NCBI GenBank assembly: GCA_044226625.1
Contig: JBGAGQ010000042.1
Span: forward strand, 1-53,439
Length of the DNA: 53,439 nucleotides
Origin: Thermoanaerobaculia bacterium
Lineage (GTDB): Bacteria > Acidobacteriota > Thermoanaerobaculia > Multivoradales > UBA5704
Direction: 5' to 3'
In this document: positions 1 to 53,439 of the stretch, in pieces
Numbering within the stretch: position 1 is the first letter of the stretch
How the letters are laid out: each line of letters starts with the position of its first letter
Notes under the pieces: generated by a model
Told to the model about the DNA's origin: nothing
Seen by the model: the letters and a program-made list of their open reading frames with translations, nothing else
The model's database searches: none
Translations under genes and position numbers: made by a program

Positions 1-33
1 CATGCGGCGATCGTGGAGAGGAGGCTGGTCGAG

Positions 34-609
34 CTAGCCCACCGAGGCGGCCGGTGGCGCTTCGGGCAAGGCACTTCTCCGCCGCGACAAGTGCCTCTCG
101 AGACGGTCTCTCACCGTCCGCAGGTGGAGCACCGGGTAGACGTTGAACAGAATTTCGATGAGGAGGAACGAGACGCCGAACCCCGGACGACCCGTGAAAA
201 ACAGGTAGGCGACGTAAGGGACGAACGGAATGGAGACCCAGAAATGGGAAGCCTCCGCCGCCTCGACGGACCGGGCGAGCGCCCGTAGGTCGGGCCGGCC
301 CTTTTTCACATAGACCGCCAGGTTGAGGACCCGTAGCGGCGTGTCCCGCAACACCTGCCCGAACTGAGGAACGAGCAGTCCACGGCAGAGCCTTCCCTCC
401 CGCTCGCAGCTCCGAATCTTCCGGAGGGGACCGGGCATGCGAAGCGTATAGATCGGCTCGGCCACCTTCGAGAGCCCGAGGAAATAGAACATCAGGAGCA
501 GCCCGAGCCAGGGCGAATCGGCTCCGATCACCCGGCGCAGCAGCCAAAAGCTCACTGCGAAGGCGAGCGCGACAGCGACGAGCAGGACGTAGCGGAAGAG
601 CTTGGCCAA
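34..609 (-). CDS. Membrane protein, possibly CrtO-like (glycosyl-4,4'-diaponeurosporenoate acyltransferase family)
   Basis: 191-aa ORF with several hydrophobic helices; AEASHFW and NVYPVLHLRTVRDRL resemble CrtO-family motifs. Confidence 0.5.
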   Translation of the reverse strand: MAKLFRYVLLVAVALAFAVSFWLLRRVIGADSPWLGLLLMFYFLGLSKVAEPIYTLRMPGPLRKIRSCEREGRLCRGLLVPQFGQVLRDTPLRVLNLAVYVKKGRPDLRALARSVEAAEASHFWVSIPFVPYVAYLFFTGRPGFGVSFLLIEILFNVYPVLHLRTVRDRLERHLSRRRSALPEAPPAASVG

Positions 610-637
610 GGCAGCGACTCCTGGCGGCCAGGCGAAG

Positions 638-1024
638 CTACTGACCCGCGGGCGGCTGCCAGAGCTCGACCTTGTTGCCCTCCGGATCCATCACCCAACC
701 GAACTTCCCGTACTCGGAGTCGTCGGTCTTGTCGAGCACGTCGCACCCCTCGTCACGGAGCGCCTGCAGCAGCGCCGCGAGGTCGTCGACCCGGTAATTC
801 ACCATGAAGGACGAAGTGCTCGGCGCGAACTGCTGGCTCGTCTCGGAGCCGATCGACCAGACGGTCATCCCCGTCGTCGGGTTTCCCGCCTCATCGGCCC
901 AGAGAAACGCCGTGCCTCCCCAATCCTGGACGTCGATACCCAAGTGCTTCTTGTACCAAGCGCGGAGCGCGACGGGATCCTTTGCCTTCCAGAAGATCCC
1001 TCCGATTCCTGTGACTCTCTTCAT
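638..1024 (-). CDS. VOC/glyoxalase family protein
   Basis: MKRVTGIGGIFWK start, NYRVDDL, GKFGWVMDPEGNKVELWQP; GGAGG-type RBS upstream. Confidence 0.9.
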   Translation of the reverse strand: MKRVTGIGGIFWKAKDPVALRAWYKKHLGIDVQDWGGTAFLWADEAGNPTTGMTVWSIGSETSQQFAPSTSSFMVNYRVDDLAALLQALRDEGCDVLDKTDDSEYGKFGWVMDPEGNKVELWQPPAGQ

Positions 1025-1334
1025 GGGAACCTCCGAAGTGCGGCCATGCTGGAGACCGATTGGGATGGACGGGGCGTGCTGAAGTGGAATTCGAGATGGT
1101 CCATCCTATCGCCCTTCCGGCTCGTCGAAAGCGGGCTCGCGCGCGCAGACGGCGGACCGGCATGCTCGCTTCGATTGAACTCCAACACGGCGCGTACGCC
1201 CCCGATCCCGCGTGGAGTGCTCTGGAGGTCTCGGCGTCGAGTCCGAATCCCTTCTCGTGGCGGCCCTGGAGGAGCAAGGCCGGACCGAGATCGTCCGCTC
1301 GGACGCCTTCGTCCTCGCGCAGAAGGCTTGAGGC

Positions 1335-1715
1335 CTATGCCTCGCTGATCGTCACGAAGTATCCGTCCGGATCGCGAAGCGAGAACTCCCGCGACCGCGT
1401 TTTCGAATTGACGTGGGGCTCCTCTTCGAGCGGTAGCCCGAGAGCGCGAACCCGATCGAGAGCGGGGTCGAAATCGTCAACGCGGAAAAAGAGCAGAAGC
1501 CCGTTGCCCGGTGCCTCGGGGGCGGAGTTCGTCAACGTCGGATGCTCATGAGCGCCCCATTCGTGAAGGCAGACGAGAACCGTCCCCTCCTCGTCGAGGA
1601 TCTGCCCAAAGTACTCGTGGGCCGGAGGAGTCGGCGTCAAGCCGAGAAGCTCCTGGTACCACCGACAGCTCGCCGGGACGTTCCGGACTCCGAGAATGGT
1701 CCAAAGGCGTTTCAT
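1335..1715 (-). CDS. VOC/glyoxalase family protein
   Basis: Start reassigned to MKRLWTILGV (ATG at 1715); LFFRVDDFD and REFSLRDPDGYFVTISE motifs. Confidence 0.85.
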   Translation of the reverse strand: MKRLWTILGVRNVPASCRWYQELLGLTPTPPAHEYFGQILDEEGTVLVCLHEWGAHEHPTLTNSAPEAPGNGLLLFFRVDDFDPALDRVRALGLPLEEEPHVNSKTRSREFSLRDPDGYFVTISEA

Positions 1716-2053
1716 TGGGGGCCTTTCGTTCCGGCGGGAGATCCGCCCCTGGGGCTCTCCCCGGTTAGCACCGCCGTCCCTTCCTCCGTTGCCTCGACAC
1801 GACGCAAGGCATCGACGAACACGTCGATGTTTTGCCGCCGCTATAGGGATTCTCAAACTGGTTTTCCCCGTGGACCAAAATAACCACCCGAATCTTCCAT
1901 CTCGACCTTTATGACCGAATGTCCGACGCCATCGGTGGTCCACATGTGGAGGTCACAGTAGCCCCATCGGGCTCGACGGCGAAGCTCTCATAGGGGCACG
2001 GCCCAACCTTACTCCGCAAAGGCGACCATCGCTCTCGGTCCCCGGGGGAGAAG

Positions 2054-2090
2054 TTGACCCGTCGGCGTCAATTGCGTCACACTGTGACAC
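2054..2090 (+). promoter_or_regulatory. Sigma70-type promoter and palindromic operator of the TA operon (probably leaderless)
   Basis: TTGACC (2054-2059), 18-bp spacer, CACACT (2078-2083); palindrome GTCACA-C-TGTGAC (2076-2088) just before the ATG at 2091; no SD. Confidence 0.6.
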
Positions 2091-2345
2091 ATGAAACGAG
2101 TCTCCCTCCGCGAGCTGCACGAGAACACCGGATCGCTCGTCCGCGAGGCCGTGCTTCTAGGCGGCATGGTCATCACAGATCGTGGCGAGCCCATCGCTCG
2201 CATCGAGCCTGAGACCCGCTTTGTCGACCGGCCATTTCAGCGTCGACGGGTGCTTCCCGCCTTTCAGGAGTTGCTGGACGCGGGCGCCCTACGAGGCGGT
2301 ACCGACAGCACTCAGATCGTTCGTGAGGATCGCGACGGCGGTTAG
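2091..2345 (+). CDS. Phd/YefM-family antitoxin
   Basis: MKRVSLRELHENTGSLVREA...VITDRGEPIARI, a typical Phd fold; immediately upstream of a PIN toxin. Confidence 0.85.
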   Translation: MKRVSLRELHENTGSLVREAVLLGGMVITDRGEPIARIEPETRFVDRPFQRRRVLPAFQELLDAGALRGGTDSTQIVREDRDGG

Positions 2346-2353
2346 GCCCCTGG

Positions 2354-2785
2354 ATGCTTTACTTCGACGCCGCCTTCATCGCTAAGTTCTATCTACAAGA
2401 GCCGGAGAGCGAAGCCGTCCGCGCGCTAACCGAAGACTCGCCCGGAGTTGTCAGTCTCGTGATCGGGCGGCTCGAAACGGAGCTGGTGTTCTCGCGCAAA
2501 CATCGCGAAGGAGCTCTCACCGCGGCGGCGCACGAAGCTCTCATCTCCCAATTTCAGATCGACTGCGAGGACGGTCTCTGGAACTGGTTGCCGGTCACCA
2601 ACGACTTGGTCGCCGCCGCGCAGGAAACGACCCGTCGCCTTCCTCCCCAAGCCTTCGTGCGCTCCCTAGATGCCCTCCACCTCACCTGTGCAAGCCGGCA
2701 CGGATACGCGGTCATCTACTCGAACGACAAGCGGCTCCTGGACGCCGCGCCTCACTTTGGACTTCAACGCGGCTCGCTCCAGTAG
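2354..2785 (+). CDS. vapC: VapC PIN-domain ribonuclease toxin
   Basis: MLYFDAAFIAKFY, RSLDALHL, YSNDKRL: conserved acidic PIN residues. Confidence 0.9.
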   Translation: MLYFDAAFIAKFYLQEPESEAVRALTEDSPGVVSLVIGRLETELVFSRKHREGALTAAAHEALISQFQIDCEDGLWNWLPVTNDLVAAAQETTRRLPPQAFVRSLDALHLTCASRHGYAVIYSNDKRLLDAAPHFGLQRGSLQ

Positions 2786-2993
2786 TTCCCTGGAGCCAGC
2801 CTCTTCCCAAGAGTCCGCTCGTTCGTATCGAGGCTTTTCGCTCTTCGACGGATCGTGCAGGAGAAGTAGATATTCCGCCTTCGGCGGCTTGCGCTTGGCG
2901 AGGAAAGCGTCGACCGCCTGGACCAGTTGGCAACAGAAATCCGGTCGGCTCACCGGATCAGTCGCGGCGCCGCGGAGGGCGAGGACTTACAAA

Positions 2994-3080
2994 TGGTGGA
3001 GGCGCTAGGATTCGAACCTAGGTAGGGCGAAGCCCGGCAGATTTACAGTCTGCTGCCATTGACCGCTCGGCCACACCTCC
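2994..3080 (-). tRNA. tRNA-Tyr (GTA)
   Basis: Reverse complement GGAGGTGTGGCCGAGCGG...GCAGA-CTGTAAA-TCTGC...GGTTCGAATCC...CCA; long variable arm; CCA encoded. Confidence 0.97.
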
Positions 3081-3121
3081 AAAGAACTGCGTGCTGCGGG
3101 CGCCAGGAAAGACCGGGAGGG

Positions 3122-3193
3122 AGCCGGCACCCGGGCTTGAACCGGGGACCCCCTGTTTACAAGACAGGCGCTCTACCGCTGAGCTATGCCGGC
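3122..3193 (-). tRNA. tRNA-Thr (TGT)
   Basis: Reverse complement GCCGGCATAGCTCAGCGGTAGAGC...CCTGT-CTTGTAA-ACAGG...GGTTCAAGCCC...TGCCGGCT; CCA not encoded. Confidence 0.95.
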
Positions 3194-3359
3194 GGGCGCC
3201 TGGGGTCTCCCCCAAGGGCGAGGCGGGAGTGTACTTGCTCGGAGGTCGGTTCCGCAAGGGCCCGGAAGGCTTGGCGCCGGGGGCAGGTGCTCCGGACCGA
3301 GGCGGCATGATTTGGGGCGATCCCGAGACGGACAAGGCCACGCTCCGCTCAGGGGAGAA

Positions 3360-3665
3360 GAGCTGGAAGTCACCGGTGGTCCGGCCCGGAACAGTCGTGA
3401 GCTGGAAGGTTTCACCGGTGATCTGGCCCAGAACAGTAGTGAGCTGGAGGATTTCACCGGTGATTTGGTCCGGAACAGTGGTGAGCTGGAAGATTTCACC
3501 AGGGATCTGGCCCAGAACAGTGGTGAGCTGGAAGATTTCATCAGGGGTCTGGCCCAGAACAGTGGCGGGCCGGAGGATTTCACCAGTGATCTGGCCCATA
3601 ACAGTAGTGAGCCGGAAGATCTCACTAGTGGCCTGGCTCTAAACAGTGGTGAGCTAGACGAATCC
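3360..3665. repeat. Degenerate 42-bp tandem repeat, about 7 copies
   Basis: Consensus GAGCTGGAAGATTTCACCGGTGATCTGGCCCAGAACAGTGGT; units start at 3360, 3399, 3441, 3483, 3525, 3567, 3609 and 3651 (partial). Confidence 0.95.
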
Positions 3666-3683
3666 AGCAGTGGTCGGGGCCGG

Positions 3684-4403
3684 CTAGGAGGCGCCCCGAC
3701 CCCGCGAGCGCTGCCGGACCGCTTCGTAGAGGACCGCCGCTCCCGCCGTCGCGATGTTCAGCGATTCGACGTGGCCGCGCATCGGGAGGCCGATCAGGCG
3801 GTCGCAGTTCTTCCGGGTGAGGTCGCGGAGGCCGCTCTCTTCCCCACCGAGGCAGATCACCACTTTGCCCGTGAGGTCGATCTCCCAGGGTGGCTCTCCC
3901 TGGGCGTCGGTGCCGTAGATCCAGAAGCCGTCCTTCTTGAGCTGGGCGATCGCCATCGCCGAGTTCGTGATCCGCTCGATCGAGAGCCACTCGCTCGCCC
4001 CGGCGGAGGTTTTGACCACCGTGGGCGAGATCGGCGCGGCGCCGCGGTCACGAATCATCACCTGCCCCACACCCGCCCCTTCGCAGACTCGGAGAACGGC
4101 GCCCAGGTTGCGTGGATCTTGGACGTCTTCGAGCAGGACGCGGAAATCCGGGTCGGCCTCGCTTTCGACCGCGGCGACGGCAGATTCCCGCACTTCCGCC
4201 ACCAGGCCGTTGTGCGCCGGGCCGGCAAGCGCGGCAAGCTCGCGCTCGGGCACGTCGAACAGCTCGATCCGGTGCCGGAGGCAAAGCTCGGCCACCTGCT
4301 CGCGCCGCGCGCCGCCGCGACCGCGCGCGACGAGGACACGAACCACCTCGTGCGGGCGGTGGCGGAGCGCCTCGCGGACCGGATGGAAGCCGTAGAGGAA
4401 CAT
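3684..4403 (-). CDS. rlmB: 23S rRNA (guanosine-2251-2'-O)-methyltransferase RlmB
   Basis: MFLYGFHPVREAL start (ATG 4403); DPRNLGAVLR, GGEESGL, ESLNIATA SPOUT motifs. Confidence 0.93.
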   Translation of the reverse strand: MFLYGFHPVREALRHRPHEVVRVLVARGRGGARREQVAELCLRHRIELFDVPERELAALAGPAHNGLVAEVRESAVAAVESEADPDFRVLLEDVQDPRNLGAVLRVCEGAGVGQVMIRDRGAAPISPTVVKTSAGASEWLSIERITNSAMAIAQLKKDGFWIYGTDAQGEPPWEIDLTGKVVICLGGEESGLRDLTRKNCDRLIGLPMRGHVESLNIATAGAAVLYEAVRQRSRGRGAS

Positions 4404-4431
4404 GAGGGGCGGGGGCGCTTGGCGCTCCCGT

Positions 4432-4986
4432 TCAGACCTCCAGGATCTGCTGTTCCTTCTTCGAGAGGGCGGTGCCCACCTCGGCGATGTAATGGTCGTG
4501 GAGCTTCTGGATCTCGTCGAAGCCGCGCCGCTCGTCGTCCTGGCTGATGGTCTTGTCCTTCTCCATCTTCTTGAGCTTGTCGTTGCCTTCCCGACGCGCT
4601 TGGCGGATGCCATTCTTCGCGTGCTCGGCGATGTCGTGGGCCTTCTTGACGATCTCGCGGCGGCGATCCTCGGTGAGCGTCGGCACCGGGATGCGGATCA
4701 CCTTGCCGTCGTTGCTCGGGTTGAGCCCCAGATCGGCCTTGATGATCGCCCGCTCGATCGCCGCGATCTGCGACGGATCGTAAGGCTGGGCGACCAGCAT
4801 CGCCGCGTCGGCCACCTGAAGGTTCGCGAGCTGGTTGAGCGGCGTCGGCGTGCCGTAGTACTCGGCCGTCACGCCATCGAGGAGCTGGAGCGAGGCGCGC
4901 CCCGTCCGCAGGTGCTTGAACTCGTGGTGGAGGTGATCCACCGCGTGCTTCATGTGGATCTCGATCTCGAGAAATAGCTCTTTCAT
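4432..4986 (-). CDS. frr: Ribosome recycling factor
   Basis: LRTGRAS, YYGTPTPLNQLA, LGLNPSNDG, PTLTEDRRREIVK. Confidence 0.98.
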   Translation of the reverse strand: MKELFLEIEIHMKHAVDHLHHEFKHLRTGRASLQLLDGVTAEYYGTPTPLNQLANLQVADAAMLVAQPYDPSQIAAIERAIIKADLGLNPSNDGKVIRIPVPTLTEDRRREIVKKAHDIAEHAKNGIRQARREGNDKLKKMEKDKTISQDDERRGFDEIQKLHDHYIAEVGTALSKKEQQILEV

Positions 4987-5161
4987 GGGAATTTTCCTCC
5001 GTCGCTAGCGGTGCCAGGGGCCGATGAGAAGGTCGGGAAGATCTTCTCCGCCCGGTTTCGGAGTGTCAACCGCCGGCCGGGTGGGTCGCCCGGCCGGCAC
5101 GGCATATCGTCGCATCGGATCCCGGAAACGGGAGCTTCTGCTTGGAATGGGCTCGACCGGA

Positions 5162-5887
5162 TCAATCGCGGACGATCGATCCGATCCGCTCGCCGCAGAT
5201 CACCCGGCGGATGTTGCCCGGGGTGCCGAGGTCGAAGATCGAGATCGGGATCTTATTTTCCCGGCAGAGGCTGATTGCCGCCGCATCCATCGCCTGGAGG
5301 TTCTTCTCGAGCACCTCCTGGTAGGTGACCTCCGGCAGGAGGCGGGCGTTCGGGTCGAGTTTGGGGTCGGCGGAATAGAGCCCGTCGACCTTGGTCGCCT
5401 TGAGCAGGATCTCGGAATGGATCTCCGCCGCGCGGAGCGCCGCGGCGCTATCGGTGGTGAAGAACGGGTTGCCGGTGCCGGCCCCGAAGATCACCGCGCG
5501 ACCTTTCTCCAGGTGGCGGATGGCCCGTCGCCGAATGTACGGCTCGGCGATGTCGCGGATGTCGATGGCGGTCTGGACCCGGGTCGTGACTCCGCGCTTT
5601 TCAAGGGCGTCTTGGAGGGCGAGCGCATTGATCACGGTGGCGAGCATGCCCATGTGATCGCCGGTCACCCGGTCGATCCCGCGATGGCTCGCCGCGAGGC
5701 CGCGGATGATGTTGCCGCCGCCGACGACCACCGCCAACTCCACTCCGAGGGCATGCACCTCTCGGAGCTGGTCGGCGATGTCGGCGACGACGGCTTCATC
5801 CAAGCCGAACGGCTTGTCGCCCATCAGGGCTTCGCCGGAAAGCTTCAGCAGAATCCGGCGATAGGCCGGTCGGGGCTCTTCGCTCAC
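5162..5887 (-). CDS. pyrH: UMP kinase
   Basis: [38 protein letters not shown]. Confidence 0.98.
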
Positions 5888-5891
5888 CAGG

Positions 5892-6545
5892 TCACTTGGT
5901 CCCGATGGCCGCGGCGACCTCGGCGGCGAAGTCGTCCTTGCGCTTCTCGATCCCCTCGCCGAGGCGGAAGCGGACGAAGCGGCGGATCTGGATGTTCTCG
6001 CCGATCGTCGCGACCTTCTCGACCACGAGCTCGCCCACGGTCTGATCGGGGTTCTTCACGTACGGCTGCTCGAGGAGCACCGCCTCGGAATAGAACTTCT
6101 CGATCTTGCCGTCGACGATCTTGTCGACGATGTTCGCCGGCTTGCCCGCGGCGATCGTCTGCTCGCGGTAGATCGCCCGCTCGCGGTCGAGCACATCGGG
6201 CGTGACCTCCTCGCGCCGGACGAAGCGGGGCTCGGCCGCCGCGATGTGCATCGCGATGTCCTTGACCAGCTCCTGGAACTGCTCGGTGCGAGCGACGAAG
6301 TCGGTTTCGCAGTTGACCTCGACGAGCACGCCGAGCTTGCCGCCGGCGTGGATGTAGGAGCCGACGGCTCCTTCCGCGGCCACTCGCGCCGCCTTCTTGT
6401 CCGCCGCGGCGAGCCCCTTCTTGCGCAGGAGGTCGACGGCCGCTTCCATGTCGCCCTTCGACTCGTTGAGAGCCGCCTTGCAATCCATCATCCCCGCGCC
6501 GCTACGCTCGCGGAGCTCCTTGACCATCTGAGCCGTGACTTCCAT
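5892..6545 (-). CDS. tsf: Translation elongation factor Ts (short, ~217-aa type)
   Basis: [23 protein letters not shown] (ATG 6545), [22 protein letters not shown]. Confidence 0.98.
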
Positions 6546-6568
6546 CGCAACCTCCTTCGGGTGGTGCC

Positions 6569-6593
6569 GCCCCGCCCTGGGCGGGGCTTTTTT
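6569..6593 (+). terminator. GC hairpin plus T6 (terminator geometry on the + strand, antisense to rpsB-tsf)
   Basis: GCCCCGCCC-T-GGGCGGGGC followed by TTTTTT. Confidence 0.5.
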
Positions 6594-6770
6594 GAAACGC
6601 GCGGCAGCGACCGCGCGAAGAAAAGACGTGAAAACGTTGAGACGCGATTCCGAGAGCCCGGACAAGCGAAAAGGTCAGCCCGGGAGACCCATCGACTGAC
6701 CTTTTCTCGTGTCGGCGCAGCCGCGTTCTCGGCGAAGAGAGGCGGCTCGCCCGTCAGAGGCCCGAGAGGG

Positions 6771-7541
6771 TTAGACCGCGGGGGTGCTCTCCATGCTCGC
6801 GCCCTGTCCCGGCGGCGGCATCATGGGGGCGTCCTTGGCCTGGATCTCCTGGTCGCGCTCAAGCTTGCCGGCGCCCGCGAGGTAGGCGTCGGCGATGCGC
6901 GAGGCGAACAGGCGGATCGCCCGGATCGCGTCGTCGTTGCCCGGGATGATGTAGTCCACGAGCTCCGGATCGCAGTTGGTGTCGACCACCGCGATGACCG
7001 GAATGCGCAACTTGATCGCCTCGGAGATCGCGATGTCCTCCTTCTTCGGATCGATCACGAACAGCGCGTCCGGCAAATCGCTCATCTCGCGGATGCCTTC
7101 GAGGTTCTTCGCCATCCGCTCCCGCTCGCGATCGAGGCGCAGCCGCTCTTTCTTGGTGAGCGAGCTGTTCGTGTCGGCGAGCCGCGCCTCGATTTCCTTG
7201 AGCTTCTGGATCGAGGTGCGAAGCGTCACGAAGTTGGTGAGCGTGCCGCCCAGCCAGCGGTTGGTGACGGAAAACTCGCCACAACGCGCCGCCTCTTCGG
7301 CCATCGCCTCCTGCGCCTGACGCTTGGTGCCGACGAACAGGATGCGCTTGCCCTGGCTCGCGAGCTGATAGACGAACTCGGCCGCCTGCTCGAACAGCTT
7401 GAGCGTCTTCTGCAGGTCGACGATGTAGATGCCGTTGCGCTTGCCGAAGATATAGGGCTTCATCTTCGGGTTCCACCGCCGGGTCTGGTGTCCGAAATGG
7501 ACGCCAGCTTCCAGCAGCTCTTTCATGGTGACTCCGACCAA
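6771..7541 (-). CDS. rpsB: 30S ribosomal protein S2
   Basis: [43 protein letters not shown]. Confidence 0.99.
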
Positions 7542-7556
7542 GAGACCCCTCCTTAC

Positions 7557-7949
7557 CTAGCGCTTGCTGAACTGGAACCGGGCGCGGGCGCCGCGCTGGC
7601 CGTACTTTTTACGTTCCTTCTTGCGCGAATCGCGAGTCAGCAGTCCGGCCGACTTCAGGCGATCGCGCAGCTCGCCGTTCCACTCGAGCAGGGCGCGCGA
7701 GATGCCGTGACGGATCGCGCCCGCCTGGCCCGCGCTGCCGCCGCCGAGGACGGTGACGACGATGTCGAACTTCTCCGCCGTCTCGGTGAGCAGAAGGGGT
7801 TGCTTGATGACCATCTTCAAGACTTCGTTCGGGAAGTAGTCGTCGAGGGTGCGGTCGTTGACCTTGACCTCGCCGTTGCCCAGGCGCAAAAAGACCCTCG
7901 CCGTAGAGGTCTTGCGCCGGCCGGTGCCGTAATAGTGCAGATCGCTCAC
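7557..7949 (-). CDS. rpsI: 30S ribosomal protein S9
   Basis: [40 protein letters not shown]. Confidence 0.99.
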
Positions 7950-7986
7950 TTCGTCGTCTCCTGTTGGCTCGCCGCTGTCGGTCGCG

Positions 7987-8430
7987 TCAGATGGCCTTCG
8001 TCACGTCGAAGGAGGCGGGCTGCTGCGCCTGGTGCGGATGCTCGGCGCCCGCGTAGACCTTGACCTTGAGCTTCAGGCGACGGCCCAGCTTGTTCTTCGG
8101 CAACATGCCCCACACGGCCCGCTCGATCATCAGCTCGGGGCGGCGCCGGCGCAGCTTCTCGGCGGTCTCCGACTTGATGCCGCCCGGGAAGCCGCTGTGG
8201 CGGTAGTAGACCTTCTGTTGCTCTTTCCGCCCGGTGAGCACCGCCTTCTCGGCGTTGATCACGACCACGAAGTCCCCGGTGTCCAAGTGCGGAACGAAAT
8301 TCGGCTTGTGCTTGCCCATGATCAGGCCGGCGACCACGCTCGAAAGGCGACCGAGAGGCACGCCCGCCGCGTCGATCACCCACCAATCGCGTTCGATCTC
8401 GGACGCCTTGGGGCTGTAGGTCCTGTTCAT
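7987..8430 (-). CDS. rplM: 50S ribosomal protein L13
   Basis: MNRTYSPK start (ATG 8430); [34 protein letters not shown]. Confidence 0.99.
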
Positions 8431-8658
8431 CTCATCTCCCTGCTTACGCGTCTCAAAACGGCCCGAGGCTCGCACCGCTGATCCGGTCAGCCGCCGAGTT
8501 TCGGTATCGATACCTGAAGGTCGATGTCCAAAGCACTGATTTCAAAAGGCCAGCCCGCAACGACGAACCGAGGATGCGCTCTGGGGTACCCGGCTCGCGG
8601 GAGGGTCGAGAAGCGCTCGACAAACAGAACCCCGCCTCTGCCAGGCAAAGGACCTCCG

Positions 8659-8687
8659 AGTTTAGGGATGGAGGGCGGGGCTGTCAA
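8659..8687 (-). promoter_or_regulatory. Sigma70 promoter of the rplM-rpsI-rpsB-tsf-pyrH-frr operon
   Basis: Minus strand reads TTGACA, 17 bp, TAAACT, implying a 5' leader of ~220 nt before rplM. Confidence 0.75.
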
Positions 8688-8814
8688 GGGGACCCCCGCG
8701 AGGAATAGAGAGGGGGGCTCGGGAGCGCCGCAAGTCCGGAGGAACCCGGGCCAGGGGCGCGATACCTACGACAGGCGGCGGTAATAGGGCATAAATTTCC
8801 TCGATTGTCAAGAA

Positions 8815-8843
8815 TTGCCCCGGCGTTTTCCGTCTTCTAAGAT
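8815..8843 (+). promoter_or_regulatory. Putative sigma70 promoter of recA
   Basis: TTGCCC (8815-8820), 17 bp, TAAGAT (8838-8843). Confidence 0.55.
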
Positions 8844-8903
8844 CGGGTTCCCTCCGGCCCAAACCCCCGCGCCCCGACGATTCCGACGAGTGGCGCGGCT
8901 CTC

Positions 8904-8918
8904 GAACCCACGGAGAAC
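8904..8918 (+). promoter_or_regulatory. LexA (SOS) box GAAC-N7-GAAC
   Basis: GAAC-CCACGGA-GAAC, 17 bp upstream of the recA ATG; reverse complement of the GTTC-N7-GTTC box of Alphaproteobacteria and Acidobacterium. Confidence 0.75.
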
Positions 8919-8935
8919 GAGGAGCGTCTTTTCCC

Positions 8936-9967
8936 ATGTCCGAAGCGAAAGCGGATGCCAAATCATCAGACCGCCTGAAGGCCATCGAAGGAGCGCTCTC
9001 CCAGATCGAGCGCCAGTTCGGCAAGGGGGCGATCATGCGCCTCGGATCGCGGGAGGGGTTGGTGATCGATTCCATCCCGACCGGCTCGATCGCCGTCGAC
9101 TGGGCGATCGGAATCGGCGGTTTCCCCCGCGGCCGGGTGGTCGAGGTCTACGGCCCCGAGTCGTCGGGCAAGACGACCCTCGCCCTTTCCGTCGTGGGTC
9201 AGGCGCAGAAGAAGGGAGGCGCCGCCGCCTTCATCGACGCCGAGCACGCGTTGGACGCGGAGTACGCAAGGAAGCTGGGGGTCGACATCGACAACCTCCT
9301 CGTCTCGCAGCCCGACAACGGCGAGCAGGCGCTGGAGATCACCGAGATGCTGGTCCGCTCGAACAGCGTCGACGTGGTGGTCGTCGACTCGGTGGCGGCG
9401 CTCGTACCGAAGGCGGAGCTCGAAGGCGAGATGGGCGATTCTCACGTCGGCCTCCAGGCGCGCCTCATGTCCCAGGCGCTCCGCAAGCTGACGGCGATCG
9501 TCGCCAAGTCGAACACCTGCCTGATCTTCATCAACCAGATCCGCGAAAAGATCGGCGTCATGTTCGGCAACCCGGAGACGACGACCGGCGGCCGGGCGCT
9601 CAAGTTCTACGCCTCGGTCCGGATCGACATCCGGCGCATCGCCTCGATCAAGGACGGCGAGAACGTCACCGGCTCGCGGGTGAAGGTGAAGGTAGTGAAG
9701 AACAAGACCGCGGCACCGTTCCGCCAGGCCGAATTCGACATCGACTACGGCGAAGGGATCTCCCGCGCGGGCGAGCTGATCGACCTCGGCGTCGAGCACA
9801 AGCTGGTCGTCAAAAGTGGCGCCTGGTTCAGCTACGGCGACATGCGTCTCGGCCAGGGCCGAGAGAACTCGAAGCAGTTCCTCCGCGACAACGCGGAGCT
9901 CGCCTCCGAGATCGAGAACAAGGTGCGGGAGAAGCTCGGCATCCCGACGACGGCGGCGGAGGGGTAG
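8936..9967 (+). CDS. recA: Recombinase RecA
   Basis: [10 protein letters not shown] Walker [33 protein letters not shown]. Confidence 0.99.
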
Positions 9968-9968
9968 A

Positions 9969-10110
9969 GCCCCCTCCTCGATCCTTCCCCACAAGCGCGG
10001 GAGGAAGCCCGGCGGAACCTCCAGCTGTGCCCTCAAACGCGCTCGTAATTCCAAAGACCTCCGCCGAAGAGTCCCTCCCCCCGCCCGCGGGGGGAGGCCA
10101 GGAGGGGGGC
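9969..10110. repeat. Pair of inverted REP-like GC-rich palindromic elements between convergent genes
   Basis: Perfect 11-bp stem CCTCCCCCCGC-CC-GCGGGGGGAGG (10074-10097) plus tail GGAGGGGGGC; degenerate reverse copy at ~9969-10007. Confidence 0.6.
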
Positions 10111-10115
10111 CGCTT

Positions 10116-11579
10116 CTACCCCTCCCCGTCCGGCTTCTTCGTGACGTCCCTGAGCGCCGGGAGCTGCGCCATCAACTTCCGTAGGTCGATCCCCGACAGC
10201 CCTTCGATCACCGCCGGCAGCTCTGCGACCATCTTCGCCACGTCGCCGGTGAGCTTCGAGGCGCCGACTCCGTCGCCGCCGGTCGAGACCATGGTGATCC
10301 GATCGGTCTTAGAAAGCGGCTCGGCGACCGCCCGGGCGATCTCCGGGAGCGAGCCGATGAGGAGCTGCAGGACGGCGGCCTGGTTGTATTCCTTGAAGGA
10401 GTCGGCGCGCTTCTTCATCGCCTCGGCTTCGGCCGTGCCCTTGAGCGCGATGATCTCGGCCTCCGCGGTGCCGGTGACCCGCAGCACCTCGGCCTGCGCG
10501 CTGCCCCTGGCGCGGGCAGCCTCCGCCTGACCTTTGGCTTCCTGCTCGACGCGGGCGCGGTTGGCCGTCGCCTCCGTCTCGATCTTGTAGCGCTCGGCGT
10601 CGGCTTGGCGCTTCACCGTCGCCTCGAGCTCCTTTTCGCGACGCTGGATCTCGCGCTCCTGGACGTTGATCTGCTGTTCCTTTTCGACGATCGAGACCTG
10701 GATCTCTTCCTTCTTGAGCTCCTGGGAGGTCTTCGCCTTCTGGATGTCGTAGGCGAGGTCGGCCTCGGCGCGCTTGATGTTCACCGCCCCGTCGTATTGC
10801 GCCTTCTGCGTCTCATAGTCGCGCTGCGCCGCGGCGATCTGGGTGTCGGCGGCGAACTTCGCGACGTCGCCGAGCTGGCGCGCCTGCGCCGATTTGATGT
10901 TGGCGTCCCGGTCCGCTTCGGCCTGGGCGATCACCGCGTCGCGCTTGATCTCGGCGATCTTCGGCTTGCCAAGGGCGTCGAGGTAGCCGTGACTGTCGCG
11001 GATGTCTTTGAGCGTAAACGAGACGACCTGGAGCCCCATGTTCTGGAGGTCGGCGACCGCCACCTCTTGGACCGACGCGGCAAATTGGTCGCGGTTGCGA
11101 TAAATCTCCTCGACGGTGAGGGTGCCGATGATCGCGCGCAAGTGCCCTTCGACCGTCTGCCGGGCGATGTCTTTGATCTCCGGAATTCCCTTGCCGAGGA
11201 ACTGCTCCGCGGCGGTGCGGATCGACGCCTCGTCGCCTTTGATCTTGACCTGGGCGACCGCTTCGACCACGACCGGAACGCCCGGCTTGGTGTAGACCTC
11301 TGGGGTCGTGATGTCGAGCGTCATCACCTGGAGCGACAGCAGGTCGACCCGCTCGAGAAGCGGGAAGATGAACGCGCCGCCGCCGGTCCGGATGCGGAAG
11401 CCGGTGGTCTCCGTTTGGCCCCCCGCGGTCTGGATCTTGTGCTTGCGACCCGAGATGATCATGACCTCGTTCGGGCCGACCTTCTTGTACCGCTTCGCGA
11501 TCGCGATCAGAAGGATGAAGAAGACGAGCGGAACGACGAAGAAGACGAAGACCGCCGCGACGGTGCCGTAGTTTTCCAT
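10116..11579 (-). CDS. Flotillin-like SPFH-domain membrane protein
   Basis: N-terminal TM helix, GGGAFIFP, AAEQFLGK, EGHLRAIIG, AEA-rich coiled coil. Confidence 0.93.
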   Translation of the reverse strand: MENYGTVAAVFVFFVVPLVFFILLIAIAKRYKKVGPNEVMIISGRKHKIQTAGGQTETTGFRIRTGGGAFIFPLLERVDLLSLQVMTLDITTPEVYTKPGVPVVVEAVAQVKIKGDEASIRTAAEQFLGKGIPEIKDIARQTVEGHLRAIIGTLTVEEIYRNRDQFAASVQEVAVADLQNMGLQVVSFTLKDIRDSHGYLDALGKPKIAEIKRDAVIAQAEADRDANIKSAQARQLGDVAKFAADTQIAAAQRDYETQKAQYDGAVNIKRAEADLAYDIQKAKTSQELKKEEIQVSIVEKEQQINVQEREIQRREKELEATVKRQADAERYKIETEATANRARVEQEAKGQAEAARARGSAQAEVLRVTGTAEAEIIALKGTAEAEAMKKRADSFKEYNQAAVLQLLIGSLPEIARAVAEPLSKTDRITMVSTGGDGVGASKLTGDVAKMVAELPAVIEGLSGIDLRKLMAQLPALRDVTKKPDGEG

Positions 11580-11600
11580 GGACCGATCTCCTCGGAGCCG

Positions 11601-12170
11601 CTAGGCCTGCGGCCGGACGTAGAGCGTGTTGCCGAGCGTTTTTTCGATCACGACGAGGCGGCCTTTGGGAACCGCCGAGCCATCGAGGGCGCGCGCGGGC
11701 GAGTTCTCGCGCCGGCCGCGCACCTGATAGGCCACCTCCCCGGTCCCTCCGGCGGGGATGGCGGTGATCACCTCCGCCTCGCGCCCGGCGGTCTCGCTCA
11801 CGCTGTACTCGCTCCCGCCCTGGGTCTGCTTGAACAGCCAATCGAGCGCGAGATACGCGGCGAACGCCAGGATCAACCCCGAGCCCGACGCGACGAGAAG
11901 CCCCGGAACGGTTCCGAGGCCGAGCAGGTAGTGGGCGACGATGCCGCCGCCGCCGAACCCGGTGACGAACGTCGCCGCGGTCGTCCCCGTGATCGGATGT
12001 GCATGGCTTGCATCGACCGAATCGAGATGCCCGGCAAAGTCGTGCCCGCCGACGTCGACGTGCACGTCGGCACCTCCGATCAGGTCGGAAAGCCAGCCGA
12101 ACACCCCGGTCATCAAGGCGTAGACGACTCCCAACCCCAAGAGGCAGATGTAGATCAGACCGACGCTCAT
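11601..12170 (-). CDS. NfeD-like membrane protein (flotillin partner)
   Basis: Start at MSVGLIYICLLG (ATG 12170, GGAGG RBS); TM helices, then OB-fold GREAEVITAIPAGGTGEV. Confidence 0.85.
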   Translation of the reverse strand: MSVGLIYICLLGLGVVYALMTGVFGWLSDLIGGADVHVDVGGHDFAGHLDSVDASHAHPITGTTAATFVTGFGGGGIVAHYLLGLGTVPGLLVASGSGLILAFAAYLALDWLFKQTQGGSEYSVSETAGREAEVITAIPAGGTGEVAYQVRGRRENSPARALDGSAVPKGRLVVIEKTLGNTLYVRPQA

Positions 12171-12347
12171 GGCCACCTCCTTGACGACCCGGCTGTAGAG
12201 GCGAAGTGGGAAGGGAAGTTTATCGCAGAGGCCGTGGACCGCCGCGCTGGGCGCGATCGGGCCGGCTGTTGGGTTGCGATGACGCCAACAGCCTGGGGGG
12301 CGACCTGCGTCAGTGGTAGGATAATATGTCGGAGGAAAAATCGGATC

Positions 12348-12596
12348 ATGCCAAAAGCCAAGGTTTCCGTGACGATCGAGGGTTCTCTTCTCACCCAGAT
12401 TGATCAGATGGCGCATGGGGCGAGCCGCAGCGAGGTGGTCGAGAACGCCTTGGCCGGATGGCTGCGGGATCGCCGCCGCGAGAAACTCGAAGAAGAGATT
12501 GAGCTTTACTATCGCTCCCTCACCGTCGCCGAGCGCGAGGAAGACGCCGAATGGGCGGAGCTCTCGGGCCAAGTTCTCGGTGAATCCTGGCGATGA
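12348..12596 (+). CDS. Ribbon-helix-helix antitoxin (MazE-like partner)
   Basis: MPKAKVSVTIEGSLL...SRSEVVENAL with an acidic C-terminus; ATGA overlap with the toxin. Confidence 0.85.
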   Translation: MPKAKVSVTIEGSLLTQIDQMAHGASRSEVVENALAGWLRDRRREKLEEEIELYYRSLTVAEREEDAEWAELSGQVLGESWR

Positions 12597-12937
12597 ACGT
12601 CAATCCGCTCCGGGGGTGCCTCTACTGGGTGAAGATTCCCAGCGAGCCCGGGGGGAAAATTCGGCCGGCCCTCGTCGTTTCGGTTGAGGCTCGCAATCGC
12701 TTGGCGAGCGACGTGCTCGTGATTCCGGCCACCACCACCCTGCACCCAGCACCGACTCATGTGCGATTGAACAAGGGCGCAGGCGGCGTGCCCATGGATT
12801 CCGTACTGAAATGCGAGCAGATCACGACGCTCCCCAAGCACCTGCTCAGCGAAACAGCCCTCGGCGGCCCACTCTCGGGCGCGCTCCTGGAAGAGGTTGA
12901 GCGAGGCGTGCTGCGCGCGATCGGAGTCGCGATCTAA
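12593..12937 (+). CDS. mazF: PemK/MazF-family endoribonuclease toxin
   Basis: RGCLYWV, KIRPALVVS, VIPATT, SVLKCEQITT. Confidence 0.92.
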   Translation: MNVNPLRGCLYWVKIPSEPGGKIRPALVVSVEARNRLASDVLVIPATTTLHPAPTHVRLNKGAGGVPMDSVLKCEQITTLPKHLLSETALGGPLSGALLEEVERGVLRAIGVAI

Positions 12938-13070
12938 CGTTATGGTGCTGGTCCGAAGCGTCGACGCCTCTTCGCGGTCGAAACCAAGAACGAGATCTGA
13001 CCCTCAGCCCAGGCCAACGGCCTGAGTTGCGATCTATCCGACGGCCTGGGGCACGACCGATCGAGCGACG

Positions 13071-13541
13071 CTACGAATCCAGATCGAAATCCTCCCCGTT
13101 CGCGCCGAGCTCGCTCACCACCGCACCGATCGACCGTCGCGAAAACCCCTTGGCCGCGAGGTGCCGCGCGAGCGCGCTTGGATCTCTCTTGCCGCGGCGC
13201 GACCACCTGGCGGCGGCTTCTCGCGCGGCATCGAGGTCGTCGTCGGGGATTTCGGAGAGGGCCGCAGCGACCGCCACGGAGGGCGCGCCGCGGCGCTCCA
13301 GCTCGGCTTTCAGCTTGAGCTTGCCCTCGGCACCTCGGGCGAGGCGTTGGGCGACGAAGGAGCGAGCGGTCGCGGGGTCGTCGAGGTAGCCTGCCCGCTC
13401 GAGCCGGTCGAGCGCGGGAGTGATTTCGTCTTCGGGGTAAGAGCGGGCCGCGAGCTTTTGTTCGAGCTCGCGGCGAAAGTGGGGACGGGAACCGAGCAGG
13501 CGGACCGCCTGCTCGTAGGCGGGCGGTTTCTCGCGGCTCAT
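13071..13541 (-). CDS. recX: Regulatory protein RecX
   Basis: AVRLLGSRPHFRRELEQKL, GYLDD, LKAELERRG, LAAKGFS. Confidence 0.88.
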   Translation of the reverse strand: MSREKPPAYEQAVRLLGSRPHFRRELEQKLAARSYPEDEITPALDRLERAGYLDDPATARSFVAQRLARGAEGKLKLKAELERRGAPSVAVAAALSEIPDDDLDAAREAAARWSRRGKRDPSALARHLAAKGFSRRSIGAVVSELGANGEDFDLDS

Positions 13542-13572
13542 GCGGCTTTGCCGTCGATCGCCCGTGCGCGGG

Positions 13573-14742
13573 TCAGTTGTGTTCGATCTCGAACGAGGCC
13601 GCGCCGAGCAGGTCGTTTTCGGGCGCGAGCTCGATCGACTCCTCCATCTGCTCGCGCGAGATGTCCGCGGTGAACTGCACGCCCTGGATCTTGAGCTTGA
13701 ACTCGTCCGGGTTCGAGGCGCGACGGAGCGCCTCTTCGAGCGTGATCAGACCGCCCTTGTAGAGCTGAAACAGCGACTGGTCGAAGGTCTGCATCCCGTA
13801 CTGGCTGGTGCCGCCCGCAATCTGCTCGCGGATGAACTTGGTCTTCTCCTTGTTCTCGATGCAGTCGCGAATGTAGGGGGTCGAGATCATCACCTCGACC
13901 GCCGGCACTCGGCCGATGCCGTCGGCGCGCGGCAGCAGGCGCAGCGAGACGACCGCCTTCAAGACCGCCGAGAGCTGGATGCGGATCTGCTTCTGATGGT
14001 GCGGCGGGAAGACCGAGATGATTCGGTTGATGGTCTCCGTCGCGTCCAAGGTGTGGAGGGTCGAGAAGACCAAATGGCCCGTCTCGGCCGCGAGCAGTGC
14101 GGTCTCGATCGTCTCGTAGTCGCGCATCTCGCCGACCAGGATGACGTCGGGGTCCTGACGGAGGGCGGCGCGTAGCGCGCCCGAAAACGCGCGCGTGTCG
14201 ACGTCGATCTCGCGCTGGTTGACGATCGATTTCTTGTCGCGATGGAGGAACTCGATCGGGTCCTCGATCGTCATGATGTGCTCGGAGCGGCCCGCGTTGA
14301 TCGAGTCGAGCATCGCGGCGAGCGTGGTCGACTTGCCCGAACCGGTGGTACCCGTGCAGAGGATCAGACCGCGGCGCTCCTCGCAGATCCGTTCGAGCAC
14401 CGGTGGCAGCATCAGCTCGCGCATCGTCTGGATGCGCGCCGGGATGACGCGGAGCACCATGCCCACGGCACCACGCTGCTGGAAGACGTTGCAGCGGAAA
14501 CGGCCGAGGCCCGGGACGGAGTAAGCGATGTCGAGCTCGTACTCTTCCTTGAACCGCTGCTTCTGGCGGGCGTTCATGATCGAGAACGCCATCGCGATCG
14601 TGTCTTCCTGGAGCAGTCGCTTCAGGTCGGCAAGTGCGATCAGGTCGCCGTCGACGCGGATCACCGGGTGGCTGCCCACCTTCAAGTGAAGGTCGGACGA
14701 CTTACGCTCGACCGCGATCTTGAGCAGATCGTTGATGTTCAT
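13573..14742 (-). CDS. pilT: Type IV pilus retraction ATPase, PilT/PilU family
   Basis: GTTGSGKSTT, TIEDPIE, LRQDPDVILVGEMRD, ETGHLVFSTLHT, GMQTFDQSL; AIRNLIRE replaced by YIRDCIEN, so possibly a paralogue. Confidence 0.9.
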   Translation of the reverse strand: MNINDLLKIAVERKSSDLHLKVGSHPVIRVDGDLIALADLKRLLQEDTIAMAFSIMNARQKQRFKEEYELDIAYSVPGLGRFRCNVFQQRGAVGMVLRVIPARIQTMRELMLPPVLERICEERRGLILCTGTTGSGKSTTLAAMLDSINAGRSEHIMTIEDPIEFLHRDKKSIVNQREIDVDTRAFSGALRAALRQDPDVILVGEMRDYETIETALLAAETGHLVFSTLHTLDATETINRIISVFPPHHQKQIRIQLSAVLKAVVSLRLLPRADGIGRVPAVEVMISTPYIRDCIENKEKTKFIREQIAGGTSQYGMQTFDQSLFQLYKGGLITLEEALRRASNPDEFKLKIQGVQFTADISREQMEESIELAPENDLLGAASFEIEHN

Positions 14743-14758
14743 GGGCAGCTCGCTCCGC

Positions 14759-15751
14759 TCAGGCGACCGTCGCCGCCGCTTCGACCGGCATCGCCTCGGC
14801 CGGGCTCGCTTCGCCCGCTCCGGCGACTGCGTGGAGCCAGCCGTGGCGGTCGGGCGTCTCGCCGGTGATGATGCGCCGGAACTCGGCCATCAGCCGTCGC
14901 GTGACGTCGCCGGGACGTCCGGCGCCCACCTGGATCCGATCGACCGTGCGAATCGGCGTGATCTCGGCCGCGGTCCCGGTGAAGAACAGCTCGTCGCAGA
15001 CGTAGAGGAGGCTCCGCGGGATCGTCTCTTCTTGGACCGGAATGCCGAGGTCACCGGCGAGAGCCGTCACCGTGTCGCGGGTGATGCCGGCGAGGATCGA
15101 GGAGGCGACCGGCGGCGTCAGCAGCACGCCGTCCTGGACCAGGAAGAGGTTCTCCCCGGATCCCTCGCTCACGTATCCCGCGGTGTCGAGCGCAATCGCC
15201 TCGTGGAAGCCGCCGAGGACCGCTTCCATCTTGATGAGGCCGGCGTTCATGTAGTTTCCGGTCGCCTTGGAGATCGCCGGCACCGAATCCTGCGACGGAC
15301 GCCGCCAAGAGGAGACGCAGACGTCGACCCCTTTTTCGAGCGCCTCCTCCCCGAGGTAGGTCCCCCAGGGCCAGACGCCGATCGCAACCTCCACGGGCGA
15401 TTTGAGCGGATTGACCCCCATCGGCCCGAAGCCTCGGAAGGCGATCGGCCGGATGTAGCAGGCTTCGAGCCCGTTCGCCCGGATCGTCTCGTCGACTGCG
15501 GCCACCAACTCCGCCGCCGAGAACGGCAGATCCATCCGGCAGATCTTCGCCGAATGGACGAGCCGATCCACGTGCTCCGCGAGGCGAAACACCGCCGAGC
15601 CCGCTCGCGTCCGGTAACACCGGATTCCTTCGAACACGCCGGTGCCGTAATGCAGGGCGTGGGTCATGACCGGAACGGTGGCTTTTTCGAACTCCACCAG
15701 CCGGCCGTTCATCCAAACCCAGCGGATACCTTCGAACGGATGGTTCGCCAT
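14759..15751 (-). CDS. ilvE: Branched-chain amino acid aminotransferase
   Basis: HALHYGTGVFEGIR, KATGNY, EGSGENLF, ILAGITR, FFTGTAAEITP. Confidence 0.96.
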   Translation of the reverse strand: MANHPFEGIRWVWMNGRLVEFEKATVPVMTHALHYGTGVFEGIRCYRTRAGSAVFRLAEHVDRLVHSAKICRMDLPFSAAELVAAVDETIRANGLEACYIRPIAFRGFGPMGVNPLKSPVEVAIGVWPWGTYLGEEALEKGVDVCVSSWRRPSQDSVPAISKATGNYMNAGLIKMEAVLGGFHEAIALDTAGYVSEGSGENLFLVQDGVLLTPPVASSILAGITRDTVTALAGDLGIPVQEETIPRSLLYVCDELFFTGTAAEITPIRTVDRIQVGAGRPGDVTRRLMAEFRRIITGETPDRHGWLHAVAGAGEASPAEAMPVEAAATVA

Positions 15752-15848
15752 GGCGGGCCCCCTTGGGGAATGCGGACAGAGGTCCTGAGCGGGCGATCGT
15801 AGCCCAAGGGGGGGTGGGTGTCCATGACGCTCCGCGGCGTCAGGGATG

Positions 15849-16568
15849 TCACCCGAGGCGGGGTTCGAGCAGCGCCAGCGCCGCCCCGGCGACCGCCGCG
15901 GTCTCGATCCTCAGAATGCGCGAACCGAGCGCCCGCGGCTCGAACCCGAGCGCGTGGGCCTCCCGGAGCTCACCGTCCGAAAAACCACCCTCGGGACCGA
16001 CCAGCAACGCCGCCTTCCCCCCGGCGTCTACGGCGAAAGCGCCCGGAGCTCCGCCCGGATCGAGCAGCCAACGGGTGTCGCAGCCGGTCCCGAGCGATTC
16101 GAGCCGGTCCCAGCGGTGTGGGCCGTCGATCATGGGAAGGCGCGCCCCGTGGGACTGCTCGAGGGCGGAGACCGCGATCCGGCGGAGGCGTTCGAGCGCG
16201 CCCGAGCCGAATTCGCGCGGCGCGCGCTCCATCTGAAGGAAGCGGACGGCGGCCGCCCCCAACTCGGTAGCCTTTTCGATCAGCCAGGCGGACCGCTCCG
16301 GGCGCAGCGTCGGCACCAGCAGGGTGAGGCGCACCGCCGGCTCGTTTGCCGGCATGATCTCCACCGGCTCGACCGGTGCGATCCAGCCCGCCTTCCGGTC
16401 GATCCGCGCGATCTTCGCCGCCCGCGCATTTCCTTCGCCGTCGACCAGCCGGATGGATTCCCCCACTTCGGCGCGGCGGGCGCGAAACAGGTGGCGGTAG
16501 GTCTCCCCTTCGACCAGGATTTCCCGGCCGGAGGCGAAATCCTGGGGAGCGACGACGAGGGTGATCAA
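15849..16568 (-). CDS. rsmE: 16S rRNA (uracil-1498-N3)-methyltransferase RsmE
   Basis: TTG start overlapping the prmA stop; IEKATELG, LVGPEGGFS, LGSRILRIETAA. Confidence 0.92.
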   Translation of the reverse strand: MITLVVAPQDFASGREILVEGETYRHLFRARRAEVGESIRLVDGEGNARAAKIARIDRKAGWIAPVEPVEIMPANEPAVRLTLLVPTLRPERSAWLIEKATELGAAAVRFLQMERAPREFGSGALERLRRIAVSALEQSHGARLPMIDGPHRWDRLESLGTGCDTRWLLDPGGAPGAFAVDAGGKAALLVGPEGGFSDGELREAHALGFEPRALGSRILRIETAAVAGAALALLEPRLG

Positions 16569-17443
16569 GCCGCCGCCGAAACGAGGCGGAACGCGACCCA
16601 TTCGTTGGCGACCCTTCGGGCGCGCTCGACGAGCCCCAGCGCGCCGACCCAATGCAGGATCTCGTCCCCCCGTTCGGTGAGGATGCCGGAAAAGATCAGC
16701 TCGCCCCCGGGCGCGAGCCGGTCCGCGACCGCCGGAAGCTCGGCCTCGATCTCCTCGGGGAGGACGTTCAAGAGCAGCAGATCAAAGCGGGATCGCGGAT
16801 GCGGCGGGGCGACGAGCGCCGACAGGCGCCCGGCGAAGTGGAGCGGGAACAATCCGTTCAAGCGGCTGTTGTCGCGAGCGTGGATCGGCGCACCGGGATC
16901 GACGTCGAACGCGACGGCGGCTCGGGCGCCGAAGCGGAGCGCGGCGAGCGACAACACCGCGGTTCCGGCGCCGATCTCGAGCGCCGAACGGCCCGTGACG
17001 CCCCCCTCCGCGGCGAGGTCCTCGAGCAGCTCGAGCGCCAACCGCGTCGACTCGTGGCTACCAACGCCGAATGCCGAGCGAGCGGGGAGACGCAGGAGGT
17101 GGCGCCCCTCCGGGACTTCCGACGGAGCCTCGTCCGGCTCCCGGGGGTCGAGCCAGAGCCGATGTCCCACGGCGAACGGCACGGCGCTCTCTCGGTACCT
17201 GGCGAGCCAGTCGACCGCGGGAACCCTCTCTTCGCCAAGGGATTCGACCGCCTCGCCGAGGCTGGCGCTCAGCTCGGCGAGGTCGGGTTCCGGCGTGGCA
17301 TCGTCGAAATAGGCCTCGATGCGAACGGCATCCCGGTCGAGGGGTTTGATCTCCACGCCCAAAGTGCCGGCCGACCAAAGCTCCGCCGTGAACAGCTCCT
17401 CGAGCTGTGCGGGCACCCGGTAGAAACGGCGGATCTCAGCCAT
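16565..17443 (-). CDS. prmA: 50S ribosomal protein L11 methyltransferase
   Basis: AFGVGSHESTRL, LEIGAGTAVLS, LIFSGIL; canonical prmA-rsmE pairing. Confidence 0.88.
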   Translation of the reverse strand: MAEIRRFYRVPAQLEELFTAELWSAGTLGVEIKPLDRDAVRIEAYFDDATPEPDLAELSASLGEAVESLGEERVPAVDWLARYRESAVPFAVGHRLWLDPREPDEAPSEVPEGRHLLRLPARSAFGVGSHESTRLALELLEDLAAEGGVTGRSALEIGAGTAVLSLAALRFGARAAVAFDVDPGAPIHARDNSRLNGLFPLHFAGRLSALVAPPHPRSRFDLLLLNVLPEEIEAELPAVADRLAPGGELIFSGILTERGDEILHWVGALGLVERARRVANEWVAFRLVSAAA

Positions 17444-17485
17444 CGTCAGGTTCTTCGACCGCGCTTTCGAAGCGCGCGGACCTTT

Positions 17486-19951
17486 CTATCGATTGCGGTC
17501 CGGAGGCGGCTCTCCGTCGCCCGAATCGGCGGGCGGCGGCGAGGGATTGCGGTTCGTGCCGCCGAAGACCTCGCGCAGCCAACGCCGGAACGGATGCCCG
17601 CGGTCCGCGGAAACCTCGCCGGCGTCCTCGCCGTCGAGCGGTTGGCCGTCCTCGTCGTAGCCGCTGGTCGAATCCCAACCGGTGTGGCGATCGCAGAGCT
17701 GCGACGGCACCTTCCCGGCGGGGAAGACCTCGGTGATCGCGGTCGGGCAATACTCGGTCGCGAGCGCCCCGGTGGTCGGATCGATCATCGCCGTCCGCAG
17801 GCCCGGGGGCGACTTGAACGCCGGATAGCCCGCGGGCCCCTTGACCGCATAGGTGAACCGGGCCCAGATCGGCAAAGCGCCACGCGCGCCGGATAGGCGC
17901 GTCGGAGAGTTGTCGTCGAACCCGACCCAGACGACCGTGGCACGGTTGGTCGAATAGCCGCCGAACCAGGCGTCACGCCGGTCGTTGGTGGTGCCGGTCT
18001 TGCCGGCGAGCGCCCCCTCGATTCCCTGGGCGCGCACACCGTAGCCCGTCCCCCGATCGATCACGCCTTGGAGGAGCGTCGTGACGAGGTAGGCCGACTG
18101 TGGCGAGATCACCCGCTCGGGCGCCACGAGCGCCTCGCCTTCGACCGGTTTGCCGAACCGATCGAACACCGCGTCCAGACCGTGGATCTCCGGCCGTACC
18201 CCTCCCGCGGCGAGCGTCGCGTAAACCCGGAGCAACTCGACCGGCGAGACCGAGGTCGCGCCGAGGGCCACCGCCGGGAAAGGGTCCATCTCGGCCTCGA
18301 CCCCCATCTTGTGGGCGAGCGCCACGACGTGGTCCATGCCGACCTGGAGCGCGATCCGGGTGGTCGCCGGGTTGTAGCTGTGCTCGAGGGCCCGGCGGAC
18401 CGTCACCCAACCGTGGAAGCTGCCGTCGTCGTTCCGCGGGCTCCACGGCTTGCCCGCCATGTCGATCGTCAGCGGCGAATCCTCGACGAAAGAAGCGGGG
18501 GTCCCCTTACCCGATTCGAACAGCTGGGCGTAGACGATCGGCTTGAACGCGCTGCCGGGCTGACGTTTCGCCTGGCTCGCGCGGTCGAACTGGCTGCGGG
18601 TGTAGCTCCGCCCGCCGACGTAGGCGAGCAGGCCGCCGGTCGCCGGATCGACGGAGACAAGCGCGCCCTGGAGCGGATCCTTGCTCTCCCCCTGCGGTCC
18701 CTTGGCTTCGAGGTCGGCCAGACCGTTTTCGACCGCGGACTGGGCCGCGCGTTGGTCGGAAAGGTCGAGCGTCGAATAGAGGGCGAACCCGGCATCTGAA
18801 AGATCGCTGATGCGGAACCGCCGCTCGACCTCGTGGGTCATCGCGTCGCTGAAATAGGGCGCACGGCGCCGGGTCGGAGGCTCCGGCTCGGCGACCACCG
18901 GCGAGGCGATCGCCCGTTCCACCCGCTCCGGCTCGGCGAGGCCGAGCTCTTGAAGCCTGCCGAGAACCCAGTCGCGACGCTGTTTGCAGCGGTCCGGATG
19001 GGAGATCGGCGAGTACGGGGCGGGCGACTGAATCATGCCGGCGAGCGTCGCCGCCTCGGCGAGATCGAGATCGCGCGCGTCCTTGCCGAAGAACGCGCGC
19101 GCCGCCGCGCCCACCCCGAGCACCGAAACGCCCCCGCTCGACCCGAGGTAGATCTCATTCAGGTACGACTCGAGGATCTCCTTCTTGTCGTAACGGACCT
19201 CCATGAGAACCGCGAGGATCGCTTCCTGGGCCTTGCGTCCGAGCGAGCGCTTCTGGGTGAGGAAGATGTTCTTGACCAGCTGCTGGGTGAGGGTGCTCCC
19301 CCCTTGGCGAATCCCATGACCGCGGACGTTCACCCAAACCGCCCGGGCGACGCCGCGTACGGAGATCCCGGCGTGCTCGAAGAAGCTGTCGTCCTCGGCC
19401 GCGAGCACCGCGTTCACCAGATCTTGGGGCACCTGCTCGAGCCGCAGCGGCCGGCGCTCTTCGAGCTTGGGTCCATAGTAGGAGGCCACCAGAGGGGGTT
19501 CTAGGATCACCTCGTCGACCGGACGGCCGTCCCGGGTGATCGAGACCACGCGCGATTGCGCCGTCCGGATGTCGAACCGAGCGCCGCCGCGCTCGCCCAC
19601 CGGCGTCGGAAAGTAGCGCAGGTGGACCTCGAGCCGATCCCCCTTGCGCCGATAGCGGCCCGAGGCGAGAGGTCCGTCGCCCCCGACGGAGCGATAACCC
19701 GCCGCGCGGAGCTCCGTCACCGCGCGATCGAGGCTGCAGGAGCCCCCTTTCTCGAGCCGGTCGATCCGCGCGTAGAGCCGCGAGGGCTGGCGAAGGACCA
19801 TGTCGCCGAATCGACCGACCATCCGCCAGAAAGGAAGGAACGCGAGCAGGACGACCACGAACAGGCCCAGGGCCCCCCAAAGCACGCGCTTCCGGCGCCA
19901 GAACCTCGGCGGAGCGGCGTTCGGCGGGACGGTGGGAGGAGCGGAGGGCAT
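17486..19951 (-). CDS. mrcB: Class A penicillin-binding protein (PBP1b-type)
   Basis: TM anchor, UB2H-like region, AAEDDSFFEH, GGSTLTQQLVKN, QPGSAFK, SYN, KTGT. Confidence 0.88.
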   Translation of the reverse strand: MPSAPPTVPPNAAPPRFWRRKRVLWGALGLFVVVLLAFLPFWRMVGRFGDMVLRQPSRLYARIDRLEKGGSCSLDRAVTELRAAGYRSVGGDGPLASGRYRRKGDRLEVHLRYFPTPVGERGGARFDIRTAQSRVVSITRDGRPVDEVILEPPLVASYYGPKLEERRPLRLEQVPQDLVNAVLAAEDDSFFEHAGISVRGVARAVWVNVRGHGIRQGGSTLTQQLVKNIFLTQKRSLGRKAQEAILAVLMEVRYDKKEILESYLNEIYLGSSGGVSVLGVGAAARAFFGKDARDLDLAEAATLAGMIQSPAPYSPISHPDRCKQRRDWVLGRLQELGLAEPERVERAIASPVVAEPEPPTRRRAPYFSDAMTHEVERRFRISDLSDAGFALYSTLDLSDQRAAQSAVENGLADLEAKGPQGESKDPLQGALVSVDPATGGLLAYVGGRSYTRSQFDRASQAKRQPGSAFKPIVYAQLFESGKGTPASFVEDSPLTIDMAGKPWSPRNDDGSFHGWVTVRRALEHSYNPATTRIALQVGMDHVVALAHKMGVEAEMDPFPAVALGATSVSPVELLRVYATLAAGGVRPEIHGLDAVFDRFGKPVEGEALVAPERVISPQSAYLVTTLLQGVIDRGTGYGVRAQGIEGALAGKTGTTNDRRDAWFGGYSTNRATVVWVGFDDNSPTRLSGARGALPIWARFTYAVKGPAGYPAFKSPPGLRTAMIDPTTGALATEYCPTAITEVFPAGKVPSQLCDRHTGWDSTSGYDEDGQPLDGEDAGEVSADRGHPFRRWLREVFGGTNRNPSPPPADSGDGEPPPDRNR

Positions 19952-20097
19952 GGACCGGCTGGGAGCCTAGCAGGTCCGCCCGCGGGAGGCCACGCGGGGA
20001 CGGGGTGAGCCGCGGAGGCCTCGTGGAATCCCAGCCTGGATCCGCCCGGATCCGGCGTTGATTCCACAGGCCTCCGCGGGTCTCGGGTCGCACTCGA

Positions 20098-20796
20098 TCA
20101 GAACCGGTAGGAAACCCCTGCCGAGACGTCACGACCGGAGAGGTCGATCTTGCCGAAATCCTTGAAGTCGTCCCCGAGCTCGTCGTCGACCTGATGCCAA
20201 CGCCCTTCCGCGAAGAAGCCCCAGTTGCGGCCGATCGGAACGTCGAAGCCCGCGAGCCAGAAATAGCCCGAGGCTTTCCCCTCGGCCACGGAGTCCGCAC
20301 GGAAGATGGTCGGCGGCGGCGGGTTGAAATCGATGAACCGTCCGTCCTCTTCGAGGCGGTACGAATACAGGCCGCCACCACCTCCCACGTAGGGACGGAA
20401 CGCCGCGTTCCGCCCGGTCAGGTGAAAGACCAGTCCGGCGGTGAGCGAAGCGATGTCGAGGGTGGCCCGGTGGGAGACCTCCCCGCCGCGCGGATCGACG
20501 AAATCGCGGTACGAGGCGTCAGTCCGGCCTTCGTAGGCGGAGCCAGAGAAGAGCAGGCCGAAATGGTCGTTCAACTCAAGCAGATAGTCCACGCCGCCGA
20601 TCGCGTCTTCCAGATCGGACGCCGAGCCCGTGAAATCACGCGCTTTCTCGTCCCAATACTGGGAATCGCCCTCCGGCCGGAACGAGCCGAGCCGAAAACG
20701 GATGGACTGGTCGATGGGGCCGCTCGGCTGCGCCTGAGCGGCAGCCGCCAGCGCGGAGCCGAGCAGCACGGCGGTCAAAGTCGTACGCTTCCACAT
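20098..20796 (-). CDS. Outer-membrane beta-barrel protein
   Basis: Start MWKRTTL (ATG 20796); signal peptide, RPYVGGGGGLY, C-terminal GVSYRF. Confidence 0.8.
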   Translation of the reverse strand: MWKRTTLTAVLLGSALAAAAQAQPSGPIDQSIRFRLGSFRPEGDSQYWDEKARDFTGSASDLEDAIGGVDYLLELNDHFGLLFSGSAYEGRTDASYRDFVDPRGGEVSHRATLDIASLTAGLVFHLTGRNAAFRPYVGGGGGLYSYRLEEDGRFIDFNPPPPTIFRADSVAEGKASGYFWLAGFDVPIGRNWGFFAEGRWHQVDDELGDDFKDFGKIDLSGRDVSAGVSYRF

Positions 20797-21055
20797 GGTT
20801 CGAACTCCTCCAACGCCCTGTCTCAATAAAGGGCGATCGATGTCCAGTCGATCGAAAGAGCAACGGCGATGCCATCGAGCGGGAGAGCCGAGAAAAGTCC
20901 TGTTTCTCCAAGCGTTTCGAGGAAATCCAAGGCGCTTCGAGAACATTCTTCGCCGCTGCGCGTAGAGCAAACGTATCCGCGAGAGGACGACCGCCCCGAG
21001 CCGCCGTCCTCTCGTCCTTGGCGGGTGAACGGCCGCCGCTTATACTGCGCCCCAA

Positions 21056-22246
21056 ATGTTCAAGGTTTTGGTTCTCGATGACGAGTCGATGGTGGTCGAC
21101 ATGCTCGCGCTCGCCCTGCGCGCGCCCGACGTGCACCTGACCACCTGCCTCGAAATCGAAGCCGCCGAGGCCTTGCTCGGGCAGACCCGCTTCGACGCGG
21201 TGGTGACCGATCTATCGGTCTCTCCGCTCGGCGGCCTGGAAGGCGTGCGCCTGATCCGTTTCGTCGCCACGCACTTCCCGGATACCTCGCTCTACGTCCT
21301 TTCAGGCTTCCTCGACGAAAGCGTCCGCTCGATCTGCCATCTCATGGGGGTCGCCGCGGTACTCGACAAGCCGGGGGGATTGGGCGAGCTGCGGCGCCTC
21401 CTGCTCGCCGAGCAAGCGCGCAAGACGGCCGCCGAGAGCTCAGGACCGAAGCCCGCGCCGCAGCCGCCGACCGTCGAAAAGGTGCCGCTCCTCGAGAGCT
21501 TCCTCTCCTCCGGCCCGCTCCACGCCTTGCTCCAGCCGGTCGTCCCGCTCGCGGACGGCGGACCGCCGTTCGAGGTATTCGGAGTCGAGGGGCTCGCCCG
21601 CGGGCCGGCGGGAGCGCTGCTCGGTATGCCGTCGCTGCTGTTCGCCTACGCGTCCAAGAAGGAGCTCGCGTTCGAGGTGGACCTTTTGTGCATCCGTGCG
21701 GCGCTCGCGGAATTCCAGCACCTCCCAGGGCCGCTCACGGCGTTTCTGAACGTCCAGCCGCGATCGCTCACCCACCCCGAGTTCACGCCGCGCCTCGTCG
21801 AGGCGCTCCGGACGGCCGAGGTCGACCATCGGAAGGTGATCCTCGAGCTCACCGAGCAGCACACGATCCTCAACCCGAGCGCTTTCGCGGCGACGCTCAC
21901 CAAGCTGCGTGACCTTGGACTGCGCATCGCGCTCGACGATTTCGGCGAAGGCTGGTCCAACCTGAACCTGTTCCTCGACCTGCGCCCCGAGTTCCTGAAG
22001 ATCTCCTCCGCCTTCTGCCGAGGCGTCGACGCCGATCCGTTCAAACAGGCCCTCGTCCGGTCGACCGCCGAGATGGCCGCGCGGACCGGCGCAAAGACCG
22101 TGATGGAAGCGGTCGAGACCCCCGCGGAAGCCGAAGAGATCCGCCGCCTCGGGATCGACTACGGCCAGGGTCATTTCTTCTCGCCGCCACGAACCGGACG
22201 CGAGATCGCGGCGGACGAAAGCTTGTACATTCCGCGCGCCGACTGA
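21056..22246 (+). CDS. Response regulator with EAL (c-di-GMP phosphodiesterase) output domain
   Basis: REC: VLVLDDE, VVTDLS, LSG, DKP; EAL: QPVV, EGLAR, FLNV, LELTE, DDFGEGWS, FLKI, EAVET, GQG. Confidence 0.9.
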   Translation: MFKVLVLDDESMVVDMLALALRAPDVHLTTCLEIEAAEALLGQTRFDAVVTDLSVSPLGGLEGVRLIRFVATHFPDTSLYVLSGFLDESVRSICHLMGVAAVLDKPGGLGELRRLLLAEQARKTAAESSGPKPAPQPPTVEKVPLLESFLSSGPLHALLQPVVPLADGGPPFEVFGVEGLARGPAGALLGMPSLLFAYASKKELAFEVDLLCIRAALAEFQHLPGPLTAFLNVQPRSLTHPEFTPRLVEALRTAEVDHRKVILELTEQHTILNPSAFAATLTKLRDLGLRIALDDFGEGWSNLNLFLDLRPEFLKISSAFCRGVDADPFKQALVRSTAEMAARTGAKTVMEAVETPAEAEEIRRLGIDYGQGHFFSPPRTGREIAADESLYIPRAD

Positions 22247-22398
22247 ATCTTTTACTTCCGCTCCTCCTCCGATCGTCCTCCGTGAGGTGACGCTCGGTCC
22301 GCCTCAAAAAGTCCGCAAAACCGCCGTTTTGAGAGATCGACCCGGGCTTCTCTCGCATGCCGATCGCTCCAAGACCGATGAAAATTTGCGCATAACGT

Positions 22399-22434
22399 CT
22401 ACAATTTGGCCGAAATTACTCGACCAAATTGTAG
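22399..22434. promoter_or_regulatory. 11-bp perfect inverted repeat, candidate regulator-binding site upstream of the peptide gene
   Basis: CTACAATTTGG-N14-CCAAATTGTAG in an AT-rich intergenic region. Confidence 0.55.
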
Positions 22435-22621
22435 GAACGTGTCACCGTTTTTTCGGTTCGCCACACTTGACACCGGTTACGGGTCGCTTGGTCGCGGTTT
22501 TTCCGTCTCCGCGGGGTGCTTTCTCACGAATTGCCTGAGCCTCGTGCTCAGCAGAGGACTTCCTCGCCCGAACCTCGAACCGAGCGCAACAACAACTTAC
22601 GATCTCTTGAAGGAGTAGTCG

Positions 22622-22807
22622 ATGTCGATTGAGAGCTTTCACCGTTCCCTCCAGAACGCTTGCGATTCGGACCCCTTTCTGGCTCGCCTTCGCGACATCA
22701 CGAAGATCGAAGAGCCTTCGCTGGCCCTGGCTTCCGGCGACGATCCGGATCTTTCGTGGCCCGTCTGGAACGGAAACTCCCTGTCGGCTACGCCCGCGAT
22801 TGCCTAG
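22622..22807 (+). CDS. Small Trp-containing peptide, candidate ComX-like/RiPP precursor
   Basis: 61 aa; AAGGAG RBS 6 nt before the ATG; GDDPDLSWPVWNG segment; followed by a terminator hairpin and a prenyltransferase gene. Confidence 0.7.
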   Translation: MSIESFHRSLQNACDSDPFLARLRDITKIEEPSLALASGDDPDLSWPVWNGNSLSATPAIA

Positions 22808-22811
22808 CCTG

Positions 22812-22851
22812 CTTCAGGGCTGAGCGTTCTCGTTCAGCCCTGAAGGTTTTT
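22812..22851 (+). terminator. Intrinsic terminator/attenuator between the precursor and prenyltransferase genes
   Basis: CTTCAGGGCTGA(GCG)-TTCT-(CGT)TCAGCCCTGAAG followed by GTTTTT, 5 nt after the peptide stop codon. Confidence 0.8.
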
Positions 22852-22896
22852 GCTCCGAACCTTCCTCAAGATAATTTTCAGTCTAGCCACCCTTAG

Positions 22897-23895
22897 GTGA
22901 TGTTGAATCCGCTGGCTCCCGATAGTGCTGTTCGAACAATTCCGAGATTTGAGCGTATCAAGCGCTTGATCACGGAACTTCCGGAAATAGGCCGTTGGCC
23001 GGACATGAAGGAGATTATCCGGAGTACGGCGCATCGAGAGGATCTCTCAGTTTGGGAGTACCCCGTCGTCGCATGCATCGCTTCAGGTGGAACCGAGGAA
23101 CAGGCTCTGCCATGTGCAGCAGCCATCTTCTGCGCCCTTAGCGCGATCCATCTCATCGACGATCTCCTCGACGAGGATCCCCAGGGCGCGTTTCGCAATC
23201 TCGGAGCGGGGCGTGCCGCTAATCTCGCCTCGGCCTTTCAGGCCGCCGCACATCGACTGATCGAGAGGGTCCCTCCCGGCTCGCGATCCTCGGATCTCCA
23301 GGCTCAACTTTCCCGCGCGTTCATCGCTACCGCCAGCGGTCAGGAGCTCGATACCGTCGAGGCGAAAACCGAAGCAGATTACTGGCAACGCGTCGAGGCG
23401 AAGACACCGCCCCTTTTTGCCGCGGCCTTCGCTCTTGGAGGCCTGATGGGTGGGGCCAGCGATGAAGCTGTTTCTGGCCTCGAGGTTCTGGGTCGCAACC
23501 TCGGCCGTTTCGTGCAAGTGAGCGACGATCTTGCCGATGCGCTCGACGTACCGGCGAGCGCCGATTGGAAGCGACCAAGAAACAACATCGCGCTTCTGTA
23601 CGCCATCACGGCAGCCCATCCGGACCGAGAAGAGTTTATTCGTCTTGCGAGGGAGGCCGAAACACCAGCTGCACTCGCAGTGGGCCAGAAGATCCTTTTC
23701 AAGTCGGGTGCCGTGAGTTACTGTGCGCTTCAAATGGATCACTTCTCCACCGAGTCTCGCCGCCAGGTGCAGGCTTTGTCGATCCGGTCACGCGCACCCT
23801 TACTCCGGATCGTGGACCGCCTGATCAAGCCCCTTGAGCACCTGCTGTCTTACCCATCAAGGGAGAGACTCGGAGGGGTTGCGGAGCTGAGGTGA
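22897..23895 (+). CDS. Class I isoprenoid-synthase-fold protein, ComQ-like peptide (Trp) prenyltransferase candidate
   Basis: FARM IDDLLDED, GQELD, KT, second motif SDDLAD; lacks GKxxRP and the post-FARM RRG of chain-elongating polyprenyl synthases; exact start (22897 or 22900) uncertain. Confidence 0.75.
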   Translation: MMLNPLAPDSAVRTIPRFERIKRLITELPEIGRWPDMKEIIRSTAHREDLSVWEYPVVACIASGGTEEQALPCAAAIFCALSAIHLIDDLLDEDPQGAFRNLGAGRAANLASAFQAAAHRLIERVPPGSRSSDLQAQLSRAFIATASGQELDTVEAKTEADYWQRVEAKTPPLFAAAFALGGLMGGASDEAVSGLEVLGRNLGRFVQVSDDLADALDVPASADWKRPRNNIALLYAITAAHPDREEFIRLAREAETPAALAVGQKILFKSGAVSYCALQMDHFSTESRRQVQALSIRSRAPLLRIVDRLIKPLEHLLSYPSRERLGGVAELR

Positions 23896-26800
23896 CTCAA
23901 AGGCCGCCCCGCCGAGCCGTAGACCTGACGTGGATCGCGGCGTCTCTTCTGGTCCTCGCCCCGACTCTGTATTACTCCTTCGCCGCTTTCTACCCTTCTC
24001 TCGAGGTTAGCCTCAGCTCCGACTGGAAAGTCATAGAAGCTCCGGAATGCCGGACGTCCGAGAACTGCCTGCGAATGGGAGAGCAGGTCGTCGCGGTAGG
24101 CGATATCGACCATGGCCGGTTCAAAGCGGATCGAAGTCTCGAGCTCTTCCAAGGGTTCTTGGCGAATGGAACAACTCTTTATACGGTGATCCGAGACGGA
24201 GAGAAAGTCAAAGTTCCCGGCCACTGGATCGAGGGGCCGAAGGCGTTGCTGGACCCTTCGTTCCCACAAGCCTTCCTGCCGCTCATCTTCTGGACCTTTG
24301 GCACCGCGATCGTCCTGTTTCTGAGACCCCGAGACGGACGGTGGCTCGCCTTCGTCCTGTTCGCCTACAACACGTCCATCCTCCTCTCCTCGGGCCTCGC
24401 ATCGGCTCGCCACGCCGCCGGCTCGGCGATCGTCTTTCACGTCGTGGTTTGGTTATTTCTCCCTTTGGCGACCCACATTCACACGTTTCTACCGAGCTCC
24501 CTTTTCGGCCGCTGGGGAGCGGCTGTGCTGGCTCCCCTCTACGCCGTTTCACTGCTCCTTGCCCTGCTCGACTCTCTTTACCTACTCGGTGGCTTTCCGA
24601 GCCTTTTCTGGATGTATTTCTTGGCGGGCCTGGCGCTTTCCTTTCTCTTCTTAGTCGTTCGGCTTCTTTTGCCGGCTCCACCCGCCGTGCGCCAAGCGAC
24701 GCGCATCATGCTGTTCGGCGTAACCTTCGGGTTCGCACCAATCGCCTCGGTTTTCGTCGTGCTCCCCCTGGTGGTGAGCCGATTGGGTGCAGCCGCTCCC
24801 GACTCCAAGACCTGGCTTCCCTGGGCGAGCGTTATTTTTCTGGTTGCGACACCGATCCCTCCCGCCACTTACATCTACGCGATCTACAAGCAGACCCTAG
24901 GAGCGTTGGAATTTCGCGCAAACCGGCTGATCGGCGCCTACAGCTTCTGGGCGCTTTATCTCACCGTGGCGATCGGTTTGCTTCTCTGGATCGGCTCCCA
25001 AGGCTATTCGGGCCGCCCCGGCACCCTCGCTGCCCTGCTCGCCACCTCAATCCTGTTGGTGATCCTGGCGCCCAGCCTGCACGACCGCTTCCGAACTCTG
25101 GTTGACCGGCATATTTTCGGCATTCGCCACACCCAAGAGGAGGTCGTTGGACTTGTGGCCGATCGAATTCCACGCGCCTTCGATCGCTCGGTTCTCGCCG
25201 CGACCCTGGTCAACGAGATCCTTCCGACCCTTCTAATCCGGCAGTCCGCACTCTATCTGTTCGAGGAGCGGGGCATTGAAGAGCTTTACTCCCAAGGGCT
25301 TCCCCCTCACGAGCAGCCTCTCGATCGTAGGGAAATTGAAGGCTTTCTCGCCCAGGGTCGCAAATACCTGCGCGAGCCGCAAGCCCGAGGCGCGGAACCT
25401 CGGAGCTGGGTCCGGCTGGCGCTCCCTCTCGAAGTGAAGGAGGAAAACCTCGGCGTCTGGCTGATGGGCCGGCGCGATCCAGACGACTACTACCCGGCGA
25501 GCGACATCCAGCTTTTGTCCACAGTTGCCAATCAGGTCGCCCCGATGCTCGAAAACATCCGCTTGTACGAGCAGGCCCAGGGAGAGATCGAGCGGCGTAG
25601 GGCGATCGAGCTGGAGATCCGCCAGAGCGAGCAGCGGTTTCGCGCCCTTTTCGAAGCGACGCTCGAAGGGATCGCGATCGTCCGCCACGGGACCGTTGTC
25701 GCGGTCAACAGCGCACTCACCGCGATCTTCAACGTGCCGGCTCTGGAGCTTCAGGGAGTGGCACTTTCGGAGCTGGTCGAGCTCGAAGGTCTACCCGAGG
25801 AGTCTCTCCTGAGCGAGCCCCTCGAGACGGTCGGTAGGCGCCGAGACGGATCGCTGGTGAACCTCGAAATCGCGGGCAAACGCATCTTGTTCCAAGGCGA
25901 AGAGGCGACCGTGGTCGCAATCCGCGACATCGAACGGCGCAAGCGTGACGAGGAGGAGAAGGACAGGCTGCAGCGCCAGCTCCTGCTCGCCGAGAAGATG
26001 GAGGCGATCGGCCGCCTCTCGGCCGGCGTCGCGCACGACTTCAACAACTGTCTACTCGCGATCTTCGGATACGGCGACCTACTCAAGGAGGTCTATCGCG
26101 ACGACGCCTTCCTTCAGGAGAACCTCAAGGGGCTACGCGAGGCGAGCGAAAAAGCGGCGGCTCTCACCCGCCAGCTTCTCGCGTTCTCCCGGCGCCAACC
26201 GGTCGAGCAGCGGGTGATCGACTTGAACGAGTCGATCTCCGGGCTGCTCCGCATGCTCCATCGCCTGCTCGGCAACGACGTCGAGGTCCGCACGGGCTTG
26301 CACCCCGACCTCCCCACCGTGCGCTTGGATCCGAACCGGCTGGAGCAGGTCCTCGTGAACCTGGCGGTCAACGCCCGGCACGCCATGCCGGACGGAGGCG
26401 TCCTTACCATCAGGACCGAGCCGGTCACCGTCGCCGACCAAGCGCCCGCCGAGCACGAGGTCCCGCCGGGAGTCTGGGCTCTGGTCGTCGTTTCGGACAC
26501 CGGCGTCGGCATGGACTCCGAAACCCTGGGACGGATTTTCGAGCCCTTCTTCAGCACACGCGGGGTCGGCGAGGGTACCGGTCTCGGTCTCGCGACCAGC
26601 TACGGCTTCGTCCAACAGAGTGGCGGCTACATCTTCGTCGACAGCGCGCCTGGGAAGGGGACGACGTTCAGCGTCTATCTGCCTGCCCATCTCGAGCGCG
26701 AGGTCGACCTCGGTCCGGCCCCCGAGGCCGGCGAAACCTCGGGCGACGAAACGATCCTCCTCGTCGAGGACGAGGGCAAGGTCCGCGAAGTCTTGCGCCG

Positions 26801-27116
26801 TATCCTCGAAGGGGGAGGGTATCGGGTCCTGGCCGCCCCGACCGGCGATGCGGCGATTGAGGTCGCGGCCGGCTACTCCGAAGCGATCGACCTGCTGCTC
26901 ACCGACCTCACGATGCCCGGTCTCAAAGGAACCGAGATCGCGGCCCAGCTGTCCGAGGAGCGTCAGGGGCTCCGTGTCCTCTATATGTCGGGTTATCGGA
27001 ACGAGGCCGTTCCGCTCAAGGGCGAGGGCCCCTTGTGCCTGCAGAAGCCGTTCTCAGCGACGGTCCTGCTGCGCGCCGTCCGCCGCGTGCTCGACGGTCC
27101 GCCTTCCGAGATCTGA
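23892..27116 (+). CDS. Multi-TM hybrid sensor histidine kinase (ComP-like sensor + GAF + PAS + HisKA + HATPase + REC)
   Basis: ~10 hydrophobic helices with an extracytoplasmic PDZ-like loop; AHDFNN H-box, NLAVNARHAM, DTGVGM, FEPFFST, GTGLGL; REC VEDE/TDLTMP/KP; GTGA overlap with the upstream gene. Confidence 0.9.
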   Translation: MTQRPPRRAVDLTWIAASLLVLAPTLYYSFAAFYPSLEVSLSSDWKVIEAPECRTSENCLRMGEQVVAVGDIDHGRFKADRSLELFQGFLANGTTLYTVIRDGEKVKVPGHWIEGPKALLDPSFPQAFLPLIFWTFGTAIVLFLRPRDGRWLAFVLFAYNTSILLSSGLASARHAAGSAIVFHVVVWLFLPLATHIHTFLPSSLFGRWGAAVLAPLYAVSLLLALLDSLYLLGGFPSLFWMYFLAGLALSFLFLVVRLLLPAPPAVRQATRIMLFGVTFGFAPIASVFVVLPLVVSRLGAAAPDSKTWLPWASVIFLVATPIPPATYIYAIYKQTLGALEFRANRLIGAYSFWALYLTVAIGLLLWIGSQGYSGRPGTLAALLATSILLVILAPSLHDRFRTLVDRHIFGIRHTQEEVVGLVADRIPRAFDRSVLAATLVNEILPTLLIRQSALYLFEERGIEELYSQGLPPHEQPLDRREIEGFLAQGRKYLREPQARGAEPRSWVRLALPLEVKEENLGVWLMGRRDPDDYYPASDIQLLSTVANQVAPMLENIRLYEQAQGEIERRRAIELEIRQSEQRFRALFEATLEGIAIVRHGTVVAVNSALTAIFNVPALELQGVALSELVELEGLPEESLLSEPLETVGRRRDGSLVNLEIAGKRILFQGEEATVVAIRDIERRKRDEEEKDRLQRQLLLAEKMEAIGRLSAGVAHDFNNCLLAIFGYGDLLKEVYRDDAFLQENLKGLREASEKAAALTRQLLAFSRRQPVEQRVIDLNESISGLLRMLHRLLGNDVEVRTGLHPDLPTVRLDPNRLEQVLVNLAVNARHAMPDGGVLTIRTEPVTVADQAPAEHEVPPGVWALVVVSDTGVGMDSETLGRIFEPFFSTRGVGEGTGLGLATSYGFVQQSGGYIFVDSAPGKGTTFSVYLPAHLEREVDLGPAPEAGETSGDETILLVEDEGKVREVLRRILEGGGYRVLAAPTGDAAIEVAAGYSEAIDLLLTDLTMPGLKGTEIAAQLSEERQGLRVLYMSGYRNEAVPLKGEGPLCLQKPFSATVLLRAVRRVLDGPPSEI

Positions 27117-27224
27117 TCCTCAATCCCTCCCGTCGCCACCCCTACGGGCAGGCGCGGAAGGTCACCCCACCTCCCCCTCCGAGGTGCTGAAACCGCCGCT
27201 CGAACGCGCTAAGGTTGCGCCCCG

Positions 27225-28616
27225 ATGGACGACCTCTGGCAGCCGATCCGGTTCGACCGCGCCCTGGTGGCGAAATACGACCGCCCCGGGCCGCGCTATA
27301 CGTCCTACCCGACCGCGCCGCATTTCCGCTCTGACTTCGGGCCCGCCGAGCACGCGGCCCTGCTCGCGCGAAGCGCCGAGATCGATCGGCCTCTGTCGCT
27401 CTACGTCCACATTCCCTTCTGCACGACGCGCTGTCTGTTCTGCGGCTGCAACGTCAAGATCGCGCGGGATCGGACCTGGGGCCGGCGCTACCTGCCGCTC
27501 CTCGAACGGGAGGCGGAGCTGTCGGCCGCAACGCTCGGCGCGGAACGGCGCCGGGTGGTCCAGGTGCACTGGGGAGGGGGCACGCCGACCTTCCTTCCGC
27601 CGGAAGACCTCCTCGATCTCATGGCGATCCTCCGCCGCCATTTCCGGTTCGACGAGGAGTGCGAGGTCGGGGTCGAGATCGATCCCCGCGAGTGCTCGCC
27701 CGCACATCTCGACGCGCTCGCCGCGGCGGGCGTGAACCGCCTGAGCTTCGGCCTCCAGGACCTCGATCCCGAGGTGCAAAGGGCCGTGCGACGGGAGCAG
27801 AGCGCGGCCGAGACCTGGGAGGTGATCGACGGGGCGCGGAGCCGCGGGATCGGCGAAAGCGTGAACGTCGACCTGATCTACGGTCTTCCGCATCAATCCG
27901 AGGAGAGCTTCGCCGAGACCGTCACCGAGGCGCTCCGGATGTCGCCCGACCGCCTGGCGCTGTTCAATTTCGCCTATCTGCCGCAGATGTTCCCCCATCA
28001 GCGGGCGATCGACCGCGGCGCGCTTCCGGACCCCGAAACCAAGCTGTCGCTGCTCGAACAGACGGTCTCGGCGTTCATCGCGGCGGGCTATGTGTTCATC
28101 GGCATGGACCATTTCGCCAAGCCCGACGACCCGCTCGCCCAGGCGCTTCGCGACCGGACCCTCACGCGTAACTTCCAGGGCTATTCGACCTTCGACGAGA
28201 CCGACATCGTGGCTCTCGGCGTGTCGTCGATCAGCCAGGTGGGCGACGGCTACGCCCAGAACGTGAAGAGTCTGGAGGAATACCGGCAGGCGATCGAAGC
28301 CGGGACTCTGGCCACCCAACGGGGCCTCGCGCTGAGCCGGGAAGATCTCCTGCGCCGCAGCGCGATCATGGGTCTGATGTGCCACTTCCGGCTCGACCGC
28401 CGCGCGTTCGCCGATCGGTGGGAGATCGACTTCGACCGCCATTTCGCGGCCGAGCTCGACCGGTTGGCACCTCTCGTCGACGACGGTTTGGTCGAGGTCG
28501 ACGAGGATCGGATCGAGGTCACCTCCATCGGGCGCCTGATGGTGCGGAACGTCGCGATGGCGTTCGACGCGTACCTCGAATCCGAGACGGCCGGCCGCTA
28601 CTCGCGCACGGTCTGA
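27225..28616 (+). CDS. hemN: Oxygen-independent coproporphyrinogen III oxidase (radical SAM)
   Basis: GPRYTSYPTA, YVHIPFCTTRCLFCGC, WGGGTPT, IGMDHFA, RNFQGYS. Confidence 0.96.
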   Translation: MDDLWQPIRFDRALVAKYDRPGPRYTSYPTAPHFRSDFGPAEHAALLARSAEIDRPLSLYVHIPFCTTRCLFCGCNVKIARDRTWGRRYLPLLEREAELSAATLGAERRRVVQVHWGGGTPTFLPPEDLLDLMAILRRHFRFDEECEVGVEIDPRECSPAHLDALAAAGVNRLSFGLQDLDPEVQRAVRREQSAAETWEVIDGARSRGIGESVNVDLIYGLPHQSEESFAETVTEALRMSPDRLALFNFAYLPQMFPHQRAIDRGALPDPETKLSLLEQTVSAFIAAGYVFIGMDHFAKPDDPLAQALRDRTLTRNFQGYSTFDETDIVALGVSSISQVGDGYAQNVKSLEEYRQAIEAGTLATQRGLALSREDLLRRSAIMGLMCHFRLDRRAFADRWEIDFDRHFAAELDRLAPLVDDGLVEVDEDRIEVTSIGRLMVRNVAMAFDAYLESETAGRYSRTV

Positions 28617-28626
28617 GCGACCGACG

Positions 28627-30015
28627 ATGTCCGACACAGGGAGCTCGAAGCCGCTCGACGTCCTGGTCGTCGGCGCCGGAATCTCCGGTCTCACCGCGGC
28701 CTTTCGCCTGAAGAAGTCCGGCCTCACGGTCGCCGTGATCGAGGCGAGCGGGAAGGTCGGCGGGGCGATCGAGACTCGATCCGAGAACGGATTCCTCTTC
28801 GAGCTGGGCCCGAACACCGTCCTCGAAAACCACCCGGCGATCGGCGAGCTCCTACGCGACGCCGGTCTCGTGGCCGAAGCCGACGGCGGCCGCATCGTCG
28901 CCTCGCCCACGGCCAAGAAGCGATATCTCTGGAAAGGCGACCGCCTGGAGGCCCTCCCCGGGGGCCCGCCGGGACTCCTCCGGACTTCTCTGTTTTCCTG
29001 GGGTGCCAAGCTCCGCCTGCTCCGCGAGCCCTGGATCGACCGGAGGAACCCGGCCGAGATCGCCGCCGAGCCCGACGAGACCGTCGCCGCCTTCGTCCGC
29101 CGGCGGCTCGGTAAGGAGATGCTCGACTATGCCGTGGGTCCGTTCGTCTCGGGCGTCTACGCTGGCGACCCCGAGCGGCTGGCGGTGCGCTGGGCCGTGC
29201 CGAAGATCTTCGCGCTCGAGGAGGAGCACGGCAGCCTGATCCGGGGCGCCTTCGCGAAGCGCAAGGGCCCCGCGCCCGGGGGGGCAATGTTCACCTTTCC
29301 GCGAGGGCTCGCCACCCTGCCGGAGCGCCTGGCTCAAGAGATCGGCGACGTGCGGACGGGGGTCGCCGCCAGGAAGGTGGCGCCGAGCGGCGACGGATTT
29401 ATCGTCGAGACCGACGCGGGGCCGATCGCTTCCCGCAAGGTCGTCCTCGCGGTTCCCGCCGACGCGGCCGCCCGGCTCCTCGAGAGAGCCACCGAGGGCC
29501 GGAGTCGAGAGCTCACCGAGATTCCGTACGCGCCGGTCGCCGTCGTCGCGCTCGGGATCGCCCGCTCCCGGATCGCCCACCCGATGGACGGCTTCGGCTT
29601 CCTCGCCCCGCGCCGGGAGAGCCTTCGCCTCCTCGGCTGTCTCTTCCCGTCGACGATCTTCCCCGGCCGGGCCCCCGAGGGGCACGTCGCGCTGTCGGCC
29701 TTCCTCGGCGGCCGGACCGATCCGGAGATCGCCGATCCCTCGATCTGGAACGACGGTCGGCTGCTCGGCCTGGTGCTCGAGGAGCTCGGAAGGGCGATCG
29801 GTCTTTCCGGCGCTCCGGAGGTTGCGATCATTCGGCGGTGGGCCCGCGCCATCCCGCAGTACGAGGCGGGGCACGGCCGCTTCGTCGATCTCGCCAGAGA
29901 GATCGAGCGCGCGCTTCCGGGGCTCCGTTTCGCCGCGAGCTTTCTCGGCGGGGTTTCGGTGCCCGACTGCATCCGCACCGCGACGCGGATCGCCACAGAG
30001 ATCCAGGGCGCCTGA
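28627..30015 (+). CDS. hemG: Protoporphyrinogen oxidase (HemY/HemG flavoprotein)
   Basis: VVGAGISGL FAD motif, FELGPN, SGVYAGDPE, GFGFLAP, AIPQY. Confidence 0.93.
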   Translation: MSDTGSSKPLDVLVVGAGISGLTAAFRLKKSGLTVAVIEASGKVGGAIETRSENGFLFELGPNTVLENHPAIGELLRDAGLVAEADGGRIVASPTAKKRYLWKGDRLEALPGGPPGLLRTSLFSWGAKLRLLREPWIDRRNPAEIAAEPDETVAAFVRRRLGKEMLDYAVGPFVSGVYAGDPERLAVRWAVPKIFALEEEHGSLIRGAFAKRKGPAPGGAMFTFPRGLATLPERLAQEIGDVRTGVAARKVAPSGDGFIVETDAGPIASRKVVLAVPADAAARLLERATEGRSRELTEIPYAPVAVVALGIARSRIAHPMDGFGFLAPRRESLRLLGCLFPSTIFPGRAPEGHVALSAFLGGRTDPEIADPSIWNDGRLLGLVLEELGRAIGLSGAPEVAIIRRWARAIPQYEAGHGRFVDLAREIERALPGLRFAASFLGGVSVPDCIRTATRIATEIQGA

Positions 30016-30129
30016 CGCCCCGTCGCAAAGCTTTTTCTCGATTCGGCGACGGCGTAAGGAATGTGCCGCCCTTGCGGGTGGTTTCCTCTTTCGCCGATCC
30101 TGTTACAAGGAAGTAGAGTCGAGGTAGAC

Positions 30130-31662
30130 ATGTCGATACGCGACGGGAATTCGAGCAAGCTCGGCTTGAGGGTTGGCGCGCGCGCCCACTGGGCCACCGC
30201 GGCCTCTCTCCTTTTCGCCGCGTGCACCGCCTCTACCGGCCTCGCCCCAGCGCCTCCCTCGCGACCGGTCGCGTCCGGTCTCTCCGTTCCTCCTCCCGTC
30301 ACCTCGGTCGTCCCGCAGCGCGATTGGACGGACGCCGTCCTCTATTTCGTGATCGTCGACCGCTTCGCCCTCCAAGGGCTGACCGAACATCTGGACGAGA
30401 TCGCCGACCTCGGCGCCACGGCCCTATGGATCACGCCGGTGGTGAAGAACATCCCGGGCCCGGTGACCGGAGCGGGATTCCCGGATTGGGGGTACCACGG
30501 CTATTGGGCGGACGAATTCCTTTCGCTCGATCCGCGGTTCGGCTCCGAGGCCGAGCTCAAGACGCTGGTCGACGAGGCACACCGTCGCGGAATGAAGGTG
30601 CTGCTCGACGTGGTCTACAACCACGCGGGCTACGACTCGCGCTATCTCTCCGATCCTCGGACGAAAGATTGGTTTCGCCGCGAGGACCGCGGGACCTGCG
30701 GCTCGGACGATCTGACCACCTGCGTGGCCGGGCTGCCGGACTTCAAGACCGAGATCCCCGAGGTCGCCGAATACCTCCTCAATGCCCAACTCGGTTGGGC
30801 GGAAAAGAGCGGCGTCGACGGCTTTCGTCTGGATACCGTCAAGCACGTCGACCATCCGTTCTGGCAGGAACATCGAAAGCGGAGCCGCGACCGGCTGGGC
30901 AAGGGATTCTTCCTGATCGGCGAGGTCTGGGGGGGCGACGCGCAGTCCCTCGATCCCTGGTTCGCCGGCGACGAGATGGACGCCGGTTTCGATTTCTCCT
31001 TTCAAGGGAGCGCGATCGGCTTTCTCGAAGGGCGAGGCCGGACCGCGGCATTCGACCACTACCTCAAGGGGCGCGAGAAAGTCCGCACCGGCTATCTGCT
31101 CTCGCCGTACCTGTCATCCCACGACGTCCCGGGCGCGCTCTCGCTGCTCGGCGGCGACGTGGCGAAATTTCGGCTCGCCGCCCTCCTGGAGCTCACCGTC
31201 TCCGGCCTGCCGATGATCTACTACGGCGAGGAAGTCGGACGCCCGGGCGGCGATTGGCCGGAGAACCGGAGCGACATGCCCTGGGGCGCGCGCGACGTTC
31301 TCCCTGGCAAGGGGAGACCGCGGGACGAAGGGCTGCGCGCCTTCTACAAGCAGCTGATCGCGATCCGGCGCGCCCATCCGGCGCTTTCGCGCGGCTCGTA
31401 TGAAACCGTTTCCAAAGAAGGCGACCTGCTGGTCTTCCTCCGCCGCGACGCGGCGTCGAACGACGTCGTCGTGGTCGCGGTGAACCGCGGCGCCGCGGCG
31501 GCGACGGCGAGCTTCGCCGCGCCCGCCGAATGGGCCGGCAAGAGCGTCGTCGACGCCCTCTCGGGCGACGCCGTTCCGCCGGGCGATCACGCCGATCTCA
31601 TCGACTTCGTCGTGCCGCCGCTCGGGGCGCGCATCCTCACCCTTTCATCTTCCGGAGGCTAG
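30130..31662 (+). CDS. GH13 alpha-amylase family lipoprotein
   Basis: Lipobox LLFAAC; YHGYW, DVVYNH, GFRLDTVKH, IGEVW, SSHD, IYYGEE. Confidence 0.9.
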   Translation: MSIRDGNSSKLGLRVGARAHWATAASLLFAACTASTGLAPAPPSRPVASGLSVPPPVTSVVPQRDWTDAVLYFVIVDRFALQGLTEHLDEIADLGATALWITPVVKNIPGPVTGAGFPDWGYHGYWADEFLSLDPRFGSEAELKTLVDEAHRRGMKVLLDVVYNHAGYDSRYLSDPRTKDWFRREDRGTCGSDDLTTCVAGLPDFKTEIPEVAEYLLNAQLGWAEKSGVDGFRLDTVKHVDHPFWQEHRKRSRDRLGKGFFLIGEVWGGDAQSLDPWFAGDEMDAGFDFSFQGSAIGFLEGRGRTAAFDHYLKGREKVRTGYLLSPYLSSHDVPGALSLLGGDVAKFRLAALLELTVSGLPMIYYGEEVGRPGGDWPENRSDMPWGARDVLPGKGRPRDEGLRAFYKQLIAIRRAHPALSRGSYETVSKEGDLLVFLRRDAASNDVVVVAVNRGAAAATASFAAPAEWAGKSVVDALSGDAVPPGDHADLIDFVVPPLGARILTLSSSGG

Positions 31663-31668
31663 CGGACC

Positions 31669-32769
<1,101 letters not shown>

Positions 32770-32796
32770 AGCACCCCCTTCGAGGAGACTCCCACG

Positions 32797-34014
32797 ATGC
32801 GCACCCTACGGAACCTGACCCTCGCGGCCCTCGCCCTGTTGGCCCTCGCCCCGACCGCCCTGCGCGCGCAAAAGGAGATCGTGGTTTGGCACGCCTACCG
32901 CGGCGACGAGAAAGCCGCCTTCGAAAAGGTGGTGGCGAACTTCAATGCCTCTCCCGCGGGCAAAGGGCTCAAAGTCACGACCCTCGCCGTTCCCTATGAC
33001 GCGATGGCCGACAAGATCACCGCGGCCGTGCCGCGGGGCAAAGGGCCGGACGTCTTCATCTTCGCCCAGGACCGCCTGGGCGGCTGGGTCGCGGCGGGCA
33101 ACACGGTCGAGCCGCTCGATTTCTTCCTCGACGCGCCGACCAAGGGCCGGTTCCTGGCCACGACGCTCGCGGCCATGACCTATCAGGGGACCACCTATGG
33201 CCTCCCGCTCAACTTCAAGGTCATCACTCTCATCTACAACAAGGCGCTGGTGAAGACGCCCCCGAAGACCTCGGCCGAGCTGGTCAAGCAGGCCAAAGCG
33301 CTCACCGACGCCGGATCGGGCAAGTTCGGGCTCGCTTACTCCTACGCCGACTTCTACTACCACGCGGCGCTCATGAACGGCTTCGGCGGCGGCGTGTTCA
33401 ACGGCCGCAAACCGACCCTCAACCGGACCGAGAACGTCAAATCGCTCGATCAGCTGAACAAGTGGATCGGGCTCGGCATCATGCCGTCCGAGCCGTCGAC
33501 GGCGCTGATCACCGCCCTGTTCAACGAGGGCAAGGCGGCCATGGTCTTCTCCGGCCCCTGGTTCCTCGGCGAGGTGAACGACAAGAAGATCCAGTTCGGC
33601 CTCGCGCCCCTGCCGACGCTCGACGAGGCCGGGGGCAAGCCGATGCGGCCGTGGATGACCGTCGAAGGGGTCTACGTCTCGGCGCAGTCGAAAAACAAAG
33701 ACGCGGCGTTCCAGCTGGTCAAATACCTCACCGACGTGCCTTCGGCCAAGGTCCTCGCGCTCGAAGGGCGCCAGTGCCCCGCCAACAAGGGCGCCTACGC
33801 CGACGCGGCGGTCGCCGGCGATCCGATCCTCAAGGCCTTCCGCCAGCAGGTCGACGTCGCCGTGCCGATGCCCAACCTTCCCGAGATGAGCATGGTCTGG
33901 TCTCCCGCGACGACCGCGATGAACACCGTGGTGAAGAAATCCGCGACGCCCAAGGCCGCGCTCGACATCGCGCAGAAGGAGGTCGTCGACCGCATCGGGA
34001 AGCTGCTCAAGTAG
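32797..34014 (+). CDS. Maltose/maltodextrin-binding protein (MalE-like)
   Basis: Signal peptide, GPDVFIFAQDRLG, LIYNK, GPW, PMPNLPEMSMVW. Confidence 0.9.
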   Translation: MRTLRNLTLAALALLALAPTALRAQKEIVVWHAYRGDEKAAFEKVVANFNASPAGKGLKVTTLAVPYDAMADKITAAVPRGKGPDVFIFAQDRLGGWVAAGNTVEPLDFFLDAPTKGRFLATTLAAMTYQGTTYGLPLNFKVITLIYNKALVKTPPKTSAELVKQAKALTDAGSGKFGLAYSYADFYYHAALMNGFGGGVFNGRKPTLNRTENVKSLDQLNKWIGLGIMPSEPSTALITALFNEGKAAMVFSGPWFLGEVNDKKIQFGLAPLPTLDEAGGKPMRPWMTVEGVYVSAQSKNKDAAFQLVKYLTDVPSAKVLALEGRQCPANKGAYADAAVAGDPILKAFRQQVDVAVPMPNLPEMSMVWSPATTAMNTVVKKSATPKAALDIAQKEVVDRIGKLLK

Positions 34015-34046
34015 CACGCTGCGGAGGGAAAGGGGAACATCGGGTC

Positions 34047-36164
34047 ATGGCGAACCTCGCGGAGAAGCCCGTTCCTCACCGGCGCCGGTTCCTTCTGGGG
34101 CTCGCGCTCGCCGGTGCCCTGGTCGGCATCGCCGGCCTCGGCCTGCTCGGCGCCGCGAACGTCCGGACGGCGCGCGAGACCGCGGAACGGTCGGCCGGCG
34201 TCACCCTACAGGCTCTCGCCGACCTGATCGGCAAGGCGGGCGGCGGCACGGGCCCGGCGACGGAGGCGGCGACCGGCGGCGGGATCAACGACGAGCTGGG
34301 CGGCCTGGACACCCCAGGCGGCGGAATCGGCTCCGAGCTCGACGCGGCGACCGGCGAGGCGCCGGCTTCGGACGCGACCGATGCGGGCGCTCGGGTTCGC
34401 GACGCGGTCGCCCGGTTCGCCGCGGCCCATCCGGAGGTCTCCGCGATACGCGTCGTCACCTTCGACGGGATCCTTCTCGAAGCTTCGACCGACCCCGCCG
34501 ATTCCGGCGAGCACGCCGCGCCGCGCAAGCTCGAGCGGGAGGAAAAGCCTCTCTACGACCTGGGGCAGAAGCTGCGCGCCGCCGTCGAAGGGAACCGGGA
34601 GACGGGAGAGCAGGCCGGGGCGCGTGCCGAGGAGGTCGACGTCGCCCGCTCCGAAGATGGAACGCTCGTCCTCTCTACTCCGCTCGAACGGGACGGCGCG
34701 GTCGCCGGGCTGATCCAGCTGGCGGAGAAACCGGCCGCCGATCCCGCCCATCGGTCGTCGCGGCCGATTCTCCCCGCGCTGCTCACGGCGATCTCCCCGG
34801 CGGTCGCCCTGTTCCTCCTCGCGCTGCTCGCCCGCGGTTTGGGAAACCGGCGTCGCTTCCTCGCACCGCTCGCCGTGATCCTGCTCGCCGCGGGCACCTG
34901 GGGCTTCGTCGGCTTCGCGTCCCGGAGCCTCTCGGCGCAGAGCCAGGCGAACGCGCAGGCGATCGCCGCGCGCGTCCAGGCCGAGCGGGCGGGCAACGAA
35001 AAGCTTGCGGGCGAGCTGGGGCTGCCCGCCGACTTCGACGCCGCAAGGTGGGACGTCGATCTCTATCGCCAGCCCCTCGGTTGGGTCGACGCGGCCGGCG
35101 CGGTCGATTCCGCGACGCTCGCCGCCGAGACCGTCCGGTCGACCGGAAGGACGAACCGTGCGCTCGCGGTGGTCTTCTGCCTCGCGCTCGTCCTGCTCGG
35201 ATTCGTCGGCTTCGGGAGCGCCGCCCGGACGATCGAGAACCTGATCTCCTTCCGCGTCGCCTACGCCTACACGCTGCCGGCGATCTTCGGCATGCTGTTC
35301 CTGGTCTTCCTGCCGTTCCTCTACGGCGTGGCCCTCTCGTTCACGAATCGAAACCTATACAACACCAACAAGCCGATCTGGGACATCTGGATCGGCCTCG
35401 CGAACTTCGCCGACATCCTGGGCGACTTCCACGTCTATACGCGAACGGCGGAAGGCCTGGTCTGGAACTACCACAACTTTTATTGGACGTTCGGCTTCAC
35501 GGTGGTCTGGACGATCGCCAACGTCACCATCGGCGTGACGCTCGGCCTTCTGCTGGCGCTCGCCCTCAACACCAAAGGGCTCGCTTTCCGGCCGTTCTAC
35601 CGCGTCCTGCTGATCCTCCCCTGGGCGATGCCGAACTACATCACGGCGCTGATCTGGAAAGGGATGTTCCATCCCCAGTTCGGGGTGATCAACCAGGTGA
35701 TCCAAATGTTCGGCGGCTCGCCCGTCGCCTGGTTCGACCAGCCGCTCACGAGCTTCGCCGCGGTTCTTTCGACCAACGGCTGGCTCTCGTTCCCGTTCAT
35801 GATGGTGATCTCGCTCGGCGCCCTCCAATCGATCTCGGCCGATCTCTACGAGGCCGCGCGCGTCGACGGCGCGAGCCGCTGGCAGCAGTTCAAGGCGATC
35901 ACGCTGCCGTCGCTCAAACCGGCCCTGGTGCCCGCGATCATCATCTCCGTGATCTGGACCTTCAACCAGTTCAACATCATCTACCTGGTCTCGGTCGGCG
36001 AGCCCGGCGGAGCGACCGAGATCCTGGTGACGCAGGCCTACAAGCTCGCCTTCGAGCAGTACCGCTACGGCTACGCCGCGGCCTACTCGGTGGTGATCTT
36101 CCTCGTGCTTTTCGCTTACGGAAACTGGCAGAACCGGGTGACCGGCGCCTCGGAGGGGAACTGA
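34047..36164 (+). CDS. Maltodextrin ABC permease (MalF-like) with a large N-terminal extension
   Basis: Start MANLAEKP (ATG 34047); LILPWAMP, EAA loop LYEAARVDGASRWQQF, FNQFNIIYL. Confidence 0.88.
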   Translation: MANLAEKPVPHRRRFLLGLALAGALVGIAGLGLLGAANVRTARETAERSAGVTLQALADLIGKAGGGTGPATEAATGGGINDELGGLDTPGGGIGSELDAATGEAPASDATDAGARVRDAVARFAAAHPEVSAIRVVTFDGILLEASTDPADSGEHAAPRKLEREEKPLYDLGQKLRAAVEGNRETGEQAGARAEEVDVARSEDGTLVLSTPLERDGAVAGLIQLAEKPAADPAHRSSRPILPALLTAISPAVALFLLALLARGLGNRRRFLAPLAVILLAAGTWGFVGFASRSLSAQSQANAQAIAARVQAERAGNEKLAGELGLPADFDAARWDVDLYRQPLGWVDAAGAVDSATLAAETVRSTGRTNRALAVVFCLALVLLGFVGFGSAARTIENLISFRVAYAYTLPAIFGMLFLVFLPFLYGVALSFTNRNLYNTNKPIWDIWIGLANFADILGDFHVYTRTAEGLVWNYHNFYWTFGFTVVWTIANVTIGVTLGLLLALALNTKGLAFRPFYRVLLILPWAMPNYITALIWKGMFHPQFGVINQVIQMFGGSPVAWFDQPLTSFAAVLSTNGWLSFPFMMVISLGALQSISADLYEAARVDGASRWQQFKAITLPSLKPALVPAIIISVIWTFNQFNIIYLVSVGEPGGATEILVTQAYKLAFEQYRYGYAAAYSVVIFLVLFAYGNWQNRVTGASEGN

Positions 36165-36167
36165 GCC

Positions 36168-37043
36168 ATGAAACGTCGCGGCGACGAGCTCCCTCACTGG
36201 CCGCTCCACATCTTCCTGATCGTCATGTTGATCGTGACGGTCTACCCCCTGCTCTGGGTGGCGACGATCGCGCTCTCGGGCGGTCAAAGCCTGTCGATCG
36301 CGAACGTCCCGGCGAACGCCGGATTCTTCGACCGGTTGCGGGCGGTGATCCCCTGGCCGAGCGTCTTTTCGCTCGCCAACTTCCGCGACCTCTTCACCCA
36401 ACAGCCCTACGCCCGCTGGCTCGCCAACAGCGCGATCGTAGCGCTCGCGACGACGTTCCTCGGTGTCTTCCTCGCCTCGACCGCCGCCTACGCGTTCTCC
36501 CGATTCCGCTTCCCGGGCCGGCGCGCGGGGCTCATGATGTTCCTGGTCTCGCAGATGTTCCCGGGCGTGCTCATGATGATCCCGCTCTACATCATCATCC
36601 AGTGGCTCCAGCTCGGGTCGACGTTCACCGGCCTGGTCCTGGTCTACACCACGACGGCGATCCCGTTTTGCGTCTGGATGATGAAGGGGTACTTCGACAC
36701 GATCCCCAAAGAGCTCGAGGAGTCGGCCCTGATCGACGGCGCGTCCCAGGCGACGATCTTCTTCCGCATCGTCCTGCCGCTCGCCAAACCCGCCGTCGCG
36801 GTGACCGCCCTGTTCTCGTTCATGACCGCCTGGAACGAGTACATTCAAGCAGCCACGTTCATGAACAAAGAAATCAAATACACTGCGCCGGTCGGCTTGA
36901 AATTCTTCGTCGGCGGGTTCTCGGAACAGTGGGGCTACTTCGCGGCGGGCTCGATCATCGCCGCGATTCCGGTCGTCCTGCTGTTCCTGTTCCTGCAACG
37001 GTTCCTGATCTCCGGCTTGACCGCCGGGGCGGTGAAGGGATGA
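36168..37043 (+). CDS. Maltodextrin ABC permease (MalG-like)
   Basis: AYAFSRFRFPGR, KGYFDTIPKELEESALIDGA, SGLTAGAVKG. Confidence 0.93.
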   Translation: MKRRGDELPHWPLHIFLIVMLIVTVYPLLWVATIALSGGQSLSIANVPANAGFFDRLRAVIPWPSVFSLANFRDLFTQQPYARWLANSAIVALATTFLGVFLASTAAYAFSRFRFPGRRAGLMMFLVSQMFPGVLMMIPLYIIIQWLQLGSTFTGLVLVYTTTAIPFCVWMMKGYFDTIPKELEESALIDGASQATIFFRIVLPLAKPAVAVTALFSFMTAWNEYIQAATFMNKEIKYTAPVGLKFFVGGFSEQWGYFAAGSIIAAIPVVLLFLFLQRFLISGLTAGAVKG

Positions 37044-37204
37044 GAGCCATGAGCGCGGACGACCCGGTCGGCGCGGCACGGTTCCTTCGAGGCCGCGTGC
37101 GCAAGGCGCTCGGCGCGCTCGAAGGGTCGTTGGAAAACGCAGCACCCGAACAAACTTCGCGGGCGCGGATTCGTCGCGCCCTCGCTTGAGAATGGAGGCA
37201 GAAC

Positions 37205-38020
37205 ATGCGTAACGCTTGGTGGAAGGCCGCGATGGCTACTCTCGCGCTCGCCACGGCGGCTCCCGCGCTCGCCGGCGACGTCTCGTTCAAAGATCCGACC
37301 GGCGACGACAACGGTCCGGGCACCTACACCTACCCGACCGACACAGTCTACAAGAAAGGCTCGTTCGACCTGACCGGCCTGGACGTCAAGGTCAAGGGGG
37401 ACAAGGTCGAGTTCTCGGTCGGCACCAACTCCGCGCTCGACGATCCGTGGCGGATGGGCGGCGGCTTCTCGGTCCAGATGGTGTTCATCTTCATCGACAC
37501 CGACAACGTCGAGGGGAGCGGCAACACCGACGGCCTCCCGGGCCTGAACATCGCGTTCTCGCCGAAGAACGCCTGGGACAAGGTGGTCATCCTCTCGCCG
37601 CAGCCGGCCTCGCGCGTCAAGTCCGAGGTCGAGACCAAGGCGGGCGCGATGAAGGACGCGATCGTCGTGCCGGGACGCACCAAGGGTTCCGGACGCAACA
37701 TCTCGGCGACCGTCGATTTGAAGGAGCTCGGCGGCGGCGACCCGAGCCGGTGGGGCTATCAGGTCGTCATGCAGTCGAACGAAGGCTTCCCCGCTTCGAC
37801 CGACCTGCTCACCCGCAAGGTCAACGAGTACGAAGGGCAGCATCGCTTCGGCGGCGGCAACGACGGGGAGTGCGACCCGAACGCGGTCGACGTCCTGGCG
37901 GGCGAAGCCAAGGGCGACGCGAGCGAGGTCGAGGCGCAGCACCAGATGCTCAAGTTCGAGTGTGGACCGGACGGCAGCGCCAAGCAGAAGGCGACGCTCA
38001 CCATGGTCCACGCCCACTGA
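37205..38020 (+). CDS. Secreted glucodextranase C-terminal (DOMON-like) domain protein
   Basis: Signal peptide; DPTGDDNGPGTYTYPTD...GSFDLT, FSVQMVFIFID. Confidence 0.8.
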   Translation: MRNAWWKAAMATLALATAAPALAGDVSFKDPTGDDNGPGTYTYPTDTVYKKGSFDLTGLDVKVKGDKVEFSVGTNSALDDPWRMGGGFSVQMVFIFIDTDNVEGSGNTDGLPGLNIAFSPKNAWDKVVILSPQPASRVKSEVETKAGAMKDAIVVPGRTKGSGRNISATVDLKELGGGDPSRWGYQVVMQSNEGFPASTDLLTRKVNEYEGQHRFGGGNDGECDPNAVDVLAGEAKGDASEVEAQHQMLKFECGPDGSAKQKATLTMVHAH

Positions 38021-38094
38021 GGAATGCAACCTAGGAAAACAACAGGGACGATTGGAGTTGGAGTGAACTTCGCAACCGGTAGGGAGGTAGAAAG

Positions 38095-40305
38095 ATGAAT
38101 CGCAAGCGCATCGGAGGGGTGCTGCTCGCGCTCGGCGTCACCATGGCCATCGTCACGGCCGGCGCCGCATCCGCCCAGCAGAACGGGCTGGTGATTGGCG
38201 GCACGACCTATACCAAGTGGCTCTGGGGGAACCAGCGCGTCAACGGCTCCGTCTACAACTTCACGACCGTGCCCGGAGAGGGCTACGGCGACAACGGCCA
38301 GGGCTCGGAGGTCGAGCTGCTGCTCTCCGCCCGGCTGTCGAAGGAAGTCGAGGTCAAGGGGCGTCTCCACAGCCGTTTCAACCAGAACTTCTGGACCAAC
38401 TTCGGCGGCTTCGGCGGCCGCAACCCGGCGCTCGAAGATCCGCCGGCGGGCGGCTGCACGGGCGGCGACTGCGGTGAGTTCGATCCACGCTCGAACCAGT
38501 ACGTCAAGCTCCGCGGGGTCTCGGTGACGCTCACCCCCGGCTACAAGTGGATCGACTCGGCGACGATCGGCGCGAACGACTTCGGCCAGTTCGATCCGTT
38601 CGTGATCGGCCGTCTCCGTTACATCGACCGCGACAACGCCTCGGGACTGCTGTTCCAGGGCTCCGGCGCCGGCCGCAAGTTCACCTGGGACGCGACGCGC
38701 ATCTCGCTGCCGCGCCTGTTCGCCGGCCCGAACTTCACGACCGGCCAGTTCCACGCCGCCGACGCGTCCTACGGCTTCCAGACCAAGTTCACGCCGAGCT
38801 CGAAGTTCGATTTCGGGTTCATCGCGAACTACAACAACGACATCGAGGTCGACGCGACGGACCGTAACCTGGACAACGGGCGCGACATCCGCACCCGTTT
38901 CCGCGACACGGTGGTCGGCGCCAAGTTCGGCTTCCACCCGAGCTCGAAGGTCGACGTCGCGGGCGCGTACTACCACTCGAGTTCGGCCTCGGCGGACGAC
39001 CTCGCTCCGGCGAGCTTCTTCGGCCTTTCTGGCTTCTCGCCGGTGCCCGCCGGCAAGCATGACGACCAGTCCTGGCGGTTGGACGTCGACTTCAACGATC
39101 CGTTCGACAACGGCTTCTCGGTCAACGTCCAGGCGTTCGACATCGGCGCCGAGTACGTCGCGCTCATGGCCGCCCGCCGCGAATCCGACGTCCTGCTCAC
39201 CGAGGGACACGACGCGACCTACGCCTTCCCCGGCCCGAGCAACGCCTCGTTCGGTGTCTTCTCCGGCAACCCGACGCGGATCGGCGTCGGCGGCTGGGAC
39301 GGCAACATGCAGCAGGTGGCGACGATCAACGTCGACAACGAGTTCACCGACTTCGACGAGCCGGCCGCCGAGACGGTGATCGGCTGGAAGGGCATCACGG
39401 TCGCCCCGTCGCTGTCGCTCGGCGGTCTCGACCTCTCGGGCGAGATCACGCTGATCGACTACAACACCAACTGGCAGGCGTTCGGCGACGCGAGCAAGAA
39501 CGTCACCTCGACCGTCTACCCGGTCAACGAGCTCGACTCCGGCGTCGGCCACAACTTCCGCAGCGCCTACGCTCCGTTCCAGGACAAGGAGACGAAGATC
39601 GGCGTGCTCCGCGCCAAGTACCTCTGGGACATCGGTAAGGGCGTCGACGTCTTCGGCAAGATCAAGTTCATCGACGAGACCGACAAGCGCCTGAACGACT
39701 CGCGCTTCCTCCCCTACCAGGCGGGTTCCTGCCCGGGCGGCGGCCAGGCGTGCGCCGACAACAAGCGGTTCTACTCGCCGGGCAACTCGACGGCCGACAT
39801 CTACGGCAATCCGCCGGTGATCACGGTCAACGGCGTCACCGGCTACCAGTGGAAGCCGTTCGACAGCATTTCGGACGACGACCGCGACCTGAACTACAAA
39901 TTGCTCCAGATCGGCGCCGGGTACCAGGTCACCGACGACCTCTACACCTCGGTGACCCTCGAGCACTACGACACGACGCTCAAGGACGGCAACACGGCGT
40001 TCCAGGCCTATCAGCTGCATGAGATCGCCTCGGGCGATCACAACCTGGACAAGATCATCCTCAAGGCCCGCTACATCCTGGCCGGCGCGGAGATCGGCTT
40101 CGAGTACCAGTACAACACGGGCTCGTTCGATCCGAACTTCGGCGGCGGCTTCGTGCCGCAGGTTGCGAACGAGCAGATCTCCCAGGATCACAACGTCCCG
40201 GTCGGCTCGCTCGGCTTCACCGGTCGCTTCGGCGGCTGGAACAGCCTCGAGAAGCGGGACTTCTCGCAGCAGCGGGTGAAGGCCTTCATGAAGGTGCAGT
40301 TCTAG
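38095..40305 (+). CDS. Uncharacterised outer-membrane protein (porin-like), last gene of the starch locus
   Basis: Signal peptide, G/N/D/F/Y-rich alternating strands, C-terminal AFMKVQF. Confidence 0.7.
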   Translation: MNRKRIGGVLLALGVTMAIVTAGAASAQQNGLVIGGTTYTKWLWGNQRVNGSVYNFTTVPGEGYGDNGQGSEVELLLSARLSKEVEVKGRLHSRFNQNFWTNFGGFGGRNPALEDPPAGGCTGGDCGEFDPRSNQYVKLRGVSVTLTPGYKWIDSATIGANDFGQFDPFVIGRLRYIDRDNASGLLFQGSGAGRKFTWDATRISLPRLFAGPNFTTGQFHAADASYGFQTKFTPSSKFDFGFIANYNNDIEVDATDRNLDNGRDIRTRFRDTVVGAKFGFHPSSKVDVAGAYYHSSSASADDLAPASFFGLSGFSPVPAGKHDDQSWRLDVDFNDPFDNGFSVNVQAFDIGAEYVALMAARRESDVLLTEGHDATYAFPGPSNASFGVFSGNPTRIGVGGWDGNMQQVATINVDNEFTDFDEPAAETVIGWKGITVAPSLSLGGLDLSGEITLIDYNTNWQAFGDASKNVTSTVYPVNELDSGVGHNFRSAYAPFQDKETKIGVLRAKYLWDIGKGVDVFGKIKFIDETDKRLNDSRFLPYQAGSCPGGGQACADNKRFYSPGNSTADIYGNPPVITVNGVTGYQWKPFDSISDDDRDLNYKLLQIGAGYQVTDDLYTSVTLEHYDTTLKDGNTAFQAYQLHEIASGDHNLDKIILKARYILAGAEIGFEYQYNTGSFDPNFGGGFVPQVANEQISQDHNVPVGSLGFTGRFGGWNSLEKRDFSQQRVKAFMKVQF

Positions 40306-40335
40306 GCCGTCGACTCGTCTTCCTCAGGAGCCCCA

Positions 40336-40367
40336 AAAGCCCGGCGGCCGCTCGGCCGCCGGGCTTT
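40336..40367. terminator. Intrinsic (bidirectional-type) terminator closing the starch locus
   Basis: AAAGCCCGGCGGCCG-CT-CGGCCGCCGGGCTTT. Confidence 0.85.
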
Positions 40368-40430
40368 CGTGCGTCAGGCCTGGTAGAGTCGGCGAGCCTC
40401 TTCTTTTCTCATGGAGCTCGATCCCCTGCC

Positions 40431-41780
40431 ATGGCGCAAGACCTGAACGCCGCACTGGAAACCTCCGCCGACGTCCTTCAACTGATCGCCAAGAAGACGC
40501 TCGATCCGGACGAGCGGGCGCGGGTGATCCGCGAGTCCGTGCAGTACTGGACCGACCACGTCAATCCCGGCTTCCTCCAGTACCGCAAGTCGGTCTCGAC
40601 CGACTACACCGCGGTCGAATGGGACGACGAGGGGGCTGTCTTCCGTGACATCCAGGGCAAGGAGTTCATCGATTGCCTCGGCGGCTTCGGCATCTACGTC
40701 GTCGGCCACCGGCACCCGAAGGTCCTCAAGGCCGTGCGCGACCAGCTCGACCGGCAGGCGATCCACTCCCAGGAGCTGATCGACCCGCTGCGCACCTATC
40801 TCGCCCATCTCGTCTCCCAGATCACGCCGGGCGACCTGCAATACGCCTTCTTCACCAACTCCGGCACCGAGTCGATCGAGGGGTGCCTCAAGATGGCGAT
40901 GCTCACCACCGGCCGGAAGCACTTCATCGGCATGGTGGGGGGCTTCCACGGCAAGACCCTCGGCAGCCTCGGCGGCACCTCGAAGGCCGTCTTCCGCGAG
41001 CCGTTCCTGCCCCTGCTCCATTGGTCGCACGTGCCGTTCGGCGATCTCGACGCGCTCGCCCAATTCATGAAGACGTGCGATTTCTCGGGCGACCGGATCG
41101 CCGGCGTGGTGATCGAGCCGATCCAGGGCGAGGGCGGAATCAACGTCTCGCCCCCCGGATTCCTCCCCGGCGCGCGCGAGCTGTGCGACCGCTACGGCGC
41201 GATGCTGATCCTCGACGAGGTCCAGTCCGGCATGGGGCGCACGGGGAAGATGTTCTGCTGCGAGCACGATGGAATCACCCCCGACCTGATCGCCCTCGGC
41301 AAGGGCTTCGGCGGCGGCGTGATGCCGATCGGAGCCTGCGTCGGCACCCCGAAGACCTGGGCGCGCTACATCGAAAACCCGTTCCTCCACACCACCACCT
41401 TCGGCGGCAATCCGGTCTGCTGCGCGGCGGCGATCGCGACGATCCATGTCCTGCTCGAAGAGGGCTTGATCGAGCAGGCGGCGGAGAAAGGGGACTACTT
41501 CCTCGGCCGCATGAACGAGCTGGCGGCGTCCCACCCCAAGGTCATGGTCTGCGGGCGCGGCCGCGGTCTGATGCTCGGCATGGAGTTCGTGAGCGACGAG
41601 ATCGGCTACGCCGTGGCGAAGAACCTCTTCGCCCGCCAGATCCTGATCTCCGGCACATACATCAACTCCCGCGTACTGCGCGTCGAGCCGCCGCTCGTCA
41701 TCTCGCGCGAGCAGATGGACCGGTTCCTCGGGGCGCTGGAGGATTCGATGGAGGCGGTGGCGCACGAGCACGGCCTATGA
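40431..41780 (+). CDS. patA: Putrescine aminotransferase (class III PLP)
   Basis: HVNPGFLQYRKSV, FIDCLGGFGI, FHGKTLG, EPIQGEGG, DEVQSGMGRTG, HTTTFGGNP. Confidence 0.9.
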   Translation: MAQDLNAALETSADVLQLIAKKTLDPDERARVIRESVQYWTDHVNPGFLQYRKSVSTDYTAVEWDDEGAVFRDIQGKEFIDCLGGFGIYVVGHRHPKVLKAVRDQLDRQAIHSQELIDPLRTYLAHLVSQITPGDLQYAFFTNSGTESIEGCLKMAMLTTGRKHFIGMVGGFHGKTLGSLGGTSKAVFREPFLPLLHWSHVPFGDLDALAQFMKTCDFSGDRIAGVVIEPIQGEGGINVSPPGFLPGARELCDRYGAMLILDEVQSGMGRTGKMFCCEHDGITPDLIALGKGFGGGVMPIGACVGTPKTWARYIENPFLHTTTFGGNPVCCAAAIATIHVLLEEGLIEQAAEKGDYFLGRMNELAASHPKVMVCGRGRGLMLGMEFVSDEIGYAVAKNLFARQILISGTYINSRVLRVEPPLVISREQMDRFLGALEDSMEAVAHEHGL

Positions 41781-42277
41781 AACCAGCCTCTGAGCCCTCG
41801 GCTCCGACGCTGATTCCCACTCGGTTTCGAGAGCCGATCTGGCGGGATCTCTCCTACCCGATCGGATCTACTCAACTGAGCGCAGAGCTCGCAGGCGTGC
41901 CGCAGTTCTCTATGCTCAGTGTGGCGTTCTCTGGAGTGCCCTACCAGTGGAGGGACAAGGGGTACCTGCACCAGTTGGCGCACCAACCGCGTCCGGTGCT
42001 CGAAGCCTTGTACTCGAACAAACGCGTCGGCTTTAGGACTAGCAATGACGACGTCGCCCGCGGAGCTTTCGGAGAAAAATGGGACCTGACCGTGTACGCC
42101 GTACCGAGCAGCCTCAAGGCCACGATCCGTGCCGCCCTCGGTGCCGAAGGTCTCGCGACCGTGCGCGATTGGCTCGCGAAACCGAGGTCCGAAACCTGGC
42201 GCGGAGACAGGCGCCACCAGCTCGAGATTCTGTATGACTTCGACGCTCGGGTGATGAGTTGCCAGGAGAATCGGTAA
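41777..42277 (+). CDS. Hypothetical protein
   Basis: ATGA overlap with the patA stop; 166-aa protein-like sequence MKPASEPSAP... Confidence 0.6.
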   Translation: MKPASEPSAPTLIPTRFREPIWRDLSYPIGSTQLSAELAGVPQFSMLSVAFSGVPYQWRDKGYLHQLAHQPRPVLEALYSNKRVGFRTSNDDVARGAFGEKWDLTVYAVPSSLKATIRAALGAEGLATVRDWLAKPRSETWRGDRRHQLEILYDFDARVMSCQENR

Positions 42278-42307
42278 GAGCACTTCGCAGACCTCGTGCG
42301 AACTCGA

Positions 42308-42697
42308 TCATGTGCTCGGCCGTTCGATAGCCGAAGTGTGAAGAAATTGACGAGCTTGCGTTTCTTGCCAGTCGGAATTGAGTTTGTTGGCTGCACGCCA
42401 CCTCCGAATCGTATCTTCGGTGAAATTCTTCTCATCCAGGATCGCTTGCTTCAGGAGGTGGCAGAATAGCTCGGTAAGCTTCCCATACACTTCTGCAACC
42501 TGGCGCTGTTTGCGAGCTTCACTGGTTTCCAGCTTATTGATCATTGACCGGGTCGTTCGTATTGCGAGCCAGACATCGGCGTTCGTTCTGCGGCGTAGTT
42601 CTCGTAACCTAATTCCTTGAACAGCGGCGACTAGAAGGCCCACCACGCTCGACGCCGTTCCAAGTATTGTCATGGCTGAAGCAGTGTCCATTTTCAC
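42308..42697 (-). CDS. Hypothetical protein with N-terminal TM helix
   Basis: 129-aa ORF, AGGAG RBS, A/T-richer codons. Confidence 0.65.
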   Translation of the reverse strand: MKMDTASAMTILGTASSVVGLLVAAVQGIRLRELRRRTNADVWLAIRTTRSMINKLETSEARKQRQVAEVYGKLTELFCHLLKQAILDEKNFTEDTIRRWRAANKLNSDWQETQARQFLHTSAIERPST

Positions 42698-42798
42698 AAG
42701 CTCCTAAATAGCGACCCGCTCCCGCTCACCCCCATTGATTGCACAAAGCACAATGAGAAGAGAGACATGGGCCAAGGAAGATACACGAGTATACTTGA

Positions 42799-43716
42799 GT
42801 GATGCCAAAGAAGATCGCCGGCTCCTTCATCAACCTTGTTCACGAGGCCACCCTTAAATCTTTCTGGCGCCGCAATGCGCTTTGGCGTTTCCTCAGACAA
42901 CAGGGGATAGCCGATTCATTCCTAGCCACCTGGGAAGAATCTGAGTCGAAACGTGACTTCCTCGACCGCCTCTTCATGAAGATTCCATCTGCTCCTGAAG
43001 GCCAGAGGCTTATTCTCGGGATGGCGCAGGATCTTGCGGCCCAGGACTCCTTTCCAGACTTGATGGGCTGGGAGGACAGCTCACAGCTCCTCCAGAACGC
43101 CCGCTCTGCGGTCGCAAATCTTAAGAGCGCCCTTGCGCGACTCAACAAGGAAGTTGTTCTGGAGCGCGACCGCCAGGAATCACAGGCTCGAGTTCAGAAG
43201 CTTTATGAAGAAAGCGCGCAATCACGTTCGAACCTTGACTCTCTTGGTGCCCGACTTGGAAAGCTAGCCACTTCACTAGGAACGCAGCAGGCAGGCTATG
43301 ACTTTCAAGATTGGTTTTACGATCTTGTGGCTCACTTTGAGGTGGTCTTCCGGCGACCCTACATCACCGCAGGCCGCCAGATCGATGGCTCCATTACCGT
43401 TTCCGGGACGACTTACCTTATCGAGACCAAGTTCACCAGGGATCAGGCAGCGGCCGAGGATATCGATTCCTTTTTCAAGAAGGTCACCGAAAAGGCCGAT
43501 AACACGATGGGTGTTATGGTTTCAATTTCTGGATACTCGGCAGTCGCCATAGCCGAGGCTTCAAAACCTAAGACGCCCCTCCTCCTACTTGATCATGGCC
43601 ACCTCTACCACGTACTTGGCGGAATTGCTACCCTTCCGGAGGTCATCGAACGAATTCGCCGCCATGCCTCCCAGACCAGCGAGTCCTACTTACCAGCCTC
43701 ATTGTTGAACTGTTAA
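42799..43716 (+). CDS. Mrr-like PD-(D/E)XK restriction endonuclease domain protein
   Basis: C-terminal GYDFQDW...RQIDG...LIETK...GVMVSISGY; A/T-richer composition; no adjacent methyltransferase. Confidence 0.75.
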   Translation: MMPKKIAGSFINLVHEATLKSFWRRNALWRFLRQQGIADSFLATWEESESKRDFLDRLFMKIPSAPEGQRLILGMAQDLAAQDSFPDLMGWEDSSQLLQNARSAVANLKSALARLNKEVVLERDRQESQARVQKLYEESAQSRSNLDSLGARLGKLATSLGTQQAGYDFQDWFYDLVAHFEVVFRRPYITAGRQIDGSITVSGTTYLIETKFTRDQAAAEDIDSFFKKVTEKADNTMGVMVSISGYSAVAIAEASKPKTPLLLLDHGHLYHVLGGIATLPEVIERIRRHASQTSESYLPASLLNC

Positions 43717-43835
43717 CAGTGTCCCTCCTCGAAAGGATATCGAGCTGCTAACTAAGCGGGCACCAATCGATGCCTTCAAGTTAGACCTACGCAAATTTAG
43801 ACCGCCCGACACTGACCCGAGACTCGGAATAGGGC

Positions 43836-44246
43836 TCAGCTATCCAACCAGTTCTCGACCCGAAGTTCCGGCACGCGGGAGAATTCTTCGACGTTCGCCG
43901 TGACCAGGATCAAATCGAGCGCCAGCGCATGGGCGGCGATCAGCAGATCGTTGGGGCCGATCGGCATTCCGCGCCGGTGGAGATCGAGCCGAATCTCGGC
44001 GTATCGACGATCGGCGGTCTTGTCCAAGGCGAAGACCTCCAACCTTTCCAAGAGGGCTTCGATCCGGTCCGAAAGCCGGAGTGAGCCCTTCTTGGCGGCG
44101 CCGAATCGAAGCTCGCAGGCGACGATGATGCTCGTGCAGACCTTGGCCTCCCCCACGAGAGCGATCTTTCGGGCTACCTGTCCCTCGGGATTCCGCAGCA
44201 GGTCCGACAGGACGTTGGTGTCGAGGAGATACCGAAAATCGGCCAT
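43836..44246 (-). CDS. vapC: VapC PIN toxin
   Basis: Start MADFRYLLDTN (ATG 44246); ELRFGA, IGPNDLLIAAHA, LVTANVEEF. Confidence 0.93.
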   Translation of the reverse strand: MADFRYLLDTNVLSDLLRNPEGQVARKIALVGEAKVCTSIIVACELRFGAAKKGSLRLSDRIEALLERLEVFALDKTADRRYAEIRLDLHRRGMPIGPNDLLIAAHALALDLILVTANVEEFSRVPELRVENWLDS

Positions 44247-44247
44247 C

Positions 44248-44484
44248 TCAGAGATTGACGTCTTCGAGAGGCTCGAGATCATCGATCTCAGGGAAGTCCT
44301 CGTTCAGAGGTTCCCAGCTCGACACCAGCTCGAGTAACGATCGACGGGGCATCGGTTCGACGACCAACCGATTGCCTTCCTTGCGAAGAATTGCCTCCTG
44401 GCCAGGAAGCTCGAGGTCGCGTGGGATGCGGATCGCCTGGTTCGTTCCGTTGCGAAAGAGGCGAACGACTCGATCGGGCTGCAT
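44248..44484 (-). CDS. vapB: VapB antitoxin (AbrB/SpoVT fold)
   Basis: LFRNGTNQAIRIPR, LRKEGNRLVVEP, acidic tail. Confidence 0.92.
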   Translation of the reverse strand: MQPDRVVRLFRNGTNQAIRIPRDLELPGQEAILRKEGNRLVVEPMPRRSLLELVSSWEPLNEDFPEIDDLEPLEDVNL

Positions 44485-44508
44485 GAGATCCTCCTACCGC
44501 AAATGCGG

Positions 44509-44525
44509 CCTATGCGACGCATAGG
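44509..44525. promoter_or_regulatory. Palindromic operator upstream of vapB
   Basis: CCTATGCG-A-CGCATAGG, next to a second palindrome CCGCA-AA-TGCGG (44497-44508). Confidence 0.6.
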
Positions 44526-44736
44526 TTAGCATGCCAGACTGAAAAACCTCGGACCTCTCCACCCGCGATCCGCACCCTCACCCTTGATTCGTAATAGGCG
44601 CAACTTTCACAGGAAGGCTCCGTACAACGCTCTCGTCCCGGCGCCGTGACCGGCGCCTAACCCACAAACCGCAAACTCGTCGCCGGAAGGCTCCCAAGCC
44701 TTCCCCGCGAGAGCCTTACCTTGAAGGAATCCGCCG

Positions 44737-46077
44737 ATGCGAATCGTCTCGTTCCGCTCCCTGTCTGCCCTCACGCTTTTGAGCGCCGCCCTGGCAGCTC
44801 CCGCCGTCGCGGCTCCTCCTCGTCAAGATTCGTTTTCCGTCACGAACGTCCGCGTATTCGACGGCCAACGAGCGATCCCCCACGCCACGGTCGTCGTGCG
44901 CGACGGGGAGATCGTCGCGGTCGGTCCCAACGTCCATGCCCCGCACGACCTGCCGGAGATCGACGGCACCGGCCAAACCCTGATGCCCGGCCTGATCGAT
45001 TCGCACGGCCATTCCCGCGACCGGAGCGAGCTCGAGCGCTCGGCCCAGTTCGGCGTCACGACCTTGATGGACATGTGGTCCGTTCCGCGTTACGTGGCGC
45101 GGATGAAGCGGGAGCAGCGCCAGGGCCGCGCGACGGATCGGGCGGACATGTTCAGCGCGATCAGCCCGGCGACCCTGCCCGAGGGATACCCGTACAACTT
45201 CACCCCGGACGAGGTCGAAGAGCCGACCCTTTCGAGCGCCGCCGAAGCCGACGCCTTCGTCGACGCGCGCTTCGCGGAAGGATCGGACTACCTCAAGCTG
45301 ATGATCGAGGACATGTCGGTCACTACGCCCTTCACCATCCCGACCCTCGACGGCGAAATGATTCGCGCGCTCACCCGCGCCACCCATCGTCATCGAAGCC
45401 TCGCCGTGGCCCACGTCACCAAGGGCGAGCTTGCCCAGCTCGCGGTCGACAATGGTATCGACGCCCTCGTCCACGTCTTCGTCGACGAGCCGATCAGCTC
45501 CTCCCTGGTCGCGAAGATCAAGCGCAAGGGGATCTTCGTCGTCCCGACTCTCGCGGTCGAGGAATCGTTCGTGGACGCGAGCGGCGGCGCCGAGCTGGCC
45601 GCCGATCCGGACCTCGCTCCGTATCTGACGGCGGACGAAATCGCCTACCTCCTCACCTCTCCGGGCCTGCTCACTCCCGACCAGCTGGTGAACGCAAAGG
45701 CAAACGTCGCCGCCTTGCGCGCCGCCGGGGTGCCTCTGCTCTCGGGCACCGACTCGCCGATCTACGGGGCCTTCCTCCATCGCGACCTGGAGCTGTTGAC
45801 CCTCGCCGGCCTTTCGCCGAAGGAAGCGCTGGTGGCCGCAACCTCGGCCGCGGCCGATTCCTATGGGCTCGACGACCGCGGTCGCATCGCGCCGGGGCTA
45901 CGCGCCGATCTGCTGCTGGTGGACGGCAACCCGCTCGAAGACATCAAGGCGACCCGGCGCATCCGGCACATCTGGAAAACCGGCGTCGAGGTCGAGCGCC
46001 CGCTGCCGTCGCTGTTCGGCGCGGCAAACCGCTCTGCCGCCTCGACCTTGAGCCCCGTCTGCGGACACGGGCACTGA
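44737..46077 (+). CDS. Secreted metal-dependent amidohydrolase
   Basis: Signal peptide; PGLIDSHGH, AVAH, LVH, SGTD, GRIAPGLRADLLLVDGNP. Confidence 0.9.
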   Translation: MRIVSFRSLSALTLLSAALAAPAVAAPPRQDSFSVTNVRVFDGQRAIPHATVVVRDGEIVAVGPNVHAPHDLPEIDGTGQTLMPGLIDSHGHSRDRSELERSAQFGVTTLMDMWSVPRYVARMKREQRQGRATDRADMFSAISPATLPEGYPYNFTPDEVEEPTLSSAAEADAFVDARFAEGSDYLKLMIEDMSVTTPFTIPTLDGEMIRALTRATHRHRSLAVAHVTKGELAQLAVDNGIDALVHVFVDEPISSSLVAKIKRKGIFVVPTLAVEESFVDASGGAELAADPDLAPYLTADEIAYLLTSPGLLTPDQLVNAKANVAALRAAGVPLLSGTDSPIYGAFLHRDLELLTLAGLSPKEALVAATSAAADSYGLDDRGRIAPGLRADLLLVDGNPLEDIKATRRIRHIWKTGVEVERPLPSLFGAANRSAASTLSPVCGHGH

Positions 46078-46252
46078 TGTAGAGCCAGAGGGCGCTCTTC
46101 CACCGCGCTCCGACGCAGCCGGAGAGCGCCCTGCCCTTCTTCCCTCCAAGTCCCTTCGACCTTCGCTGACCCTTTTCTGGACCGCGGGCGCCCACCGCCG
46201 GTGCGCCCCTTCCTTGCCATCTCGTCCGGGCTCGCCCGGAAAGGGAGGATCC

Positions 46253-47983
46253 ATGTCCCGTCCCATCTCCACGCTTCGGCGGCTCGGCATTTCCGGGCTC
46301 GCCTTGCTGCTCACCAACACGGTCTGCGCCCCGCCGTCGGCCCTCGCTCTCTCGCCGGCCGATCCGGCTCCTTCCGTCGAGGAAACGCTCCCGCCGCAGG
46401 ATCCAACTCCGGACCAGCCTCTCCCGACGGAGCCGGACCCCGCTCCCGAGGTCGTCAAGAGTCCCGAAGAGGAGGTGACTCCCACGCCCGAGCCTTCTCC
46501 CACGGCTGCCGACACCAGTTGCGCCTGGGGCTCGAACGGCGCGTGCAACCTCTGCGTCCCCAACGTGCCGGGCCAGTTCGCCGCGCTGCGCGATCACGGC
46601 GAACCGCTCGGCTTCAAGCACGACGGCCTAGAGCTCAACGTCGCCTATCCGAGCAGTAACCACATCGAAGGGATTCAGCGCCTCCCGATCGGCCAAGGGC
46701 GCACGGTCGTGATCGCGAAACGCGACGACCGGGCGGACGGCCAGATCGGCCTGGTGGTTACGATGGCTACCCGCAATGGCTCCGGCGTTCGGTTCCGCTC
46801 GAACCGGCTTTCGACCTCGATCGCCCAACCGGAAGACACGCCTCCGTCGGGATCCGATCGCGTCTCGGCGACGCTGCCGCCGCGCGACCACTACCGTCAT
46901 GCCGGCGGCATGCAGGCCGCGGGCAACGTCGTCGCGATCCCGATGGAAGAGGGTCCCGGTAACGGCAGGATCGCCCTCTACGACTTCAACATCGCAAACA
47001 CCACGCTGCCGTTCGCGTTCGTCGAAGGGACCACCCCGGCGGCGGGCACCGCTTCGCTCGCGAAGCTCACGCCGAGCCAGTGGGTCCTGCTCCTGGGGCA
47101 TGGCGACGCCAAGAAGCTGGAGGTCTTCAAGTCCTCCTCGGGCGACCTGCGCGCGCCCGGCAACGTCTGGACCCGTACCGAGATCTGGGAGGACTGGAAG
47201 GTCAACGTCTGGGATTCGTACCAGAACCTCAACTTCGTCACCGATTGCAACGATGGCCAGCTCTACCTGATCGGTACCGGCCTCGGCGTGCGGTGGGGCG
47301 CGATCGGAAGCGACTACGCCCACCTCTATCGCGCGTTCGCGGACGGCCCGCTCCGGCTCGAGCACGTCGCCGCCAAGCAGTTCTACTGCAGCAACGACGG
47401 CTCCCGGCAGTGCAACTTCGACGCGGGCTCGGGCGTGTTCGTCGGGGCCGACCGCAAGCTCGTGATCTACGCCACGGAGCACGCGGACGACGGACCGAGC
47501 GGCTCCGTCCGCCTGGTCGAGTTTCGCGGCACCTGGCCGAATTCGAACTGTGGCTCCTCGTTGAATGAAGCGTTTGTCGATTTCTATGACGATTCGGACT
47601 TCAGCGATCGGGGATTCATCTTCGACTACCTCGACCGCTTCGCCAAGAACTGGTCGAACTTCGGCCAGATCGACGCGTTCAACGACAAGGCCTCGGCCGT
47701 CCGCTGGTGCATCCCCCGGGGCAACCGGGTAAGGATCTACGCCGACTCGAACTACAAAGGAAGCTCCAAGGACCTCGTCGGTACGGGCCAGCTCCAGCAG
47801 GTCAACCTGTCGAGCTGGAGCTTCAACGACAAGACCTCGTCGGCGCAGTGGCTGGCGTACTGTCGAGCTGGAGCTTCAACGACAAGACCTCGTCGGCGCA
47901 GTGGCTGGCGTATTAACGACGAGTCTAAGGCGCCGCACGAAACGACCAGAGATCCCCCGCCCGGGATCAACGATCCCGGGTGA
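46253..47983 (+). CDS. Secreted protein with Pro-rich linker and C-terminal beta/gamma-crystallin-like domain
   Basis: ATG 46253 with GGAGG RBS; signal peptide; FNDKASAV, IYADSNYKG, FNDKTSS crystallin-like motifs; C-terminus extended by a 53-bp duplication. Confidence 0.75.
   Translation: MSRPISTLRRLGISGLALLLTNTVCAPPSALALSPADPAPSVEETLPPQDPTPDQPLPTEPDPAPEVVKSPEEEVTPTPEPSPTAADTSCAWGSNGACNLCVPNVPGQFAALRDHGEPLGFKHDGLELNVAYPSSNHIEGIQRLPIGQGRTVVIAKRDDRADGQIGLVVTMATRNGSGVRFRSNRLSTSIAQPEDTPPSGSDRVSATLPPRDHYRHAGGMQAAGNVVAIPMEEGPGNGRIALYDFNIANTTLPFAFVEGTTPAAGTASLAKLTPSQWVLLLGHGDAKKLEVFKSSSGDLRAPGNVWTRTEIWEDWKVNVWDSYQNLNFVTDCNDGQLYLIGTGLGVRWGAIGSDYAHLYRAFADGPLRLEHVAAKQFYCSNDGSRQCNFDAGSGVFVGADRKLVIYATEHADDGPSGSVRLVEFRGTWPNSNCGSSLNEAFVDFYDDSDFSDRGFIFDYLDRFAKNWSNFGQIDAFNDKASAVRWCIPRGNRVRIYADSNYKGSSKDLVGTGQLQQVNLSSWSFNDKTSSAQWLAYCRAGASTTRPRRRSGWRINDESKAPHETTRDPPPGINDPG
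47807..47912 (+). repeat. Perfect 53-bp tandem duplication
   Basis: CTGTCGAGCTGGAGCTTCAACGACAAGACCTCGTCGGCGCAGTGGCTGGCGTA at 47807-47859 and 47860-47912. Confidence 0.95.
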
Positions 47984-49479
47984 AGGATCAGTGGTCCCGC
48001 GCGAAGGAGCAGTGGTCCCGCGGGAAGGAGCAGTGATCCCGCGGGAAGGAGCAGTGATCCCGCGCGAAGGAGCAGTGATCCCGCGCGAAGGAGCAGTGGT
48101 CCCGCGCGAAGGAACAGTGATCCCGCGCGAAGGAACAGTGATCCCGCGCGAGGGAACAGTGATCCCGCGCGAAGGAACAGTGATCCCGCGCGAAGGAACG
48201 GTGATCCCGCGCGAAGGAGCGGTGATCCCGCACGAAGGAACAGTGATCCCGCGCGAAGGAACAGTGGTCCCGGGCGAAGGAGCAGTGATCCCGCACGAAG
48301 GAGCAGTGGTCGCGCGCGAAGGCTCGGCACCGGTCAATCCCTCGATCAGGGCCATCAGCTTCTCCGCCTCCGCGGTCGACTCGTCGGCCGGCAACAGCGT
48401 GCGCACCCGGTCCCAGTGCGCCCCGGAGAGCACGTCGCCTTGAGGCTCGTGGACCCGATCGAGCGCTTCCTTTCGCCGTGCACGGTAGCGCTCCCGCTTG
48501 CGGGTGGCGCTCGGGTGCGGAGCGAGCGGGAGGTCCTCCGCCGAGGCTTCGATCCGTCGTCCGATGCCGCGCGAGCGCTCCTCCCCCGCGGCCACTCCCG
48601 CCGGATCCAGGCGACCACCTGGGATTGGACGAAATCCGCCAGGGTTCGAACCGTGATCCACCCGCCCGGCCCGGGTGCCGCCCCGCCGCGGAGGCCGTCG
48701 AGGACGGCGGCGGTGAAGACGCCGTTCCTACGCTTCGGGTCGTCGTAGGCGAAACCGCCGAGCGTAGCGCCCGACAGGACCACCAGTCCGCGCGCGCTGG
48801 CGATCGCTTCGGCGAAGCCCTTACCCATCGCTGCGCCCGTCCCGTCGCAGCGCGCCCGGAAGACCTGTTCCCGGCAGGCGTCGAGCAGCACGAGGCCACG
48901 CCCGGCGCGCGATGCCTCTTCGAACACCTCGGAGACGGCGACCCCGGTGCGCAGCTTACGATCGGCCAGCGAATCCGCCGCGACGAGAAAGTCGCCACCT
49001 GCATCCGTCACCCCATGGGTCGCAACCGACAGAAGCGCGAGGCCGCCCGCCGCTCGGACGCTCTCGACCGCCTCGGAGACATGGCGGTAGACGTCGCGCT
49101 GCCGCGCGGTCGAGAGGAGCGCACCGCTCTCGCGCAGGGCCAGGAGCCGCCGCGCGCTCTCTTCCTTCTTCGGCTCGCCGGAAAGCAGCAGGACGGTCCG
49201 CTCGGGGGCGATGAGCGAAAGCTCGAGAACGAACAGGTGGGCGAGATCGACCGCGTCGTCGACCGCGAAAGGGACCTCGGCGATCCGTTCGTCTTCGAAG
49301 GCCGACACCCCGACGAACAGCCCCGCCGAGGCTCTCGGATCGAATCCGATCGAACCGCGAGAATCGAGCCCTTTTCCGAGCGTGCGCTCCGCCAACGAAC
49401 CTCCCTGTTTTGTCGCGAATTCCGAGGGGAAGTTTATCGGTGTTTGCGCGGCAACGGCGTCGACGCCAGCCCCAAGCAC
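47876..49479 (-). pseudogene. Caspase-like (peptidase C14) gene, frameshifted and running into the 21-bp repeat
   Basis: GLFVGVSAF, ATHG and LLDACR dyad, NGVFTAAVLDGL; protein-like sequence continues in another frame after ~48585. Confidence 0.7.
47970..48322. repeat. 21-bp tandem repeat, about 17 copies
   Basis: Consensus GTG(A/G)TCCCGCGCGAAGGA(A/G)CA with exact 21-bp period from 47991 to 48306 and degenerate flanks. Confidence 0.97.
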
Positions 49480-49491
49480 CGGCGAAATCTC

Positions 49492-49526
49492 TTGACGCTG
49501 TTCGACCGAGGCATCATGATGCCTTC
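49492..49526 (+). promoter_or_regulatory. Promoter with overlapping 16-bp palindromic operator; leaderless TA transcript
   Basis: TTGACG (49492-49497), 17 bp, CATGAT (49515-49520); perfect palindrome AGGCATCATGATGCCT (49509-49524); ATG at 49527, no SD. Confidence 0.7.
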
Positions 49527-49805
49527 ATGAGGACAACCCTGACACTCGACGACGATCTTGCCCAGGAGCTCCACGAAGCTTCCCGCAAGAGCGGCGAGAG
49601 CTTTAAGTCGGTTGTCAATTCCGCGCTGCGCCGGGGACTGCGGATCGTGGACAAGCCGGCCTCGCCTCTTCCGCGATTTGAAGTTAAGGCGAGCGATCGC
49701 GGCTTCCAGCCAGGAATCGACGTTTTCCGCCTCAACCAACTCAATGACGACCAGGAGATTGAGGATTTTCGGCGCGAACTGGCGGAAGCGACGGCGAAGA
49801 AATGA
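49527..49805 (+). CDS. vapB: RHH-type VapB antitoxin
   Basis: MRTTLTLDDDLA...SFKSVVNSALRRGL; ATGA overlap with the toxin. Confidence 0.88.
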   Translation: MRTTLTLDDDLAQELHEASRKSGESFKSVVNSALRRGLRIVDKPASPLPRFEVKASDRGFQPGIDVFRLNQLNDDQEIEDFRRELAEATAKK

Positions 49806-50233
49806 TCCTTCCTGATCTCAACCTGCTCATCTTCGCTTACAACAAGCAAGCACCGGGACACTTGAAGGCCAAGGCCTGGTGGGAGGCTTGCCTGTCCGAG
49901 GAATCTCGGCCGGTTGCGCTGCCGTGGGTCGTGCTACTCGGCTTCCTTCGGATCATGACGAGCCGTCGAGTGCTTCTGGCGCCGATGACTCCCACCGAGG
50001 CTCTCGGCCACATCCGTTCCTGGCTAGACCGGCCGCAGACTACGATCTTGCATCCTGGCAGCCGCCACCTTGGCATCCTTGAAAGCTTGCTGGGCCACGC
50101 GGGAACGGCGGGAAATCTGACGACCGATGCCCACCTCGCCGCTCTAGCCATCGAAAATGGAGCCGAACTCTTTTCGAATGACTCCGATTTCTCAAGTTTT
50201 CCCGGCCTACGGTGGACCGACCCGACAAGCTGA
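49802..50233 (+). CDS. vapC: VapC PIN toxin
   Basis: MILPDLNLLIFA, GFLRIMT, NLTTDAHLAALAIE, SNDSDF. Confidence 0.93.
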   Translation: MILPDLNLLIFAYNKQAPGHLKAKAWWEACLSEESRPVALPWVVLLGFLRIMTSRRVLLAPMTPTEALGHIRSWLDRPQTTILHPGSRHLGILESLLGHAGTAGNLTTDAHLAALAIENGAELFSNDSDFSSFPGLRWTDPTS

Positions 50234-50267
50234 GCGGAATTGAACGATTAGAGCGATGGAATCCGGC

Positions 50268-52082
50268 CTACGCTGGTTCCAAGTGCCCCCGCCCGGAATC
50301 CCCCATCTCGACCTTGCCGTCGGGGAAGTACTCCCGCCAGCGGTGTGTGACGGTCGAGGCGGTCGCCTCGTCGGCGAAAAGCTCCTTCGGATACCAAGGC
50401 TTCATCCGGGCGTCGATGGTAACCGGCGGTTTGTACGAGAGGTGATGCCGGACGACGTCGGTCGAGGCGGCGTGGAGGTCGGCCGCGGGCTCGAAGCGGG
50501 TGAAGGTGGTCCAGAGGAAGTTCATCGCGCTTGCCGCCGCCCGGCGGGCCTCGTCGGTGAGGACCACGAGGGGCCATTCGGCAAACGCCGGGTGGGCGGC
50601 GAAACGGGCCGCGGCACCGGGCTCGGAGTGGTAGGACGGCGCGCCGACCACGAGACAGCCGGGGCAGTAGACGAGGACCTCGCCGCAGCCGATCGGCAGG
50701 TCGGCGGCGCGGAACTCGCGCGGCAGATCGCGCACCGGGTCGCCGAGCCCGAGCCAAACGCCTTTCGAGCCCTCGTTCACCTTCGGTCCGGAATAGTCGA
50801 GCGTGTCCATCGAGAGGTTCGAGAAGACGTAGAGGTCGGTCTCCGGTCGAGTTCGCTCGAGCAGGTGGACGAGCGTCGCGCGGAAGTCCTTGAGGTCGAC
50901 GGGCCGGTCGACGACGAGCAGGAACTTGGTGAGCGAGAGCTGCCCTTCGCCCAGGATGCGGAACGCCGAGGCCATCGCTTCGCGCCGGTAACGCTCGCGG
51001 ACCACGGCTCCGGCGAGCGAGTGGTAGCCGGTCTCGCCGTACGACCAGAGGTCGAGCACGCCGGGCATCACGAGCGGGAAGAGCGGCGAGAGAAGCTCCT
51101 GCAGGAGATCGCCGAGGAAGAAGTCTTCCTGGCGTGGCTTGCCGACGACGGTCGCGGGGTAGATCGCGTCTTTCCGGTGGGCGATCTTCTCCACCTCGAA
51201 GACCGGGTAGTCGTGCTGGAGCGAGTAGTAGCCGTAGTGGTCGCCGAACGGCCCCTCCGGCCGGCGCACCCGCGGCGGCACCTTGCCGATCAAGGCGAAT
51301 TCCGCTTCGGCGATCAGCGGATGGGGGCCGATTCCCGGCACCCGGTCGAGCCGGCGACCGGCGATCAGGGAGGCGAGCATCAGCTCGGGAACGTTCTCCG
51401 GGAGCGGCGCGATCGCGGAGAGGATCAACGCGGGCGGGCCGCCGAGGAAGACGGTCACCGGGAGCGCCTCGCCTCGCGCCTCGGCGACGGCGTAGTGGAA
51501 ACCGCCACCCTTGCCGATCTGCCAGTGCATCCCGGTCGTCCGCGCGTCGTGGACGTGGAGCCGGTACATCCCGAGGTTGTGGCCATGGCCGTCCGGATGT
51601 TCGGTGTAGACGAGCGGCAAGGTGACGAACGGGCCGCCGTCCTCCGGCCAGGTGGTGAGGACGGGGAGGCGGTCGAGCCGGACGCCGTTCGACACGACCT
51701 CCGTCACGGGCCCCGAGCGGCGCGCCTTCAAGCCGATCCGCAGCGCCTCCCCGGCTACGTCCCGGGCGCCCCAGAGCTTCGCGGGGGTTGGGGGAAGGAT
51801 CTCCTGCGCGAGCGAAACCAGACGCCGAATCAGCCGGAACGGGCGCTCGCCGAACGCCAGCTCGGCCCGTTGCGGCGTCCCGAACAGGTTCGTGACCAGA
51901 GGAAAGTCCGCTCCCCGAACGTTCGTAAACAGGAGCGCCGGACCGCCCGCCGCGATCGCACGGCGATGGATCTCCGGTACCTCCAGGCGCGCATCGACCT
52001 GCGCTTCGACCACGGCGAGATCGCCGTTCCGACGCAGCTGGTCGAGGAAATCGCGGAGGTTGGGAAAACCGGAGTCGTTCAC
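50268..52082 (-). CDS. UbiD-family prFMN-dependent decarboxylase
   Basis: Probable GTG start at 52082 (NDSGFPNLRDFL); GPALLF, WPEDGG, NLGMYR, EGPFGDHYGYY, GKPRQED. Confidence 0.9.
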   Translation of the reverse strand: MNDSGFPNLRDFLDQLRRNGDLAVVEAQVDARLEVPEIHRRAIAAGGPALLFTNVRGADFPLVTNLFGTPQRAELAFGERPFRLIRRLVSLAQEILPPTPAKLWGARDVAGEALRIGLKARRSGPVTEVVSNGVRLDRLPVLTTWPEDGGPFVTLPLVYTEHPDGHGHNLGMYRLHVHDARTTGMHWQIGKGGGFHYAVAEARGEALPVTVFLGGPPALILSAIAPLPENVPELMLASLIAGRRLDRVPGIGPHPLIAEAEFALIGKVPPRVRRPEGPFGDHYGYYSLQHDYPVFEVEKIAHRKDAIYPATVVGKPRQEDFFLGDLLQELLSPLFPLVMPGVLDLWSYGETGYHSLAGAVVRERYRREAMASAFRILGEGQLSLTKFLLVVDRPVDLKDFRATLVHLLERTRPETDLYVFSNLSMDTLDYSGPKVNEGSKGVWLGLGDPVRDLPREFRAADLPIGCGEVLVYCPGCLVVGAPSYHSEPGAAARFAAHPAFAEWPLVVLTDEARRAAASAMNFLWTTFTRFEPAADLHAASTDVVRHHLSYKPPVTIDARMKPWYPKELFADEATASTVTHRWREYFPDGKVEMGDSGRGHLEPA

Positions 52083-52118
52083 GGCCGCGGAGTCTATCCG
52101 GCGAGCGAAGGTCCCCAC

Positions 52119-52168
52119 CAATCGGTCGCAATCGGTCGCAATCGGTCGCGATCGGTCGCGATCGGTCG
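52119..52168. repeat. 10-bp tandem repeat x5 in a divergent intergenic region
   Basis: CAATCGGTCG x3 then CGATCGGTCG x2. Confidence 0.92.
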
Positions 52169-52318
52169 AAGCCATCGGCGGGCAACCTCCGGCTTCCCGC
52201 CGCGTAAGTGTAGGTCGCGATACAGTTCTCACTCAGAACATCTCCCGTTTCGACCGCCGAGCCCGATTTCGCACCCGACCGCCAACCTTCTCCCTCCAAG
52301 GGATCGAGGATGATCGCG

Positions 52319-53439
52319 ATGATTCCAGCGACCCCGACCGCTCCGCCCCCGTCCCGTCGCCGCGTGCGAGGGCACCTTCGCCGAGTGCTCCTGATCGTCG
52401 CCGGGACGCTGGGCATCGTGCTGCTTCTCGCGATCGCCTTCGGCCTCTGGTTCTGGATCCAGATGACCGCGAGCTTGCCGCAGCTCGACGGACGGGCGAG
52501 CGTGCCAGGGCTTTCGGCGTCGGTGGAGGTCGAGCGTGACGCGCTCGGCGTTCCTACGGTCCGGGCCGCGAATCGCACCGACGTCGCGCGGGGCCTTGGA
52601 TTCCTGCATGCCCAAGATCGCCTCTTCCAAATGGATCTGATGCGCCGCCAGGGGGCGGGCGAGCTCTCCGAGCTATTCGGCCCGGCGGCGATCGAGATTG
52701 ACAAACAGCACCGCCTGCACCGCTTCCGGAGTCGCGCCGAAAGCCGCTTGAAGAGCCTTCCGGCCGACCAGCGCCAGATCCTCGAAGCGTACGCCCAAGG
52801 GGTGAACGCCGGCCTGCAAAGCCTCGGTGCGCGGCCGCCCGAATATCTCGCGATTCAACAGAAGCCGGCGCCGTGGAAGCCGGAAGACTCGCTGCTCGTG
52901 ATCTACGCGATGTTCTTCGAGCTCAACGACGCGAAGGACCGGCGCGATTCCGACCGCGGGCTGATGCGCGATCTGCTGCCGCCCCAGATGGTCGCCTATC
53001 TCACCGCCAACGGCACCGAGTGGGATGCGCCGATCGAAGGGGAGGCGATCCTGCCGCCGCCGATGCCCGGTCCCGAGGTCTTCGACCTCTCCCACGAAGC
53101 GCCGCCCCCCGCGGCGAAGGCCGCCTCCTTCAATCCGCCCGTCGCCCCTCCCTTCGGCGAGCTTTCCGCGGCTGATCGCCAGGCCGTCGGCAGCAACAAC
53201 TGGGCGCTCGCCGGTGCCCACACCGCGGACGGGCGCGGCCTGCTCGCCAACGACATGCACCTCGGGATCTCGGTGCCGAACACCTGGTACCGCGCTTCGC
53301 TGATCTGGAACGATGCCTCCGGCGCCGGGCGAAAGACGACAGGGGTCACTCTGCCCGGTACGCCGATGGTCGCGGTCGGCTCGAACGGCCACGTCGCGTG
53401 GGGTTTCACCAACAGCTATGGCGATTGGACCGATCTGGT
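52319..53439 (+). CDS. Penicillin acylase family (Ntn-hydrolase), 3' end beyond the window
   Basis: Absent from the ORF track because no stop lies in the window; translation gives a TM anchor, ERDALGVP, GFLHAQDRLFQMDLMRR, GSNNW, LLANDMHL; alternative ATG at 52310. Confidence 0.92.
   Translation, partial: MIPATPTAPPPSRRRVRGHLRRVLLIVAGTLGIVLLLAIAFGLWFWIQMTASLPQLDGRASVPGLSASVEVERDALGVPTVRAANRTDVARGLGFLHAQDRLFQMDLMRRQGAGELSELFGPAAIEIDKQHRLHRFRSRAESRLKSLPADQRQILEAYAQGVNAGLQSLGARPPEYLAIQQKPAPWKPEDSLLVIYAMFFELNDAKDRRDSDRGLMRDLLPPQMVAYLTANGTEWDAPIEGEAILPPPMPGPEVFDLSHEAPPPAAKAASFNPPVAPPFGELSAADRQAVGSNNWALAGAHTADGRGLLANDMHLGISVPNTWYRASLIWNDASGAGRKTTGVTLPGTPMVAVGSNGHVAWGFTNSYGDWTDL

What the first reader, a model, noticed from the sequence alone, without database searches (positions are those of the whole stretch)
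21056..27116. Candidate ComQXP-like prenylated-peptide signalling system rewired to c-di-GMP in a non-Firmicute
Seen: four co-oriented genes, REC-EAL regulator, 61-aa Trp-containing peptide, isoprenoid-synthase-fold enzyme and ~10-TM hybrid kinase, with the last two overlapping by GTGA. Established: in Bacillus ComQXPA, ComQ isoprenylates a Trp of the ComX precursor, the polytopic kinase ComP senses the product and the NarL-type ComA responds. Inference: this is an analogous peptide-pheromone circuit with order X-Q-P, a hybrid kinase instead of a HisKA_3 kinase and no ComA, so output may run through a c-di-GMP phosphodiesterase. I know of no such system described in Acidobacteriota, the inferred host.
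Basis: partly seen in the sequence, partly recalled or inferred. Interest (0 to 1): 0.93.

Follow-up and report, generated by a model that had tools for sequence, protein, structure and literature searches.

The report
Trp-peptide, prenyl-enzyme, kinase signalling cassette
A soil/sediment-type acidobacterium carries a conserved four-gene set that looks like a lipid-modified peptide signalling system, similar in logic to the Bacillus ComX pheromone system but built from different parts and apparently controlling the second messenger c-di-GMP.

Summary
Window 21056-27116 (+) holds a REC-EAL regulator, a 61-aa peptide gene with its own ribosome-binding site and terminator hairpin, a polyprenyl-synthase-fold enzyme, and a 10-TM hybrid histidine kinase that overlaps the enzyme gene by GTGA.

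The peptide is a real gene family. A profile of it finds 303 cluster representatives in a 1.84-billion-protein library. It has a conserved leader, a near-invariant W-x-x-W core and a variable tail.

A family peptide lies beside the enzyme in 75 of 80 species-level loci, and the same membrane sensor lies beside it in 70 of 80. A complex prediction puts the leader on enzyme-specific C-terminal helices and the core into the active-site cleft (ipSAE 0.84, best control 0.02). The enzyme keeps both Asp-rich motifs but lacks the IPP-binding GKRxRP motif.

REC-EAL accompanies the set in 57 of 80 loci. Elsewhere the same sensor is fused directly to an HD-GYP c-di-GMP phosphodiesterase just downstream of a peptide-enzyme pair.

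Best reading: a ComQXP-like, probably Trp-prenylated, peptide signal sensed by a PDZ-like/polytopic kinase with c-di-GMP output. It is not a sequence-level member of ComQXPA. Chemistry, export and sensing are inferred, not shown.

The parts
21056..22246 (+). REC-EAL response regulator (PvrR/RocR-type c-di-GMP phosphodiesterase), the candidate output
   Evidence: Pfam EAL E 1.7e-44 and Response_reg E 4.1e-09. NCBIfam RR_EAL_PvrR matches over residues 3-377, below its cut-off. The receiver residues D9, D52, S83, K105 and the EAL residues E178, R182, N232, E264, E267, D294, D295, K315, E351, E354, Q371 are kept in 55-56 of 56 orthologues. It lies upstream of the cassette in 57 of 80 loci.
22429..22522 (+). 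Conserved non-coding block upstream of the peptide gene; possibly a promoter or operator, function unknown
   Evidence: This is the densest run of invariant columns in the 6-sequence alignment of same-genus intergenic regions. No Rfam family matches it. Support for an RNA structure is weak.
22609..22615 (+). Ribosome-binding site GAAGGAG, 6 nt before the peptide ATG
   Evidence: Read from the sequence. GGAG-type sites stand before the homologous ORFs.
22622..22807 (+). Precursor peptide (61 aa): leader about residues 1-33, spacer, core W46-P-V-W49 (codons 22757-22768), 12-residue tail ending in Ala
   Evidence: (invariant M1 S2 F6 L23 W46 W49 in 20 sequences). It is the only copy in this genome.
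22812..22855 (+). Hairpin plus T-run between the peptide and enzyme genes (terminator or attenuator)
   Evidence: (15 pairs, 9 G-C). G+C-rich hairpins of different sequence follow the homologous peptide genes (read by eye).
22897..23895 (+). trans-IPPS-fold enzyme, proposed peptide (Trp) prenyltransferase. FARM D88-D92 is at 23158-23172; Q207 and the SARM D210-D214 are at 23515-23538
   Evidence: Z 30.6 to 4gp2_B. Motif I GKRxRP is absent. Predicted complex with the peptide: ipSAE 0.84 against 0.02 for the best control.
23892..24266 (+). Kinase residues 1-125: TM1 plus a periplasmic PDZ-like domain (conserved C53, C59, G63, D64), the candidate ligand-binding part
   Evidence: VIA match to 4l8n_A: Z 7.3, rmsd 3.2 over 81 residues, model 34-120. 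Local Foldseek PDZ hits. It is the most divergent kinase segment within the genus, 51-57% identity.
24267..25079 (+). Kinase residues 126-396: nine further transmembrane helices
   Evidence: Hydropathy and model helices at pLDDT 87.3. The conserved H183, H195, H197 and the Y327..R345 loop are.
25185..27116 (+). Kinase cytoplasmic part: GAF, PAS, HisKA, HATPase_c and a C-terminal receiver (hybrid kinase, CckA-like core)
   Evidence: Pfam and NCBIfam.

Best explanation
This is a four-gene peptide-signalling cassette.

1. The 61-aa gene encodes a RiPP-type precursor. A conserved N-terminal leader docks onto family-specific C-terminal helices of the neighbouring enzyme.
2. That enzyme is a trans-isoprenyl-diphosphate-synthase-fold protein. 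It keeps the metal and prenyl-diphosphate binding Asp-rich motifs but has lost the IPP-binding motif.
3. The enzyme transfers a prenyl group to a Trp of the W-x-x-W core. The second Trp, W49, is the likelier acceptor because it is the one kept in single-Trp variants.
4. The modified peptide is processed and exported by unlinked factors.
5. It is sensed by the periplasmic PDZ-like domain and polytopic membrane module of the hybrid histidine kinase.
6. Phosphotransfer, probably through an Hpt encoded elsewhere, controls the REC-EAL regulator and so c-di-GMP hydrolysis.

Shown here by computation: gene reality, synteny, fold, motif loss, predicted enzyme-peptide docking, and the recurrent link of the sensor to c-di-GMP phosphodiesterases.

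Inferred: prenylation itself and its chain length, secretion, the ligand-receptor relation, and the phosphorelay to REC-EAL.
For: (1) The peptide is a real, widespread family.
- tblastn with the window peptide hit 18 of 20 loci from related genomes.
- The 20-sequence alignment has invariant M1, S2, F6, L23, W46 and W49.
- Its profile finds 303 representatives at E<=1e-3 and 54 at E<=1e-10 in 1.84 billion proteins.
- Of the best 150, 146 are <=100 aa. Of those, 142 hold W-x-x-W and 133 have exactly two Trp.
- Multi-core precursors exist: P0188 has 4 repeats, and L077 and L085 have 4 and 3 W-x-x-W motifs.
- Single-Trp variants keep the second Trp (L075, L078, L080, L081, L091).

(2) Synteny across 80 species-level loci.
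- A family peptide is next to the enzyme in 71 loci, plus 4 more found by stop-to-stop translation, giving 75 of 80. Two of the 5 misses have no upstream sequence.
- The kinase sensor is present in 70 of 80. Six of the 10 misses are contigs that end just after the enzyme.
- REC-EAL is present in 57 of 80.
- Loci named Chloroflexota keep peptide-enzyme-kinase with non-hybrid kinases.

(3) Enzyme.
- AF2 model pLDDT 93.7.
- trans-IPPS fold, Z 27-30.6, at only 16-22% identity.
- D88, D89, D92, Q207, D210, D211 and D214 are invariant in 118 sequences.
- GKRLRP and the RRGxPT motif of the genome's own canonical synthase have no counterpart; the family has S-V-W-E/D-Y-P instead.

(4) Complex prediction.
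- ipSAE 0.84, 0.82 and 0.84; best of 3 controls 0.02.
- Partner pLDDT at least 67; runs share at least 68% of contacts.
- The mark was reached by 58 of 80 solved complexes and 2 of 110 mismatched pairs.
- Leader residues 1-36 sit on enzyme residues 234-241, 261-282 and 308-321, which include the invariant G271, S274 and C276.
- Core residues 43-50 touch 47, 50, 52, 159, 170, 206 and 209-216, that is the KT and SARM side.

(5) Precedent. IPPS-fold Trp prenyltransferases are paired with a short Trp peptide, and in two of the three cases a kinase gene: ComQ/ComX/ComP, PalQ/PalX/PalP and StheQ/StheX (PMC4008528 passages; PMC10853753 sections 4, 6, 12 and passages; preprint 10.64898/2026.08.29.745113 sections 3, 13, 20). 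PalQ has Q197, D200 and D204 with the same spacing as Q207, D210 and D214 here.

(6) Pherotype-like divergence within the genus.
- Flanking PBP1A 86-89% and EAL 87-92% identity; kinase catalytic core 79-85%.
- Enzyme 64-73%, leader 61-67%, kinase TM1+PDZ 51-57%; the peptide core cannot be aligned.

(7) c-di-GMP.
- The same sensor is fused to GAF-GAF-HD-GYP in P0364 and P0365.
- In metagenome loci L102 and L114 this fusion lies directly downstream of a peptide plus enzyme pair. In L103 it lies downstream of an enzyme gene cut by the contig start (4 of the 80 loci were examined, those covering the sensor).

(8) The C-terminal residue of the variable tail is Ala in 67 and Val in 16 of 142 peptides, against 17.7% Ala in the rest of the tails. 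This fits recognition of a free C-terminus, which is what PDZ domains do (recalled general knowledge).
Against: - No chemistry was seen. No modified peptide, prenyl donor or chain length is known.
- The enzyme keeps a full DDxxD second motif. In proven ComQ-type enzymes that position is Asn, and Asn-to-Asp mutants lose about 90% (ComQ) and 98% (StheQ) of activity. The active site is therefore not ComQ-like in detail. PalQ softens this point but does not remove it.
- I could not compare the proteins with ComQ, ComP, StheQ or PalQ sequences, because no tool supplied them.
- The cassette has no exporter or leader peptidase, and the host is presumably diderm.
- A hybrid kinase normally needs an Hpt to reach a separate receiver. 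None is in the window; six Hpt domains lie elsewhere, all inside large open frames.
- Four loci with full flanks lack the kinase (L077, L085, L086, L092), so the peptide-enzyme pair can serve another purpose.
- The Trp core sits 0-23 residues (median 12.5) from the C-terminus, unlike ComX.
- The PDZ assignment rests on Z 7.3 and sub-threshold Pfam hits in 3 of 9 homologues scanned.
- Periplasmic domains tend to diverge faster anyway, so the divergence gradient is suggestive only.
- EAL has Ser in place of the Asp of the K-x-D motif in all 56 orthologues.
- Expression evidence is minimal: two read-length contigs in one RNA library over the enzyme-kinase junction and the kinase.
Confidence: 0.58

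Rival explanations
1. The peptide-enzyme pair makes a lipidated RiPP natural product, such as an antimicrobial, surfactant or membrane-active lipopeptide. The kinase only regulates or autoinduces its production, as NisK does for nisin, or it responds to something else. It would not be a dedicated cell-cell signal.
For: Multi-core precursors are typical of natural-product RiPPs. Kinase-less peptide-enzyme loci occur in Myxococcota-named records (L077, L085, L086). The product's role is also unknown for StheQ/StheX.
Against: The window shows no exporter, immunity, protease or further tailoring genes beside the cassette. The membrane sensor is coupled to the pair in 70 of 80 loci. The sensor is also coupled directly to a c-di-GMP phosphodiesterase. 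The peptide core and the periplasmic domain are the fastest-diverging parts.
Confidence: 0.2
2. The modified or unmodified peptide is a private, cell-bound ligand. It would be a membrane-anchored, prenylated co-factor of the kinase that reports on isoprenoid supply or envelope state, and is not secreted.
For: The cassette has no export function. The enzyme uses a central lipid precursor. The kinase has a large membrane module with conserved His and Tyr residues. The enzyme and kinase genes overlap.
Against: The peptide tail and core and the periplasmic domain diverge strongly within a genus, which fits discrimination between lineages better than housekeeping sensing. The C-terminal residue is conserved despite the variable tail.
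Confidence: 0.12
3. The enzyme is an ordinary polyprenyl diphosphate synthase, as sources annotate it (GGPP synthase). The small protein would then be a regulatory or structural small subunit, as in heteromeric prenyl synthases, with no peptide modification.
For: Source annotations. Both Asp-rich motifs, GQxxD and KT are kept. The fold is identical to GGPPS-type enzymes. The predicted binding would also fit a subunit.
Against: The IPP-binding GKRxRP and RRG motifs are missing. The genome has a separate canonical synthase. The invariant W-x-x-W lies in a variable region that reaches the active-site cleft. Repeated cores occur in some precursors. The gene is tied to a sensor kinase.
Confidence: 0.07

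Closest known systems
ComQXPA of Bacillus subtilis and other Firmicutes
   Same: It has a PF00348-type enzyme next to a 50-70-aa Trp-containing precursor and a kinase with about 10 TM helices. The genes overlap. The enzyme, the peptide and the kinase N-terminus are polymorphic while the cytoplasmic parts are conserved (PMC4008528 passages).
   Different: The gene order is R-X-Q-P, not Q-X-P-A. The peptide does not match Pfam ComX. It has a W-x-x-W core with a long tail. The enzyme has a full SARM instead of the pseudo-SARM. The kinase is a hybrid with HisKA, GAF, PAS and a periplasmic PDZ-like domain rather than HisKA_3. There is no NarL-type ComA; the output is a c-di-GMP phosphodiesterase. 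The host is a diderm acidobacterium. The 2014 census found none outside Firmicutes (abstract passage).
PalP-PalX-PalQ of Paenibacillus alvei (PMC10853753)
   Same: It is a histidine kinase, precursor and IPPS-superfamily Trp prenyltransferase cluster, found through a predicted enzyme-peptide complex. Q-x-x-D-x-x-x-D is retained next to the acceptor site.
   Different: PalX has an NHLP leader and a strictly C-terminal Trp. Here the leader has no Pfam match and the Trp residues are internal. The kinase architecture and the output differ.
StheQ/StheX of Sphaerobacter thermophilus (bioRxiv 10.64898/2026.08.29.745113)
   Same: It is a ComQ-like peptide Trp prenyltransferase outside Firmicutes, with an adjacent 69-aa peptide holding two Trp. 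The leader-like part binds the enzyme and the flexible C-terminal part enters the active site.
   Different: StheQ has the pseudo-SARM (N215) and StheX lies downstream with WW next to the C-terminus. The sections I read describe no kinase or output. Whether the present family is the same clade could not be tested.
Chain-elongating trans-isoprenyl diphosphate synthases (GGPPS, OPPS, Rv0562)
   Same: Same fold (Z 27-30.6, rmsd 2.5-3.1 over about 290 residues), with FARM, SARM, GQxxD and KT.
   Different: Only 16-22% identity. Motif I (GKRxRP) and the RRG motif are missing. A family-specific C-terminal surface is predicted to hold a leader peptide.
RpfC/RpfG of Xanthomonas (recalled; named in a table passage of PMC8895600)
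   Same: In this system a diffusible lipid-like signal is sensed by a hybrid kinase that controls a receiver-coupled c-di-GMP phosphodiesterase.
   Different: The signal there is a fatty acid (DSF), not a ribosomal peptide, and the output domain is HD-GYP on the regulator. Here it is REC-EAL, or HD-GYP fused to the sensor itself.

Membership tests
ComQXPA quorum-sensing system | Enzyme of the polyprenyl_synt (PF00348) family adjacent to the peptide gene | tested here: met
   PF00348 E 1.8e-15, above its cut-off. Adjacent in the window and in 75 of 80 loci.
ComQXPA quorum-sensing system | ComQ active site: FARM DDxxD plus pseudo-SARM (NDxxx, no second metal motif) | tested here: not met
   FARM is present (D88, D89, D92). 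The second motif is a full DDxxD (D210, D211, D214), invariant in 118 sequences.
ComQXPA quorum-sensing system | Precursor belongs to Pfam ComX (PF05952) with a Trp within 5-10 residues of the C-terminus | tested here: not met
   P0002 has no Pfam family at E<=1. W49 is 12 residues from the end, and the family median is 12.5 after the motif. The genome-wide PF05952 search was uninformative because its control rang nowhere.
ComQXPA quorum-sensing system | ComP-type kinase: polytopic N-terminus plus HisKA_3 (PF07730) | tested here: not met
   Ten TM segments are present, but the phospho-acceptor domain is HisKA PF00512, with GAF, PAS and a receiver added. Homology of the N-terminus to ComP could not be tested because no ComP sequence was available.
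ComQXPA quorum-sensing system | Adjacent NarL-type response regulator ComA | tested here: not met
   The neighbours are PBP1A, an OMP, REC-EAL, HemN-like, an amine oxidase and an amylase.
ComQXPA quorum-sensing system | Trp of the peptide is geranylated or farnesylated and the product activates the kinase | not testable with these tools
   This needs LC-MS/MS and kinase assays.
Chain-elongating trans-IPPS (FPP/GGPP/long-chain synthases) | Both Asp-rich motifs and the IPPS fold | tested here: met
Chain-elongating trans-IPPS (FPP/GGPP/long-chain synthases) | IPP-binding basic motif I (GKRxRP) and the RRG motif after FARM (roles recalled from the literature) | tested here: not met
   In a MAFFT alignment with the genome's own canonical synthase, GKRLRP falls in a gap and RRGRPTVH has no counterpart. 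The family has the invariant W53 and P56 there instead. This rests on one canonical reference and a sequence alignment only.
RiPP precursor with leader-dependent modifying enzyme | Conserved leader, variable core or tail, and a leader-binding surface on the enzyme | tested here: met
   Alignment and predicted complex with controls. This is a prediction, not a measurement.
REC-EAL c-di-GMP phosphodiesterases (PvrR/RocR type) | Receiver with phospho-acceptor Asp, and an EAL domain with the catalytic E, N, E, D, D, K, E set (residue roles recalled) | tested here: met
   aligned with BlrP1; kept in 55-56 of 56 orthologues. The Asp of K-x-D is Ser in all 56.
PDZ domain (periplasmic part of the kinase) | PDZ fold | tested here: inconclusive
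   VIA Z 7.3, rmsd 3.2 over 81 residues to 4l8n_A. Local Foldseek hits to HtrA, DegS and MucD PDZ domains have E 0.4-0.9. Pfam PDZ hits are sub-threshold in 3 of 9 homologues. ESM-Atlas gives leads only.

The most novel reading that the evidence does not exclude
This is a previously undescribed family of lipid-modified (Trp-prenylated) ribosomal peptide pheromones in diderm bacteria, found in Acidobacteriota/Thermoanaerobaculia and in Chloroflexota-named relatives. The peptides diverge in a pherotype-like way. They are read by a PDZ-like plus polytopic receptor that recognises the peptide's free C-terminus and lipid, and that sets c-di-GMP levels either through a phosphorelay to REC-EAL or directly through a fused HD-GYP domain. 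The enzyme would be an independent recruitment of an IPPS scaffold for peptide prenylation, one that keeps a three-metal-type active site.
Probability: 0.4. Interest if true: 0.88.

Novelty: new variant of a known kind. Interest (0 to 1): 0.78.

Why it matters
Peptide pheromones are treated as a Gram-positive speciality, and prenylated-Trp pheromones as a Bacillus and relatives curiosity. A conserved peptide, prenyl-enzyme and receptor module in uncultured Acidobacteriota would extend lipopeptide signalling to abundant diderm soil and sediment bacteria. Relatives occur in Chloroflexota-named records, and kinase-less forms in Myxococcota-named records.

It would also link ribosomal peptide signals directly to c-di-GMP, and so to biofilm and motility decisions.

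The family would supply a new peptide prenyltransferase scaffold with a defined leader and a short W-x-x-W recognition core, which is useful for peptide lipidation.

The hypothesis is directly testable with two small genes in E. coli. One kinase-less relative sits in a cultured strain, Plesiocystis pacifica SIR-1 (locus L085).

Tried and rejected
- ComX Pfam family PF05952 in the own genome. No match, but the control rang in none of the 14 named genomes, so the result says nothing.
- Direct comparison with ComQ, ComP, StheQ or PalQ. No tool returned their sequences and I did not type any from memory. Ord1 (9v4g/9v4j) is only a distant hit (phmmer E 4.1e-06; profile E 3.4e-10) and is not among the 50 best VIA rows.
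- ESM-Atlas on the enzyme gave only generic polyprenyl_synt clusters.
- Foldseek on the kinase N-terminal model gave no match at E<=1e-3. The 7TM/GPCR/ACER3 resemblance (Z 7-9.5) lies within what common helical arrangements give, so I make no claim from it.
- Rfam scan of 22200-22950 gave one chance-level hit (E 0.97).
- RNA structure of the conserved upstream block: -9 kcal/mol, and 2 of 13 pairs with compensatory change. Not supported.
- The 15-nt inverted repeat at 22399-22434 overlaps the promoter-like -10 but is not conserved in same-genus loci.
- A sigma-54-type promoter in the conserved block was considered by eye only and not supported.
- A double-glycine leader cleavage site. Gly precedes the first Trp in only 52 of 142 peptides, so it is not a consistent motif.
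- Sequencing runs. Only the probable source sample holds the whole stretch. RNA run X6 gave two 151-nt contigs (23865-24015 and 24204-24300) and none over the peptide gene. Contigs cannot show absence or expression level.
- Complex prediction was used for enzyme plus peptide only.
- Supplementary files of the papers were not seen (closed). The PalQ, StheQ and census supplements (alignments, locus tables) may bear on whether this family was already listed.
It was 18 of 20 (L010 and L012 were missed). L012 is the same place as L030, where the HMM found two peptides.
- Literature searches that returned nothing describing this cassette. They cover the held open-access library only.

Full report
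OBSERVATION.
- ORF 21056-22246 is a receiver plus EAL protein: Pfam Response_reg E 4.1e-09 and EAL E 1.7e-44.
- ORF 22622-22807 encodes 61 residues with two Trp (W46, W49). It has a GAAGGAG ribosome-binding site 6 nt upstream. A hairpin of 15 pairs plus a T-run follows at 22812-22855; it has the longest stem of the 9 terminator-like sites in 20800-27400.
- ORF 22897-23895 matches polyprenyl_synt (E 1.8e-15).
- ORF 23892-27116 has GAF, PAS, HisKA, HATPase_c and a C-terminal receiver, preceded by ten hydrophobic segments within residues 15-396.
- The enzyme stop and the kinase GTG overlap as GTGA.
- The flanks are unrelated: PBP1A and an outer-membrane beta-barrel on the other strand upstream, and HemN-like, amine-oxidase, amylase and sugar ABC genes downstream. 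There is no NarL-type regulator, exporter or peptidase.
- Sources name the closest homologues Thermoanaerobaculia or Acidobacteriota MAGs, so the inferred host holds.

THE SMALL ORF IS A GENE FAMILY.
- tblastn with the window peptide hit 18 of 20 loci around enzyme orthologues from related genomes.
- The 20 aligned peptides share an N-terminal leader (M-S-I-x-D/S-F-H ... L-R-x-L ... E-D-P), a variable spacer, an invariant W-x-x-W and a variable tail. The invariant columns are M1, S2, F6, L23, W46 and W49.
- A profile of this alignment, searched against 1.84 billion cluster representatives, found 303 proteins at E<=1e-3 and 54 at E<=1e-10.
- Of the 150 best, 146 are at most 100 aa. Of those, 142 contain W-x-x-W and 133 have exactly two Trp. 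The tail after the motif is 0-23 residues, median 12.5.
- A few precursors repeat the core: P0188 has four repeats, and the Myxococcota-named loci L077 and L085 have four and three W-x-x-W motifs.
- Rare single-Trp variants keep the second Trp. That makes W49 the better candidate for the modified residue.
- The last residue of the otherwise variable tail is Ala in 67 and Val in 16 of 142 peptides, against 17.7% Ala in the rest of the tails. Representatives are not independent, so the p-value there is only indicative.
- The genome has a single copy of the peptide.

SYNTENY.
- In 61 genomes of the same order, strong enzyme orthologues (E<=1e-50) occur in 32 of 36 other genomes of the window's family and in 3 of 24 genomes of other families.
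- An even sample of the phylum gave strong matches (E<=1e-30) in 5 of 401 genomes, the window's own and a congener included. The distribution is therefore patchy.
- A scan of one genome per species returned 80 loci. Most are Thermoanaerobaculia, Holophagales or Acidobacteriota MAGs. Others are named Myxococcota (including the cultured Plesiocystis pacifica SIR-1), Deltaproteobacteria, Chloroflexota (Anaerolineae, Ardenticatenaceae, Caldilineaceae) and the flavobacterium Aureisphaera galaxeae.
- The peptide HMM hit 71 of the 80 loci. Stop-to-stop translation of the 9 misses added 4, giving 75 of 80. Of the 5 left, two have no upstream sequence.
- Many loci carry a second, paralogous peptide gene between enzyme and kinase.
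- The kinase's N-terminal 430 residues are encoded next to the enzyme in 70 of 80 loci. Six of the ten misses are contigs that end right after the enzyme. Four loci (L077, L085, L086, L092) have full flanks and no such kinase.
- REC-EAL lies beside the set in 57 of 80 loci, all of the acidobacterial type.
- The conserved core is thus peptide-enzyme-sensor, and REC-EAL is a lineage-specific partner.

THE ENZYME.
- The AF2 model is confident (pLDDT 93.7). It superposes on trans-isoprenyl diphosphate synthases with Z 27-30.6 (for example 4gp2_B: rmsd 2.6 over 293 residues) at 16-22% identity.
- Sequence similarity to solved synthases is weak: best phmmer E 6.2e-09 and best profile E 4.3e-16.
- Among 118 family members, both Asp-rich motifs (D88, D89, D92; D210, D211, D214), Q207, GQxxD, and P172 and L173 of the K-T-P-P-L motif are invariant; K169 and T170 are nearly so (at least 90%).
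- Aligned with the genome's own canonical synthase, the family has no counterpart of GKRLRP or of RRGRPTVH after the first Asp-rich motif. It has S-V-W-E/D-Y-P with invariant W53 and P56. From recalled knowledge of FPP/GGPP synthases, these basic motifs bind the diphosphate of IPP. Their loss argues against chain elongation and for a different nucleophile.

ENZYME-PEPTIDE COMPLEX.
- With both alignments as input, the complex prediction scored ipSAE 0.84, 0.82 and 0.84 against 0.02 for the best of three controls. Partner pLDDT was at least 67 and runs shared at least 68% of contacts. The mark was reached by 58 of 80 solved complexes and 2 of 110 mismatched pairs, and those counts hold only roughly with my own alignments.
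- Leader residues 1-36, including the invariant F6 and L23, lie on enzyme helices 234-241, 261-282 and 308-321. These carry the family-invariant G271, S274 and C276.
- Core residues 43-50 touch residues 47, 50, 52, 159, 170, 206 and 209-216, that is the KT and second-Asp-motif side of the cleft.
- The model supports binding but does not show it, and it gives no chemistry.

COMPARISON WITH PROVEN SYSTEMS (from papers read).
- ComQ is a PF00348 enzyme that prenylates a Trp of ComX. ComP has about ten TM helices and HisKA_3. A 2014 census found comQXPA only in Firmicutes (PMC4008528, passages).
- PalQ of Paenibacillus alvei is an IPPS-superfamily Trp prenyltransferase encoded with a kinase (PalP) and an NHLP precursor. 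It was found through a predicted enzyme-peptide complex. It keeps Q197, D200 and D204, and Q197 is proposed to hold the indole NH (PMC10853753, sections 4, 6, 12 and passages). That spacing equals Q207, D210 and D214 here.
- A 2026 preprint shows StheQ/StheX in a Chloroflexi species. It is a ComQ homologue with pseudo-SARM N215, and N215D loses 98% of activity (10.64898/2026.08.29.745113, sections 3, 13, 20).
- The enzyme here carries Asp at that position in all 118 sequences, so its active site is not of the ComQ/StheQ type. This is the main point against a simple ComQ analogy.
- I could not obtain ComQ, ComP, StheQ or PalQ sequences from any tool, so common ancestry stays untested.

THE KINASE SENSOR.
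- The N-terminal 430 residues fold confidently (pLDDT 87.3) into TM1, a small beta-rich periplasmic domain (residues 34-120) and nine further helices.
- The periplasmic domain matches a PDZ domain: 4l8n_A, Z 7.3, rmsd 3.2 over 81 residues. It also gives local Foldseek hits to HtrA, DegS and MucD PDZ domains, sub-threshold Pfam PDZ hits in 3 of 9 homologues, and PDZ-bearing look-alike clusters in the ESM Atlas. I rate the PDZ assignment as likely but not settled.
- It carries conserved C53, C59, G63 and D64.
- Within the genus it is the fastest-evolving part of the locus, at 51-57% identity. The enzyme is at 64-73% and the leader at 61-67%. The kinase catalytic core is at 79-85%, EAL at 87-92% and the flanking PBP1A at 86-89%. 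The peptide core cannot be aligned.
- This gradient resembles the ComQ/ComX/ComP-N polymorphism described for Bacillus (passages). Faster drift of periplasmic domains in general is an alternative explanation.

OUTPUT.
- REC-EAL keeps the receiver Asp and every EAL residue aligned with the active enzyme BlrP1 in 55-56 of 56 orthologues. The Asp of the K-x-D motif is Ser in all 56.
- Independent support for a c-di-GMP output comes from homologues in which the same sensor is fused to GAF-GAF-HD-GYP instead of a kinase (P0364, P0365).
- Of the 80 metagenome loci returned for P0364, four cover the sensor. In L102 and L114 the fusion lies directly downstream of a family peptide (core W-T-G-W and W-F-G-W) and the enzyme. 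In L103 it lies downstream of an enzyme gene cut by the contig start. L104 has no upstream sequence.
- The route from the hybrid kinase to REC-EAL is inferred. No Hpt is in the window, and six Hpt domains lie elsewhere inside large frames.

EXPRESSION. Only the probable source sample holds the whole stretch. One RNA library gave two read-length contigs at 99% identity or more, one across the enzyme-kinase junction and one in the kinase. This is weak evidence and is silent on the peptide gene.

VERDICT.
This is a peptide, IPPS-fold enzyme and polytopic sensor module with c-di-GMP output, conserved across many species and present under several phylum names.
- It fails several defining features of ComQXPA membership: pseudo-SARM, the ComX family, HisKA_3 and ComA. 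It is best called a new variant of the known kind 'prenylated-Trp peptide signalling'.
- My searches of the held open-access library found no description of it. Supplements and subscription journals were not seen.

Noticed in passing
window 22429-22522: A strongly conserved non-coding block lies about 100-190 nt upstream of the peptide start in same-genus loci. It has no Rfam match and little support for an RNA structure. It may be the promoter or operator of the peptide operon.
   Followed up: partly
window 22399-22434: A 15-nt inverted repeat (93% complementary, 6 nt apart) overlaps the -10 of a promoter-like site at 22378-22405. It is not conserved in relatives.
   Followed up: partly
window 22004-22006 (REC-EAL residue S317): The Asp of the EAL K-x-D motif is Ser in this protein and in all 56 orthologues examined, while every other signature residue is kept. 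The effect on catalysis is unknown.
   Followed up: partly
proteins P0364, P0365; loci L102, L103, L114: The PDZ-like/polytopic sensor also occurs as a one-component protein fused to GAF-GAF-HD-GYP, directly downstream of a peptide-enzyme pair.
   Followed up: yes
protein P0188; L077:4662-4973; L085:4715-4984; L086:4712-4975: Some precursors are multi-core, with 3-4 repeated W-x-x-W units. In P0188 the leader-like segment is repeated too. The Myxococcota- and Deltaproteobacteria-named loci lack the kinase.
   Followed up: partly
loci L027-L072 (many), about 1.1-1.5 kb downstream of the enzyme start: A second, paralogous peptide gene often sits between enzyme and kinase, giving the order X-Q-X'-P. 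Its leader starts M-L/F-I-x-E-F and its cores are W-x-E-W-P-like. The window's genus has only the upstream copy.
   Followed up: no
locus L055 (same place as L014): Here the enzyme gene is inverted relative to the REC-EAL, peptide and kinase genes, but all four stay linked.
   Followed up: no
window 42001-44000: G+C drops to 0.551 against about 0.65 for the window. A milder dip (0.596-0.612) covers 22001-26000, that is the peptide, the enzyme and the kinase 5' part.
   Followed up: no
window 22498: The probable source run's contig lacks one base here relative to the window, in a T-run of the non-coding region (table 4).
   Followed up: no
window 27225-30015: HemN-like radical-SAM and amine-oxidase (protoporphyrinogen-oxidase-like) genes follow the kinase. 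HemN is 88% identical in L021, the one locus reaching that far. It seems unrelated to the cassette.
   Followed up: no

Follow-up and report, generated by a model that had tools for sequence, protein, structure and literature searches.

A conserved WxxW precursor peptide in a putative four-gene prenyl-tryptophan signalling module of Thermoanaerobaculia (Acidobacteriota)

The window, i.e., the whole stretch of 53,439 nucleotides analysed here, contains at positions 22622–22807 (+) a gene for a 61-residue peptide, which is probably the precursor (X) of a four-gene signalling module based on a prenylated tryptophan peptide. By analogy with ComQXPA and PalPXQ, the module, which belongs to one lineage of the Thermoanaerobaculia (Acidobacteriota), would comprise, besides X, a divergent prenyltransferase-type enzyme (Q), a multi-pass hybrid histidine kinase (P), and a REC-EAL regulator directing the output to c-di-GMP. 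That the peptide is a real precursor and a substrate of Q appears very likely; that the four genes support a full cell-cell signalling loop we consider an even bet.

A conserved small gene

The ATG at 22622 is the first start codon past the upstream in-frame stop, and the stop codon ends at 22807. A Shine-Dalgarno sequence, AAGGAG (22610–22615, +), is located 6 nt 5' of the ATG, and relatives of the peptide have a GGAG or GGAGG ribosome-binding site at the equivalent position. W46 and W49 are encoded by TGG codons at 22757–22759 and 22766–22768 and are followed by 15 and 12 residues, respectively. Re-reading of the coordinates thus confirmed the open reading frame, the ribosome-binding site and the tryptophan pair as described in the first-pass annotation of this DNA. 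Small open reading frames are abundant in the region, with 86 of at least 40 amino acids in 12 kb.

Homologues of the peptide were found in seven of seven same-genus genomes (E ≤ 1.5e-5; weak matches L002 and L003 in its own genome were disregarded), the family profile retrieves 253 representatives of clusters formed at 50% identity (E ≤ 0.001), and substitutions in the leader numbered 242, 155 and 467 at codon positions 1, 2 and 3, respectively (28 pairs), position 3 being highest. Because of these three observations, the 61-residue frame is to be regarded as a real, conserved small gene. Two further weak matches, L021 and L022, have neither a start codon nor the motif and were rejected as spurious.

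The peptide family lacks annotation in databases and is absent from the literature searched. The peptide matches 12 protein-database clusters (E 2e-6 to 2e-20), nameless but for one "hypothetical protein", and searches of Pfam (E ≤ 0.01) and NCBIfam (E ≤ 1) returned no family for it. A literature search for prenyltransferase RiPP precursor peptides in Acidobacteria yielded only unrelated work, judged by titles and the openings of abstracts, and a further search found no paper linking ComQ and ComX to Acidobacteria; the family could be an unnamed network cluster of the PalQ and StheQ papers.

Contigs from RNA libraries cover the window in part, at 90–100% identity. A 247-nt contig of a relative (91% identical) spans 22546–22650; such libraries may contain DNA and their depth cannot rank genes, and as evidence for transcription of the peptide gene the contig is weak, a hint at most.

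Non-coding elements around the peptide gene

Runs of invariant columns in the seven same-genus loci delimit a conserved non-coding block at 22437–22527 (+), 95–185 nt 5' of the peptide start, which is probably a promoter or operator; a promoter-like site (22378–22405) lies farther 5'. The block has no Rfam match at E ≤ 1. A riboswitch or other structured leader RNA 5' of the peptide was considered but is not supported, given the lack of an Rfam match and of a conserved fold in eight loci (–3.6 kcal/mol).

Between the peptide and enzyme genes, positions 22812–22855 (+) contain a hairpin (15-bp stem) and, after it, GTTTTTGC, an arrangement resembling an intrinsic terminator or attenuator. All eight same-genus loci possess a GC-rich hairpin 3' of the peptide stop, differing in sequence (z –3.5 to –7.9); in six other-genus loci examined it is weaker or missing (z 0.6 to –3.3). 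X might be transcribed as a short, abundant message ended by the hairpin, and read-through would extend transcription into Q and P.

Architecture of the precursor

After a conserved leader of 33 residues come a variable, acidic linker, the W-x-x-W, which is nearly invariant, and a tail that again varies. The leader (residues 1–33, MSIESFH...LARLRDITKIEEP; 22622–22720, +) is supported by the invariant residues M1, S2, F6 and L23, its mean within-genus identity of 70.7% and the codon pattern, and the core (residues 34–61 plus stop; 22721–22807, +) consists of the linker, W46-P-V-W49 and a 12-residue tail ending in A-I-A. In the alignment of 29 peptides, no column is invariant except M1, S2, F6, L23, W46 and W49. 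The first-pass annotation had made its proposal depend on conservation of the tryptophans among syntenic peptides, and this conservation holds.

Among the 124 peptide genes that are syntenic with 80 homologous enzyme genes, 119 encode WxxW and five [M/L/P]xxW, so that the second tryptophan is universal, and the core around the pair varies (mean within-genus identity 39.8%). The peptide thus has the precursor character claimed for it: a leader precedes a hypervariable core in which tryptophan is conserved. The motif also occurs in 139 of 143 small proteins taken from the best 150 of the 253 library representatives, not counting seven matches of >130 aa each; in the other four the sequence departs after the leader, and these are possibly frameshifted or mis-called. 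Six of the seven longer matches align piecewise, over several short segments; the seventh, P0257 (204 aa), aligns once, at its C-terminal end.

The tail after the last tryptophan has a median length of 13 residues (range 1–22, 124 genes). Alanine is the last residue in 71 of 123 peptides and occupies position –3 in 49 of 123, as compared to 20% alanine across the tails. Cores are strongly acidic, with a mean net charge of –3.4. Some precursors contain several cores, namely four WxxW units in L085, three in P0221 and two each in L096, L097, L050 and L074, and 46 of the 80 loci have two different precursor genes per single enzyme. WxxW is also the C-mannosylation motif of eukaryotes; no glycosyltransferase gene was found near the peptide gene.

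The first-pass annotation had likened residues 13–24 (ACDSDPFLARLR) to NHLP/Nif11-type leaders and residues 39–51 (GDDPDLSWPVWNG) to mature ComX. As family membership, neither resemblance was upheld: the 29 peptide relatives have no ComX, NHLP or Nif11 match at E ≤ 1 in libraries which, we assume, include the NHLP and Nif11 leader models, and ComX (PF05952) was not found genome-wide at E ≤ 1. Membership of the peptide in any of the three families was therefore rejected. Functionally, it agrees with ComX-type precursors in its conserved N-terminal part, its variable, tryptophan-bearing C-terminal part, and the adjoining polyprenyl-synthase-fold enzyme and sensor kinase; the tryptophan to be modified is not within a few residues of the C-terminus, 12 residues following W49. 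A signal peptide is absent from the precursor.

A divergent enzyme of the polyprenyl synthase fold

The proposed peptide tryptophan prenyltransferase, a 332-residue trans-IDS-like enzyme of the polyprenyl synthase fold, is encoded at 22897–23895 (+). Public annotation regards all of the at least 352 clusters in its family as plain prenyl synthases, under the names "polyprenyl synthetase" or "geranylgeranyl pyrophosphate synthase". The enzyme scores 57 bits against PF00348 (cut-off 27), versus 174–217 bits for the three canonical paralogues of the genome, and NCBIfam equivalogs score 13–69 bits on it at cut-offs of 275–600 bits; no ComQ-named model is among its 14 NCBIfam matches at E ≤ 1. It retains D88-D89-x-x-D92, GQxLD, K169-T and Q207-x-x-D210-D211-x-x-D214, and lacks GGKRxRP, the RRG after the first Asp-rich motif and the GK...GK after the second, all of which the alignment shows to be common to the three paralogues. 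We take these basic blocks to bind isopentenyl diphosphate (IPP) in trans-IDS. The enzyme accordingly has neither the family-level score nor the full motif set of canonical trans-isoprenyl diphosphate synthases, nor does it have the pseudo second motif of the ComQ family (NDXXX), its own being D210-D211-L-x-D214. D88, D89 and D92 of the first motif (DDxxD) are invariant in 15 of 15 enzyme sequences, and the second motif and Q207 are invariant in the enzyme alignment. The glutamine upstream of the second motif is non-discriminating, since the canonical synthases of the genome also have FQxxDD.

The AF2 model of the enzyme (pLDDT 86.7) has the all-alpha trans-IDS fold, and Foldseek retrieved many solved isoprenyl diphosphate synthases (TM 0.65–0.76, E about 1e-8). 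By sequence profile, its closest matches are ordinary long-chain synthases (5e-15), ahead of the solved "prenyltransferase" 9v4g (4.8e-9), presumably Ord1; neither the Foldseek nor the profile searches place the enzyme nearer to 9v4g than to ordinary synthases. From the loss of the basic blocks while the allylic-diphosphate site is kept, we infer that the enzyme may transfer a prenyl group to the peptide tryptophan instead of condensing IPP, as proposed by analogy with ComQ, PalQ, ChrPC and StheQ.

In a model of the peptide–enzyme complex, the interface scored an ipSAE of 0.83 versus 0.01 for the best control, a value that 58 of 80 solved complexes and 2 of 110 mismatched pairs attain; the model runs share at least 74% of contacts, with a partner pLDDT of at least 67. 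Leader residues 1–7, 10, 19 and 22–30 are predicted to contact the C-terminal helices of the enzyme (residues 234–241, 264–282 and 308–320), and core residues 42–50 to contact residues 81, 85, 170–174 and 203–216, placing WxxW in the Asp-rich pocket with Q207 touching the core.

The REC-EAL regulator and the hybrid kinase

Upstream of the peptide gene, positions 21056–22246 (+) encode a 396-residue response regulator with REC and EAL domains (Pfam Response_reg 4.1e-9, EAL 1.7e-44), of the c-di-GMP phosphodiesterase type and proposed as the output of the module. Downstream of the enzyme, the 1074-residue hybrid sensor histidine kinase (23892–27116, +) overlaps the enzyme stop with its start codon, GTGA being common to both genes. 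The claim that the peptide adjoins a prenyltransferase-type enzyme and a sensor kinase is therefore correct. Pfam domains, hydropathy and an AF2 model suggest a layout of TM1 (residues 15–33), a periplasmic PDZ-like domain (34–125), a membrane bundle (about 116–400), GAF, PAS, HisKA, HATPase and REC.

On profile evidence, residues 34–125 are assigned as a periplasmic PDZ-like domain. The best 60 of 114 PDB matches to this region (E ≤ 10) are mostly PDZ domains or PDZ-containing proteins (best 3.1e-5), and Pfam PDZ_2 and PDZ are each matched by 19 of 41 family members (E ≤ 1, best 8.4e-5); the PDZ region of the window's own kinase, taken alone, has no Pfam PDZ match, and the assignment rests on the family profile. 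The model of residues 1–440 (pLDDT 82.9) shows a strand-and-helix domain at this region, in which C53 and C59 are invariant. PDZ folds typically bind free C-termini. Correlation with the conserved A-x-A ends of the peptides suggests that the domain might read the A-x-A carboxy-terminus, and this conservation of the C-terminus, together with the PDZ-like domain of the partner kinase, renders doubtful the earlier claim that the peptide needs C-terminal trimming.

Compared with 7TM receptors, the bundle (residues 116–336) gave VIA Z values of 13.0 to ACER3 and about 9–10 to GPCRs, which are within the chance range for helical bundles. Foldseek found nothing for the sensor model at E ≤ 0.001 (best E 0.15), and a Pfam search of the sensor at E ≤ 10 returned only a chance-level Vps55 match; among its look-alike clusters in the structure atlas, one has HisKA_7TM in 12% of its members. 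No Hpt domain was found near the kinase, and since its last domain is REC, the path from kinase to REC-EAL protein is unclear.

Synteny and distribution of the module

The module has the conserved order REC-EAL regulator, peptide, divergent enzyme, multi-pass hybrid histidine kinase, and all four genes occur together in seven same-genus loci (L004–L010). In the ten other-genus loci read, the enzyme invariably adjoins the peptide, accompanied by the REC-EAL protein and/or the kinase where the locus of about 3 kb extends far enough. Of 80 loci with the enzyme, all from named MAGs, 75 contain one or more peptide genes, 65 the kinase sensor part and 65 a REC-EAL gene upstream of the peptide gene. 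Absences of kinase or REC-EAL mostly correspond to truncated contigs or to loci of other phyla (Longimicrobium, Myxococcota), and the peptide–enzyme adjacency spans three phyla. Longimicrobium loci combine enzyme and peptide without this kinase or REC-EAL protein. Among the Longimicrobium and Myxococcota loci, L096 has a CNNM/CorC transporter and a cytoplasmic, convergently encoded PAS-GAF kinase as neighbours, and neighbouring open reading frames in L085 have no Pfam match. Neither a protease nor a transporter nor an immunity gene was found among the module genes.

Divergence and co-variation

Mean pairwise identities within the genus (seven genomes, 21 pairs) decrease from the REC-EAL protein (91.7%, the most conserved part of the module) through the kinase core (87.7%), PAS (83.6%) and GAF (79.9%) domains and the enzyme (75.7%) to the peptide leader, the membrane sensor (70.2%; first 120 aa 60–64%) and, lowest, the peptide core. 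The flanking genes for PBP1A and HemN are 82–88% and 87–88% identical to those of the window, respectively. Compared with the kinase core, the REC-EAL protein and the flanking housekeeping genes, the peptide core, Q and the PDZ/sensor part evolve far more rapidly, as would be expected if signal-receptor pairs diversify (pherotypes).

Partial Mantel correlations over 38 loci, controlled for REC-EAL distance and with kin being non-independent, amounted to 0.29 for core and PDZ, 0.31 for core and membrane bundle, 0.15 for core and enzyme, 0.27 for leader and enzyme, and 0.11 for leader and PDZ. The co-variation of the peptide with sensor and enzyme is only suggestive.

Comparison with known systems

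The locus resembles ComQXPA in its small precursor, whose leader is conserved and whose hypervariable C-terminal part bears conserved tryptophan, in the adjoining polyprenyl-synthase-fold enzyme with the first Asp-rich motif, in the adjoining multi-pass sensor kinase and a response regulator, and in the greater variation of peptide, enzyme and sensor part than of the remainder. It differs in gene order, which is regulator-X-Q-P instead of Q-X-P-A; in the kinase, a HisKA-type hybrid with PDZ, GAF, PAS and REC domains; and in the output, an EAL enzyme instead of the DNA-binding ComA. The peptide has no Pfam ComX match, and its WxxW precedes a tail of 12 residues, whereas the tryptophan of ComX168 is third from the end, as stated in the excerpt of PMC13731918. 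According to parts of PMC10853753 and of a preprint (10.64898/2026.08.29.745113), ComQ has a pseudo second Asp-rich motif, unlike the true one here. The 2014 census, in the part available (PMC4008528), reported no ComQXPA-type systems outside Firmicutes; the host here is a member of the Acidobacteriota.

PalP-PalX-PalQ of Paenibacillus alvei likewise combines a histidine kinase, a precursor and a trans-IDS-like tryptophan prenyltransferase (PMC10853753, sections available). Compared by this published description, PalQ keeps both Asp-rich motifs with a glutamine three residues before the second (Q197/D200/D204), at the same spacing as Q207/D210/D214 here; it, too, had been annotated as a terpene or prenyl synthase, and its complex with the precursor was predictable by structure modelling. 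The same sections report no REC-EAL protein for the Pal system. In PalX, as summarized in parts of PMC13290415, the leader is of the NHLP type and the tryptophan strictly C-terminal, and a C-terminal extension abolishes PalQ activity, whereas the peptide studied here has no NHLP match and an internal tryptophan pair.

StheQ-StheX of Sphaerobacter thermophilus (Chloroflexota) is a further likeness outside Firmicutes, with a ComQ-type tryptophan prenyltransferase of trans-IDS fold and an adjoining tryptophan-containing precursor of about 69 aa; in the portion of the preprint available (10.64898/2026.08.29.745113), StheQ has a pseudo second motif (NDXXX), the tryptophan of StheX is second from the C-terminus, and neither a kinase/REC-EAL module nor WxxW is described. 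The P domain of ChrPC, as outlined in parts of a review (PMC13290415), is trans-IDS-like and prenylates an internal tryptophan of a ribosomal peptide with C10–C20 donors, but is fused to a terpene-cyclase domain; at the present locus, no terpene-cyclase domain or gene was found. The first-pass expectation of new RiPP chemistry was thus overstated: tryptophan prenylation by trans-IDS-like enzymes is already known for ComQ, PalQ, ChrPC and StheQ, internal tryptophan included (PMC13290415 and preprint 10.64898/2026.08.29.745113, in the parts available), and every characterised trans-IDS-like prenyltransferase acts on tryptophan, according to the same part of PMC13290415.

The pairing of kinase and REC-EAL protein also has a likeness in logic, with no homology claimed. 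In DSF signalling by RpfC-RpfG of Xanthomonas, a membrane hybrid kinase for a lipophilic cell-cell signal is coupled to a REC-domain c-di-GMP phosphodiesterase. That signal is a fatty acid, the phosphodiesterase is of the HD-GYP rather than the EAL type, and RpfC has an Hpt domain.

Proposed mechanism and alternative explanations

In the proposed mechanism, the leader of about 33 residues would dock on the C-terminal helices of Q and, as in the complex model, put W-x-x-W between the two Asp-rich motifs. Q, without the basic blocks of its paralogues, would transfer the prenyl moiety from the retained allylic-diphosphate site to the tryptophan indole, with a chain length of C10–C20 by analogy. 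W49 is the most likely site of prenylation, because only this tryptophan is universal; W46 may be a second site or a recognition residue. After removal of the leader, the lipidated acidic peptide would reach the periplasm or the medium and be sensed by P, with the prenyl-tryptophan bound in or at the membrane bundle and the A-x-A carboxy-terminus in the PDZ-like domain. Judged from domain content, phosphotransfer to the REC-EAL protein may then alter c-di-GMP hydrolysis.

Several points count against this signalling mechanism, the steps of which draw on analogy or a model throughout. The module comprises no protease or transporter, and the REC end of the kinase lacks an Hpt partner; the precursor has no signal peptide and the host is presumably diderm, so that passage into the periplasm is not accounted for. 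The full second Asp-rich motif is unlike that of ComQ and StheQ, and the profile of the enzyme is closest to long-chain synthases. The tryptophan pair is 12–15 residues from the C-terminus, unlike the tryptophan of ComX (third from the end), the penultimate one of StheX and the terminal one of PalX.

Two further points against signalling, the Longimicrobium enzyme–peptide pairs without kinase and REC-EAL protein and the precursors with two to four WxxW units, which are more typical of natural-product RiPPs, would suit a prenylated natural product that is not a signal, such as a lipopeptide acting on membranes or a peptide anchored to surfaces or vesicles, with kinase and REC-EAL protein regulating its production or answering damage. 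The presence of two different precursor genes per enzyme at 46 of 80 loci and the increased membrane activity of prenylated peptides (PMC13290415, in part) are also in line with such a product. However, the module contains no immunity, transporter or protease genes, the acidic cores are unlike typical membrane-active antimicrobials, kinase and REC-EAL protein are tightly linked to the enzyme (65 of 80 loci each), and the sensor part diverges jointly with the core, so we regard a natural product as unlikely.

The prenylated peptide might otherwise stay unreleased, anchored by its lipid in the inner membrane of the producer as a cis-acting partner or modulator of the kinase. Prenyl groups do tether peptides to membranes (PMC13290415, in part), the module has no export or processing gene and the precursor no signal peptide, and the GTGA overlap of enzyme and kinase genes suggests co-translation and fixed stoichiometry. 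On the other hand, the PDZ-like domain with its two invariant cysteines is on the periplasmic side, hypervariable cores and fast-evolving sensors are better explained by strain discrimination, and a separate peptide gene of high-expression type, with its own ribosome-binding site and hairpin, fits an excess of peptide, which together make a cis-acting role rather improbable. That the enzyme is an ordinary or regulatory protein of the isoprenoid pathway and the peptide an unrelated conserved neighbour, e.g., a small regulator and no substrate, is very improbable, despite the public annotation, the two intact Asp-rich motifs and the best PDB sequence matches being true synthases, in view of the missing basic blocks, the three canonical synthases already in the genome, the adjacency in 75 of 80 loci across three phyla, the complex model (0.83 versus 0.01) with WxxW at the Asp-rich pocket, and the co-variation of the leader with the enzyme.

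Implications

Tryptophan-prenylated ribosomal pheromones have been treated as a speciality of the Firmicutes. The 2014 census (PMC4008528) detected none beyond that phylum, and the 2026 preprint (10.64898/2026.08.29.745113) adds one enzyme–peptide pair from the Chloroflexota. It is conceivable, though we would put the chances somewhat below even, that the module represents the first pheromone system based on an isoprenyl-tryptophan peptide in a diderm (Gram-negative-type) phylum, widespread in uncultured Thermoanaerobaculia of soils and bioreactors, with a receptor of new design in which the periplasmic PDZ domain reads the free A-x-A end and the 7TM-like bundle the prenyl-tryptophan, and with the REC-EAL protein passing the signal directly on to c-di-GMP turnover. 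The system would then be diversifying into pherotypes, some lineages having two pheromone genes per receptor or multi-core precursors.

The enzyme family, with its at least 352 clusters, offers a large natural library of candidates for lipidation of internal tryptophan, as opposed to PalQ, which requires a terminal one, and MSIxxF...LRxL...WxxW provides a rule for finding unannotated precursors. The module also leads to a testable hypothesis on the ligand of PDZ-bearing multi-pass kinases. If the signalling reading is true, the principle of prenyl-tryptophan pheromones would extend to the Acidobacteriota, a soil phylum that is dominant but hardly cultured and about whose cell-cell signalling next to nothing is known, and the signal would be tied to c-di-GMP, which chiefly governs the change between an attached and a free-living state.

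The peptide gene and its reality

The open reading frame at 22622–22807 (+) starts with ATG at 22622, the earliest start past the preceding stop, and encodes 61 amino acids, its own stop ending at 22807. The first-pass annotation had proposed it as a precursor peptide with a ribosome-binding site, a leader-like segment, an acidic segment and a W46/W49 core, and these elements are all present in the sequence: AAGGAG (22610–22615, +) lies six bases 5' of the ATG, ACDSDPFLARLR occupies residues 13–24, GDDPDLSWPVWNG occupies residues 39–51, and 15 and 12 residues lie C-terminal of W46 and W49, respectively. Reading frames of this size abound in such GC-rich DNA: within 12 kb of the window, 86 reach 40 aa or more. 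The reality of the gene must therefore rest on comparison across genomes. Homologues were found in all seven other species of the genus in the genome library (E values of 1.4e-14 to 1.5e-5), and each peptide gene among the relatives is preceded by a GGAG-type ribosome-binding site. In the leaders of eight same-genus genes, 242, 155 and 467 substitutions fall on codon positions 1, 2 and 3, respectively. These comparisons establish the ORF as a real gene that is conserved. With a profile built from 29 members, 253 representatives of 50%-identity clusters were retrieved (E ≤ 0.001), nearly all of them 50–75 aa long; in a collection of 5.8 billion proteins, 12 peptide clusters were found, none of which carries a functional name.

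Immediately 3' of the peptide stop, at 22812–22855, are a GC-rich hairpin with a 15-bp stem and, after it, GTTTTTGC. Strong hairpins of differing sequence occur at this place in 8/8 same-genus loci (z of –3.5 to –7.9), and are weaker or absent in the six loci examined from other genera. Upstream of the gene, a block of about 90 nt (22437–22527; TGTCaCCGTTT ... CACCGGTACGG ... TTTCCGTCTCCaCG ... TCTTTCTtAC) varies less within the genus than the peptide core does. Neither an Rfam match nor a conserved fold was found for this block, so it is probably a promoter or operator. The best DNA run omits one base of the T-run of the block, at 22498. One DNA run, probably that of the source, contains 97% of the sampled words of the window. 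Small parts of the window are present in two metatranscriptome runs, and a 247-nt contig of a relative, differing at 9 of 105 aligned bases, spans 22546–22650, which takes in the 5' untranslated region and the opening leader codons; because RNA libraries may contain DNA, this contig is a hint of expression only.

Conservation of the WxxW core

The 29-member alignment revealed a leader of the pattern MSIxxF[HY]...L[LF]xxLRx[IL]xx[IL][ED][DE]P, an acidic variable linker, W-x-x-W and a variable tail, with exactly six invariant columns (M1, S2, F6, L23, W46 and W49). We surveyed 80 loci encoding homologues of the neighbouring enzyme; at least one peptide gene is present in 75, immediately upstream of the enzyme gene in 73. 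Conservation of the Trp residues upstream of homologous prenyltransferases, proposed as a check on the precursor assignment, was borne out by the occurrence of WxxW in 119 of the 124 peptide genes (once in 113, twice in five, four times in one), the remaining five having MxxW, LxxW or PxxW instead. The best 150 library representatives include 143 small proteins, of which 139 contain WxxW; the other seven are long, six of them matching over several short segments, and were excluded from this count. The second Trp alone (MGIW, LGIW, PVW) occurs in peptides upstream of the enzyme gene at five loci (L083, L086, L088, L089 and L091), so that the second Trp, W49 here, is the universal one; these five peptides point to it as the essential residue.

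The cores have a mean net charge of –3.4. Of 123 distinct peptides, 71 end in Ala and 49 have Ala at position –3, as compared to an Ala share of 20% in the tails overall, and this excess indicates an A-x-A carboxy-terminus. Conservation of the end makes the C-terminal trimming previously thought necessary doubtful.

A second, more divergent peptide gene lies between the enzyme and kinase genes in 46 of the 80 loci (L030–L094; for example L037:5242–5427, +). It typically has the leader MLMxEF..RF and the core W[AST]EWP, often ending in ARA or AHA. Most other genera thus have two precursors per enzyme and kinase; the window's genus has the upstream gene only. Two WxxW units occur in peptides of Longimicrobium and some Thermoanaerobaculia (L096, L097 at 3659; L050:5371; L074:5386), three in the library representative P0221, and four, about 15 residues apart, in a 104-aa precursor of a Myxococcota MAG (L085:3662–3976, +).

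The adjacent enzyme and its modelled complex with the peptide

The 332-aa enzyme (22897–23895, +) gives a weak polyprenyl-synthetase match (PF00348, 57 bits); the genome encodes three canonical polyprenyl synthases (174–217 bits) besides this divergent protein, which, like the peptide, is single-copy. Alignment with the three paralogues indicated that the divergent family retains D88-D89-x-x-D92, GQxLD, K169-T and Q207-x-x-D210-D211-x-x-D214, and lacks the GGKRxRP block, the RRG block following the first Asp-rich motif and the GK...GK block following the second. The missing basic residues are presumably those that bind isopentenyl diphosphate in trans-IDS motif analysis. The AF2 model (pLDDT 86.7) has a trans-IDS fold (TM 0.65–0.76), and the nearest solved relatives by sequence profile are ordinary long-chain synthases (5e-15); PDB entry 9v4g, named only "prenyltransferase", matched at 4.8e-9. 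The enzyme seems to be derived from canonical synthases with both Asp-rich motifs retained. Among 8000 candidates scored, at least 352 enzyme clusters were found at E ≤ 1e-10; public annotation reads "polyprenyl synthetase family protein" or "geranylgeranyl pyrophosphate synthase". The deposited gene call (P0013, 309 aa, 93% of the ORF) begins past the family-invariant F18 and K22, so its start is probably too far downstream.

The complex of enzyme and peptide was modelled in three ESMFold2 runs with custom alignments, yielding ipSAE values of 0.83, 0.84 and 0.83, as compared to 0.01 for the best control. Of 80 solved complexes, 58 attained that mark, as did 2 of the 110 mismatched pairs. At least 74% of contacts are common to the runs, and partner pLDDT is at least 67. 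In the model, leader residues 1–7, 10, 19 and 22–30 rest on enzyme residues 234–241, 264–282 and 308–320, and core residues 42–50, including both Trp, lie against 81, 85, 170–174 and 203–216, among them H85, the K-T-P-P-L-F segment, Q207 and the second Asp-rich motif. No solved structure of a comparable complex is known to us, and the model is to be taken as support for, rather than proof of, binding of the peptide to the adjacent enzyme.

The reading of the ORF as a precursor peptide for the adjacent proposed prenyltransferase thus holds, but its likeness to NHLP/Nif11 leaders and to ComX does not amount to family membership. Nor would the chemistry be new, as had been suggested, its class being already known: the characterised trans-IDS-like peptide prenyltransferases treated in PMC13290415, namely ComQ, PalQ and the P domain of ChrPC, all act on Trp. 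The second Asp-rich motif, described as a pseudo-motif in ComQ and StheQ (PMC10853753; preprint 10.64898/2026.08.29.745113), is intact in the present enzyme, and PalQ, as described in PMC10853753, keeps Q197 with D200/D204, a spacing identical to that of Q207/D210/D214.

Gene module and distribution

The genes for a REC-EAL response regulator (21056–22246), the peptide (after a 376-nt spacer), the enzyme and a 1074-aa hybrid histidine kinase (23892–27116; Pfam GAF, PAS, HisKA, HATPase and REC), whose start overlaps the enzyme stop, are all on one strand. They are flanked by housekeeping genes for PBP1A, an outer-membrane beta-barrel protein, HemN and protoporphyrinogen oxidase (the first and last named from the translated sequence), which are syntenic across the genus. 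G+C is 0.53–0.62 in the module (22200–26000) versus 0.68–0.72 in the flanks, yet other species of the genus carry the module in an identical setting (PBP1A, outer-membrane protein ... HemN), so it is not a recent insertion.

The four-gene set is also clustered in other genera of the family to which the window belongs. Record titles place the peptide–enzyme family in MAGs of Thermoanaerobaculia (Acidobacteriota); the peptide profile matched 10 of 301 sampled genomes of the class, all in three families of the same order. The kinase sensor part and REC-EAL are each found in 65 of the 80 loci, those lacking either being mostly truncated contigs, eight Longimicrobium loci and one of Myxococcota. 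In Longimicrobium (Gemmatimonadota; L096:5190–7466 (–), and L099) the enzyme–peptide pair has as neighbours a CNNM/CorC-type transporter and a convergently encoded cytoplasmic kinase (PAS-GAF-GAF-HisKA-HATPase); neither REC-EAL nor the PDZ-bearing kinase was found beside it. In one lineage (L012, L064) the enzyme gene is inverted, diverging from the peptide and kinase genes, so the module tolerates rearrangement.

The kinase sensor and divergence within the module

Hydropathy and the AF2 model (pLDDT 82.9) indicate that the N-terminal part of the kinase comprises one transmembrane helix (residues 15–33), then a periplasmic domain of 90 residues built of strands and helices, and after it a bundle of some eight helices; residues 955–1063 form the C-terminal receiver domain, and no Hpt domain or protein is encoded within the module. 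The likeness of the bundle to 7TM receptors is no greater than helical bundles can show by chance. When a periplasmic-domain profile from 41 relatives was run against the PDB, the best 60 of 114 matches (E ≤ 10) consisted mainly of PDZ domains or proteins that contain them, GRIP1 being the top match (3.1e-5) and RseP-type and DegP/DegQ-type domains being among them. Pfam PDZ_2 and PDZ were each matched by 19 of the 41 members (E ≤ 1); the window's own domain alone gave no Pfam match. C53 and C59 are invariant in this domain family. PDZ domains typically bind free C-termini, and a PDZ-like domain together with conserved A-x-A peptide ends suggests that the kinase may read the carboxy-terminus of the peptide.

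Mean pairwise identities within the genus (7 species, 21 pairs) are 91.7% for REC-EAL, 87.7% for the kinase core, 83.6% for PAS, 79.9% for GAF, 75.7% for the enzyme, 70.7% for the leader, 70.2% for the membrane sensor (60–64% over its first 120 aa) and 39.8% for the peptide core; the flanking PBP1A and HemN are 82–88%, and the outer-membrane protein 75–78%, identical to the window's copies. Mean distances over 38 loci are 0.28 (REC-EAL), 0.42 (enzyme), 0.49 (bundle), 0.57 (leader), 0.67 (PDZ) and 0.80 (core). Partial Mantel correlations over these 38 loci, with REC-EAL distance controlled for, are 0.29, 0.31 and 0.15 for the core with PDZ, bundle and enzyme, and 0.27 and 0.11 for the leader with enzyme and PDZ; they are suggestive only, since kin are non-independent and partial Mantel tests are liberal. 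Their direction fits recognition of the leader by the enzyme and of the core by the sensor, and the variability pattern of the module agrees with that described for ComQXP in PMC4008528.

We found no description of such a system in Acidobacteriota in the literature searched (supplementary network figures and Hubrich 2024 lay outside its scope). What appears to be new is the lineage, an acidobacterial family with an internal WxxW core, and the wiring, in which a PDZ-bearing multi-pass hybrid kinase would act as the sensor and a c-di-GMP phosphodiesterase as the putative output.
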